Positions 1-51,600 of a DNA stretch of 51,600 nucleotides are shown in pieces. Numbering within the stretch: the first letter of the stretch is position 1; each line of letters begins with the position of its first letter. A program made the translations under genes and the position numbers. The notes under the pieces are model-generated. The model saw only the letters and a list, made by a program, of their open reading frames with translations, did not search any database and was not told where the DNA came from. The DNA comes from Deltaproteobacteria bacterium (GTDB lineage Bacteria; Myxococcota; JACRCW01), in contig JACRCW010000033.1 of assembly GCA_016218805.1 (NCBI GenBank), forward strand, positions 1 through 51,600, written 5' to 3'.

Positions 1-1
1 G

Positions 2-166
2 AGCTGCACGCTGCCCACGGGCACGGAGATGGTGATGCCGGGTGACAACGTGACCGTGACGGTTGAGTTGATCACGCCGGTGGCCATGGAGAAGGAGCTG
101 CGGTTTGCCATCCGTGAGGGTGGCCGGACCGTGGGCGCCGGAGTCGTGGCGGAAGTGTTGGAGTGA
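2..166 (+). CDS. tuf: Elongation factor Tu, C-terminal fragment (gene starts upstream of window)
   Basis: Frame 2 reads ...[11 protein letters not shown]...[32 protein letters not shown], the EF-Tu C-terminus; it lies directly before rpsJ. Confidence 0.97.
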
Positions 167-220
167 TCAGGGCGCGGTTGCCTTTGGTTTCAGCAAGAAC
201 CGTTTGAGGAGGGCGTTTCA

Positions 221-529
<309 letters not shown>

Positions 530-542
530 GGCGGAGACGGCC

Positions 543-1175
543 ATGGCCAAGATCGACGTCGTTGATTTGGGGAACAAGAAGGTCGGGGACATGGAAGTGT
601 CCGACGACATTGTGGGCGCGCCCCTGAATTCTGCGCTCCTGTGGGAAGTGGTGCGCTGGCAGCAGGCCAAGAAGCGCCAGGGCACGCACAACACCAAGAC
701 GCGCTCTGAGGTGCACGGCACCAACAAGAAGCCGTACGCCCAGAAGCACACGGGCCGCGCGCGCATGGGTGACATCAAGACGCCGCTCAAGCCGGGTGGT
801 GCCATTGTGCTGGGCCCGCGCCCGCGCGACTACAGCTATCACCTGAACAAAAAGGTGAAGGCCGGCGCGCTGAAGGTGGCGCTTTCCCAGCTGGCGCGCG
901 AGAAGCGCCTCACCGTGATCAAGGCGTGGGACGTCACGGCGCCCCGCACCAAGGACGCGGAGACGGTGCTGGGCGCCCTGGGTGCCAAGCGCGCGCTGCT
1001 GGTGGACGTGAGCAACCAGAACCTCAAGAAGTCCGTCACCAACCTGCACGCGTACAAGTACGTCTCGCAGGGCGGCATCAACGTGTATGACCTGCTGAAG
1101 TTTGGGCACCTGGTCATCACGGAGACGGCGCTGAAGAACGTGGCCGCACGCCTGGCCGGAGGAACCCATGGCTGA
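543..1175 (+). CDS. rplD: 50S ribosomal protein L4
   Basis: [28 protein letters not shown]...GPRPRDY; ATG 543 preceded by GGAG. Confidence 0.97.
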
Positions 1176-1467
1176 CCTCAAAGGCATCATCCGCCGCCCG
1201 CTCATCACGGAAAAGGCGCAGGCCATGAAGGCTGAAGCCAACAAGGTGGCCTTTGAGGTGCACCCTGACGCGACCAAGATCGACATCAAGTCGGCCATTG
1301 AGTCCGCGTTCAACGTGACCGTCCTCAGCGTCCGCACCATGGGCTTCCGCGGCAAGATCAAGCGCGTGGGCCGGAACATTGGCCAGCAGTCCAACTGGAA
1401 GAAGGCAGTCATCACCCTCAAGGAGGGTGATGAGATTGACGTGCTCGGGCAGGGCGCACAGGCCTGA
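1168..1467 (+). CDS. rplW: 50S ribosomal protein L23
   Basis: PLITEKA...ATKIDIK...WKKAVITL; overlaps rplD stop. Confidence 0.98.
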   Translation: MADLKGIIRRPLITEKAQAMKAEANKVAFEVHPDATKIDIKSAIESAFNVTVLSVRTMGFRGKIKRVGRNIGQQSNWKKAVITLKEGDEIDVLGQGAQA

Positions 1468-1545
1468 GCGGTAACCACGGGTTGAATCAACCTGCCGATA
1501 TCCGGCGCACACCGCACCGGGGCCATGGCAGGAGGTGAGTGGAAC

Positions 1546-2367
1546 ATGGGAATCAAGCGCTACAAACCAACCAGTGCCGCACGCCGGCTGACCACCGTGG
1601 CGGATTTCACTGAAATCACCGCGGACCGGCCGCACAAGAGCCTGTTGCAGACGCGCAAGCGCACGCACGGCCGCAACAACCAGGGCCGCATCACCGTGCG
1701 GTTCCGCGGCGGCGCGCACAAGAAGCGCTACCGCATGATTGACTTCCGCCGCGAGAAGCTGGGCATCCCGGCCAAGGTGGCGACGATTGAGTACGATCCC
1801 AACCGTTCCGCGCGCATTGCGCTGCTCTCCTACAAGGACGGCGAGAAGCGCTACATCCTGGCGCCGCTGGGCATGAACGTGGGTGACACCGTGATGAGCG
1901 GTGACACCGCGGACATCAAACCCGGCAACGCGCTGCCGCTCAAGGCCATCCCCATTGGCACCATCATCCACAACATTGAGATGAACCCGGGCGCCGGCGG
2001 CCAGATGTGCCGCGCCGCCGGTACGGGTGCGCAGCTGATGGCCAAGGAGGAAGGCGAGGCCCAGGTCCGCCTCCCGTCCGGTGAAGTCCGCAAGGTCCAC
2101 ATCAACTGCATGGCCACCATTGGCCAGGTGGGCAACCTGGACCATGAGAACATCCGCTGGGGCAAGGCGGGCGCCACGCGCTGGCGCGGCCGCATGCCGC
2201 ACAACCGCGGCGTGACCATGAACCCGGTGGACCACCCCATGGGCGGCGGCGAAGGCCGTTCCTCCGGTGGCCGGCACCCGTGCAGCCCCTGGGGCATGCT
2301 CACCAAGGGCCACAAGACCCGCAACAACAAGCGCACGGACGGCCGCATCATCAAGCGGCGCAAGTGA
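1546..2367 (+). CDS. rplB: 50S ribosomal protein L2
   Basis: [42 protein letters not shown] before ATG 1546. Confidence 0.99.
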
Positions 2368-2382
2368 GATTGGGAGTCACCA

Positions 2383-2676
2383 ATGCCTCGTTCAGTCAAG
2401 AAGGGCCCGTTCGTTGACACGCACCTCCAGAAGAAGGTGGAGGAGCTCAACCGCACCGGCCAGCGCAAGGTGATCAAGACCTGGTCGCGGCGCAGCACCA
2501 TCCTGCCGGAATTCGTGGGACACACCTTCGCGGTGCACAACGGGCGCAAGTTCATGCCCGTGTTTGTCAGCGAGAACATGGTGGGCCACAAGCTGGGGGA
2601 GTTTGCGGCAACCCGCACGTTCCACGGCCACACGGGCGACAAGAAGGTTGCTGCGCCGGCCGCCGGAAAGAAGTGA
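2383..2676 (+). CDS. rpsS: 30S ribosomal protein S19
   Basis: [12 protein letters not shown]...TWSRRSTI...[10 protein letters not shown]. Confidence 0.99.
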
Positions 2677-2686
2677 GGAGCGGAAC

Positions 2687-3070
2687 ATGAGCAAGCGTGA
2701 AAGGGAGAAGTCAGCCCGGCGCCGCGAGGCGCACAAGGGGGAGCCCGCGCAGGCGTCCCTGAACAACTTCAAGATGAGCGCCCGGAAGATCCGCCAGGTG
2801 GCGGACAACCTCACGGGGTTGAGCGTGGCGGAAGCCATGAGCGCCCTGGCGTTTTCGCTCAAGGGCCCGGCCCGGCCGCTGCGCAAGCTCATTGCCTCCG
2901 CGGTGGCCAATGCGGAGCGCAAGGGCGGGGCGGACCTGGACGCGCTGAAGGTGCTGCGCGTGGAGGTCAACATGGGCACCCCCATGCGCCGGTTCATGCC
3001 GCGCGCGCAGGGGCGCGCCACGCGCATCAAGAAGCCCACGTCCCACGTCACCGTGTGGCTGGGCGAGTGA
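2687..3070 (+). CDS. rplV: 50S ribosomal protein L22 (basic N-terminal extension)
   Basis: SARKIRQVAD...SAVANAE...PRAQGRATRIKKPTSHVTV; GAGGAG RBS. Confidence 0.97.
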   Translation: MSKREREKSARRREAHKGEPAQASLNNFKMSARKIRQVADNLTGLSVAEAMSALAFSLKGPARPLRKLIASAVANAERKGGADLDALKVLRVEVNMGTPMRRFMPRAQGRATRIKKPTSHVTVWLGE

Positions 3071-3118
3071 AGCAGGCGTAAACGTTTCTCAAGGATTTCT
3101 CTCCGTCCGGAGGATGCT

Positions 3119-3769
3119 GTGGGTCAGAAAGTCAATCCAAATGGGTTCCGGTTGGGCGTCATCCGCACCTGGGATTCCAAGTGGTTCCGCCAGCGGGGCT
3201 ACTCCAAGTGGCTCCATGAGGACATCAAGCTGCGTGAGTACATCCACGAAAAGCTGAAGTCCTCCGGCATCTCCCGCGTGGACATTGAGCGCGCCGCCAA
3301 CAAGTGCAAGATCAACGTGCACACCGCGCGGCCGGGCATTGTCATTGGCAAGAAGGGCGCCGGGATTGAGGGCCTGAAGAAGGACATCCAGAAGTTCACG
3401 GAGAACGAGGTTTTCCTGAACATCCACGAGGTCCGCAAGGCCGAGACGGATGCGCAGCTGGTGGCCGAGAACGTGGCCCAGCAGCTGGAGCGCCGCGTGG
3501 CGTTCCGCCGCGCCATGAAGAAGAGCATCCAGACGGCCATGAAGTTTGGTGCCAAGGGCATCCGCGTGGCGTGCTCCGGCCGCCTGGGCGGCGCGGAATT
3601 GGCGCGCTACGAGTGGTACCGCGAGGGGCGGGTGCCGTTGCACACGCTGCGCGCGGACATTGATTTCGGGTTCTCCGAGGCGAAGACCACCTACGGCGTC
3701 ATTGGCGTCAAGGTGTGGATCTTCAAGGGCGAAGTGCTGCCGCGCGGCGCCGCCCCGGCCCACAAGTGA
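3119..3769 (+). CDS. rpsC: 30S ribosomal protein S3
   Basis: [13 protein letters not shown]...[11 protein letters not shown]...[16 protein letters not shown] start. Confidence 0.99.
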
Positions 3770-3792
3770 ATCAGCAGTAGAGGAGCAGAACC

Positions 3793-4209
3793 ATGTTGCA
3801 GCCATCCAGGAGCAAGTGGCGCAAGCAGAGCAAGGGACGCGCACGCGGGGTTGCCACCCGTGGCAACTCGCTGGCGTTTGGTGACTTTGGGATGCAGGCC
3901 GTTGAAGGCGGCCGCGTCACGCAGCGCCAGATTGAGGCGGCCCGTATTGCCATGTCCCGCCACGTCAAGCGCGGCGGCAAGATCTGGATCCGGATTTTCC
4001 CGGACAAGCCCATTGTGAAGAAGCCCGCGGAGACCCGCATGGGTCACGGCAAGGGGCCGGTGGAGTACTACGTGGCCGTCGTGAAGCCCGGCCGCATCCT
4101 CTATGAGATGGAGGGCGTGGCGGAGGACATTGCGAAGGAAGCGTTCCGCCTGGCGGGGCACAAGCTGAATGTCAAGACGCGCCTGGTCTCGCGTCACACG
4201 GACGAGTGA
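3793..4209 (+). CDS. rplP: 50S ribosomal protein L16
   Basis: MLQP...RQIEAAR...WIRIFPDKP...RMGHGKG. Confidence 0.99.
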
Positions 4210-4223
4210 GAGGAGAGGCGGCC

Positions 4224-4448
4224 ATGGCGACGAAGAACGAGCTCAGGGAAAAGAGCGGCGAGGAGCTGGCGCAGCATGAGGCGGAGCTCCGCAAGGGCAT
4301 TGCCGACGCGCAGTACAAGCACGCCACCCGGCAGCTGGAGGACACCGCGTCCATCCGCCGCCAGAAGCGCGAGCTGGCCCAGCTGCTGACGGTGAAGACC
4401 GAGAAGGCCCGCGGGATCACGACGACGAAGAAGACGGAGAAGAAGTGA
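4224..4448 (+). CDS. rpmC: 50S ribosomal protein L29
   Basis: ELREKS.EEL...QLEDTASIRRQKRELAQLLT; position between rplP and rpsQ. Confidence 0.94.
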   Translation: MATKNELREKSGEELAQHEAELRKGIADAQYKHATRQLEDTASIRRQKRELAQLLTVKTEKARGITTTKKTEKK

Positions 4449-4741
4449 TGGTGGAAACCCCCAAGACCCCCGAGAGCTCCACCGCGCGCCGCAACAAGCG
4501 GACGCTCGTGGGCGTGGTCACCTCCGACAAGATGGCCAAGACCATCACCGTGGAAGTCACCCGGCTGGTCAAGCACGCCACGTACGGCAAGTACGTGCGG
4601 CGCCGTGCGCGCTTCAAGGCGCATGACGAGCGCAGCGAGGCCAAGATGGGCGACACCGTGATGGTGGTGGAATGCGCCCCCCTCAGCCGCACCAAGCGGT
4701 GGCGGCTGCAGAAGGTGCTGAGCAAGGCCGTGGAGCGCTGA
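4448..4741 (+). CDS. rpsQ: 30S ribosomal protein S17
   Basis: GVVTSDKMAKTITV...YGKYVRR...AHDE...PLSRTKRW. Confidence 0.98.
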   Translation: MVETPKTPESSTARRNKRTLVGVVTSDKMAKTITVEVTRLVKHATYGKYVRRRARFKAHDERSEAKMGDTVMVVECAPLSRTKRWRLQKVLSKAVER

Positions 4742-4844
4742 GGCGCACCAGGGCGGGGCTACGGCACGGATGCGGCCGCGCGCGGGATGCGGGCGGCACG
4801 GGATGACCCGTCAGGATGACGGAAGGCAGTGAAGGAGAAGTGTC

Positions 4845-5213
4845 ATGATCCAGACAAGCACGGTCCTTGATGTGGCCGACAACAGCGGTGCCAAGAGCGT
4901 CATGTGCATCAAGGTGCTGGGTGGCTCCAAGCGCAAGTACGCCGGCGTGGGAGACGTGATTGTGGTCTCCGTCAAGGAAGCCACCGCCACTGCCAAGGTG
5001 AAGAAGGGCGAGGTGATGAAGGCCGTGGTGGTGCGGACCCGCAAGGAGACCGCGCGCACCGACGGGACCTACATCCGGTTTGACGGCAACTCCGCCGTGC
5101 TGCTCAACGCGCAGCTGGAACCGGTGGGCACCCGCATCTTTGGGCCGGTGGCCCGTGAGCTGCGCGCCAAGAAGTTCATGAAGATCATCTCGCTGGCCCC
5201 TGAAGTCCTGTGA
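4845..5213 (+). CDS. rplN: 50S ribosomal protein L14
   Basis: VADNSGAK...[12 protein letters not shown]...[10 protein letters not shown]. Confidence 0.99.
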
Positions 5214-5237
5214 CCGGCGAAGCCAAGGAATGACGCC

Positions 5238-5564
5238 ATGAAGATCCGCAAGAATGACACGGTGAAGGTCCTGTCCGGGCAGCACAAGGGCAAGACGGCC
5301 AAGGTGCTGGAGGTCCTCCCGGATGAAGGCTACGTCCGCCTGGAGGCGGTGGGGACGGTGAAGAAGCACCTCAAGCCCAACCGGTCCAACAAGAACCCGC
5401 AGGGCGGCATTGTGGAGATGCAGGCGCTCATCCACATCTCCAAGGTGGCGCTGGTGACCCCCAAGAGCGCCACGCCGGTGCGCGTGGGCTACCGCCTCAC
5501 GGATGACGGGAAGAAGCTCCGCGTCGCCCGCGGCAAGAAGACCAAGCTGGAAGCGATTGACTGA
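5238..5564 (+). CDS. rplX: 50S ribosomal protein L24
   Basis: KOW motif [18 protein letters not shown]...QGGIVE..IHISKV. Confidence 0.98.
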
Positions 5565-5630
5565 TCGACGCGTTTTGTGCAAGGTGCCGCCCCCCCGGAA
5601 TCCGGGCGCGGTGACGGTGAGAGGTTGACC

Positions 5631-6401
5631 ATGTCGGAAGAGAAGAAGGGCCACGAGAAAGCAGCCAAGCCCGCCGCGGCCGACAAGCCCGCGGCCGAGA
5701 AGGCCGCCAAGGCGGACAAGCCCGCCGGCGGCGGTGAGAAGGCCGCCAAGGCCCAGGCGCCCGAGAAGGCCGCCAAGGCCAAGAAGGGCAAGGGCGGCGG
5801 CAAGGATGACGGCACCGCGCAGGTGCAGCGCCAGGCCGGCCTGCAGGCCAAGCCCCCCAAGCCCCCGCGCCTCAAGGGCTTCTTTGAGAAGGAAGTGGTG
5901 AAGCTCCTGCAGAAGGAGTTCAACTACAAGAACCCCATGCAGGTGCCCCGCGTCACCAAGGTGGTGGTGAACATGGGCCTGGGTGAGGCGGTGGCCAATC
6001 CCAAGATCATTGAGTTTGGTGAGCAGGAAATGATGGCGCTCACCGGCCAGAAGGCCATTGTCACCCGCTCCAAGAAGTCCATTGCCAACTTCAAGCTGCG
6101 CGAGAACCTGCCCATTGGCGTGATGGTGACGCTGCGGCGCGCGCATATGTGGGAGTTCCTGGACCGCCTGATGAACATTGCGCTGCCCCGCGTGCGTGAC
6201 TTCCGCGGCGTCTCCGCCAAGGGTTTTGACGGCCAGGGCAACTACACGCTCGGCATCCGCGAGCACATCATCTTCCCCGAGGTCAACGTCGACAAGATGG
6301 ACAAGATCAAGGGCATGAACATTTCCATTGTCACCACGGCCAGGACGGACGCGGAAGCGCGGGCGCTGCTCGCACACCTCGGCATGCCGTTCCGCAAGTG
6401 A
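5631..6401 (+). CDS. rplE: 50S ribosomal protein L5 with long Ala/Lys-rich N-terminal extension
   Basis: [16 protein letters not shown]...FKLRE...[10 protein letters not shown]; about 75 extra N-terminal residues from ATG 5631 (GAGAGG RBS). Confidence 0.97.
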
Positions 6402-6412
6402 GAGAGTGCTGA

Positions 6413-6598
6413 ATGTCCACCACCGCTGATTTCGCTGCCATCGGCAAGAAGAAGAAGTTCAAGGTGCGGGAATACAACCGCTGCCTCGTGTGTGGCCGGT
6501 CGCGCGCGTACCTGCGTACGTTCGCCATGTGCCGCATGTGCTTCCGCAAGCGCTCCCTGGCGGGTGAAGTTCCCGGCGTGGTCAAGGCGTCCTGGTGA
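6413..6598 (+). CDS. rpsZ: 30S ribosomal protein S14, type Z (zinc-binding)
   Basis: 61 aa, RCLVCGR...MCRMCFR...GVVKASW. Confidence 0.97.
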
Positions 6599-6624
6599 AC
6601 GGCAAGGATTGAGAGGATATCAAG

Positions 6625-7023
6625 ATGACGAGCACCGACCCCATCGCCGATTTCACCACCCGCATCCGCAACGCGCAGAAGGCGGGTCACGCCTCCTTCA
6701 AGGTTCCCGCGTCCCGCATCAAGCTCAAGATCGCCGAGATTCTGCGCGACGAGGGCTACCTGGGCGACGTGGCGCAGGAAGGCACCGGCCCCACCCGCAA
6801 GCTGGTGGTGCACCTCAAGTATGACAAGGAGCGCGTGGGCGTCATTGACGGCATCCAGCGCGTGTCCACGCCGGGCATGCGGGTGTACCGCGGCCATGAT
6901 GACCTGGCCGAGGTCCGCGGCGGCATGGGCATGGCCATCCTGTCCACCAACAAGGGCCTGATGACGGACAAGCAGGCGCGCGCTGAGAAGGTTGGCGGCG
7001 AGCTGCTGCTCCGGGTCTGGTGA
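6625..7023 (+). CDS. rpsH: 30S ribosomal protein S8
   Basis: DPIADFTTRIRNA...RVSTPGMRVY...STNKGLMTD...GGE. Confidence 0.99.
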   Translation: MTSTDPIADFTTRIRNAQKAGHASFKVPASRIKLKIAEILRDEGYLGDVAQEGTGPTRKLVVHLKYDKERVGVIDGIQRVSTPGMRVYRGHDDLAEVRGGMGMAILSTNKGLMTDKQARAEKVGGELLLRVW

Positions 7024-7078
7024 GCGGTTTTACCTGGTCTTTTCCCGGCGCGTGCCGGGCGGTTTCACGGAGACGGTC

Positions 7079-7618
7079 ATGTCCCGCATTGGAAAGCAGC
7101 CGGTGGCCATTCCTGACAAGGTCAAGGTGACCATCAGCGGCCAGAACGTGAAGGTGGAAGGTCCCAAGGGGAAGCTGGACTTCTCCGTGAATCCCCGCGC
7201 CAAGGTGGCCGTGAGCGGCAAGGAGATCATCATCTCCCGCGTGAATGAAGAGCGCGAAACCCGCGCGGTGCACGGGCTGACGCGCGCCATTGTGGCCAAC
7301 ATGGTCAAGGGCGTGTCCACCGGGTTCCACCGCGGCATGGAGATCAACGGCGTGGGGTTCCGCGCTGAGGTCAAGGGCCAGAGCATCACGCTGACGGTGG
7401 GCTACAGCCACCCGGTGGAGTTCCCGCTGCCCCCCGGCATCACCGCTGAGGTGGAAAAGCAGACCAAGCTGACCCTGCACGGCGCGGACAAGCAGTTGCT
7501 GGGCGCCACGGTGGCCAAGCTGCGCGCGGTCCGTCCGCCGGAGCCCTACAAGGGCAAGGGCATCAAGTACACGGAAGAACACATCATCCGGAAGGAAGGC
7601 AAGACGGGCGCAGGTTGA
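7079..7618 (+). CDS. rplF: 50S ribosomal protein L6
   Basis: MSRIGKQP...GPKGKL...RPPEPYKGKGIKY. Confidence 0.99.
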   Translation: MSRIGKQPVAIPDKVKVTISGQNVKVEGPKGKLDFSVNPRAKVAVSGKEIIISRVNEERETRAVHGLTRAIVANMVKGVSTGFHRGMEINGVGFRAEVKGQSITLTVGYSHPVEFPLPPGITAEVEKQTKLTLHGADKQLLGATVAKLRAVRPPEPYKGKGIKYTEEHIIRKEGKTGAG

Positions 7619-7648
7619 TGCGAAAACCGTTGCTTTCCAGGAGCTCCC

Positions 7649-8029
7649 ATGTTGTCCATCAAGAATCTCCGCAAGCGTAATCCCAAGGTGGCCGCCCGGA
7701 TGCGGCGCAAGGTCACCATCCGCAAGCGCGTGCGCGGCACCACTGAGCGCCCCCGCCTGGCGGTGTTCAAGAGCGCGCGCCACATCTACGCCCAGGTCAT
7801 TGACGACACGTCAGGCCGGACGCTGGTGGCCGCCTCCACGCTGGACAAGGAGCTGCGCGGCAAGAAGATGAAGAAGATGGAAGCGGCCAAGGCGGTGGGT
7901 GCGCTGGTGGCGGAACGCTCCAAGGCGAAGAACCTGGGCGCGGTGGTGTTTGACCGCAACGGGTTCCTCTACCACGGCCGCGTGAAGTCACTGGCGGATG
8001 GCGCACGTGAAAAGGGCTTGAGCTTCTGA
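7649..8029 (+). CDS. rplR: 50S ribosomal protein L18
   Basis: [16 protein letters not shown]...[12 protein letters not shown]. Confidence 0.99.
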
Positions 8030-8088
8030 GCGGAGCGGGCCGGTAACGAACGGATTTGTTCGCCCGCACAGGGCGCTTTGGGTGGAAC

Positions 8089-8655
8089 GTGGCTGAGACA
8101 GAGCAGGGCAAGAAGAATCGCGGTGGCACGGCGGCCCTGGTGGCCGCGGCGAGCATTGACCGCGGTGGCGACGACGGCGGCGACGAGCTCATTGACCGCG
8201 TGGTGCACATCAACCGCGTGGCCAAGGTGGTCAAGGGCGGCCGGCGGTTCAGCTTCAGCGCGCTGGTCGTGGTGGGTGATGGCGCCGGCCGGGTGGGCGT
8301 GGGTCTGGGCAAGGCCAATGAGGTCCCGGAAGCCATCCGCAAGGGGACCGAGCAGGCCCGCAAGAGCATGTTCACCGTGGCGCTCAAGGGCTCCAGCATC
8401 CCGCACGCCGTCAAGGGTCACTTTGGCGCGGGCCTGGTGGTGCTCCGCCCGGCGGCAGACGGCACCGGCGTGATTGCCGGTGGCGCGGTCCGCGCGGTGG
8501 TGGAGAGCGCGGGCGTGTCCAACATCCTGACCAAGAGCCTGGGGTCAGACAACCCGTACAACGTGGTCAACGCCACCATTGAAGCGCTCAAGAGCCTGCG
8601 CTCAGCGGAAGCGCACGCGGCGCGCCGCGGGCGCACCGTGGAAGCCAAGGCCTGA
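8089..8655 (+). CDS. rpsE: 30S ribosomal protein S5 (start uncertain)
   Basis: [16 protein letters not shown]...GTGVIAGG...KSLGSDN. Confidence 0.98.
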
Positions 8656-8669
8656 GGGAGTAGCCCGTC

Positions 8670-8906
8670 ATGACCACGTCTACCAAGATTGTTGTGAAGC
8701 AGGTCCGCAGCATCATCTGCTGCTCGGAACGCCAGCGGCTGACGCTCAAGGGGCTGGGCCTCAAGCGCATTGGCCACACGGTGGAACTGCCGGACACGCC
8801 GGCCATCCGCGGAATGATCATCAAGGTGCAGCACCTGCTGGACGTGGCCGTCAAGGACGGCGCGCCCAAGCTGACTGGTGCGCGCCACCGCAACAAGAAG
8901 TCCTGA
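8670..8906 (+). CDS. rpmD: 50S ribosomal protein L30
   Basis: QVRSII...[10 protein letters not shown]...AIRGMI.KVQHL. Confidence 0.97.
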
Positions 8907-8942
8907 CGGTCCCTTCAGGGAACGGTTGAGAGGCCAGACGCC

Positions 8943-9401
8943 ATGGTGTTCATTGGATTGCACAACCTGAAGGCGCCCAAGGGCGCGCACAAGAAGGTCA
9001 CCCGCCTGGGCCGCGGCGAAAGCAGCGGCCACGGCAAGACCTCCGGCCGCGGCAATAAGGGCCAGAAGGCGCGCAAGAGCGGCCAGGTCCGCATTGGTTT
9101 TGAGGGCGGGCAGATGCCCATCCAGCGCCGGACTCCCAAGCGCGGGTTCAAGAACCCGTTCCGCAAGGAGTACGCGGTGGTGAACGTGGGCGCCCTGGCC
9201 GAGCACTTCAAGGCGGACGCGGTGGTGGACCTGGCGGCCCTCAAGCAGAGCGGGCTGGTGAAGGCGGCGCTGGACGGCATCAAGGTGCTGGGCCACGGCG
9301 ACATCAAGCACGCGCTGACTGTGAAAGCGCACCGGTTCTCCACCAGTGCCCGCGAGAAGATCGAGAAGGCCGGCGGCAAGATCGAGATCATCGCGGGTTG
9401 A
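8943..9401 (+). CDS. rplO: 50S ribosomal protein L15
   Basis: [21 protein letters not shown]...FEGGQMP. Confidence 0.99.
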
Positions 9402-9450
9402 GCGTTCCCGGGTGGCCGCTGAGCAGGCGGCCGGAACAGGGAGTCTGTCG

Positions 9451-11453
<2,003 letters not shown>

Positions 11454-11513
11454 CGCAGGTGGACCGCGCAGGCCGGCAGAGAAGCAGCCGGGATCCGTTC
11501 AGCGAGATACCGC

Positions 11514-11542
11514 TTGAACCCGCGCACCAGTTTTGATAGCTT
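11514..11542 (+). promoter_or_regulatory. Putative sigma70 promoter for the rpmJ-alpha operon
   Basis: TTGAAC (11514-19), 17 nt spacer, TAGCTT (11537-42), with extended -10 TGn; AT-richer spacer region before rpmJ. Confidence 0.55.
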
Positions 11543-11612
11543 CCGCGCCCCATTTGGGGTGGTGTGTCTTCAAGTCCCCGGAATCCAAGGGGAATACGGT
11601 TGGGAGCGGGCC

Positions 11613-11726
11613 ATGAAGGTGAGAGCGTCGGTGAAGAAGATCTGTGACAAGTGCAAGGTGATCAAGCGCGGCGGCGTCGTGCGCGTCATCTGCAAAGAAG
11701 TCCGGCACAAGCAGCGCCAGGGCTGA
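11613..11726 (+). CDS. rpmJ: 50S ribosomal protein L36 (zinc-binding form)
   Basis: [19 protein letters not shown]...VIC...HKQRQG. Confidence 0.99.
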
Positions 11727-11763
11727 ACCAACCGTATTCGATTTCTGAATCCAGGAGGCCCCC

Positions 11764-12147
11764 GTGGCTCGCATTGCTGGTGTTGACCTTCCCCGGAACA
11801 AGCGCATGGATGTCGCGCTTTCGTACATCTACGGCATTGGCCGCTCCAACGCGAAGGACATCCTCGCCAAGGCGCACGTGGAGCTGGCCAAGCGCTCAGA
11901 CGAGCTGACGGACGAGGAAGTGGTCCGCATCCGCGACGTGCTGGACGCCGGCTACAAGGTGGAAGGTGACCTGCGCCGGGACGTGTCCATGAACATCAAG
12001 CGCCTGATGGACCTGGGCTGCTACCGCGGCCTGCGCCACCGCAAGGGCCTGCCGGTCCGCGGCCAGCGCAGCCACACCAACGCGCGCACGCGCAAGGGTC
12101 CCAAGCGCACCGTGGGCCGCAAGGCGCCCGCCGCGCCGTCCAAGTGA
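11764..12147 (+). CDS. rpsM: 30S ribosomal protein S13
   Basis: [10 protein letters not shown]...[22 protein letters not shown]. Confidence 0.99.
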
Positions 12148-12204
12148 TTTCACTGAATTTCAACGGGTGCCACGCAGAGCGCGTGAGTTGCCCCGGGATG
12201 GACC

Positions 12205-12660
12205 ATGTCTGAAGAGAAGAAGGAAGAAGGGGCCGCCCCCGCCGCTGCTGCTCCCGCCGGCGCGCCCGCTGAGGGCGCCGAGGCCAAGGGCCGCGCCAAG
12301 AAGGTCCGCAAGAACGTGCAGTCCGGCATTGCGCACATCAGCGCCACGTTCAACAACACGCACATCACCATGACGGACGTGTCCGGCAACGTGGTGAGCT
12401 GGTCCTCCGCCGGCGCGCGCGGGTTCCGCGGCAGCCGCAAGTCCACGCCGTTTGCGGCCCAGGTGGCCGCGGAAGATGCGGCGCGCAAGGCCATGGACCA
12501 CGGCATGCGCACGGTCATTGTCAACGTGACGGGCCCCGGCGCCGGCCGCGAAAGCGCGCTGCGTGCGCTGGCCAACAGCGGGATGAAGATCTCGCTCATT
12601 CGCGACGTGACGCCCATCCCGCACAACGGGTGCCGTCCCGCCAAGCGGCGCCGCGTCTGA
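12205..12660 (+). CDS. rpsK: 30S ribosomal protein S11 with Ala-rich N-terminal extension
   Basis: ATFNNT...RKSTPFAAQ...GPGAGRE...[12 protein letters not shown]. Confidence 0.99.
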
Positions 12661-12841
12661 TCGTCTTACCGCCCCGGCGCATGCCGGGGCCGGGTCCCGT
12701 GCAGAGCTCGACCTGCCGGGGCACGAAGCGCGTCACACCGTCCGCGGGACGGGGGTGACCACGGGGTCGAGCCGGTCGGGGCCATGGTGGCCTGCGACGG
12801 TCGCGCCCGGGATGCCTGGCATCACCGGGTAGGAGTGGAGA

Positions 12842-13468
12842 ATGGCTCGTTATACGGGTTCGGTGTGCCGCCTGTGCCGCCGCGAGAACGTCAAGCTGAT
12901 GTTGAAGGGTGACCGGTGCTATTCGGACAAGTGCGCCATTGAGCGCCGTCCGTATCCGCCGGGGCAGCACGGCCAGACGCGGAAGAAGTTCACGGACTAC
13001 GGCATCCAGCTGCGCGAAAAGCAGAAGGTCAAGCGCATCTACGGCATGCTGGAGCGCCAGTTCCGCCGCACCTACCATGACGCCGCGCGCCGCAAGGGCG
13101 TGACGGGTGAAAACCTGCTGCTGGCCCTGGAGCGCCGCGTGGACAACGTGGTGTACCGCCTGGGCTTTGCCTCCACGCACGCCGAGGCCCGCCAGATGGT
13201 GCGCCACGGCCACTTCCGCGTGAACGGCCGCAAGGTCTCCATCCCCAGCTATCAGCTGAAGGCCGGTGACGAGCTGGTCCTCAAGGACCGCTCCAAGAAG
13301 AACCAGCACATTGCGGACAACCTGGCCGCGGTGGACCGCCGCGGCAAGGTGGCGTGGCTGGAGCTGAACAAGGACGAATTCAAGGGCAAGCTGCTGCAGC
13401 TGCCGTCCCGCGAGGACGTCACCATGCCCATCCAGGAACAGCTCATTGTTGAGTTGTATTCCAAGTGA
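12842..13468 (+). CDS. rpsD: 30S ribosomal protein S4 (zinc-binding form)
   Basis: CRLCRRE...[26 protein letters not shown]. Confidence 0.99.
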
Positions 13469-13608
13469 AATAGCCAAGGCGCCCGCGGACGCGTTGCGAA
13501 GGCGGGCGCAACTGGTGGCGGCGGGTTTCCCGGGTGGTCCGGGAGGCGCGCGCGCCGCTGGAACGTGGCCGGATCATACTCTCCGCGCCCACACCCCCGG
13601 AGTCATCC

Positions 13609-14655
<1,047 letters not shown>

Positions 14656-14712
14656 GGAAACCGGGGCCTTACCGGCCCCCATTGAGAGCGTTTACCCGCA
14701 AGGGGTGCAGTC

Positions 14713-15081
14713 ATGATTCACGGCAAAGCTGGCAAAAAGTTCTCACGCACCAAGGCCCACCGGAAGGCCCTCTTCCGCAACATGGCCACCGCGCTGCTCC
14801 GCCACGAGCGCATCCAGACCACCGAGGCCAAGGCCAAGGCGCTCCGCCCCTGGGCGGAGAAGCTCATCACGCTGGGCAAGCGTGGTGACCTGCACGCGCG
14901 CCGGTTGGCGGCGGGCCGCATGCATGACGCCGAGGTGTTGGACAAGCTGTTTGCCGAGCTGGGGCCGCGCTTCAAGAACCGCCAGGGTGGTTACACGCGG
15001 ATCCTGAAGCTGGGGCACCGGGTGGGTGACCAGGCGCCCATGGCCATCATTGAACTGGTGGACACCAGGGCCACCGGGTGA
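14713..15081 (+). CDS. rplQ: 50S ribosomal protein L17
   Basis: [10 protein letters not shown]...TTEAKAK...[15 protein letters not shown]. Confidence 0.99.
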
Positions 15082-15115
15082 GTCCGGGCCCGGTTGGACC
15101 GGGCCGAAGCAGCAG

Positions 15116-15160
15116 CGCGGGGATGGGCGCGTCGTCGACGCCCGTCCCCGCGTTCGTTTT
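15116..15160 (+). terminator. Intrinsic terminator of the ribosomal superoperon
   Basis: CGCGGGGATGGGCG / CGCCCGTCCCCGCG 14-bp stem (one G-U) followed by TTCGTTTT; a second hairpin GGCCCGGT-TGG-ACCGGGCC lies just upstream. Confidence 0.7.
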
Positions 15161-15179
15161 GGACCTGCCGCCGCTTCCG

Positions 15180-15203
15180 CCTCCCCCCGCAAGCGGGGGG
15201 AGG
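15180..15203. repeat. Short perfect palindrome (REP-like)
   Basis: CCTCCCCCCGC-AA-GCGGGGGGAGG, 11-bp perfect inverted repeat. Confidence 0.5.
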
Positions 15204-15334
15204 TCGACCCGGCGCTGGGCGCCGGGTCGGGTGGGGGGCGGGGGCAGTGGGGCGTCCGGTGGCTCCTCCCACGCGGACCGCTTCCCATCCCCGCTGAGAG
15301 CGAAGCTACCGAAGCGTGCGCGCAGGGGACCGCC

Positions 15335-16000
15335 GTGAGCCGGCCGCCGCATCAGGCTGCGCGCGACGCGCTGGTGGGGGCGGTTCTGGCCGCGGGGGAT
15401 CTGTGGACGGCGGGGCTGTGGCACCCATCCTTGTGGGCGTGGCGCATGGAGCACGCGCTGCGGCGCGGTTTTGGATCCCGCTCCGGCGCGCGCTTTGGCG
15501 CGCAGCTGGCGTCACGCCAGGTGGGGGAACCCGCCGTGGCCATGGTGCAGGGGGACACGCCCTGGAGCGTCCTGGCGCGCGTGGCGCGGGACACGGGGCT
15601 CTGCGCCGGGCAGGTGTTTGTGGACGCGGGGGCGGGGCAGGGGCTTGCGGCCGCCGTGCTGTCCGCGCTCACCGGCGCGCGCGGGTGGGCGGTGGAGCCC
15701 ATGGCGCTGCTGGGGGAGCGGGCGCGTGCGGGGTTTGCGGCGGCGCGGCTGCCGGTGACCTGGGTGCGCACCCTGGAAGAGGTCCCGGTAGCAGAATGCA
15801 CCCTGGCCTGGGGCGCCTGGACGTGCGTGGACGCGCCGTCCCGCGCCGCGCTGGAGGCCCGCCTTCTTTCCATGCGGCAGGGCGCGTGGCTGGTCACGGT
15901 CACGCACCCGGCCATCCACGCGGGGTTCGCCCGGCAGCGGGAGACGGCGCACCTGTTCCCCTGGGGCCGCGCCGAGGTCCACTGGCACTTGCGCGCTTGA
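15335..16000 (+). CDS. Putative class I SAM-dependent methyltransferase-like protein
   Basis: Motif I-like FVDAGAGQG preceded by QGDTPW and followed by ...WAVE; GTG start uncertain. Confidence 0.55.
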
Positions 16001-16055
16001 CGTCGCCACCGGGCGGGGACACAACGCGCCCCCAACCTTCCCCTGGAGGCCTCCC

Positions 16056-17198
16056 ATGGTCGATTTTGTCCTCACCCCGGAGCAGGAACAGCTGCGCAAG
16101 ACGGCGCATGAATTCGCGGAGAAGGTGATCCGCCCGCGCTCCGCGCACCACGACGAGACCGGCGAGTTCCCCACCGAGATCATCAAGAAGGCCTGGGAGA
16201 TTGGCCTGGTCAACACGCACATTCCGCAGGAATTCGGCGGGCTGGGCCTGCCGGTCTTTGACGAGGCGCTCATTGAGGAGGAGATGGGCTGGGGCTGCAC
16301 CGGCATCTCCACCGCCATCACCGCCAACACGCTGGCGCAGGCGCCGCTCATCGTTGGCGGCGGCACTGAGCTCAAGAAGAAGTACCTGGAGCCGTTCCAG
16401 GAGCGCTCCATGATGTGCAGCTACGCCGTCACGGAGCCCACCGCCGGTTCGGACGTGGCCAGCCTAAAGAGCACCGCCAGGAAGGTGGGCAATGACTACG
16501 TGCTCAACGGCCAGAAGGCGTGGATCACCGGGGCCGGCAAGGCGGACTGGTTCTTTGTGCTGGCGTACACGGACAAGGCCGCCGGTCACAAAGGCATGTC
16601 CGCGTTCATTGTGGAGAGCAAGAGCCCGGGCATCACCATTGGCAAGAAGGAACAGAACATGGGGCAGCGCGCGTCAGACACGCGCGGCATCACGTTTGAG
16701 GACGTGAAGGTGCCCGCGGAGAACCTGGTGGGCGGCGAAGGCCAGGGATTCCGCCTGGCCATGGCGGCCTTTGACCACACCCGCCCGCTGGTGGCGGCGG
16801 GCGCGGTGGGCCTGTCCCGCGCGGCCATGGAACACGCCATTGAATACGCCAAGACGCGCAAGACCTTTGGGGTGCCCATTGCGGAGCACCAGGCCATTTC
16901 GTTCATGGTGGCGGACATGGCCACCGAGATTGAAGGCGCGCGCCTGCTGACCTGGCGCGCGGCCTGGGAGATTGACCAGGGGCGGCGCAACACCAAGTTT
17001 GCGGCGTTTGCCAAGCGCTTTGCCGCGGACACCGCCATGAAGGTGGCCACCGACGCGGTGCAGGTGTTTGGCGGCAACGGCTTCAACCGGGAATACCCCG
17101 TGGAGAAGCTGATGCGTGACGCGAAGATCTTCCAGATCTACGAAGGCACCAGCCAGATCCAGCGCCTCATCATTGCCCGTGAATTGTTCGTTCGCTGA
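16056..17198 (+). CDS. Acyl-CoA dehydrogenase
   Basis: [47 protein letters not shown]. Confidence 0.97.
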
Positions 17199-17212
17199 AG
17201 GAGGAACCCGCC

Positions 17213-17752
17213 ATGACCCGTCACCCCCTGATTCCCGTTGTCCTGTCCGTTGCGCTGGGCGCGTGCGCCGGCATCACCGTCAACACCGGCAACCCGCGCC
17301 CCAACATCAACATCGCCAAGAGCGAACAGAAGATGAAGCTGGAGCTGGGCACCGACGTGCGCGACACGTTCAAACAGCCCGGCACCAACAACATGGCGGA
17401 GTTTGAGGTGAAGGGCTGGCACGGGACCCTGAAGAACGGGTTCAAGAACGGGTTTGGGAAGTTCTTCACGCTGGTGGATGATGGACAGGAGCTGTCCCTG
17501 CAGGTGGAGACGGCGGAGCTGTCCTTTGTGCCGGCGGCGGTGGCGGCAGACGGGAACACCGCCGCGGTGCGCGCGCAGGTGCGCTTCAGCGCCAACCTGG
17601 TGGACCCCACCGGCAACGTGGTGAAGCGCATGGCGGGCACCGCGGAGTCCAAGCAGTCCACCGGTGATCGCGGTGAGACCGGCCGCATTGCGGATGGCGC
17701 CGTGGAGTCCATGTACGAGGCCATCGCCGCCGAGGCGTTCGCCACCAAGTAG
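17213..17752 (+). CDS. Hypothetical lipoprotein
   Basis: Lipobox ALGAC; strong GAAGGAGG RBS; host-like codon usage. Confidence 0.8.
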   Translation: MTRHPLIPVVLSVALGACAGITVNTGNPRPNINIAKSEQKMKLELGTDVRDTFKQPGTNNMAEFEVKGWHGTLKNGFKNGFGKFFTLVDDGQELSLQVETAELSFVPAAVAADGNTAAVRAQVRFSANLVDPTGNVVKRMAGTAESKQSTGDRGETGRIADGAVESMYEAIAAEAFATK

Positions 17753-17753
17753 G

Positions 17754-18803
17754 ATGCCCATGGGCTGGCTCACCGCGTTGTGGTGCGTGGCCGCCCAGGC
17801 GCCACCGGCAGCGTCCCCGGACGTGGTGCTGGTCCTTCCCATTGAGTCCCGCACCCCCGCGCTGGCTGACGAAGCGGATCTGCTGACCACCGCACTGGCG
17901 GACGCGCTGCGCAAGCAGTCCGGCTGGAAGGTGGTGACCCTGCGCGACGTGGAAGGCGCGCTCAACCTGGAGATGAAGAAGCAGCTGGCGGGCTGCGGGA
18001 CGGCCTCCTGCGCGGCGGAGATTGCCGGGGCGCTCAACACCGACCAGGTGGTGCTGGGCACGTTGGGCACCGTGGGCGAAAACAACATGCTGCTGAGCCT
18101 GTCCCGCATGAAGGCCGGCACCGCGGCCATCCTGGGGAGCGCCACGCTGCGCATCCGCTCGCATGACCCGGGCGAGGTCCTGGACGCGATGCCCGGCGCG
18201 GTGGCGGAGCTGCTGGGCCACGCGGGTGCGGTGCCGCCGCCGACGTCAACGACGCCGGCGAACGTGCTTGGCGCGGTGGTCACGCCGGCCCGTCCGGATC
18301 CCGCGCCACGGCCCCGCCGGATCCACGCCGATCACGTTGAAGTGGACCGCTTCATGACGCCGCTGCTGGGCCCGCAGCGCGAGGAACTCACCTGGCCGGG
18401 TTTCTACACGCGCGTGGGCCACCCGGAGCTGGCCGCCGCGTACTCCGCCCGCACGGCGTTCCGGTGGGGACTGCGCGTCGCCGCGGTGCTGCTCATCCTC
18501 GCGGGGATTCCCGCCATTCCCGCGGCGTCTTTGGTGGCCACCGGTCTGATGCTGGGCGTGGGCGTGTCACCGGTGTGGCTGCCCCAACAGGGCGGTCTGG
18601 CGCTGGTGGGCGGGGTGGTGGTGGCCGGCGTGCTGGCCATGGTGGGGCTGATCCTGGGCGGGGCGCTGGCCCTGGTGGGGGCCATCCTGGGCGGCGTGGG
18701 GTTGTTCCTGTGGGCCGCGCTGATGGACCCACAGCCCGCCAGCGACGAGGAAATCCGCTCTATCGCCGAGGCGCACAACCGCAAACTGGACGAATCACCC
18801 TGA
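17754..18803 (+). CDS. Hypothetical exported/membrane protein
   Basis: Signal-like N-terminus, alpha/beta domain with GCGTASCAAEIAGAL (myxobacterial-type CxxxxC), two C-terminal hydrophobic segments. Confidence 0.7.
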   Translation: MPMGWLTALWCVAAQAPPAASPDVVLVLPIESRTPALADEADLLTTALADALRKQSGWKVVTLRDVEGALNLEMKKQLAGCGTASCAAEIAGALNTDQVVLGTLGTVGENNMLLSLSRMKAGTAAILGSATLRIRSHDPGEVLDAMPGAVAELLGHAGAVPPPTSTTPANVLGAVVTPARPDPAPRPRRIHADHVEVDRFMTPLLGPQREELTWPGFYTRVGHPELAAAYSARTAFRWGLRVAAVLLILAGIPAIPAASLVATGLMLGVGVSPVWLPQQGGLALVGGVVVAGVLAMVGLILGGALALVGAILGGVGLFLWAALMDPQPASDEEIRSIAEAHNRKLDESP

Positions 18804-18810
18804 AAATGGC

Positions 18811-19338
18811 TCATTCAATGGTGATGGGCCGCGGGCGCTTCTTCAGCTTGCGGCGGTCCACGCGGTCCGCGCCCAGCGCGTGCCCGTGCAGCAGGGACTC
18901 CACCAGCGCAGCGTCGGCGGGTGGGAAGGACAGGCCGCGCAACTCCTCGGAGGTGATCCAGCGCAGGTCCGCCACTTCAATCTTCTGCGGCTCGCCCAGC
19001 AGGTGGCAGGCGTAGACGCGGAAATCCAGGGTGAATCCCCGGTATTCGTGGATGATGGCAAACACCCGGTCCGTGACCCGGCAGTCCACGCCCAGTTCCT
19101 CGCCGATTTCGCGCTTGAGGGCGGCGCGGTCACCTTCCCCGGGCTCCACCTTGCCGCCGGGGAACTCCCACAGGCCGCCCATGGGGCCGCCCTCCGGGCG
19201 CTGCGTGACCAGGAAGCGCCCGTCCGGGCGCCGGCAATAGGCGGCCACCACGCGCAGCCGGCGCGGGCGGAACCGGCGGCGGTCACCGTCGCCCGGGGGC
19301 GGGGGAGGCGGGGGCGGGGGCGGCGGGAAGAACGTCAC
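18811..19338 (-). CDS. mutT: MutT-family (deoxy)nucleoside triphosphate pyrophosphohydrolase
   Basis: GLWEFPGGKVEPGE..AALKREIGEELG Nudix box, C-terminal FPPAD; GTGA overlap with upstream gene stop. Confidence 0.85.
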   Translation of the reverse strand: MTFFPPPPPPPPPPPGDGDRRRFRPRRLRVVAAYCRRPDGRFLVTQRPEGGPMGGLWEFPGGKVEPGEGDRAALKREIGEELGVDCRVTDRVFAIIHEYRGFTLDFRVYACHLLGEPQKIEVADLRWITSEELRGLSFPPADAALVESLLHGHALGADRVDRRKLKKRPRPITIE

Positions 19339-20636
19339 CACGGCGCGCGCTGGGCCGCCGCGGGACCGGAATACCGGTCGCTCAGCGCGTGCAGCCACCC
19401 TCCGTTGGACAGCAGGAACAGCAGGTTGCCGTAGATGGCCGGCGCACCGGTGAAACCGGGCTTGCCGCCGTAATACTGCAGCGGGCGTCCGTCCGTGGCG
19501 TTGAGCACGCACAGTGCGCCAGCGTCATTGGATACCAGCACGCGCCCGCGGTGCAGCACCGGCCGTGACGCGCCGCCCTTGTCAAAGCTGTACTTCCACC
19601 GCACCTTCCCGTCCGCGCGGGACAGCGCCACCACCTGGCGCGGCCCGGCTACGACAATGAGGTTGGCCCCCACGGTCATGCGGTTGACGCCGTCCACCTT
19701 GTCCGTGCTCCAGCGCGTGGCACCGCTGAGCGGGTCCAGCGCGTGCACGCCGCCGTGAAAGGCCGCGGCGTACAGCGTACCCGCGTCGTACGCCAGGTCC
19801 GCGTCCACGTCGAGGAAGTCATCTCCGCGGCCAATGGGCGTGTTCCACAGCGCGTGGCCGTCCTCCACCTCAAGTGCGCTCACCGTGCCGTCCGCGTGGC
19901 CGGCAAACACCACGTGCAGCGGTTCATCTCCTTCGCGCAGCACCACGCCGGCGGCGGGCGCGGACTCACCCAGCAGCGAAATCCCGACCGGGAGCGGGTG
20001 GCGCGCCTGCCACAGCCATTCGCCGGTGGCGCGGCGCAGGGCCACCACCGTGTCCTGCCCGGTGTGCGCAAACACCCGGTCACCCATCACGGTGACCGGC
20101 GCGGTGACCTCCGCGTCCAGCTGGGTGCGCCAGTTGAGGTGCCCGGTGCCCTTGCGAAGGCTGGACACGCCACCGTCGTCGGCGCCCACCAGCACGTTTT
20201 CGCCGTCCAGCACCGGGGCGGAAGAAACGCGGCCTTCCGTCCGGTACTTCCAGATGACTTCGCCGCTGCGGATGGAGACGCCGTAGAAGTGGCGGTCAGA
20301 GGTGCCCACCAGGACCAGCCCGGTGGAGGGGTCAATGACGGGGCTGGCCAGTTCGCGGCGGTTCCACGCGGCGCCCTGGGTGATCACCTCCAGCACGTTG
20401 GCGTTGCCGCTCTCCTGCTTGACCAGGCGCGTGACGTACATGGGCCCGTAGACCAGGCGCGCGTCCGGCGCCGCGCCGCGCGGGGTGGGGCGCACGGGGT
20501 CCCGCCAGTCCAGCGGGGACCGGTCCAGGGACGGTTCGCCCAGCCACGCCGGGAGTTCCACGCCAAACGGCTTGGCCCCCAGGGCAAACACCATCAGGAC
20601 CGCCGTTCCGGCAGGGCGCAGCGCGCGGCGGGTCAT
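19335..20636 (-). CDS. BamB-like PQQ-type beta-propeller repeat protein
   Basis: Repeated ...ALD..SG...W blades; lies directly downstream of a YfgM-like gene (yfgM-bamB synteny). Confidence 0.85.
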   Translation of the reverse strand: MTRRALRPAGTAVLMVFALGAKPFGVELPAWLGEPSLDRSPLDWRDPVRPTPRGAAPDARLVYGPMYVTRLVKQESGNANVLEVITQGAAWNRRELASPVIDPSTGLVLVGTSDRHFYGVSIRSGEVIWKYRTEGRVSSAPVLDGENVLVGADDGGVSSLRKGTGHLNWRTQLDAEVTAPVTVMGDRVFAHTGQDTVVALRRATGEWLWQARHPLPVGISLLGESAPAAGVVLREGDEPLHVVFAGHADGTVSALEVEDGHALWNTPIGRGDDFLDVDADLAYDAGTLYAAAFHGGVHALDPLSGATRWSTDKVDGVNRMTVGANLIVVAGPRQVVALSRADGKVRWKYSFDKGGASRPVLHRGRVLVSNDAGALCVLNATDGRPLQYYGGKPGFTGAPAIYGNLLFLLSNGGWLHALSDRYSGPAAAQRAPW

Positions 20637-20637
20637 G

Positions 20638-21411
20638 TCAGTTGGCCGCCAGCAGCTCTTCAGCGCGCGCCTTGAGGGGCGAGGTTTCAAAGTCCTTTTC
20701 CTTGCTGAGCTTGCCCAGCAGGTCCTTGCCCTTGGTCTTGTCCGCAGCGTCGGCGCTGCCCACCAGGATCCGGCCCGCGTTGAAGTAGCCGATGTCGCGG
20801 CCCTGCTTGCCGGGGAGGGTGACCATCTCCTCAAACGTCTTGGCGGCGTCCTTGGTGTCGCCCTTGGCTTCCTGGGCGGAGGCCAGGCCCTGCAGGCCCA
20901 CCCAGCGCATGGCGTCGGAGGCGGAGGTGTCGCGGATGAACTTCTGGTAAGCGGTGATGGCGTCGGCGTATTCGCCCAGGTGGGCGTGGGTGTCAGCCAG
21001 GTAGAGCAGGGCCAGGCGGCCCGCGCCGTTGCCGGCGTGCTTGTCGGCCACGGGTTTGAGCGCGTCCCGTGCGGCGGTCCACTTCTCCTTGGCGGTGGCG
21101 AAGGGTTTTTCGTCTTCGGCGGTGGCGTCAGGTGCGGAGACGGCGGAGACGGGGCGGTGGTAGGGCTTGAGGGCGCGGTAGAGGTCCAGGGAGGCTTCCG
21201 AGTTGCGGCTGCCTTGGTACCAGGAGAGCGCGCCCACGAGTGCGGCGCCGCCGAACAGGACGGCGATCCCGGTGAGGACGGTCTGGCTGTTGTCCTGGAG
21301 CCACTGGAAGGCGCGGCCGGTGGTGGAGATGAACTCGTCAGGCTTGAGGAGTTCTTTCTTCTCCTGTTTCTCTGCGTCTTTGTCCTGTTGGGTCTTGAGT
21401 TTCTGGACCAC
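20638..21411 (-). CDS. YfgM-like TPR membrane protein (ancillary SecYEG subunit family)
   Basis: KELLKPDEF, one TM helix, TPR-like helices (LALLYLAD..AHLGEYADAITAYQKF). Confidence 0.8.
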   Translation of the reverse strand: MVQKLKTQQDKDAEKQEKKELLKPDEFISTTGRAFQWLQDNSQTVLTGIAVLFGGAALVGALSWYQGSRNSEASLDLYRALKPYHRPVSAVSAPDATAEDEKPFATAKEKWTAARDALKPVADKHAGNGAGRLALLYLADTHAHLGEYADAITAYQKFIRDTSASDAMRWVGLQGLASAQEAKGDTKDAAKTFEEMVTLPGKQGRDIGYFNAGRILVGSADAADKTKGKDLLGKLSKEKDFETSPLKARAEELLAAN

Positions 21412-21449
21412 GGCGGCGGCCTCGTCTGGTGGGTGGCGAAAGGGCTGGC

Positions 21450-21479
21450 AGGCTAGGAAGGCGCGGACGACGGTGTCAA
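21450..21479 (-). promoter_or_regulatory. Putative sigma70 promoter for the yfgM-bamB-mutT operon
   Basis: Minus strand TTGACA, 18 nt spacer, TAGCCT, about 40 nt upstream of the GTG start. Confidence 0.55.
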
Positions 21480-21671
21480 GTAGGACCGGCCCGCGCTGCA
21501 GGGACGCCGGTCCCACAACCCACAAACAGGCCCAAACCCTGCGCCGCGTTTACCCCCGGCTCCGCTTCCACATCATCATGGCGCCGGCACAACCTCTCAA
21601 GGCCGCAGGGCGGCGCGGGCTTGTGACAAGGAGAAGAATGGGTCTGCGACCGGCGGGGACGCCGGTCCTAC
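21480..21671. repeat. Pair of GTAG-type REP-like elements in inverted orientation
   Basis: 21480-21516 GTAGGACCGGC...GCCGGTCCCAC; 21648-21671 reads GTAGGACCGGCGTCCCCGCCGGTC on the minus strand. Confidence 0.65.
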
Positions 21672-21821
21672 ACGCAGGACCAACTCCGCTTCCACATCAC
21701 CAGGGCGCCGGCACAAGGGCCAGTCACAAGCAGCGAGGCGATTCAATCCTGAGCCACCCCATGATTGCCAAACAACCGCGCCGCGTTTCCCCCCAGCACC
21801 GCTTCCACGTCGTCAGGGCGC
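21532..21821. repeat. Three degenerate direct copies of the amidohydrolase 3' end
   Basis: CTCCGCTTCCACATCA(T/C)CA(T/G)GGCGCCGGCACAA at 21560 and 21684 (33 bp, 2 mismatches); both resemble coding sequence at 21768-21821. Confidence 0.75.
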
Positions 21822-22636
21822 AGCGCCAGCGCCGCGGTGCGGCGCAACTCGCGATCCCACGCGTACGGGAGATTGGGAAAATCCGTGCCGTACAAAACGC
21901 GGTCCGGCCGCGCCTCCACCAGGCGCCGCGGATTCTCAATCGCGAAGTAATCCGCCAACACCATGGTCGTGTCCAGCCACAGATTGTCGTGCTTTTCCAG
22001 TAACTCCGCATATCCGTTAAATTCATCCGCTCCCAGGTGCGGGACCACCAGCCGCAGCCGCGGGTGATCCCGCAGCACGCGGTCCACCTTCCAGGCCGCG
22101 CACGTTTCACGCGGGTCCACGGGGTAGGCCGGGCTGTACGGCTGCCGCCCCGCGTGCATCACCAGCGGCAGGTCCAGCCGCTCACACGCCGCGTAGATCT
22201 CCTCCATGGCCGGCAGGTCCGGCCCAAACCCCTGCACGTGACAATGCAGCTTCACGCCGCGCAGCCCCAGCGCGTGCGCGTCCTCCAGGATCTTCACCGC
22301 GCCGTGTTCGCCGGGGAACACGGTGGCGGTGCCGGTCACCCACGGATGTTCCCGCGCCACCGCGGCAACGTAGGCATTGAGCCCAGCAGCCATTCCCGGC
22401 TTATGTGCGTAGTGCAGCGCCACCACGCGCTTGACCCCGCGCGCGCGCAGGAACGCGAGCACGCCCTCCGTGTGCAACCGGTAGCGGATGGGCCACGCGT
22501 TGACATCAAACCAGCGCCACAGTGCGTGGAAGACGCGGTCCGGGAACAGGTGCACGTGCGCGTCCACCACCGGCGGAAGGTCTGCGGCCACCGCGGCGCC
22601 TTCCTCGTCGTCCAGGGCGCGCAGCGGGAGCTCCAT
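21743..22636 (-). CDS. Amidohydrolase family protein (Amidohydro_2)
   Basis: DAHVH, GVKLH, MHAG, VPHLG, LYGTDFP motifs. Confidence 0.93.
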   Translation of the reverse strand: MELPLRALDDEEGAAVAADLPPVVDAHVHLFPDRVFHALWRWFDVNAWPIRYRLHTEGVLAFLRARGVKRVVALHYAHKPGMAAGLNAYVAAVAREHPWVTGTATVFPGEHGAVKILEDAHALGLRGVKLHCHVQGFGPDLPAMEEIYAACERLDLPLVMHAGRQPYSPAYPVDPRETCAAWKVDRVLRDHPRLRLVVPHLGADEFNGYAELLEKHDNLWLDTTMVLADYFAIENPRRLVEARPDRVLYGTDFPNLPYAWDRELRRTAALALRPDDVEAVLGGNAARLFGNHGVAQD

Positions 22637-22786
22637 GCCGGAGTTGGCGCCCAGCGTGTGGCAGCAGGGAAGGGGCAGGTCCGCGGCCGCGGTGGGCGGG
22701 TGGAGCATGCCCCCGGGTGTTCCACGCGCGCCGCGCCGCGTGCAACGTTGCGGCGGCGGGCCGGCGGCGCCTACATCACGGCGGTG

Positions 22787-23605
22787 ATGTTCCCTGCACC
22801 GCTGGTTGCTCTGCTCGCCGTGGCCGGCGCGGCCCCACCGGGTGTGCTGCATTCCGCGCGCGCGGGCAGTGTGGAGATCCGCTGGCTGGCCGCGGCAGGC
22901 CGCCCCACAGAATGCGCCGCCATGCAGTTCCACGTTGGGGGCCGCCGTGCCGGGGGGGACCGGTTTTCCGCCGCCTGTTCCCCGGTGCGTGACGTCTTCT
23001 CTCCGGGCGGACGCTGGGCGCTGTTCCTGCTTTCACCGTCCGGGCCGTTCCACGTGGTGTCCGCCGCGTCCCTGCCGGCGTACGCGGAGGGGGGCATGCC
23101 GGACGCGGTGGTCTACCCCGCCGAACCGCCGGGCATGCCCCCCAGTCCCGCGCGGCAGGTTGCGTTTCTTGGTTGGCGCGGAACGGACGCCTTTGAAATG
23201 CTGGGAAAGGCGGACGGCGCGGTGGAGCGGTTCACGTACAACGCGGACACCGGCCGGGCGGTTCCAACGTGTTTGCTGGACGGGTACCGCCGCCGTTGCG
23301 CGTTTCCATCCCCCGGCGGTGAATACACGGTTTTTGTTCCGCGGGACGGATTCCACGTGGTGGCAAAGGGCGCCATTCCCGGTTTTCTTGCCGGGACGGG
23401 GGGCGGAACGCGCTTTCCCGCGGCCTTGCCCGCAGGCCTGGTGCGGCCGGTGTTCCAGCGTTGGGACGGACCGGGGGCCGTGGTGATCCACGCGGTGGAT
23501 GCAGCCGGCCAGGCGGTGGAACTGGTGTTTTCCCCTGCAACGGGGACCTTCACCGCCCCGCGCGTGGTGGAGGTCAGCTGGACGGGGTGGCCCGCCTCGC
23601 CCTGA
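22787..23605 (+). CDS. Hypothetical exported protein
   Basis: Signal-like N-terminus; internal repeat FSPGGRWALF..FHVV / PSPGGEYTVF..FHVV. Confidence 0.6.
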   Translation: MFPAPLVALLAVAGAAPPGVLHSARAGSVEIRWLAAAGRPTECAAMQFHVGGRRAGGDRFSAACSPVRDVFSPGGRWALFLLSPSGPFHVVSAASLPAYAEGGMPDAVVYPAEPPGMPPSPARQVAFLGWRGTDAFEMLGKADGAVERFTYNADTGRAVPTCLLDGYRRRCAFPSPGGEYTVFVPRDGFHVVAKGAIPGFLAGTGGGTRFPAALPAGLVRPVFQRWDGPGAVVIHAVDAAGQAVELVFSPATGTFTAPRVVEVSWTGWPASP

Positions 23606-24902
23606 CCACGCGCGCCCCGGCGAGCAGCAGCAGCACCGAGGGAATACCGCCGGAATCGGAATCGGCGGCCCGGCAGGAGCACGTCTCCGCCGGTGGCGGG
23701 TCGCTGCCGGCATCGGCTGGCGGCGCGGTTCCCCCGTCCGCGGGGAGGACCGCGCCATCCCGCAGCGCGGACGCATCCACCGGCGAGGCGGCGTCCGCAG
23801 CCACGGACGCGTCAGTCGTCACCGCCGCGTCAACCGTGACGGCGGCGTCCACCGGGCCCGCGTCCGCCCCGCAGCCTGACGTCACGCCCAGGTACGGATT
23901 CCAGCAGTATTCCAGCGAAAACGGCGCCGGAAAACCCAGGCGCCGGAACATGGTCCAGGCGGGATCAAAGAACTGCTCGCCTTCGGCGGAGACGCCCGCG
24001 CCGGGGTCCTGCGTCCAGGCTGCGCCCGGAGAACTGCCGCGGTCACCGCGGTATTTCCGGCCAATTCCCGTGGGACAGGTGAACTGGTTGCAGCGGGATC
24101 CTGCGTAGTCCAGCGCATCCGCAAACGGGGTCCCCACGCCCAGCTCGTGGATGTGCGGCCAGATGGTGGTGTCCAGCGGCGCCAGCACGTAGCCCGCCTC
24201 CACCGCCTGGTCCGTCACCACCGCCGGCATTCCCGGATTCCGGTCCGGCCGGTAGATGACGCCTGTCTTGTCAATATGCGGTGTTTCGGCGTGGTTGCAG
24301 GTGAGCTGCAGGTCCGGGAACAACCGGTTGGGCGGTGAGAACCCGCCGCACAACCCGTGCCCCACCATCTGGGAGTACACCAGCGGCCGCCCGGTGCCGG
24401 CCTCCCGCTTGACTTCGCCACGGACCGGCCCCGCACCGTCGGTCACGCCCGCCGTGCCCCGGTACGCGAACCACTCCAGGTGGAAGCGCACCTCCATCGC
24501 CTCCAGCGTCCCCAGCGCGCCGTCGCGGCGCACCACCATGAGGATGCTCTCCGTGTCGTGTTCGTGCCCGTTGGTCAGCTTGAAATCCAGCGGGTGGTAC
24601 GGCTGGTACTGGATGAACCAGTGCGTTGGCGTCTGTTGGACGGACCAGTAGACGGTGGCCACCAGCGGGCAGCCCTGGTTGGCGCATGCGGGCGCCGAGC
24701 AGTCCCCGCTGTTGGCCCAGCATTCCATGTTGTCCGCGTTGTCCACCCCATCCCAGTTCCCGTCAAAATCAAACCCGGAATACAGGTCTTTGAGCGGGTC
24801 GTGAATCTCCTGGAAAATCACCGGGGCGTGCTGGAGCGCCAGGGCGGCGGCCTCCGGCGGCTGGGCCGGCAGCGCCAGGAAAGCCACAAAGAGCTGGTGC
24901 AT
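23574..24902 (-). CDS. Secreted protein with NPP1/Vps62-like motif, low-complexity linker and MYXO-CTERM-like tail
   Basis: Signal peptide; VYWSV...GHEHDTE; C-terminus CSCRAA...LLLLAGARVVRARR. Confidence 0.7.
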   Translation of the reverse strand: MHQLFVAFLALPAQPPEAAALALQHAPVIFQEIHDPLKDLYSGFDFDGNWDGVDNADNMECWANSGDCSAPACANQGCPLVATVYWSVQQTPTHWFIQYQPYHPLDFKLTNGHEHDTESILMVVRRDGALGTLEAMEVRFHLEWFAYRGTAGVTDGAGPVRGEVKREAGTGRPLVYSQMVGHGLCGGFSPPNRLFPDLQLTCNHAETPHIDKTGVIYRPDRNPGMPAVVTDQAVEAGYVLAPLDTTIWPHIHELGVGTPFADALDYAGSRCNQFTCPTGIGRKYRGDRGSSPGAAWTQDPGAGVSAEGEQFFDPAWTMFRRLGFPAPFSLEYCWNPYLGVTSGCGADAGPVDAAVTVDAAVTTDASVAADAASPVDASALRDGAVLPADGGTAPPADAGSDPPPAETCSCRAADSDSGGIPSVLLLLAGARVVRARRATPSS

Positions 24903-25044
24903 GGGCCGTCTATTAGCCCCGCGTTGGGTGGCTGAACATGGGTGGTCGGGCTCACAGGCTGGTGCAGATCGTCACTGGCAGGCTGGTCTTGGGCGGGCAG
25001 AATCCCTAGCTGTGGATGAGCATCGCACTCAGGAGGGGTTCCAC

Positions 25045-25950
25045 ATGCGCGCGAATTGGGGACTGTGGGCGGTTGCAGGGACCATCGGATGCGCGGCCCC
25101 GTGGGACCAGGCGGTCAGCCCGGCGGTGGCCGTGGAAAGCGCCTTCCTGCGCGGCCAGGTCGGGTACGTGGATCAGATTGACCAGGTGGCGGATGACGCG
25201 TTCCTCAGTGACGACGGAGCGTGGACGACGCTGCAGGTGATGGTGGACCGCCAGGGTGAAGCGGCCATGGCCCTGGTGGACATCCAGGGAGGGCTGGGCC
25301 TGCTGATCCAGGGTGAAGTGCCCGAATGGACCGAGGGCCGCTCGTTGCCGCAACCGCTGGTGGTGACGGGTTGCTCCGGTCTGGCGCGTGGCATGTGGGA
25401 CTATGACGCGGAGGCGGATCTCACGGACGTCCGCATCGTGGACTCGCCCGCGCCCGGGTTGCGCCGCGTGGAGTTTGTCTCCCATTGGGCGGGCGACCAT
25501 CAGGGGCTTCCGCCGCACAGCGTGCAGGGTCACCTGGACGTGCGCGCCCTGGACGAGGACCGGAGCCCGCCCGAAGGAGCCGCAGCAGAGCCCTCCGGGC
25601 TGCCGGTGGTGGCCGGCAACGGCGTGGGGACGCTGCACGGCGCGCGGGTGCTTGGCCGCCCGGCCCAGGCCGCCGCGTCCTCCTATGACGGAGGCCGCGC
25701 GGTGGTGCTGACCTGGACGGTGGACCGGCGGGATGTCGTTGTGGCCGTGGACGTGCGGGCGGACCGCGTGGATGGCCCGGTGAGGGACGGAGCCATGGAC
25801 GTGTCCGCGGCCATGCCGGGATGGGGCAGCCCCGCGCTGTCTGAACTGAATGCGCAGACCACGGATGACGGGGCCCAGCGCTGGTACGCGTTCACCGCGC
25901 GCTGGGTGGACGGGAGCGAGTTGAGCGCGTCGTTCGCGCTGCCCCGCTGA
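25045..25950 (+). CDS. Hypothetical lipoprotein
   Basis: AGGAGG RBS; lipobox-like TIGC. Confidence 0.7.
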   Translation: MRANWGLWAVAGTIGCAAPWDQAVSPAVAVESAFLRGQVGYVDQIDQVADDAFLSDDGAWTTLQVMVDRQGEAAMALVDIQGGLGLLIQGEVPEWTEGRSLPQPLVVTGCSGLARGMWDYDAEADLTDVRIVDSPAPGLRRVEFVSHWAGDHQGLPPHSVQGHLDVRALDEDRSPPEGAAAEPSGLPVVAGNGVGTLHGARVLGRPAQAAASSYDGGRAVVLTWTVDRRDVVVAVDVRADRVDGPVRDGAMDVSAAMPGWGSPALSELNAQTTDDGAQRWYAFTARWVDGSELSASFALPR

Positions 25951-25962
25951 ACCCGTGGGGGT

Positions 25963-28050
25963 TCACCACACTTCGCAGCGGTTGGCGGCGGGCTGCATCA
26001 TGGGCGCGTCATCCTTGCAAGCAAACGCTTCCTTGAACGTGGCCAGGTTCCCCAGCGGGCCGTTCACGCGCCACTTGGGGGGACTGTGCGGGTCCGTGGC
26101 GGCGCGCATGCGCGCCATCTCGTCGCGGTACTTGGAGCACCAGGACTGCGCGTAGCCGTAAAAGAACTGCTGCTGCGGCGTGTATTTGAACTTCTTGAGG
26201 TCCGCGTTGTCCTTGGTGGCCAGCATCATGGCCATGAAGCTCAGCTTGAGCCCGCCCAGGTCCGCGGTGTTCTCGCCCAGCGTGAGCTGCCCGTTGATCT
26301 TGATGTCCTCAATCGCCGTGTACCCGTCGTACTGGGTCTTGACGCACGCGGTGCGTTCGCTGAAGGCCTTGGCGCTCTCCGCGGTCCACCAATCCGTGAG
26401 ATTGCCCTGCGCGTCAAACTGGCGTCCCTCGTCGTCAAACCCGTGGGTGACTTCATGTCCCACCACCATGCCCATGGCGCCGTAGTTCACGGGCGCCGTG
26501 GCGTCCTTGTTGAAGAACGGGGGCTGCAGGATGCCCGCGGGGAAGACAATCTCGTTCCACTGCGGGTTGTAGTACGCGTTCACCGTCGGCGGGGACATGT
26601 ACCATTCCGTGCGGTCCACGGGCTTGCCAATCTTCCCCAGGTCCCGCCGCGCTTCAAACTGCGCCAATGAACCCGCGTTGGCTGCAAAGTTGCCCCGCGC
26701 GATCTTGACGCCGTCATACTTCCGCCAGGTGTCCGGGTAGCCCACCTTGTTCATGATGGTCTTGAGCTTGCCCAGCGCCTTCTCCTTGGTCGGCGCGTCC
26801 ATCCACGCCAGCGTGGCCAGGTTGTCCTCAAATGCCTTCTCAATGTTGGCAACCAGCTCGCGCGTGATCTTCTTGCCGTCCTCGCCAAAGTACTTGGCCA
26901 CAAACGGCACGGCCACCGCCTCGCCCAGGAACATGTCCGTGAACGTCACGCACTTCTTCCACCGCGGCAGGTCCTCCTTGGCGCCGGTCAGCGCCTTGCT
27001 CTTGAAGCGGAAGTCCTCGTCCACAAAGCCCTTGCCCAAGAACGGCGCCACCGCGCTGAGGAACTGCCAGGACAGGTAGGCCTTCAGCTCCGGGGCCTTG
27101 GTGGCCTTCAGCACCGCGCCCACCTTCTCCAGGAAACCGATGTGCGTGACGTTGCCGCCCTTCACATCCGGCACGCCCATGGCCTTGAAATACGCGGGCC
27201 AGTCCAGGTTGCCGGCAGCCTTCTTGAGGCCGGCCAGGTCGGTGGGGTGGTAGAGCTTGGAGGGCTCGCGGCGCTCCACCTTGGTCAGGCTGGCCTCCGC
27301 CAGCTGTTTCTCCAGCGCGTAGATGGCGTCCGCGTTCTTCTTGGCGTCCGCCTCCTTCTGCCCGGCCAGCACCAGCACCTTGGCCACGTGCTCCACGTAG
27401 TCCTTCTGGATCTGGACCGATTTCTCGTCGGTCTTGGTGTAGTAGTCGCGGTCCGGCAGCCCCAGGCCGGCCTGGTCCAGCTCCGCAATGACCTTGGTGG
27501 AATCCTTGAAATCCACCGCGCTGGCAAAATGAAAGAACGGATACACGCCCATTCCGTGCATGGCCGCCAGCACGGGCAGCAGCGTCTTGGCGTCCTTCAC
27601 CTTCTCAATCGCCTTGAGCTGCTCAGTCACCGTGGCGCTGCCTCCTTCCTGGTCCTTCTCATCCATGCAGGACGCAAAGAAGTCCCCCGTCTCCTTGGCG
27701 TACGGCGTGCCCTCCGGGGCCTTGCCCGCCGCCAGCTCCTCCAGGATTTCCTTGAGGCGCTGTTCATTCTGCTGGTGGATCTCCATGAACCCGCGCGACC
27801 AGGCCGCGCGGTCCGCGGGAATTTCCGTCTTGGCCAGCCAGCCGCCGCACGCGTGCTGGTAGAAGTCCGTGCACGGGTCGGTGGTGGCGTCCATGATGGA
27901 CACGTCCACGCCGGGGGGCACGGGCAACTCGGCGGGCGCCGGCGCCGCGGGCTTGGTGGCCTGCGCCGCGTCATCCTTCTTGGGCTCTGTGGACTTGCAG
28001 CTGCTCACGGCGAACAGGGCCACGACGGCCAGGGTCCTCTTGTTGCGCAC
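25963..28050 (-). CDS. M13 family (neprilysin/PepO-like) zinc metallopeptidase, lipoprotein
   Basis: DPCTDFYQHACGGW, VNAYY, GHEVTHGFD, GENTAD, DPHSP; lipobox VSSC. Confidence 0.97.
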   Translation of the reverse strand: MRNKRTLAVVALFAVSSCKSTEPKKDDAAQATKPAAPAPAELPVPPGVDVSIMDATTDPCTDFYQHACGGWLAKTEIPADRAAWSRGFMEIHQQNEQRLKEILEELAAGKAPEGTPYAKETGDFFASCMDEKDQEGGSATVTEQLKAIEKVKDAKTLLPVLAAMHGMGVYPFFHFASAVDFKDSTKVIAELDQAGLGLPDRDYYTKTDEKSVQIQKDYVEHVAKVLVLAGQKEADAKKNADAIYALEKQLAEASLTKVERREPSKLYHPTDLAGLKKAAGNLDWPAYFKAMGVPDVKGGNVTHIGFLEKVGAVLKATKAPELKAYLSWQFLSAVAPFLGKGFVDEDFRFKSKALTGAKEDLPRWKKCVTFTDMFLGEAVAVPFVAKYFGEDGKKITRELVANIEKAFEDNLATLAWMDAPTKEKALGKLKTIMNKVGYPDTWRKYDGVKIARGNFAANAGSLAQFEARRDLGKIGKPVDRTEWYMSPPTVNAYYNPQWNEIVFPAGILQPPFFNKDATAPVNYGAMGMVVGHEVTHGFDDEGRQFDAQGNLTDWWTAESAKAFSERTACVKTQYDGYTAIEDIKINGQLTLGENTADLGGLKLSFMAMMLATKDNADLKKFKYTPQQQFFYGYAQSWCSKYRDEMARMRAATDPHSPPKWRVNGPLGNLATFKEAFACKDDAPMMQPAANRCEVW

Positions 28051-28115
28051 GGCTGCCTCCTCAATGGGTGAAATGGGAGGCGCAACCTAGGGCCCAGGCC
28101 GCTGCCGTGGCAACG

Positions 28116-29006
28116 TCAATCCGCGAGAATCTGCACGCGGTTGCGGACGGCCAGCGCGCGCCCGCCGGGGACCAGGTCCTCCACCCCCAGGCCTATCTCC
28201 GCAATGTCCTTGGCCACGTCGTCATAGCCCTTGTCGGTGACGGGGCTGAGGCCGGTGATGTTGCCCAGGCGCAGCAGCAGCGCGCGGCCTTCGTCCGTGG
28301 TGGGGAGCGCGGCCACGGCCTTCACCAGCGCGGCCGCGCGGTCCGGGGCCAGGCCACGGCGCACAAACAGCGGTTCATTGGGCACCGTGCCCGTGTTGGC
28401 CAGCACCTTCAGCCCCGGCTCAGCGGCAATGGCCCCGTGGAACACCGCGGCCGCATCCACCTGCTTGTCCTTCAGCGCCTGGATGGCGGCGGGGTGGCTG
28501 CCGGCAAACCGCGTCACCGGGCGCACGCCCTCGTCCTTGAGGCGGCGCGCCGGGAGCAGGAAACCGGAGACGGAGTATTCATCCACAAACGCCAGCGGAC
28601 GGCCTTGCAGGTCCTTCAGGGTCTGCACCGTTCCGTCGTCACGGATGACAATCTCACCCACGTAATTGGCCTGGTTTTGACCGCGTAACAACTGCAAACG
28701 CGCTTCCACGCGGTACTCGTGGCGGGCCAGCATGTACTCAAACAATGACAGCAGGCCCGCGTCCGCCGCGTTGCCCGCAAACGCCTCCACGGCGGAGGCG
28801 GCGTCCCGGGCCACATTGACCCGCACGGCCAGACCCGCGCTGGCGGTGAGCAGCTGCTCCAGCGCGGCACGGCCATCCGCGCCCAGGCCCGCCCCGTGCG
28901 CCGGGGAAAGCTCCAGGACCAGCGGCCGCGCCGCCGCCTCCGGGGAGCGGCAGGCGGGGAGCGCCACCGCAAGGGCCAGGGACCGCAAGAGGAAGGCGCG
29001 CTTCAT
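28116..29006 (-). CDS. PhnD/SsuA-type phosphate/phosphonate substrate-binding lipoprotein
   Basis: Lipobox LPAC; LKDLQGRPLAFVDEYSVSGFLLP, FAGSH, VDAAA, VPNEP. Confidence 0.85.
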   Translation of the reverse strand: MKRAFLLRSLALAVALPACRSPEAAARPLVLELSPAHGAGLGADGRAALEQLLTASAGLAVRVNVARDAASAVEAFAGNAADAGLLSLFEYMLARHEYRVEARLQLLRGQNQANYVGEIVIRDDGTVQTLKDLQGRPLAFVDEYSVSGFLLPARRLKDEGVRPVTRFAGSHPAAIQALKDKQVDAAAVFHGAIAAEPGLKVLANTGTVPNEPLFVRRGLAPDRAAALVKAVAALPTTDEGRALLLRLGNITGLSPVTDKGYDDVAKDIAEIGLGVEDLVPGGRALAVRNRVQILAD

Positions 29007-29007
29007 G

Positions 29008-29685
29008 TCAGGCAACTCCGTCAGTGGGATGGGGAACGCGGGGCGCCGCGGCGCTCACCGCAGAGGAGGCGCCCGGCGTGGAACTGGCAGGCGACTCGCC
29101 GCTGCTGGAGGCCCCAGCCGGCGCGCTGCTGCCGGTGTGGGAGGACGCGGGCGCGGCGGAGGAGGCGGGTGCGCTGCTGGGGGCCGCGGACGTGGCGGCC
29201 GACGAGGCCGCTGCGGAACTGGACACCGCGGCGGCTGACGAGGGGGCCGGCAGCGACGAGGCGGCCCCCGCCGACGAGGACACCGGCGGCGCAGAGGTTG
29301 CCTGGGATGACGAGGCAACCCCGGCGGACGACGAGACCCCGGCGGCGGACGACGAGCCTCCCTCCGAGGACGAGGCGGGCCCCGACGAGCTGCGCACGGC
29401 GCTGGCGGAGGCCGCGCCCGAGCTGCCATTGCGGGATGACAAACCGGACGAGGAAGGGGACGGGCCGGAGGCGCTGGACGGGGTTGTGCCCGACGAGGAG
29501 GGCGCCGAGGACGCGGGCGTCCCGTCCGGGAAGCGGCAGTCCCCGTCCCGGCAGGTGGCGCCTCCGGTGCCAAAGCAGTCCGCGTCCGACGCACACGGCC
29601 ACACGCCGCCGGACTGCAACGCCAGGCAGCCCCCGAGGAACAACCCCAGGCCGCCCACCCTCCAGACGCCCAGACTGCGCCGCAT
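29008..29685 (-). CDS. Ser/Ala-rich lipoprotein with a small Cys-rich N-terminal domain
   Basis: Lipobox LGGC; PCASDADC...CRDGDC; long SSS/AAS repeats. Confidence 0.6.
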   Translation of the reverse strand: MRRSLGVWRVGGLGLFLGGCLALQSGGVWPCASDADCFGTGGATCRDGDCRFPDGTPASSAPSSSGTTPSSASGPSPSSSGLSSRNGSSGAASASAVRSSSGPASSSEGGSSSAAGVSSSAGVASSSQATSAPPVSSSAGAASSLPAPSSAAAVSSSAAASSAATSAAPSSAPASSAAPASSHTGSSAPAGASSSGESPASSTPGASSAVSAAAPRVPHPTDGVA

Positions 29686-29807
29686 GAACCCGCCGCCCTC
29701 CACGTTGGCGGGGCACGCTAGCAGGGAGGCGGCGGGCGCCAACAGGCGCGTCCCGGGCGCATTGCCTTGCCAAGCGCGCCGGCCTGTGGTTTTCCAGCGC
29801 GCTCGCC

Positions 29808-30827
29808 ATGAGCATCCTCCCGTCACACGCCGCCCCCGACGACACCGACCTGGCCCTTGCGCGGGAGCTGGCGGAATCCGCCATTGCCATCCGCCGCGAG
29901 ATCCACAAGCGCGTCGTCGGGCAGGACAGCGTCATTGAGCACCTGCTGGTGGCGCTGTTTTCGCGCAGCCACGGGTTGTTTGTGGGCGTGCCGGGCCTGG
30001 CCAAGACGCTGCTCATCCAGACGCTGGCGGACGTGTTGGGCCTGACCTTCAACCGCATCCAGTTCACGCCGGACCTGATGCCGTCAGACATCACCGGCAC
30101 GGACGTGCTGGAGGAGGACCGCCAGACGGGCCACCGCGCGTTCCGCTTCATCAAGGGGCCGGTGTTTGCCCACGTGGTGCTGGCGGACGAGATCAACCGC
30201 ACCCCGCCCAAGACGCAGAGCGCGCTGCTGCAGGCCATGGCGGAGCAGAAGGTGACCGCTGGCGGACGGACCTACCCGTTGGAGCCGCCGTTCCTGGTCT
30301 TTGCCACGCAGAACCCCATTGAGCAGGAAGGCACCTACCCGCTGCCGGAGGCGCAGCTGGACCGTTTCATGTTCCTCATTGACGTGGGCTACCCCACGCG
30401 TGACGAGGAGCAGCATATTGTCCGCATGACCACCAGCGCCCCGCCGCCGCCGGTGCAGCCCGTGGTGGGGCGGGAGCGGATCCTGGAACTGCAGGAACTG
30501 GTGCGCCGCGTCCCGGTGCCGCCGCACGTGGTGGACTACGCGGTGGCGCTGGCGCGCGCCACGCGCCCCGGTGAGCGGGACGCATTCCCGGAGGTGAAGG
30601 ACTGGGTGTCATTTGGCGCGGGCCCGCGGGCCAGCCAGTTCCTGGTGCTGGGCGCCAAGGCGCGGGCCGTGGTGCAGGGCCGGTTTGCCGCCAGTGTGGA
30701 TGACGTGCTGGCCCTGGCGCGCCCGGTGCTGGTCCACCGCGTGCTGATGAACTTCCGCGCAGAGGCGTCCGGGAAGACCAGCCGGGACGTCATTGACGTG
30801 GTGCTGCAGCGCGTTGCGCGGAACTGA
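29808..30827 (+). CDS. MoxR family AAA+ ATPase
   Basis: GVPGLAKT, RIQFTPDLMPSD, LADEINRTPPKTQSALL, PLPEAQLDRF. Confidence 0.97.
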   Translation: MSILPSHAAPDDTDLALARELAESAIAIRREIHKRVVGQDSVIEHLLVALFSRSHGLFVGVPGLAKTLLIQTLADVLGLTFNRIQFTPDLMPSDITGTDVLEEDRQTGHRAFRFIKGPVFAHVVLADEINRTPPKTQSALLQAMAEQKVTAGGRTYPLEPPFLVFATQNPIEQEGTYPLPEAQLDRFMFLIDVGYPTRDEEQHIVRMTTSAPPPPVQPVVGRERILELQELVRRVPVPPHVVDYAVALARATRPGERDAFPEVKDWVSFGAGPRASQFLVLGAKARAVVQGRFAASVDDVLALARPVLVHRVLMNFRAEASGKTSRDVIDVVLQRVARN

Positions 30828-30873
30828 GGCCGGCGCCGTTGAAGACCGGCGGCGCGTCTGGCATGACGTCGGC

Positions 30874-31710
30874 ATGCGCAAGCCCTGGCTCCTGATCGCG
30901 CTGCTGTGCGCCGCCTGCGGGTGGCTGCCGCCGCTGGGCCCGCAGCCCAAGTATGACGACAACACCGGCCTCACGGGCGTGCCCACTGGCGAGGGTTCCC
31001 TCGCCGGGACGTGGGCGTTTGTGATCGAATTTGCCACCATTGTGCGGCTGCCCATCCTGGGGGACCGCAACGGGGGCAGCCAGAGCATCCGCATCCTGCA
31101 CCGGACCTGGGACGCGGACCGCAAGGTCTACACAGACCTGTTCAAGTGGTGCCACCACGAGGTGTTTGAGGTGGAGGGCACGCGCAGCGTGATCACGGAT
31201 GAGACGGTGCGGAAGATCCATGAGACCGGCGGGGAGGTCACGGTGGACCACGCGCGGGGCGACTACCAGACGGGCACCATTGTGGTGACCTGGGGCGTTC
31301 AGAACCTGCCGGACCCCGAGCACACCGAGCTGCCCACCAAGGACAACTACACCTCACCGCCGCAGAGTGACTGGATGCTGGACGAGGACGGCGACTCCCA
31401 CCCGGGCGTCACCGTCAACCTGGAGGGCGCGCTGGGCGGGTACGCGTACGTGGTGAGCCGCAACATCCACACCATGGATGGGACGGTGATTTCGCCGGAC
31501 CGGATCCAGGGGCTCACCCGTTCCAGCAGCAACCAGCAGCACACGGTGGAAGCGCAGAACCACCTGGCGCGCGGCGAAAGCCGGGTGCGCCCGGATCCGG
31601 ATCCCAAGGAGAGCTGGTTTGACATGGTGCGCATGCCGGATGGCGCCACCTGTGACGACGTCATGGCCGCGGCCAACGACGGCCGTGTCTCCACCCGCCG
31701 CCCGTTCTGA
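30874..31710 (+). CDS. Hypothetical lipoprotein
   Basis: Lipobox CAAC; acidic DEDGDSHPG possible Ca-binding loop. Confidence 0.75.
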   Translation: MRKPWLLIALLCAACGWLPPLGPQPKYDDNTGLTGVPTGEGSLAGTWAFVIEFATIVRLPILGDRNGGSQSIRILHRTWDADRKVYTDLFKWCHHEVFEVEGTRSVITDETVRKIHETGGEVTVDHARGDYQTGTIVVTWGVQNLPDPEHTELPTKDNYTSPPQSDWMLDEDGDSHPGVTVNLEGALGGYAYVVSRNIHTMDGTVISPDRIQGLTRSSSNQQHTVEAQNHLARGESRVRPDPDPKESWFDMVRMPDGATCDDVMAAANDGRVSTRRPF

Positions 31711-31717
31711 GCCGCCC

Positions 31718-32692
31718 ATGACCCCGCTGCTGGACCTCCCGCACCGCGAGGCCGTCCGCCGCCTGCGCGACGGTGCCGTGGTGTTCCTGTTTGCCAATCC
31801 CGTTGAATTCCACGGGCCGCACCTGTCACTCCACAATGACCACCTGGTGTCCCGCGGGTTGGCGGGGGCGCTGGAGGAGCGGTTGCGGGTGACGCACCCG
31901 GACTGGGACTTCCTGGCCACCGCGGACCTGGAGGCGGGCATGGAGCCGGTGGCGGGTCCGGGCACCCGGCACCCGCCGTTCCACGTGGTCCGCGCGCTGG
32001 TGCTGGAGTCCTGCCGCGCGCTGCTGGAGATGGGCGCGCGCCGCGTGATCCTGATGACGTTCCACGGTGACCCCATGCACAACCACGCGCTGCAGGCGGG
32101 CGTGGAACTGCTGCGGCGCGGGGGCGCGCGCGCGTTCAATCCGTTCAATGGGATGATGCAGGAGATGCTGGGTTGGAAAGCGGATGAACCCAGCCTGGCC
32201 GGCGCGGTGGCGCACCTCCCCGCAGACCGCCGTGAGGACGTGCTGCGCACGCTCAACCTGGATTTCCACGCCGGTTTTCTGGAGACGTCATTGGCGCTGC
32301 ATTACGCGCCGCACTCCGTGGACCCGGTGCACCGCACTCTGCCGCCGTGCGCCCCGTGGACGCGGGACGGGGCGTTCCTGGCGGCCGCGGCGGTGGCGCG
32401 GCGGGCGGGCGCGGCTGAGCTGGCACGGGACCTTGCGTTTGCGGCCGAGGCCATGGGCTGGAAGGCGTTGCGCCCGTTCCCCGGCTACACGTCCGCCCCG
32501 TCGTGGGCCACGCCGGAGGCGGGCGCCATCATCGGGGCTTCCGTGGTCTCGCGTTTTGCGGCGGCCGCGGAGGACGTCCTGGCCGGGCGGGGGGACGGGC
32601 CGGCGCCGGTGATGGGCTGGCTGCTGGGGGCCACCCTGGGCGGGCGCGTGGCGCTGCCGGTTCCGTCGTTGGAGACGCTGGGGCTGGCGTGA
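31718..32692 (+). CDS. Creatininase/creatinine amidohydrolase family protein
   Basis: VEFHGPHL..ND, FHGD, DFHAGFLETS. Confidence 0.88.
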   Translation: MTPLLDLPHREAVRRLRDGAVVFLFANPVEFHGPHLSLHNDHLVSRGLAGALEERLRVTHPDWDFLATADLEAGMEPVAGPGTRHPPFHVVRALVLESCRALLEMGARRVILMTFHGDPMHNHALQAGVELLRRGGARAFNPFNGMMQEMLGWKADEPSLAGAVAHLPADRREDVLRTLNLDFHAGFLETSLALHYAPHSVDPVHRTLPPCAPWTRDGAFLAAAAVARRAGAAELARDLAFAAEAMGWKALRPFPGYTSAPSWATPEAGAIIGASVVSRFAAAAEDVLAGRGDGPAPVMGWLLGATLGGRVALPVPSLETLGLA

Positions 32693-32696
32693 GGCC

Positions 32697-33560
32697 TCAG
32701 GCCTGCGCGCGGGCGGTTTGGCGCTGGGTCACCGGGACATCTTCCTGGTCCAACAGCATGCCGGGGTTTTCCACGTAGTCCCGCACCACGCTGGCAATGC
32801 GGCCCGCGGAAAACCCGTCAATGATCCGGTGATCAAACGTGGCGCACAGCCGCAGCACCGGCCGCACCTCCAGCCTTCCGCCGGCCACCCAGGCGCGCGG
32901 CTTCACCTCCGTGACCAGCAGCAGCATGGGGCACCGCGCAATGGGAAGAAACGGCGCAAATGCGGTGTCAATCCCAAAGGGGCCCACGTTGGTGATCACC
33001 GCGGTCCCAAACGGATCCCGCGGCAGACCCCACGTGGGCAGGTGCAGGTGCAGTTCGTTGGTGAGCACGTCGGTGAGCCACATGAGCGGCCGCGCCAGCC
33101 ACCAGGGGAGCGTGCGGAACGTGCCGCGGCTTTTTTCGTAATTGCGGTCTTTCCCCTTGCGGATGTCCAAAGCGCGGGATTCCAGTTCCGTGATGATGTC
33201 CCCCAGGTCCTTGTCCGCCGCGTCCTCCACGCGCGCGCCGGACAGGTCCTTGCCGCCGTCAGTGGCCACGGAGACAAACAGGTCCACCGTCCGCCGCCGT
33301 TCCAGCCGTCCCCCAAACCGCACCTTGGCATTGAGGTCCGGAAACCGCGCGAATGCCTGCGCCACGGCGCGCGCCACGACGTGGGTGACCGTCAGACGCC
33401 GGCCGGTCTGCTGCCGGTAGCGCTCCATGAAGCGCAGGGTGCCCGTCACATCCAGGTCCATGGAGCCGTAGATGGACGGGTCCGACGGTTGGCGCCACAT
33501 GGCGGCGGCAATGCGGCGGAAGGTGGAGGCGTTGGCCAGGGGTTCAAAGGTGGTTGGCAT
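32697..33560 (-). CDS. Stand-alone 2-oxoacid dehydrogenase E2-type acyltransferase catalytic domain
   Basis: TFDHRIIDG catalytic motif, ITNVG; no lipoyl or E3-binding domain. Confidence 0.88.
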   Translation of the reverse strand: MPTTFEPLANASTFRRIAAAMWRQPSDPSIYGSMDLDVTGTLRFMERYRQQTGRRLTVTHVVARAVAQAFARFPDLNAKVRFGGRLERRRTVDLFVSVATDGGKDLSGARVEDAADKDLGDIITELESRALDIRKGKDRNYEKSRGTFRTLPWWLARPLMWLTDVLTNELHLHLPTWGLPRDPFGTAVITNVGPFGIDTAFAPFLPIARCPMLLLVTEVKPRAWVAGGRLEVRPVLRLCATFDHRIIDGFSAGRIASVVRDYVENPGMLLDQEDVPVTQRQTARAQA

Positions 33561-33636
33561 GCGGCACACGGTACGCGAACGCTGCCCGCGGGCTCTTCCG
33601 CGGCCGCGCCAAGGCGTTGCACGCGCCCGCCACCGT

Positions 33637-34236
33637 TCAGCGGTTGCGGCCGGGCCGGGCGGCCACGCGGAACGGGATCACCACGCTGCCCGTCTTGGCG
33701 CCCACGTCGTCATGCACCACCACCTGCGCCCGGTAGGCGCCCGGAGGCAGCCCCGCAATGCCCACCTCCAGCACCAGGTGCGTGGTGCGGTACGGCGCGC
33801 GGGCGGTGAGCACCTGCTCGCCAAAGCGTTCGCGGCCGCCCAGGCGTTTGCCGTTCTCATCAAGGATGAACAGGTCCGTCCACAGGTTCATCTCCCAGCC
33901 CGCCGGCGTGCGCCGCAGCCCGTGGTTGTCCACCTCCGCGTACAGCAGCAGCGTCTCGCCAAACACCATGCCCGCCTTGGCTTCGCGGTACAGGCCCAGG
34001 TTCTCCGGCGGGCTGTCCAGCACCAGGCCGGTGTGCACGTCCAGCGGCGCGCGCACGCGCGCGTCGTCCACGGCCTCCCAGAGCGAACGCAGCGCGAGCG
34101 CATCGTCCCCCCGTTTGTGCATGGTGAGCGCGGTCAGGACCGCGCGCGTGAAGGCGTCCTCGGCAGCGGCGGGGCCGGCATCCGCGGTGGACTGGGAGAC
34201 CAGCGCCAGCGGCAGCACCACGACATGGATGAACAT
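33637..34236 (-). CDS. Hypothetical exported protein (Ig-like C-terminus)
   Basis: Hydrophobic N-terminus; LPPGAYRAQVVVHD...IPFRV. Confidence 0.65.
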   Translation of the reverse strand: MFIHVVVLPLALVSQSTADAGPAAAEDAFTRAVLTALTMHKRGDDALALRSLWEAVDDARVRAPLDVHTGLVLDSPPENLGLYREAKAGMVFGETLLLYAEVDNHGLRRTPAGWEMNLWTDLFILDENGKRLGGRERFGEQVLTARAPYRTTHLVLEVGIAGLPPGAYRAQVVVHDDVGAKTGSVVIPFRVAARPGRNR

Positions 34237-34455
34237 GCCCACAGGGTGGCACAGCGGGCACGGCACCGTGAACTGCGGCCCGGCGTGGAACGCCCGATGA
34301 CGGGCGAAGCCCGACGGGAACGCCCCCAGCGGGGTGCCCACGGACGGCGCGGCGGCCGTGGGCGCTCGCACACCGGCGCCGGCGCGGGGTTGGCAGCGCC
34401 CGGTCACCGCTGGTAGGTCGCCCGCTCCCAGAATGGCCTGAACGTGGAGAGCACC

Positions 34456-34902
34456 ATGGCAAAAAAAGAGGTCCCGTCCGACGAGATGACCACGACTTCC
34501 GACGACGCGCCCGCGCCCAAGGGCAGGTCCAAGAAGGAGAAGGAGCCCAAAGGACCCGACCCCATTGATGAGCTCAGCGCCAACTGGGAGGACGCGGAGA
34601 CCAAGGAACTGTTGACCCGGCAGCTTGCCAAGGAGGTCCTCTCCAAGGGCTCGTGGGCCACCATCATGTTCCTGGTGCAGGACCTGGACCGGAAGTCCAA
34701 GGCATACCGCGCGCCCAAGATCAGCGTGCGGCGCTACAAGAAGTCCGGCGGGTCCTACCGCTACCAGTCCAGCTTCAACATCTCGTCGGAAAAGCAGGCG
34801 CGCGAGATGATGGTCATCATCAACAAGTGGTTCGCCTCGGACGGGCCCGGCCGCAAGGCAGCTGAAGAGGTGGGAGAAGCCGCGGGCAATGATGACGAGT
34901 GA
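34456..34902 (+). CDS. Hypothetical cytoplasmic protein
   Basis: GGAGA RBS, strongly host-like Lys-rich codon usage; core SKGSWATIMF..RRYKK...QSSFNISS. Confidence 0.8.
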   Translation: MAKKEVPSDEMTTTSDDAPAPKGRSKKEKEPKGPDPIDELSANWEDAETKELLTRQLAKEVLSKGSWATIMFLVQDLDRKSKAYRAPKISVRRYKKSGGSYRYQSSFNISSEKQAREMMVIINKWFASDGPGRKAAEEVGEAAGNDDE

Positions 34903-37135
34903 CCCCACCGGGGTCATCTTTGCGGACGAGGGAAGACCGGGCAGCGCGGTCGCCGGGCAGAAGGGCGCATGGCTGGCGCGGATGGCCGCGCTGGGCCTCC
35001 CCGTGCCGGCGGCCGCCATTGTGCCCGTTGCGGCGTGCCGGGGAATCGCCGGTGGGGAGGCGGTTGCGGATGCGCTGCTGGACGCGCTGGCCGCCGGGCT
35101 GCACGCCCGCACCGGTGAGGCGCTGGACGACGGCAACGCTCCGCTGTGGCTGGCGGTGCGGTCCAGCCCGGTGCTGTCCATGCCGGGCGTGCTGGACACG
35201 GCGCTCACCGTGGGGTTGACCTCCCGCACGCTGCCCGCCCTGGCGCGGCGCCTGGGCGAACACGCCGCCCACCGCGTCCTCTGGCGGCACGTGGCTTCCT
35301 GGGCGCGCCGCGGGCGGCAGCTGGACGGGACACGCGTGAGCGGGGACCCGTTTGTGGCGCGGCTGGAGGCGGCGCTGGCCCAGCACGGCGTGGATGACGA
35401 GGCGGACCTCCCCCTGGACGCGCTGGCGGAGCTGCGCGCGCACGCGCTGGAACACCTGGCGCGCCAGGGCCGGGCCGCCCCGCCTGACGACGCGCGCGAA
35501 CAGCTCCGCGCCGCGCTGCACCGCGTCTGCCGCGGCTGGCACGACGCCCAGGCCACAACGTGGCGCCTGGAGCGCGGTCTCCCGCCCGAGCCCGCCATGG
35601 CCGTGGTGGTGCAGCGCATGGTGTTTGGCATGGGGCCGCACGCGGGTGTGGGCACGGCCCTCTCCCGGCATCCCAACCGCGGTGACCAGGGCGCGCACGG
35701 CGAATACGTGGCCGGCGCGCTGGGTGACGAGCTGACCGATGGCCTTCGCAGCGGTGCCCCGCTGGTGGGCACCTCCGGGCGGGGCCGGACGCTGGAGGAG
35801 GACTGCCCCGCGGCGCTGGCCGCGCTGCGGGAGGGGCTGCCCCGCCTGGAGCGGGATGCTCGGACGCCGGTGGAGGTGGAGTTTGCTGTGGAGAACGGGG
35901 CGCTGGCCTGGCTGCAGGCCCGCCCCGCAGGGCTGGCCGCGCACGCCGCGCTGCGGGCGGTGCAGGACATGCGGGCGGCGGGTCACCTCACGGACGACGA
36001 GGCGCTGGCCCTGGTGCCCGCAGAAGGCCTGGTGGGCGCGGGTGCCATGGAAGTGGTGCCGGACGCGGAGCGGCGCGTGCTGGCGCGGGGTGTGCCCGCG
36101 CAGATTGGCGCGGCAACCGGCGTGGCCGTGCTGGACCCGGGGCGCGTGGCGGAGCTGGCGCGCGCGGGCGTGCCGGTGGTCCTCATCCGCCCGGAGGCGC
36201 GTGCCGAAGACGTCCCCGCCATGCGCCTGGCCGCCGCCCTGGTCACGGCGCGGGGCGGCACCACCTGTCATGCGGCCGTGGTGGCCCGGGTGACGGGCGT
36301 CCCGTGTGTTGTGTCCTGCCAGGAGCTGCGCGTGGACCCGTTGGCGCGCCAGGCCACCAGTGCGCGCGGCGCCCCGGCCATCACGGAGGGGATGGCGCTC
36401 ACGGTGGACGGGGCGGCGGGCGAAGTCCTGCTGGGTGCCGCACCCCTTCGCCACCGCGCCCCCCCGCCGGGGCTGGATGCGCTGCTGGCCCTGGCAGACG
36501 CCCGGCGGAAGCTCCCGGTGTGGACGCGCGCGGATACGCCGGCAGACGTGGGCGTCGCCCTGGCGCAGGGCGCGGCGGGCATTGCACGCTGCTCGCAGGA
36601 CGCGCTCATTGCGGCCCCGGAGCTGCGCGCGCTGGCGTCGTCCGGTGACCTGGATGCGCTGGCCGGCCCGCTGGCTGCCCATGCCCGCGCGGTGTTGGCG
36701 GCGGCGGGCCGCGCACCGGTGATCCTGTGGCTGGCCGCGCCGGCATGCCTGGGGTGGGGTGCGGACGACGCGCGCCTCCCGCGGCTGCATGCGGTCCAGG
36801 TTCGCGCCTGGGCGGGGGCGGCGGAGGGGCGCGCGGTCCAGGTGGCGGCGCCGGGAGGCGGTGCGCCCCCCGCGCCAGAGGTGGTGGCCCGGCGCTGGAG
36901 CATCAACGGCCCGGGGGGCCCCGGCGGCATGCTGGTGGCGGCCACGGACGCGCAGCCGGGGGACGCGCCCATCGGCGCGCGGGTGGAAGGACGGCCTGAC
37001 CCCGTCGTGATATCGCGTGCCCTGGCGGCGCGGCTGGAGTTCATCTGGGGGCCGTTGCCGTCACTGCCCGCGCTGCGCCTGGCGGTGGCGCAGGCAGAAC
37101 GTCTGCGCCGGATGGGGGACCGCCATGACGGATAA
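34889..37135 (+). CDS. Degenerate pyruvate phosphate dikinase (PPDK)-like protein
   Basis: GQKGAWL..GLPVP, AVRSS..SMPGVLDT, VQRMVFG, VEFAVE..LQAR, RGGTTCHAAVVAR; C-terminal PEP-binding barrel shortened and altered. Confidence 0.85.
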   Translation: MMTSDPTGVIFADEGRPGSAVAGQKGAWLARMAALGLPVPAAAIVPVAACRGIAGGEAVADALLDALAAGLHARTGEALDDGNAPLWLAVRSSPVLSMPGVLDTALTVGLTSRTLPALARRLGEHAAHRVLWRHVASWARRGRQLDGTRVSGDPFVARLEAALAQHGVDDEADLPLDALAELRAHALEHLARQGRAAPPDDAREQLRAALHRVCRGWHDAQATTWRLERGLPPEPAMAVVVQRMVFGMGPHAGVGTALSRHPNRGDQGAHGEYVAGALGDELTDGLRSGAPLVGTSGRGRTLEEDCPAALAALREGLPRLERDARTPVEVEFAVENGALAWLQARPAGLAAHAALRAVQDMRAAGHLTDDEALALVPAEGLVGAGAMEVVPDAERRVLARGVPAQIGAATGVAVLDPGRVAELARAGVPVVLIRPEARAEDVPAMRLAAALVTARGGTTCHAAVVARVTGVPCVVSCQELRVDPLARQATSARGAPAITEGMALTVDGAAGEVLLGAAPLRHRAPPPGLDALLALADARRKLPVWTRADTPADVGVALAQGAAGIARCSQDALIAAPELRALASSGDLDALAGPLAAHARAVLAAAGRAPVILWLAAPACLGWGADDARLPRLHAVQVRAWAGAAEGRAVQVAAPGGGAPPAPEVVARRWSINGPGGPGGMLVAATDAQPGDAPIGARVEGRPDPVVISRALAARLEFIWGPLPSLPALRLAVAQAERLRRMGDRHDG

Positions 37136-37841
37136 ACCAGCTCCCGGCGGCCCGTCCGCCTACGCCTGGCTGGCCCTGGGCGTGGGTGCGGCGCTGATTG
37201 TGGGTGTTGTGGGCTGGTGCGGGGGTGAACCCGCGGCCGAAGACGCAACGCGCGGGGCGGCTGTGGAAGGGGCGGGCGCACCGGCGGTGCGTCCCATGCT
37301 GCGTGACATGCCCAAGATGGCCCTCCCGGAGAACCTCCGCTTGGAGGCCAAGCCGCTCCCGCCCGACGTGGAACGCCGCCGCCGCGCCCTGCAGGCTGCC
37401 GGCGCACTGGCCCAGGCCCGGCGTGCACAGCTGGCGCCCAAGGAGCGCCTTGAACGGGTGGGGCCGCTGGCCGGCCAGCCGGAGAAGGCGCCCGGCACCC
37501 CGCCGCCTGCAGACCCCCCGCCCGAACCGCGGGGACACGTCCCAGCGGAGGAAGTGAAAGCCGCCATCCGCGCTGTCATTCCCGCCGTGAAGGACTGCTA
37601 TGAAGGCGGCCTGAAGATGAAGGCGGACAGCCAGGGCGCCCTCAAGGTGTCCTTCACGCTGGTTGCGGCGGACGGCGGGGGCTTCATGCGGGACGCGGAG
37701 ATCGTGGACAGCCAACTGGGCAATCCAGTCGTGGACGCGTGCGTGCTCAACGCACTGGCCACGGCGCGCTTTCCCATGCCGGAGGGTGACGGCGAGGTCC
37801 GGGTCACCTATCCGTTCAAGTTCTCCCAGGACGCGCCCTGA
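37125..37841 (+). CDS. Membrane-anchored AgmX/PglI-type (TonB C-terminal-like) protein
   Basis: N-terminal TM, Pro-rich linker, VKDCYE..QGALKVSF...ACV..FPMPEG..VTYPFKF. Confidence 0.8.
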   Translation: MTDKPAPGGPSAYAWLALGVGAALIVGVVGWCGGEPAAEDATRGAAVEGAGAPAVRPMLRDMPKMALPENLRLEAKPLPPDVERRRRALQAAGALAQARRAQLAPKERLERVGPLAGQPEKAPGTPPPADPPPEPRGHVPAEEVKAAIRAVIPAVKDCYEGGLKMKADSQGALKVSFTLVAADGGGFMRDAEIVDSQLGNPVVDACVLNALATARFPMPEGDGEVRVTYPFKFSQDAP

Positions 37842-37919
37842 CCCCAGCGTGAGCCGGAGCAGCGGCGCTGGTTGGGGCGTTGTGGTAGAGCGAACGCGCG
37901 TCGTATTGGGTGGAGCGTC

Positions 37920-39920
37920 ATGGCGGTTTGTCCCAACTGCAGTACCCAGGTTGCTGACGGGGCACGCTTCTGCCCCTCGTGCGGCAGCACCGTTCCCCAG
38001 GTCCCCGCCGGCGAAGAAGCGGACCCGTTCATTGGCAAAGTCATTGCCCGGAACTTCCGCGTGGAGAGCCTGCTGGGGACGGGTGGCATGGGGCGCGTCT
38101 ACAAGGCGCGTCAGATTTCGCTGGACAAGCCGGTGGTCCTCAAGGTCCTGCACCCGCACTTCAACAGCGACCCGCAGCTGGTCCAGCGCTTCCAGCGCGA
38201 AGCCCGCGCCGCCTCCCGCCTCAACCACCCCAACTCCATCTCCATCATCGACTTTGGCCAGGCTGAGGACGGCACGCTGTTCATGGCCATGGAGCTGTTG
38301 CACGGCAAGGACCTGTTCACGCTGCTGCAGGAGGAGTTCCCGCTGCCGGAGGAGCGGCTGGCCCGCATCATGGTGCAGGTGTGCAGCGCCCTGGCTGAAG
38401 CGCATGCCCAGAACATCATCCACCGTGACCTCAAGCCGGAAAACATCATGGTGGAGGACCGGCGTGACCAGAAGGACTTTGTGAAGGTGCTGGACTTTGG
38501 CATTGCCAAGATCCAGGACCCGTCCGACGGGGACGGCCGCGCATTGACCCAGCAGGGCATGGTCTGCGGCACCCCGGAATACATGAGCCCCGAGCAGGCC
38601 CGCGGCGAGAACCTGGACGCGCGCAGCGACATCTACGCGCTGGGCGTGTTGATGTACCAGCTGGTCACCGGTGACCTTCCGTTCAAGGCGGAAACGGCGC
38701 TGGGCATTGTCACCAAGCACATCACGGAGCGGCCTCGCTCTCCGCGCCAGACGCGCCCGGACCTGCCCATCTCTGACGAGGTGGAAGGCATCATCCTCAA
38801 GTGCATGGAGAAGCGCGCGGACCAGCGCTTCCAGGGCGCCACGGAACTGGGCCAGGCGTGGAAGGACTTCCTGGAGGCGCGCCAGTCCGCCGCCCGGGGC
38901 GCATCGTCGTCGGCTCACACAATACGGTCCGGCACGCTCCCGCAAGGGATGGGTCAGGTGTCCGTGGCCGCCGCCCCCGCGCCACGCGCCATCTCCGCGG
39001 ACCCGTTGCCCAAGACGGAAGCGTCCTTCTCCGTCTCCAATCCGGCCAACGCGGTGGCACCGCCTTCCGTGGTGAAATCATCCACCATGGTGGAGACCCC
39101 GGCGCGGCCGGAGGCGCCGGTCCCCAGCAATGGAAGCGCCGCCCCGGCCACCCCAGCTCCGCTCCCCCAGCGCTCCGCTACGGACGACGAACTGGACGCC
39201 ATCAAGCCGCGCCGCACGGGGCTGTTTGTGGGCCTGGGAGCGGCGGCCCTGGCGGTGGTGGCCGGAGTGGGGTTCATGGCCACCGGGTCTGGCAATGGCA
39301 CGGACGCCAAGCCCGCGCCGGTGGCCGTGGCGGACCCGCCGCCGCCGCCCAAGGATCCCCCGCCGCCGCCGGACAAGCCCGTCCAGAAGGATCCGGAGCC
39401 CGCACACGCCAAGGAACCGGTTGCCGCCAAGGAGCCCACTCCCGCCGCCAAGGAGCCCACGCCCGCCGCGAAGGAGCCCACGCCCGCCGCGAAGGACCCG
39501 GCGCCTGCCAAGGATCCGGTGCCGGCGGCCAAGGAACCCCGCCCGGCAAAGGATCCCACACCGGCCCGGGAGCCCCCGCCGCCCGCCGACAAGAAGGCAG
39601 CGCGCAACCCGCCGCAGAAGGACCCCGAACCTGCCGCACCGGCGGGCGGGGACGACCGCGCCGAGGCCGTCAGGGAGATCGTCAAGCGGGCGGAGAAACG
39701 CATGAGCGGTGGCGACTACGACGAGGCCATCAAGCTGCTGCAGCAGGCCCGCAAGGGCGCACCGCAGGAGGCGGTCCCGGCCTACCTGCTGGGCAACGCC
39801 ATGCTGGCCAGCGGCGACCAGGAGGGTGCGTGCTCGTCGTGGAAAGACGCGTTGCGCCTGGGGCCCAAGGACTCGCGCGCGGCTGGCGTGAAGAAGAAGA
39901 TGGGCCTGATGTGCCACTGA
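37920..39920 (+). CDS. Hanks-type Ser/Thr protein kinase (Zn ribbon-kinase-TM-Pro-rich linker-TPR)
   Basis: CPNC..FCPSCG; GTGGMGRVY, VLK, HRDLKPEN, DFG, GTPEYMSPEQ; TM LFVGLGAAALAVVAGVGF. Confidence 0.97.
   Translation: MAVCPNCSTQVADGARFCPSCGSTVPQVPAGEEADPFIGKVIARNFRVESLLGTGGMGRVYKARQISLDKPVVLKVLHPHFNSDPQLVQRFQREARAASRLNHPNSISIIDFGQAEDGTLFMAMELLHGKDLFTLLQEEFPLPEERLARIMVQVCSALAEAHAQNIIHRDLKPENIMVEDRRDQKDFVKVLDFGIAKIQDPSDGDGRALTQQGMVCGTPEYMSPEQARGENLDARSDIYALGVLMYQLVTGDLPFKAETALGIVTKHITERPRSPRQTRPDLPISDEVEGIILKCMEKRADQRFQGATELGQAWKDFLEARQSAARGASSSAHTIRSGTLPQGMGQVSVAAAPAPRAISADPLPKTEASFSVSNPANAVAPPSVVKSSTMVETPARPEAPVPSNGSAAPATPAPLPQRSATDDELDAIKPRRTGLFVGLGAAALAVVAGVGFMATGSGNGTDAKPAPVAVADPPPPPKDPPPPPDKPVQKDPEPAHAKEPVAAKEPTPAAKEPTPAAKEPTPAAKDPAPAKDPVPAAKEPRPAKDPTPAREPPPPADKKAARNPPQKDPEPAAPAGGDDRAEAVREIVKRAEKRMSGGDYDEAIKLLQQARKGAPQEAVPAYLLGNAMLASGDQEGACSSWKDALRLGPKDSRAAGVKKKMGLMCH
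39408..39580 (+). repeat. Intragenic 18-21 bp tandem repeats encoding AK(E/D)P.PA
   Basis: GCCAAGGAGCCCAC(T/G)CCCGCC-like units repeated about 8-9 times with variation. Confidence 0.85.
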
Positions 39921-40504
39921 AGCTGGCGCGGGAGTTCTACCAACAGGACGTGTTGCGCTGTGCCCGCGCCTGCGTGGGCAAGGTGCTGGTGCACCGCGGG
40001 CCGGCGGGCACGGTGGGCGGGCGCATTGTGGAGACGGAGGCCTACCGCGGTGAGGAGGACCTGGCGTGCCACGCCGCGCGCGGGCGGACCGCGCGCACCG
40101 AAGCGATGTACGGCCCGCCAGGACACGTCTACATGTTCCTGCTGTACGGAATGCACTGGGCGTTCAACATCGTCGTGGGGCCCCGGGATCACCCGCACGC
40201 CATCCTGATACGCGCGTTGGAGCCCACGGTTGGCGTGGCGGTGATGGCCCGACGGCGCGGGTTGTCTCCCGGCGACCGGCGCGTGGCCAATGGCCCGGGA
40301 AAGCTGTGCGCAGCGCTGGGGCTGGACCGGCGCCACTACGGCGCGGACCTGTGCGCGGGGCCGGTGGAGTTGTGGGAGGGCGCGCATGGCCGGGTGGGCC
40401 GCTCACCGCGCATCAACGTGGACTACGCGGGCGCCTGGGCCGCGCGCCCCTGGCGCTTCTTTGAACGAGGCAATCCCTACGTGAGCGTGCCGCCGCGGGA
40501 TTGA
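39911..40504 (+). CDS. mpg: DNA-3-methyladenine glycosylase (MPG/AAG family)
   Basis: GRIVETEAY, MYGPPGHVY..LYGMH, ILIRALEP, NGPGKLC. Confidence 0.93.
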   Translation: MPLKLAREFYQQDVLRCARACVGKVLVHRGPAGTVGGRIVETEAYRGEEDLACHAARGRTARTEAMYGPPGHVYMFLLYGMHWAFNIVVGPRDHPHAILIRALEPTVGVAVMARRRGLSPGDRRVANGPGKLCAALGLDRRHYGADLCAGPVELWEGAHGRVGRSPRINVDYAGAWAARPWRFFERGNPYVSVPPRD

Positions 40505-40511
40505 CCGCGCG

Positions 40512-41093
40512 TCAGCCGGGCAGGGTGCTGGTTCGGACGGGCGGCTGCGTGCTGCGCTCGTCCCGGAACAGACGTCCGGAGGCAAACACCGCAATGAGCG
40601 CCCCGACGACATTGATGGCCAGCATGGCCCCGGCGCGGTGCTGGTGCAGCGGGAGCGCCGGCGCACCCGGAGCGGCGGCCACGAACAGCGTGCGTTCGTA
40701 GAACACCGCTCCCAGCACCACCCAGGCCACCGCCGTCGTCAAGGCGGGCGCCAGGCAGTACGGCGGGTGCATCAGGTCCACGGTGCGCCGTACCGCCAGC
40801 CACCCCACCAGCGTGGCCACCGCCAGCACCAGCATCATCCCCAGGCTGGCCGGGAACGAATACGTGTCATATTCCACGTGCTGGGAGGGGTCCCACAGAT
40901 AGTGCCAGAAAAACGCGCCGTGAAAACGCATCAGGTAGATCGTCGTCGGCGTGCCCACCATCAGGGCCAGCGCCGCCGCCACCAGGAACGGGATTCCCAG
41001 CCTTTCATCACGCGCTTCCAGCCAGCCGCGGGCGCGGTAGCAACATGCGCCCGCGACCGCGCCATGCCACAGCACGGTGAGGATCACGCCCAT
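40512..41093 (-). CDS. Hypothetical integral membrane protein
   Basis: About five hydrophobic segments; begins just after the ALDH stop. Confidence 0.7.
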   Translation of the reverse strand: MGVILTVLWHGAVAGACCYRARGWLEARDERLGIPFLVAAALALMVGTPTTIYLMRFHGAFFWHYLWDPSQHVEYDTYSFPASLGMMLVLAVATLVGWLAVRRTVDLMHPPYCLAPALTTAVAWVVLGAVFYERTLFVAAAPGAPALPLHQHRAGAMLAINVVGALIAVFASGRLFRDERSTQPPVRTSTLPG

Positions 41094-41101
41094 GTGTGCG
41101 C

Positions 41102-42673
41102 TCAGCCCAGCCGGCCCGTGAGGCCACTGCCGTACAGGAAGCGCATCAGGCGCTTGAACAGGCCGCGGGTCTTGGGGCTGTACGGGTACCACCACAGCTC
41201 GCGGTCCCCCAGCGAAAACCGGTCGTAATTCACGTGCCGGCATTCGCACATGTCCCGCAGTCCGTCGTCGCTGTGCGTGCGGCCAATGCCGGACGCCTTG
41301 AGGCCCTGCCAGGGCGTCTCCGCCATGGAGTAGCTCGCCAGCACGTCGTTCACCATCACGGTGCCGGCCTGCATCTGCTCGGCAATGTGGCGGGCGCGCT
41401 CCGTGTCTGACGAGAACACGTAACCCAGCAGGCCCAGGTCGCTGTCGTTGGCGTGGCGGATGGCCTCGGCTTCGTCCTTCACCACCTGGATGGGCATCAG
41501 CGGGCCAAAGCTCTCTTCCCGCATCACCCGCATCCCGTGGTGCACGTTGGACAGCACCGTGGGCGCCACAAAGCGCGCGCCCGGCTCCGGGATGCCACCC
41601 GTCTCAAACACCGCGCCCTTGTCCTTGGCGTCCTGCAGCAGCGCGCGGATCTTGTCCGCCTGCGGCGGGAAGGTCAGGGCGCCCACGTCCACGTCGTCCA
41701 TCGGGTTGCCCTGGCGGAGCTTGCGGGTGATGGCCACCACCCGGTCGCGCAACTCAGGGAACACGCGCTCATCCACGTAGACGCGCTCCACGGAGGCGCA
41801 CACCTGCCCGTGGTTGCCAAACGCGCCCCAGCACAGCGCCTGAGCGGTGCGGTTGAGGTTGGCATCCGCGCACACAATGGCCGCGGCCTTGCCGCCCAGC
41901 TCCAGCGTGCAGGGAATGAGCGCGCGGCCGCAGGCTTCGCCCACGCGGCGGCCCGTGGCCACGGAGCCCGTGAAGCAGATGTGGCCCACGCCCGCCTCAA
42001 TGAGCGCGCCGCCCGTGGCCCCGCGCCCGGTGGCCACGTGCAGCAGCTCCGGGTCAATGCCCGCGTCCACAAACAGCTCCCGCAGGCGCAGCGCAATGAG
42101 CGGCGTGACTTCAGAGGGCTTGATGACCACGGCGTTGCCCGCCAGCAGGCCAAACAGCACTTCACCAAACGGGATGGAGAACGGGAAGTTCCACGGCGAA
42201 ATGATGCCAATGACGCCCTTGGGCACGTAGTGCAGGTAGCTGCCGCGGTGCTTGGCCAGGCGGATGGGCAGCTTGCGCGGCGCCAGCGCCTCCGGGGCGC
42301 GCTTGAGGTAGGCCTGCAGCAGCTCCAGGGCGACCATCAGTTCCATGGTCATCGCCTCCTGCAGCGTCTTGCCGTTCTCCCGCGAAATGGCCTCTGCCAG
42401 GTCATCCAGGCGCTCCAGCAGCAGGCCCTTGACGGGCGCCAGCCGGTTGCACCGCTGCTCCACGGTGAGCGCGCCCCACGCCTTCTGCGCCTTGCGGGCC
42501 CGCTCCACCAACGCCACCACCTCAGCCGGGCTCAGGACCGGGACCTTGCCAATGACGTCACCTGTGGCGGGGTTGTGGACAACAATCTCATCACCGGCCT
42601 GCGGTTCCGCGGCCACCCGCTCAACGCGCGGGGGGGCCGCCTGGGGCGTGGATTCGACGGTGTTGGTGGTCAT
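41102..42673 (-). CDS. Aldehyde dehydrogenase
   Basis: SPWNFP, KPSE, FTGS, ELGGK, GQVCAS, EESFGP. Confidence 0.97.
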   Translation of the reverse strand: MTTNTVESTPQAAPPRVERVAAEPQAGDEIVVHNPATGDVIGKVPVLSPAEVVALVERARKAQKAWGALTVEQRCNRLAPVKGLLLERLDDLAEAISRENGKTLQEAMTMELMVALELLQAYLKRAPEALAPRKLPIRLAKHRGSYLHYVPKGVIGIISPWNFPFSIPFGEVLFGLLAGNAVVIKPSEVTPLIALRLRELFVDAGIDPELLHVATGRGATGGALIEAGVGHICFTGSVATGRRVGEACGRALIPCTLELGGKAAAIVCADANLNRTAQALCWGAFGNHGQVCASVERVYVDERVFPELRDRVVAITRKLRQGNPMDDVDVGALTFPPQADKIRALLQDAKDKGAVFETGGIPEPGARFVAPTVLSNVHHGMRVMREESFGPLMPIQVVKDEAEAIRHANDSDLGLLGYVFSSDTERARHIAEQMQAGTVMVNDVLASYSMAETPWQGLKASGIGRTHSDDGLRDMCECRHVNYDRFSLGDRELWWYPYSPKTRGLFKRLMRFLYGSGLTGRLG

Positions 42674-42771
42674 GGATGGCTCCGTGGCGCGCTCGGCGCC
42701 GAAGGGGCAACCAGTGTGGCCAGATGCCCGCCCGCCCGCAAGGGCCCGGCCGTCGTGGTAGCGTGCCGCGC

Positions 42772-43515
42772 ATGTCCGGCGCCGACGTTCAACTCACCGA
42801 CAAGGGGCGCGACGCCGTCCGACGCGCACGCATGCTGTTCCTCCCGCTGCGCGTGCTCGTCGTCATCGGCCTGGCGTCGCTGCCCGCGGGTGGGCTGAAC
42901 GCGGCCCTGGGGCATGAACGCCTGCGCATCTTTCTGGCGGCGCTGGCGGTGATGATCGCGCTGGAGCGCACGGGGATCACCGCGGACCCCTCCGCGCGCA
43001 GCCGTGACCGGGCCAGCAAGATTCTCCTCGTCGTCGGCAGCTTCCTGGGCTTCCTGATTGGCGTGCGCGAAGTTGCCACCGGGCGGCCACTGCTGCCCGC
43101 GCTGCCGCTGGTTGACGACGGGCTGGTGCTGGCCGCGGGGCTGGTGACGTGGGGCGCGGGGCTGGCCGTGCGGCAGTGGGCCATGCGCACGCTGGGGCGG
43201 TTCTTCACCGACCGCGTGCGCATCTTCACCGACCACCGGCTCATCACCGAAGGTCCGTACCGCTGGGTGCGCCACCCCAGCTACGCGGGGCTGGCGCTGG
43301 TGCTCGCCGGGGCGCCGCTGGTGCTGGGGAGCACGCTGGCGCTGGTCATTTCCGTCGTGGCGGGCGGGTCCGCGCTGGCGTTCCGCGTCCGCGTGGAGGA
43401 GGCGGCGCTGCGGGCGGCTTTTGGTGACCAGTACACGCGTTACGCGCAACGGACGCCCGCGCTGCTGCCGTGGCCGCGTCCAGACGGCGCTGCACCGCCA
43501 CCGCCCGCGCCATGA
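42772..43515 (+). CDS. Isoprenylcysteine carboxyl methyltransferase (ICMT/Ste14) family membrane protein
   Basis: TLGRFF...HRLITEGPYRWVRHPSYAG...EEAAL..FG..Y..Y. Confidence 0.92.
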   Translation: MSGADVQLTDKGRDAVRRARMLFLPLRVLVVIGLASLPAGGLNAALGHERLRIFLAALAVMIALERTGITADPSARSRDRASKILLVVGSFLGFLIGVREVATGRPLLPALPLVDDGLVLAAGLVTWGAGLAVRQWAMRTLGRFFTDRVRIFTDHRLITEGPYRWVRHPSYAGLALVLAGAPLVLGSTLALVISVVAGGSALAFRVRVEEAALRAAFGDQYTRYAQRTPALLPWPRPDGAAPPPPAP

Positions 43516-43897
43516 GCGCGGGGAGGGCCTCGGTGACGTCTTCACCGTGGAGTTCACCCAGCGTCAACCAGCGCGCCTCTGCCGCGTCACTGCCCGCGCG
43601 CAGGGCGCCCCCGGTGATGCGGCACAGGTAGTCCGCCACGACGTAATGGTGCCCCACCGCGCCGTCCCGGGTGCGCTCCACGTACTCGTACAGGCACAGC
43701 AGCCTGCCCGGTTCCACCTCCAGGCCCGTCTCTTCGCGCGCCTCACGGCGCACCGCGTCCGCCAGCCGCTCCCCCGCATCCACGCGCCCGCCCGGCACGC
43801 TCCACGCGCCCGCACGCGGGGCGTGACCGCGCCGGATGAGCAGGACGCGCTCACCGTCCACCAGCACCGCCCCCACGCCCATCACCGGACCGCTCAT
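43346..43897 (-). CDS. NUDIX hydrolase
   Basis: WSVPGGRVDAGE..AVRREAREETGL; GSDAAEARW; 3' tail overlaps the ICMT gene. Confidence 0.9.
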   Translation of the reverse strand: MSGPVMGVGAVLVDGERVLLIRRGHAPRAGAWSVPGGRVDAGERLADAVRREAREETGLEVEPGRLLCLYEYVERTRDGAVGHHYVVADYLCRITGGALRAGSDAAEARWLTLGELHGEDVTEALPALMARAVAVQRRLDAATAAARASVARNACTGHQKPPAAPPPPRGRGTPARTRPPRRK

Positions 43898-43942
43898 GGC
43901 TGCACGCAGCGTGACGCGCTAAGCATGCGGCGCGGAGGCAGC

Positions 43943-44179
43943 ATGAAAGTGTCCATCACGTATTGCGCAGTCTGAGGGTACCAATCCCGCGCCGCAGGTC
44001 TTGCGGCGGAAATCAAGCAGCAATGGAATGTGGAAACCACGCTGGTGCCGGGCAGCGGCGGCGTCTTTGACGTCGTGGTGGATGGCACGGAAGTGTTCTC
44101 CAAGCACAAGGTCGGCCGCCACGCGGCACCGGGCGAGTGCGTGCAGCTCATCAAGTCGCACCTTGGCGCGGCGCCGTAG
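43943..44179 (+). CDS. SelW/SelT/SelH (Rdx family) selenoprotein with CxxU motif, 78 aa
   Basis: GGAGG RBS; MKVSITYCAV-TGA(43973-75)-GYQSRAAGLAAEIK...GSGGVFDVVVDG..VFSK..GR...TAG; Rdx homology continues in frame past TGA. Confidence 0.92.
43976..44008 (+). promoter_or_regulatory. Bacterial SECIS element
   Basis: CGCCGCA-GGTCT-TGCGGCG perfect 7-bp stem (43990-44008); loop G lies 21 nt after UGA; resembles the E. coli fdhF GCAGGUCUGC tip. Confidence 0.8.
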
Positions 44180-44647
44180 TCACGGCGGCGGGGCCTTGTC
44201 CTTCTCCGGGTCCGCAATGCGGCTGCGGATCTCATAGGGCACGTCCAGGTCCCCAAAGAAGAACCGCGTGGTGACCACGCCGCGGGTCACGGAGTTGATC
44301 TCGCCCTTGCCAAACGCGCTCCCCAGCCCGCCCAACGCGGCGCCCCAGCCCAGCTGCATGGGGAACTCCAGCGGGACCTCACCGCGGCCGGGCACAGTGA
44401 ACGGTGTGTCGTAGACGCCCTTGCCCGCCGGCTTGTCCTCCACGACGAGCTCATACGTAATGCGCACGGTGGTCACGTCAAACAGGTTGGGATTGCGCAC
44501 GGTGAGGAACGCGGTGAGCGTGGTGCCCCCCAGACCCACGCCGCTCATGCGCAGGTCCGTCAGCGTGAGCTGCGGGGACTGGAACAGGAGTTGGCAGCCG
44601 GCCAGTGACACCAGCAGCGGGATGGCAAAGCGCAGACGGCGGAGCAT
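44180..44647 (-). CDS. LEA type 2 / WHy domain lipoprotein
   Basis: Lipobox LAGC; LTVRNPN hallmark; stop abuts the SelW stop. Confidence 0.85.
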   Translation of the reverse strand: MLRRLRFAIPLLVSLAGCQLLFQSPQLTLTDLRMSGVGLGGTTLTAFLTVRNPNLFDVTTVRITYELVVEDKPAGKGVYDTPFTVPGRGEVPLEFPMQLGWGAALGGLGSAFGKGEINSVTRGVVTTRFFFGDLDVPYEIRSRIADPEKDKAPPP

Positions 44648-44774
44648 GCGCGCAGTGGTATCCGGCCCGGCGGCGTCCGCACAAGGGGCGCCGTTGTCGT
44701 CGACGTTTACGTCCCGTGATCCATCTGGTACACGCGACGCCCCGCCGTCCTCCGGCGCCGCGAGGCCGTCCCCG

Positions 44775-46040
44775 ATGTCCACCGAGTCCCTCAGCAGCTT
44801 CCGCAAGGTCCCGCGCACGGGCGTCATCTTCGTGGACACCGAGGCGCGCACGCGCGGCTATTCGCGCGGGCACCCGGACTGGGCCAACCTGGGCCAGGGC
44901 CAGCCGGAAACGGGCGACTTGCCCGGCACCTCCCCGCGCCTGGACACCATCCCGCTCAACCTGCCGGACATGGAATACGCCTCCGTGGAGGGCCTGGCCG
45001 AACTGCGTGACGCCGTGGCGCAGTTGTACAACACGCGCTATCGGCGCGGGATGAAGAGCCAGTATTCCGCGGAAAACGTGGTGATTGCGGGGGGCGGGCG
45101 CACGGCGCTGACGCGCGCGCTGGCCAGCGTGGGGGCGGTGAATCTGGGGCATTTCATCCCGGACTACACGGCGTATGAAGAGCTGCTGGAGGTGTTTGGG
45201 CTGTTCAAGCCCATTCCGCTGCAGTTGGACCCGGGCCAGCAGTATGACCTGGAACTGGGCTGGATGGAGCGCACCATCCGCGGGATGGGCCTGGGCGCAT
45301 TGTTGATGTCCAACCCGCACAACCCCACGGGGAAGGTCATCCGCGGCGGGCAGTTGCACGCGCTGGCGGGCCTGGCGCGCAAGTATGACTGCGCGCTGCT
45401 GATGGATGAGTTCTACGCGCACTACGTGTGGGATGTGCCGCCGGGCACCACCGTGTCGGCCGCGGAGTGGGTGGAGGACGTCAACCGGGATCCCATTGTG
45501 GTGTTGGATGGGCTGACCAAGAACTGGCGCTATCCCGGACTGCGGTTGTCCTGGATGCTGGGCCCGCGCGCCGCGGTGGACGCATGGGGATCCGCGGGGT
45601 CGTTCATTGATGGCGGCGCAGTGCGGCCGGTACAGCGGGCGGCGGTGAAGCTGCTGGACCCGGAGACGGTGGCGCGTGACACGCTGGCCTTGCAGAAGCA
45701 CTTCTCCGAGAAACGCACTGAAATGGTATCCCGCCTGCGCGGCATGGGCGTGCGGGTGCCGCAGCCGCCGCAGGGGACGTTCTACGTGTGGGGCAGCGTG
45801 GAGGGCCTGCCCGACCCGCTCAACGATTGCTTCCATTTCTTCCGCGCCGCGCTGGACCGGAAGGTCCTGTGCGTGCCGGGCGTGTTCTTTGACGTGAATC
45901 CGGGCAAGCGGCGCACGGCGCACCACGGGCTGTATTCGCGGCATATCCGGTTCAGCTTTGGGCCGCCCATGGACCAGGTGCGGCTGGGCCTGGAGCGCCT
46001 GGAGCGCATGATCGGTGACGCCGCGCGGGCGGGAGCCTGA
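44775..46040 (+). CDS. PLP-dependent aminotransferase, class I/II
   Basis: NLGQGQPE, SNPHNPTG, DEFY, DGLTKNWRYPGLR, PG.FF, RFSFG. Confidence 0.93.
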   Translation: MSTESLSSFRKVPRTGVIFVDTEARTRGYSRGHPDWANLGQGQPETGDLPGTSPRLDTIPLNLPDMEYASVEGLAELRDAVAQLYNTRYRRGMKSQYSAENVVIAGGGRTALTRALASVGAVNLGHFIPDYTAYEELLEVFGLFKPIPLQLDPGQQYDLELGWMERTIRGMGLGALLMSNPHNPTGKVIRGGQLHALAGLARKYDCALLMDEFYAHYVWDVPPGTTVSAAEWVEDVNRDPIVVLDGLTKNWRYPGLRLSWMLGPRAAVDAWGSAGSFIDGGAVRPVQRAAVKLLDPETVARDTLALQKHFSEKRTEMVSRLRGMGVRVPQPPQGTFYVWGSVEGLPDPLNDCFHFFRAALDRKVLCVPGVFFDVNPGKRRTAHHGLYSRHIRFSFGPPMDQVRLGLERLERMIGDAARAGA

Positions 46041-46045
46041 GGCCC

Positions 46046-47125
46046 GTGGCGGACGTGGACGCGGTCGTCATCGGCGCGGGTGTCGTCGGCGCGGCGGTGG
46101 CGGAGGCGCTCTCCCGCGGCGGCCGCTCCGTGTTCCTGCTGGAGGCGGGCCCCCGCCCCGGCGAAGGCGTCAGCGCCCGCAACTCCGGGGTCATCCATTC
46201 CGGGCTGTACTACCCCACGGGGTCACTCAAGGCGCGGGCGTGCGTGCGCGGCAATGCGCTCCTGTACGAGTGGTGCGCGCGCCGCGGCGTGTGGCACCAC
46301 GCGTGCGGAAAGCTGGTGGTGGCGACGACCCCGGCCCAGGTGACGGCGCTGCACGCGCTGGCCGCCACCGCCCGCGCCAACGACGCGCCGGGGGTGACGC
46401 TGCTGTCCGGCGCGCGGGCGCGGGAACTGGAACCGTCCATCCCGGCGTTGGAAGCATTGTGGTGCCCGCGCACGGGCATTGTGGACGCGCCGGAGTTGGT
46501 GGCGTCGCTGGTGGCGGCCGCCCAGGAGAGCGGCGCGGTGCTGCTGACGCACGCCCGCGTGGACGGCCTGGAGCGGACGGCGGCCGGATGGAAGGTGACG
46601 TCCACGCGAGGGCCGGTGGAGACGCCGCTGGTGGTCAATTGCGCGGGATTGTATTCGGATGAAGTCGCGCGGCTGGCGGGAATAGACCGCTATCAGATCC
46701 ACCCGTGCCGCGGTGACTACTTCCGCCTGAAGAGCCCGGTGCCGCACCGCACGCTGGTGTACCCGGTGAAGGAGCAGGGGGCTGCGGGCCTGGGCGTGCA
46801 CCTCACGCTGGACCGCGCCGGCGGCTTCCGCCTGGGGCCGGACGTGACGTGGGTGGAGCGCAAGGATGACTTCTCGGGAGGCGAAACCAAGTTGGAGGCG
46901 TTCCGCGCCGCGGCGTCACGGCTGCTGGGGCCTGTTGCCGCGGAACAGCTCACGCATGACGGGTGCGGTATCCGGCCCAAGCTGCGCGCACCCACGGAGG
47001 CGGAGGACAAGGACTTTGTGGTGTCCCAGGATGCCCCCGGGCTGGTGAACCTGGTGGGGATTGAATCGCCCGGTCTCACCGCCGCGCTGGCCCTGGCCGA
47101 ACACGTCCTGCAACGGGCGGCCTGA
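46046..47125 (+). CDS. FAD-dependent oxidoreductase, L-2-hydroxyglutarate oxidase (LhgO)-like
   Basis: IGAGVVG, SARNSGVIHSGLYY, GLGVHLT, GIRPKL, GIESPGLTA. Confidence 0.92.
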   Translation: MADVDAVVIGAGVVGAAVAEALSRGGRSVFLLEAGPRPGEGVSARNSGVIHSGLYYPTGSLKARACVRGNALLYEWCARRGVWHHACGKLVVATTPAQVTALHALAATARANDAPGVTLLSGARARELEPSIPALEALWCPRTGIVDAPELVASLVAAAQESGAVLLTHARVDGLERTAAGWKVTSTRGPVETPLVVNCAGLYSDEVARLAGIDRYQIHPCRGDYFRLKSPVPHRTLVYPVKEQGAAGLGVHLTLDRAGGFRLGPDVTWVERKDDFSGGETKLEAFRAAASRLLGPVAAEQLTHDGCGIRPKLRAPTEAEDKDFVVSQDAPGLVNLVGIESPGLTAALALAEHVLQRAA

Positions 47126-47129
47126 CGCC

Positions 47130-48401
47130 TCAACGACGACGCACACGCGGCTTCCGCGGCGGGGGTGGCGGCGCCCGCACCCCCAGGCGCCCCTCTACGT
47201 CCAGCGCGATCTGCGCCAACTCCGCGTCCAGCGCCAGCTTGTCCACCCGGTGCGATTTCAACTCTTTCTGCAGCGACAACAGCTCGTCCGCCAGCTCCGG
47301 GCTGATGGCCCGGCCCTCCATCAGCTGCAGGGATGCCTCTTCAGCGCGCAGTTCCAGGTCTTCGCGCAGCGCTTCCAGCTCATTGAGGCGCGCCTGCAGC
47401 GTCACCAGCCGCGCCAGCGCGGTGCGCTGCAGTTCCTCCGGCACCATCACCGCAATGATCACGTGGCGCGTTTCATTCCCCGCGGAATCCCGCGCCGTGA
47501 GCACCAGTTCGTTGTGGCCGGGACGCAGCCGCGCTTCGTGGATGAACTCACCGCGTTCGGACACGTCCACCTCGCGGCCGGAGAGCGTGAGCGTGGCATC
47601 CGCTTCGGTGGCGCCCTGGATGGTGAGCGTGGCCTGGTTGGTGAACACCTGGGAGGGCGGCGTGGCAATGCGCAGCAGCGGCGCCACGTCGTCGTTTTCC
47701 ACGCGGAAGCGGCGGACCTCAGACCAGATCAGCCGCCGGTCCTTCTTGGTGGAGTATTGCGCCAACCGGTAGAAATACGTCCCCGGTGTCAGGCGCACGT
47801 CGTTGCCGCGCTTGAGGATGGTCTGGTCAGCCGCCAGGTCCTGGAACTGCTCATCCCGCGCCACCTGCACGCGGGACCGCCACGCCTTCCCCTGCCAACG
47901 GAACATCACCGACGCTGCGCCGGCAGAGGTGCGGCAGCCGTACACCTGGTCCAGGACGGGCTCCGTGGGTTTGTAGATGATGATGCCGCGGCGGGGTGGC
48001 GGCGGCAGGCGGCGCGGAATGGCCGTGCGCTGCGGCACCAGGTTGAGGATGCGTGAGGACGAGAACTGGCCTTCCGCGCCCGGCGCCGGCGCGGCCCACA
48101 CGCGCCAGTAGTACAGCCGCGGCGGCAGGTACCCGGCGTCCACCTCCGCGGACGGGCGCGGCGTGCGCAGGTCCACCGTGGCCGGGAGGAACAGCAGCGT
48201 CTTGCCCACCTGCACGCGGTACTCGGCGGCGCCGTCCACCGCGGACCAGCGGAACACCACCGTGCCTTCGCGCGTTTCCACTTCACCGGGGTCCGGTGGT
48301 GGCAGGTCCTCCGCCCACGCCGCGCGCGCGAGCAGGCAACACAGCGTGAGGGTGGCAGCCGGCCGCAACGCGCTCCCTTCAAGTTGCGGGACGGCTACCA
48401 C
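47130..48401 (-). CDS. Hypothetical exported protein: two FN3/Ig-like repeats, an Ig-like domain and a C-terminal coiled coil (start uncertain)
   Basis: FRWS..YRVQV..YYWRV and FRWQ..RVQVA..YFYRL; LRPGHNELVLTARDSAGN; Leu/Glu heptads. Confidence 0.7.
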   Translation of the reverse strand: MVAVPQLEGSALRPAATLTLCCLLARAAWAEDLPPPDPGEVETREGTVVFRWSAVDGAAEYRVQVGKTLLFLPATVDLRTPRPSAEVDAGYLPPRLYYWRVWAAPAPGAEGQFSSSRILNLVPQRTAIPRRLPPPPRRGIIIYKPTEPVLDQVYGCRTSAGAASVMFRWQGKAWRSRVQVARDEQFQDLAADQTILKRGNDVRLTPGTYFYRLAQYSTKKDRRLIWSEVRRFRVENDDVAPLLRIATPPSQVFTNQATLTIQGATEADATLTLSGREVDVSERGEFIHEARLRPGHNELVLTARDSAGNETRHVIIAVMVPEELQRTALARLVTLQARLNELEALREDLELRAEEASLQLMEGRAISPELADELLSLQKELKSHRVDKLALDAELAQIALDVEGRLGVRAPPPPPRKPRVRRR

Positions 48402-48424
48402 GCCGGGGCGCGGCCACGCGCGTG

Positions 48425-48850
48425 TCAGGCGCGCGCGAGCACCCGGGCGGTGCAGTCATCCATCACCACCCGGAACCCGGCGGCCAGGGCGCGGTCCGCC
48501 GTGGGCTCGTCCACCACGCCGTCCTGGAACCAGAGGATCCGCGGGCGCAACGCCTCCGGGAGCGCCAGCACCTCGTCAAGCAACCCGGGCAGATGCGCGG
48601 GATTGCGGAACACGTCCACCAGGTCCGGGCGCTGGGGAAGGTCCGCCAGGGAGCGGTGAATCGTCTCGCCCAGCACGGATCCACCCTGCGGGTGCACGGG
48701 AAGGATCCGCTTGCCGCGCGCCTGCAGGAACCGCGCAACGCCGTACGCCGGGCGCGCCGGGTTGTCCTGCAGGCCCACCACGGCAATGACCGCCGCACCG
48801 CGGATGGCCTCCAGTTTCTCCACTGCCGACACGATGCGCGCTCCCGCCAT
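48425..48850 (-). CDS. CoA-binding protein (YccU-like)
   Basis: IAVVGL..NPARPAYGV, DLVDVFR, WFQDGV, VMDDC. Confidence 0.9.
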   Translation of the reverse strand: MAGARIVSAVEKLEAIRGAAVIAVVGLQDNPARPAYGVARFLQARGKRILPVHPQGGSVLGETIHRSLADLPQRPDLVDVFRNPAHLPGLLDEVLALPEALRPRILWFQDGVVDEPTADRALAAGFRVVMDDCTARVLARA

Positions 48851-48889
48851 GCTTGCCTCCGACCCGGCGGGGTTCGTACACGCAGCGGC

Positions 48890-49534
48890 GTGATCTTCCC
48901 ACTGCGGGACCGCGCGCGGCCGCGTTCACCCGCGTATGTGACCCTGGCGCTGGTGCTGCTCAACGCGGTGGCGTTCTGGGCGGAGGCCCGCCTGCTCCAT
49001 TCTGGCGGCGAACCCGCGCTGCTCCCGTACACGCTGGTGCCGCGTGCGCTCATCCGCCTGCAGTGGGACGCGGGCCTGGGCGGCCTGTTCCCGCACATGT
49101 TCCTCCACGGCGGGCTGATGCATCTGGTCGGGAACCTGTGGTTCCTGTGGGCGTTTGGTGGCCCCGCCGAAGGGCGGCTGGGCCACGCGGGCCTGTTGGG
49201 CATCTACGTGCTCGGGGGCGTGGCGGGTGCGTTGCTGCAGGTGGCCGCGGAGCCGTCGTCGGGCGTGCCGCTCGTTGGGGCGTCAGGTGCCATCAGCGGC
49301 GTGATGGGCGCGTTCCTGTGGGAGATGGGCCGGCGCAATCTCCCGCTGCTGGTGGTGGTGTGGCGCGTGGAAGTGCGGGCGTGGGTGTTTGTGCTGGGGT
49401 GGGCGGGGATGCAGGTGGTGGACGCGTTCAGTTCGCTGGGGCGGCCGGCCGGGGAGGGCGGGGTGGCGTTCTTTGCGCACGTGGGGGGATTCGCAGTGGG
49501 GCTGTGCGCCACGGCGGTGGCGGGAAAGCGTTGA
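48890..49534 (+). CDS. Rhomboid family intramembrane serine protease
   Basis: IFPLRD, HGGLMHLVGN, catalytic GASG, AHVGG. Confidence 0.93.
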   Translation: MIFPLRDRARPRSPAYVTLALVLLNAVAFWAEARLLHSGGEPALLPYTLVPRALIRLQWDAGLGGLFPHMFLHGGLMHLVGNLWFLWAFGGPAEGRLGHAGLLGIYVLGGVAGALLQVAAEPSSGVPLVGASGAISGVMGAFLWEMGRRNLPLLVVVWRVEVRAWVFVLGWAGMQVVDAFSSLGRPAGEGGVAFFAHVGGFAVGLCATAVAGKR

Positions 49535-49591
49535 TGCCCGCGCACCAACGGTTGTATGGGCAGGCGCGGGATTCCGTCGGGAGTTGCGTTC

Positions 49592-50350
49592 ATGTCCAAG
49601 TCGCGCGCGTGGCTGGTGGGTTGCGTTGTCGCCGTCGGGTCCGCCGCCGCCTGCGGGGGCATCAGCCTGTTCACGGGCCGCATCAACAACGCGTTCTATG
49701 AACCCACCGGGACGCTGTTTGCGTGGGGTGACCAGCTCTCCCCGGCGCCGCAGCTCGCGTCCAATCCGCAGACGCGTTTCGTCGTTGGCGGGGTGTACGC
49801 GTACTTTGACCCGGCGCAGGACCAGGCCGGCGCGCTCAACGGCAGTGACCGCGCGGAGCTCATCCAGGAGATTGTGCAGAATGACTGGCTGGCCCTGCAG
49901 TGGGCCAATGACAACGACGTGGAGCCGGGGAAGTCCTTCACCGCGGTGCTGCTGCGCACCACGGATGAACCCTTCTTCCGCGTTCCAGACCCGTCATCGT
50001 CAGACAACACGGCGGGGTTCACCGCGCGCGTGGGATTCCGGCGCCCCGCCACGCGCCGCAACGCTTCCTACAAGTGCCCCACCTATCTACCGCCGCCGCT
50101 GTGCATGCCCGTGCGGTCGTTTGGCAGCCGCGCCCGGGTGGAGGTCAGCGTCAATGACGCCAACCGCGGCCTGTCCGGCAACATCCGCCTGAGCGTGACG
50201 GTCACGGTAGAAAGAACGGACACGGACGCGTCCGACGCCATCACCGGGACCGTGCGGGGGAACATCTCCGCCTCCGTGGTCAGTGAGCGCGTGGCGGAGG
50301 CCAACATGGCCACGCTGACCTTGTATGACCTCTTCAACGTGGTGCCCTGA
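49592..50350 (+). CDS. Hypothetical lipoprotein (paralog of the downstream gene)
   Basis: Lipobox AAAC; shares blocks with 50353-51048. Confidence 0.75.
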   Translation: MSKSRAWLVGCVVAVGSAAACGGISLFTGRINNAFYEPTGTLFAWGDQLSPAPQLASNPQTRFVVGGVYAYFDPAQDQAGALNGSDRAELIQEIVQNDWLALQWANDNDVEPGKSFTAVLLRTTDEPFFRVPDPSSSDNTAGFTARVGFRRPATRRNASYKCPTYLPPPLCMPVRSFGSRARVEVSVNDANRGLSGNIRLSVTVTVERTDTDASDAITGTVRGNISASVVSERVAEANMATLTLYDLFNVVP

Positions 50351-50352
50351 GC

Positions 50353-51048
50353 ATGCGCACGGCCCTGCTCCCGTCGGTGTGCGCCGCGCTGCTTGGTAGC
50401 GGGTGTTTTGGCCCGTTCAGCCTCATTCAGGTGACCGCCAACCTGGAGGACAAGACCCAGTTCAATCCCAACCAGACCGGTTTTGTCGTCGTGGATGAGT
50501 TCCAGGAGGTGACCGCGGCGGACGGCACCGTCACGCAGCGGGAGCGCGCCGTGCCGCGGATCATCGTGGTGCTGTCACGCGTGCGGTTTGACCCGGAGCA
50601 GGACCTGGCGGCGCTCCCGTCGGATGACCGGTTGAACCTGGTGCAGGAACTGCGGCGCAATGACCTGGTCATCTTCTCGGACATTCCGGCGGACCGGGCC
50701 AAGGCCGGCACGGTGCTGCAGAGCAACAAGCCGTCCGGCCCCGCGGATGAGTTCACCTTCCTCCTGCAGCGCGGCAACGTGGGGTTCCGCCGGAATGCCA
50801 CGTACGCGGATGTGCCCCCGTTTGCGGACCAGCAGGGCGTCACGCTGGAGTTTGTGACGGTGAACCTGCGCGAATACGGGCGGCTGGACCTCACGCCCAT
50901 CTCGCTGCGGTTTGAGCGCGGGGCCAACCAGCCCGCGGAGGCGCCAGCGTCCACCGGGCGGGTGACCATCCGCGCCACCCTCCCCGTCATCAATGAGCGC
51001 CTGGGCGAGTCCAACCTGGCGGTCATCCGCGAGGCCGTGCGGGATTGA
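50353..51048 (+). CDS. Hypothetical lipoprotein (paralog of the upstream gene)
   Basis: Lipobox GSGC; starts 2 nt after the upstream stop. Confidence 0.75.
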   Translation: MRTALLPSVCAALLGSGCFGPFSLIQVTANLEDKTQFNPNQTGFVVVDEFQEVTAADGTVTQRERAVPRIIVVLSRVRFDPEQDLAALPSDDRLNLVQELRRNDLVIFSDIPADRAKAGTVLQSNKPSGPADEFTFLLQRGNVGFRRNATYADVPPFADQQGVTLEFVTVNLREYGRLDLTPISLRFERGANQPAEAPASTGRVTIRATLPVINERLGESNLAVIREAVRD

Positions 51049-51340
51049 CCCCGGGTGAAAGCGCGGCCAGGAGGGCGTCGCGGCGAGGAAGCTTGCGGCG
51101 CCATGGGAACCCACCACGGCGACCCGTGCCGTTGATGCGGCCGCCTGCGGGGGCGATCAACACCGGGAAGCTGACGGAGCGTCTTGTGGAGCCCGCAGCT
51201 GAGCCCAGGGCTGGGGAGGGGGAAGGTCCAATCCAATCCATGGCGTGCCGGCACGCAGCGCCCCCGTGCCTCAAGGCCGGGTTCTACCTTGTCCCGCGCT
51301 GGAACAGGGGTGCGTACCCAGACCGGTGGACCTGCGGTTC

Positions 51341-51429
51341 GGGAGGGCTCGCCTCCCGGCGAGCCGCGTGCGCCGGAGCGGTTTGGCGCCGTGCAAAACC
51401 AAGCGGCTCCGCAGGAGGCGAGCCCTCCC
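51341..51429. repeat. Long inverted repeat (REP doublet/REPIN-like or MITE-like)
   Basis: GGGAGGGCTCGCCTCC (51341-56) pairs perfectly with GGAGGCGAGCCCTCCC (51414-29); inner GAGCCGC/GCGGCTC stem. Confidence 0.7.
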
Positions 51430-51600
51430 TGCGATTCTGTTAGGCACTTCCGCCTGACCGGGTGTGATGCGAGATGGTTGTAGACCGCTGGGATCGACAA
51501 TGCCGCTGCGGCCAGGTAGCACGCCAGCGCGGTGTGGCCCGGCCGCCCCCGGCCGGGACGCCAGCGGGACATCCGTGACGTCGCCATGCACCGGCACAGC

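Follow-up and report, generated by a model that had tools for sequence, protein, structure and literature searches.

A SelW-like (Rdx) gene with an in-frame UGA and a bacterial SECIS element, truncated by annotation in an uncultured Myxococcota genome

Introduction

Bacterial SelW-like selenoproteins with the motif CxxU have been described since 2005 by Zhang, Gladyshev and colleagues. They represented the most abundant selenoprotein family of the Sargasso Sea set, with 48 genes, in a report that calls the function of the family unclear and assigns the SECIS element of eukaryotic SelW to a different type (PMC1088965). The GOS set contained 427 SelW-like genes (PMC2398784), and the family was detected in 10 bacterial genomes, including deltaproteobacteria (PMC1794560). 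SelW-like proteins are listed under the Pfam family PF10262, and annotation pipelines truncate such genes (PMC13188914). Our literature search found no paper dealing with selenoproteins or selenocysteine in metagenome-assembled Myxococcota.

The window analysed here is the whole stretch of 51,600 nucleotides of contig JACRCW010000033.1 (positions 1 to 51,600), from a Deltaproteobacteria bacterium of the GTDB phylum Myxococcota (assembly GCA_016218805.1). The genome assembly comprises 6.43 Mb in 170 contigs and is 92.4% complete. An initial annotation had read one short gene of the window as a SelW/Rdx gene with a UGA decoded as selenocysteine (Sec), a SECIS element and a place in a Sec-using lineage, overlooked by gene callers. 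The results below support this core claim.

Results

Reading frame and annotation of the gene

The features of the locus are collected in Table 1. The reading frame opens with MKVSITYCAV, encounters the in-frame TGA and continues for 67 further codons up to a TAG stop; the ribosome-binding site, start codon, internal TGA and stop codon are all where the initial annotation had placed them. The gene has no entry in the list of open reading frames of at least 60 amino acids, and the protein database entry for the locus (P0002) is limited to a product of 55 amino acids whose start lies 3' of the UGA, which confirms that the gene had been missed. No sigma-70-type promoter was found for it, and no RNA dataset holding the window was listed. 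The gene, which gene finders break off at the internal UGA, in all probability specifies a small redox protein with selenocysteine, from a bacterial family that is common and has long been known.

Table 1. Coordinates of the SelW-like locus and of its flanking genes in the window
Feature	Position	Strand	Basis or remark
NUDIX hydrolase gene, divergent	43346..43897	-	45-bp gap to the SelW-like gene
Shine-Dalgarno-like GGAGG	43934..43938	+	4 nt before ATG 43943; sequence
Predicted SelW-like/Rdx selenoprotein gene	43943..44179	+	78 aa, C8-x-x-U11; PF10262, TIGR02174, fold
Cys8 codon TGC of the CxxU motif	43964..43966	+	end of strand beta-1
In-frame UGA, probably selenocysteine	43973..43975	+	TGA in 90/91 homologous loci; opposite Cys of CxxC homologs
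Bacterial SECIS	43990..44008	+	7-bp stem, 5-nt loop GGUCU (43997-44001); within the coding sequence
LEA_2/WHy-domain gene, convergent, probably lipoprotein	44180..44647	-	0-bp gap

Protein family and predicted fold

In profile searches the read-through product matches the Pfam family Rdx (PF10262) with 63.4 bits (E 2e-17, cut-off 22.6), as the initial annotation had anticipated, and the NCBIfam family TIGR02174 CXXU_selWTH with 52.2 bits (cut-off 34.2); the equivalog threshold of NF041051 SelTWH_Campy is not reached (82.4 bits, 88 needed). The product contains the motif C8-A-V-U11 after strand beta-1 and the sequence GGVFDV, which corresponds to the family motif G-x-F-[DE]-[VI]. An AlphaFold2 model, built from an alignment of 11 sequences with Cys put in place of Sec (pLDDT 88), displays a minimal thioredoxin-like fold in which Cys8 ends strand beta-1 and residue 11 lies in the loop before helix 1. 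All the top Foldseek matches of the model are SelW-related. The Cys-containing bacterial SelW-related structures compared were 2FA8 (Atu0228), 2OBK, 2OKA, 3DEX, 2OJL and 2P0G; the model superposes on 2FA8, 2OBK, 2OKA and 3DEX with TM values of 0.83-0.89, and 2FA8 is also detected by sequence (E 3e-9). In the three alignments shown, the solved bacterial proteins have CxxC and U11 is found opposite their second Cys. Mouse SelW (2NPB) gives a TM of 0.68 to the model, and MIEN1 (2LJK) is among the related structures. Motif and modelled fold suggest that the product is a small cytoplasmic thiol/selenol oxidoreductase.

Conservation of the UGA among homologs

An Rdx match was detected in 10 of the 61 genomes sampled from this phylum, and each of the 11 matches contains one TGA. 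These 11 matches, the window's own included, and the best 80 of 201 loci from a genome-wide scan make up the 91 loci examined. The motif is C-x-x-TGA in 89 of them, TGA-x-x-TGA in one and unreadable in one; no Cys codon occupies the UGA position in any of the 91 loci, which come from many phyla. No Cys-type DNA homolog was recovered among these loci with which the hairpin could be compared. CxxC forms exist among the database proteins (2 of 10 aligned). The initial annotation had proposed looking for C or U at this codon, and the homologs have UGA in 90 of the 91 loci and Cys in the CxxC database proteins. Two database homologs (P0003 and P0008) show W at this position. TGA is the main stop codon of the genome, ending 2422 of 2721 well-scored long ORFs.

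The SECIS hairpin

The hairpin is formed by the strands CGCCGCA (43990-43996) and UGCGGCG (44002-44008), with 21 nt between the UGA and the first G of the loop. It is both the minimum free energy and the centroid structure in the five segments folded. Its folding energy alone is not significant in this genome of 70% GC (z of -0.2 to -1.7); a perfect 7-bp stem whose loop begins with G at +18 to +26 follows only 272 of the 154,462 TGA triplets of the genome (0.18%). The published bSECIS model asks for a loop of 3-9 nt, a stem of 4-16 bp, a G in the first two loop positions, a spacing of 16-37 nt and an MFE of -7.5 kcal/mol or lower (PMC13188914). Applied by hand, without the program bSECISearch, it accommodates the hairpin in every respect, with a loop of 5 nt, a stem of 7 bp, a GG start, a spacing of 21 nt and -13.2 kcal/mol for a segment of 34 nt. 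The Rfam search gave no SECIS family match, only three chance matches below the gathering scores.

Covariation was analysed on an ungapped alignment of 85 distinct stretches of 42 nt, compared with 500 shuffles. The seven stem positions are paired in 82% of cells (71% in shuffles) and carry 49 double-sided changes (12 in shuffles); no shuffle reaches either value, with the reservation that these statistics overstate significance because the homologs are kin and not independent. The number of pairs with a double-sided change is not exceptional (73 of 500 shuffles). The true stem register outscores all six slid registers (seven tried). The third-codon-position pairs +21/+27, +18/+30 and +15/+33 are paired in 74, 73 and 57 of 86 sequences for expected values of 58, 50 and 38, respectively, and the location of the changes in the stem, mainly on silent third codon positions, says more than the inflated counts. 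The G at +23 is present in 86 of 86 sequences, a position that the amino acid also fixes. The silent position that follows carries U in 62 of 63 sequences of the main group; elsewhere in the same genes, 72 of 485 Gly and Ser(AGY) codons end in U. The loop-closing pair is A-U here (1 of 86), G-C in the sister genome and C-G in most others, and the hairpin uses three consecutive codons that this genome otherwise avoids. This rare closing pair and the three disfavoured codons in a row indicate that selection has maintained the hairpin along the branch of this genome. The alignment indicates that the SECIS element is under selection; covariation and model values bear out the claim of a hairpin with a G-started loop just 3' of the UGA. 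The homolog set provides a clean example of a SECIS element maintained through silent sites.

In the SelW-UGA loci of Acidimicrobiia, the hairpin is 2-4 nt nearer to the UGA than in the main group and the loop is often GUG at +19, which suggests that the actinobacterial SelW-UGA group has a different SECIS register.

Genomic neighbourhood

The distances and orientations of the two flanking genes (Table 1) agree with the initial annotation. The data give no support to the stress/redox cluster that it had proposed: the three genes do not share one orientation, a NUDIX ortholog adjoins the SelW-like gene in one of 90 other loci (that of the same-family genome; there is one weak unrelated NUDIX match besides) and the LEA gene in none of the 90. 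Among the neighbours, the NUDIX, methyltransferase and aldehyde dehydrogenase genes are retained in position in the same-family genome alone. The surroundings of the gene say nothing about the role of the SelW-like protein. Elsewhere in the window, a Ser/Thr kinase ORF (37872-39920) displays a linker (39130-39400) with several short AKEPTPA-type repeats.

Selenocysteine machinery

The initial annotation had pointed to selA, selB, selD and tRNA-Sec as the genes to be sought, and the last two were found. The tRNA-Sec (C19:92472-92569, 98 nt, 72.7 bits) combines the anticodon UCA with acceptor and T stems of 8 and 5 bp, respectively, and is the sole UCA tRNA reported by ARAGORN. The gene selD, on contig C28, has its own in-frame TGA and hairpin, as in three of three class relatives. 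SelD is 61% identical to that of the sister genome, and the SelW-like protein 64%. Neither selA nor selB, not even a remnant, was detected in the 92%-complete assembly with curated models, nor with unfiltered profiles built from relatives and run on the six frames with stops read through. This absence does not refute the Sec reading, because the genome is incomplete. No selU was found in the genome.

Both selA and selB are present in three of three family and class relatives, and in all eight other genomes with an Rdx-UGA gene tested from the phylum sample, selA being in pieces in one of them. Among the homolog genomes, 50 of 80 were tested for the two genes: selA is present in 47 of these 50 carriers of the SelW-like gene, versus 15 of 40 relatives overall, and selB is above the cut-off in 41 of 50. 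Both genes are missing in 2 of the 50 carriers, one sub-cut-off match being read as EF-Tu.

The missing selA block

The gene order in relatives is selA, an HNH gene, a MinD-like gene. Several genomes devoid of selA retain an ortholog of the MinD-like gene with about 50% identity; here only a paralog of 35% identity was detected. The neighbours of selA are thus missing as well, and it is the whole block that is absent from the assembly, not selA alone.

The window is present in four groundwater runs from a single study, with shares of 0.99, 0.74, 0.68 and 0.19; run X1 may be the source of the assembly. In X1, a contig of 1092 bp (depth 24.1) aligns to the selA of the sister genome over 277 bases at about 81% likeness, and a contig of 1924 bp (depth 24.3) covers the HNH and MinD-like genes at 80-85%, in the order and with the spacing of the sister genome. 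Short pieces at the same places of the selA block occur in runs X2 and X3 at a depth of 3-4. Both X1 contigs are shorter than the smallest contig of the bin (2225 bp). For reference, orthologous DNA is mostly 76-78% alike between this genome and the sister genome, and selA is 68-70% alike between more distant members of the class. The read comparison covered the selA block, in a sample that contains many other selA-like contigs, and we infer that the two X1 contigs are probably unbinned pieces of this organism.

An assembly gap is the most likely explanation for the missing selA and selB. Two separate gaps may be needed, the two genes being on different contigs in each of the three close relatives. 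Further signs of an incomplete assembly are the two EF-Tu-like matches, both cut at contig ends (C66 and C68), and the lack of tRNA-Asp and tRNA-Ile among the ARAGORN predictions for the assembly. Synteny did not reveal where the selA gap lies. The selA block of two class relatives adjoins a small conserved gene and rluD, which here lie in the middle of a contig with other neighbours, but the same-family genome is also without that link. The neighbours of selB are not conserved among relatives.

A tRNA array around an HNH gene was also observed (C19:178-3881), with 12 tRNAs detected by ARAGORN and more tRNA-like elements recognized by eye. It is followed by an ORF of 545 codons which we take to be RtcB-like.

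Other selenoprotein candidates

TGA codons were found in none of 17 AhpC/TSA matches of this genome, whereas the sister genome has them in 4 of 24; one possible counterpart has Cys (37% identity). Three molybdopterin-domain matches contain no TGA in the matched stretch, outside which a FdhA-type Sec may lie. Searches for GrdB and UGSC gave no match but were uninformative, the controls giving no match anywhere either. An ab initio selenoprotein scan was too noisy; its filtered form left 17 candidates, of which only the SelW-like gene is convincing, and since it missed SelD itself it sets no bound on the selenoproteome, which looks small.

Two Rdx-UGA genes occur in the same-family genome, along with four further Prx/TlpA-like genes that contain a UGA followed by a hairpin. 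A putative form of the SelW-like gene with two UGA codons (UxxU) and the same single SECIS was observed in one Planctomycetota genome (L088:1288-1299) and in 38 of 40 metagenome matches to a pattern, mostly on low-GC contigs, many of them marine by collection name. The bacterial family is given as CxxU with one Sec (PMC13188914), and UxxU forms of SelW are known in amphioxus and an alga (PMC7539508). No report of a bacterial UxxU SelW was found in the literature searched; the supplements of these papers may list such forms, or this lineage.

Discussion

Proposed reading and its alternatives

We consider it highly likely that the locus is a working SelW-like (Rdx) selenoprotein gene decoded in the ordinary bacterial way, in an organism that has selA and selB outside its binned assembly. 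Two facts weigh against this view: the two missing genes are unlinked, and the genome seems to encode few selenoproteins. SelD makes selenophosphate, and SelA turns Ser-tRNA-Sec into Sec-tRNA-Sec. SelB would bind the hairpin at its G/U loop, 21 nt 3' of the UGA, and bring Sec-tRNA-Sec to this UGA, codon 11. In the protein, the selenolate of Sec11 would attack an oxidised protein thiol or disulfide, Cys8 would resolve the intermediate into a selenenyl-sulfide, and cellular thiol systems would re-reduce it. Both the SelB-guided insertion and the Cys8/Sec11 selenenyl-sulfide cycle are proposed here from established knowledge.

It is improbable that SelA and SelB are truly absent from the organism while tRNA-Sec, SelD and the SECIS-containing gene are kept, whether through an unrecognised recoding route or because the trait has just been lost. 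Under a recent loss, selA and selB would have been deleted and translation would end at the UGA after 10 residues, leaving the SelW-like gene, selD and selC as relics of intact appearance. The lack of any trace of selA and selB in the assembly, the smaller number of selenoproteins than in the sister genome and the absence of a selU that would keep selD useful are in line with such a loss, but the three independent would-be relics are all undamaged, the identities of SelD and of the SelW-like protein to their sister counterparts are ordinary, and the SECIS has acquired a lineage-specific compensatory pair. Moreover, contigs of the selA block with family-level likeness occur in the likely source run, neighbours of selA unrelated to selenium are absent too, and the same double absence is seen in 2 of 50 other genome bins; a recent loss is for these reasons improbable.

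A non-canonical decoding, by a diverged or unrelated factor replacing SelA and SelB or by insertion of Cys via another tRNA, would account for a genome that has a SECIS under selection, a tRNA-Sec and a SelD of the Sec type but yields no SelA or SelB in sensitive profile searches. Against it, the close relatives all have ordinary SelA and SelB, the tRNA-Sec has the canonical bacterial 8/5 form and ARAGORN reports no second UCA tRNA, and a SelA of ordinary likeness is found in the likely source run; we regard this decoding as very improbable. The least credible reading, to which we give hardly any weight, is that the UGA is a nonsense mutation, a sequencing error or a Trp or Gly codon of a genome-wide code. 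The W of two database homologs could be cited for it, and would most simply come from gene callers applying a UGA=Trp code. The near-complete conservation of the UGA, its position opposite the second Cys of CxxC proteins and the predominance of TGA among stop codons all contradict it; stop-codon use and UGA conservation largely refute a general reassignment or a nonsense mutation. The locus would have a larger significance only if a closed genome were truly devoid of selA and selB.

Comparison with described systems

The SECIS had been qualified as fdhF-like, which holds for the tip of the hairpin only. Compared with the SECIS of Escherichia coli fdhF (NC_000913.3), the 8-nt tip with its GGU loop start is the same and both elements lie inside the coding region, whereas the loop G is at +19 in fdhF and at +22 here, one codon further from the UGA. 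The fdhF element has a bulge and a long lower stem; the present one has neither, being an unbroken 7-bp stem with a 5-nt loop. The exact match of the tips is partly a coincidence, because most relatives close the loop with C-G.

With respect to the family, the initial annotation rightly detected a gene lost in annotation, but the locus holds no new biology: one more wrongly annotated gene joins a bacterial selenoprotein family that is very common, and its presence indicates that an uncultured lineage uses selenocysteine. No difference of kind from the known bacterial SelW-like proteins was found. The product shares with them its size, the N-terminal CxxU, the motif G-x-F-D/E-V, the fold and an in-gene SECIS with a G-started loop, here in an uncultured groundwater lineage of 70% GC.
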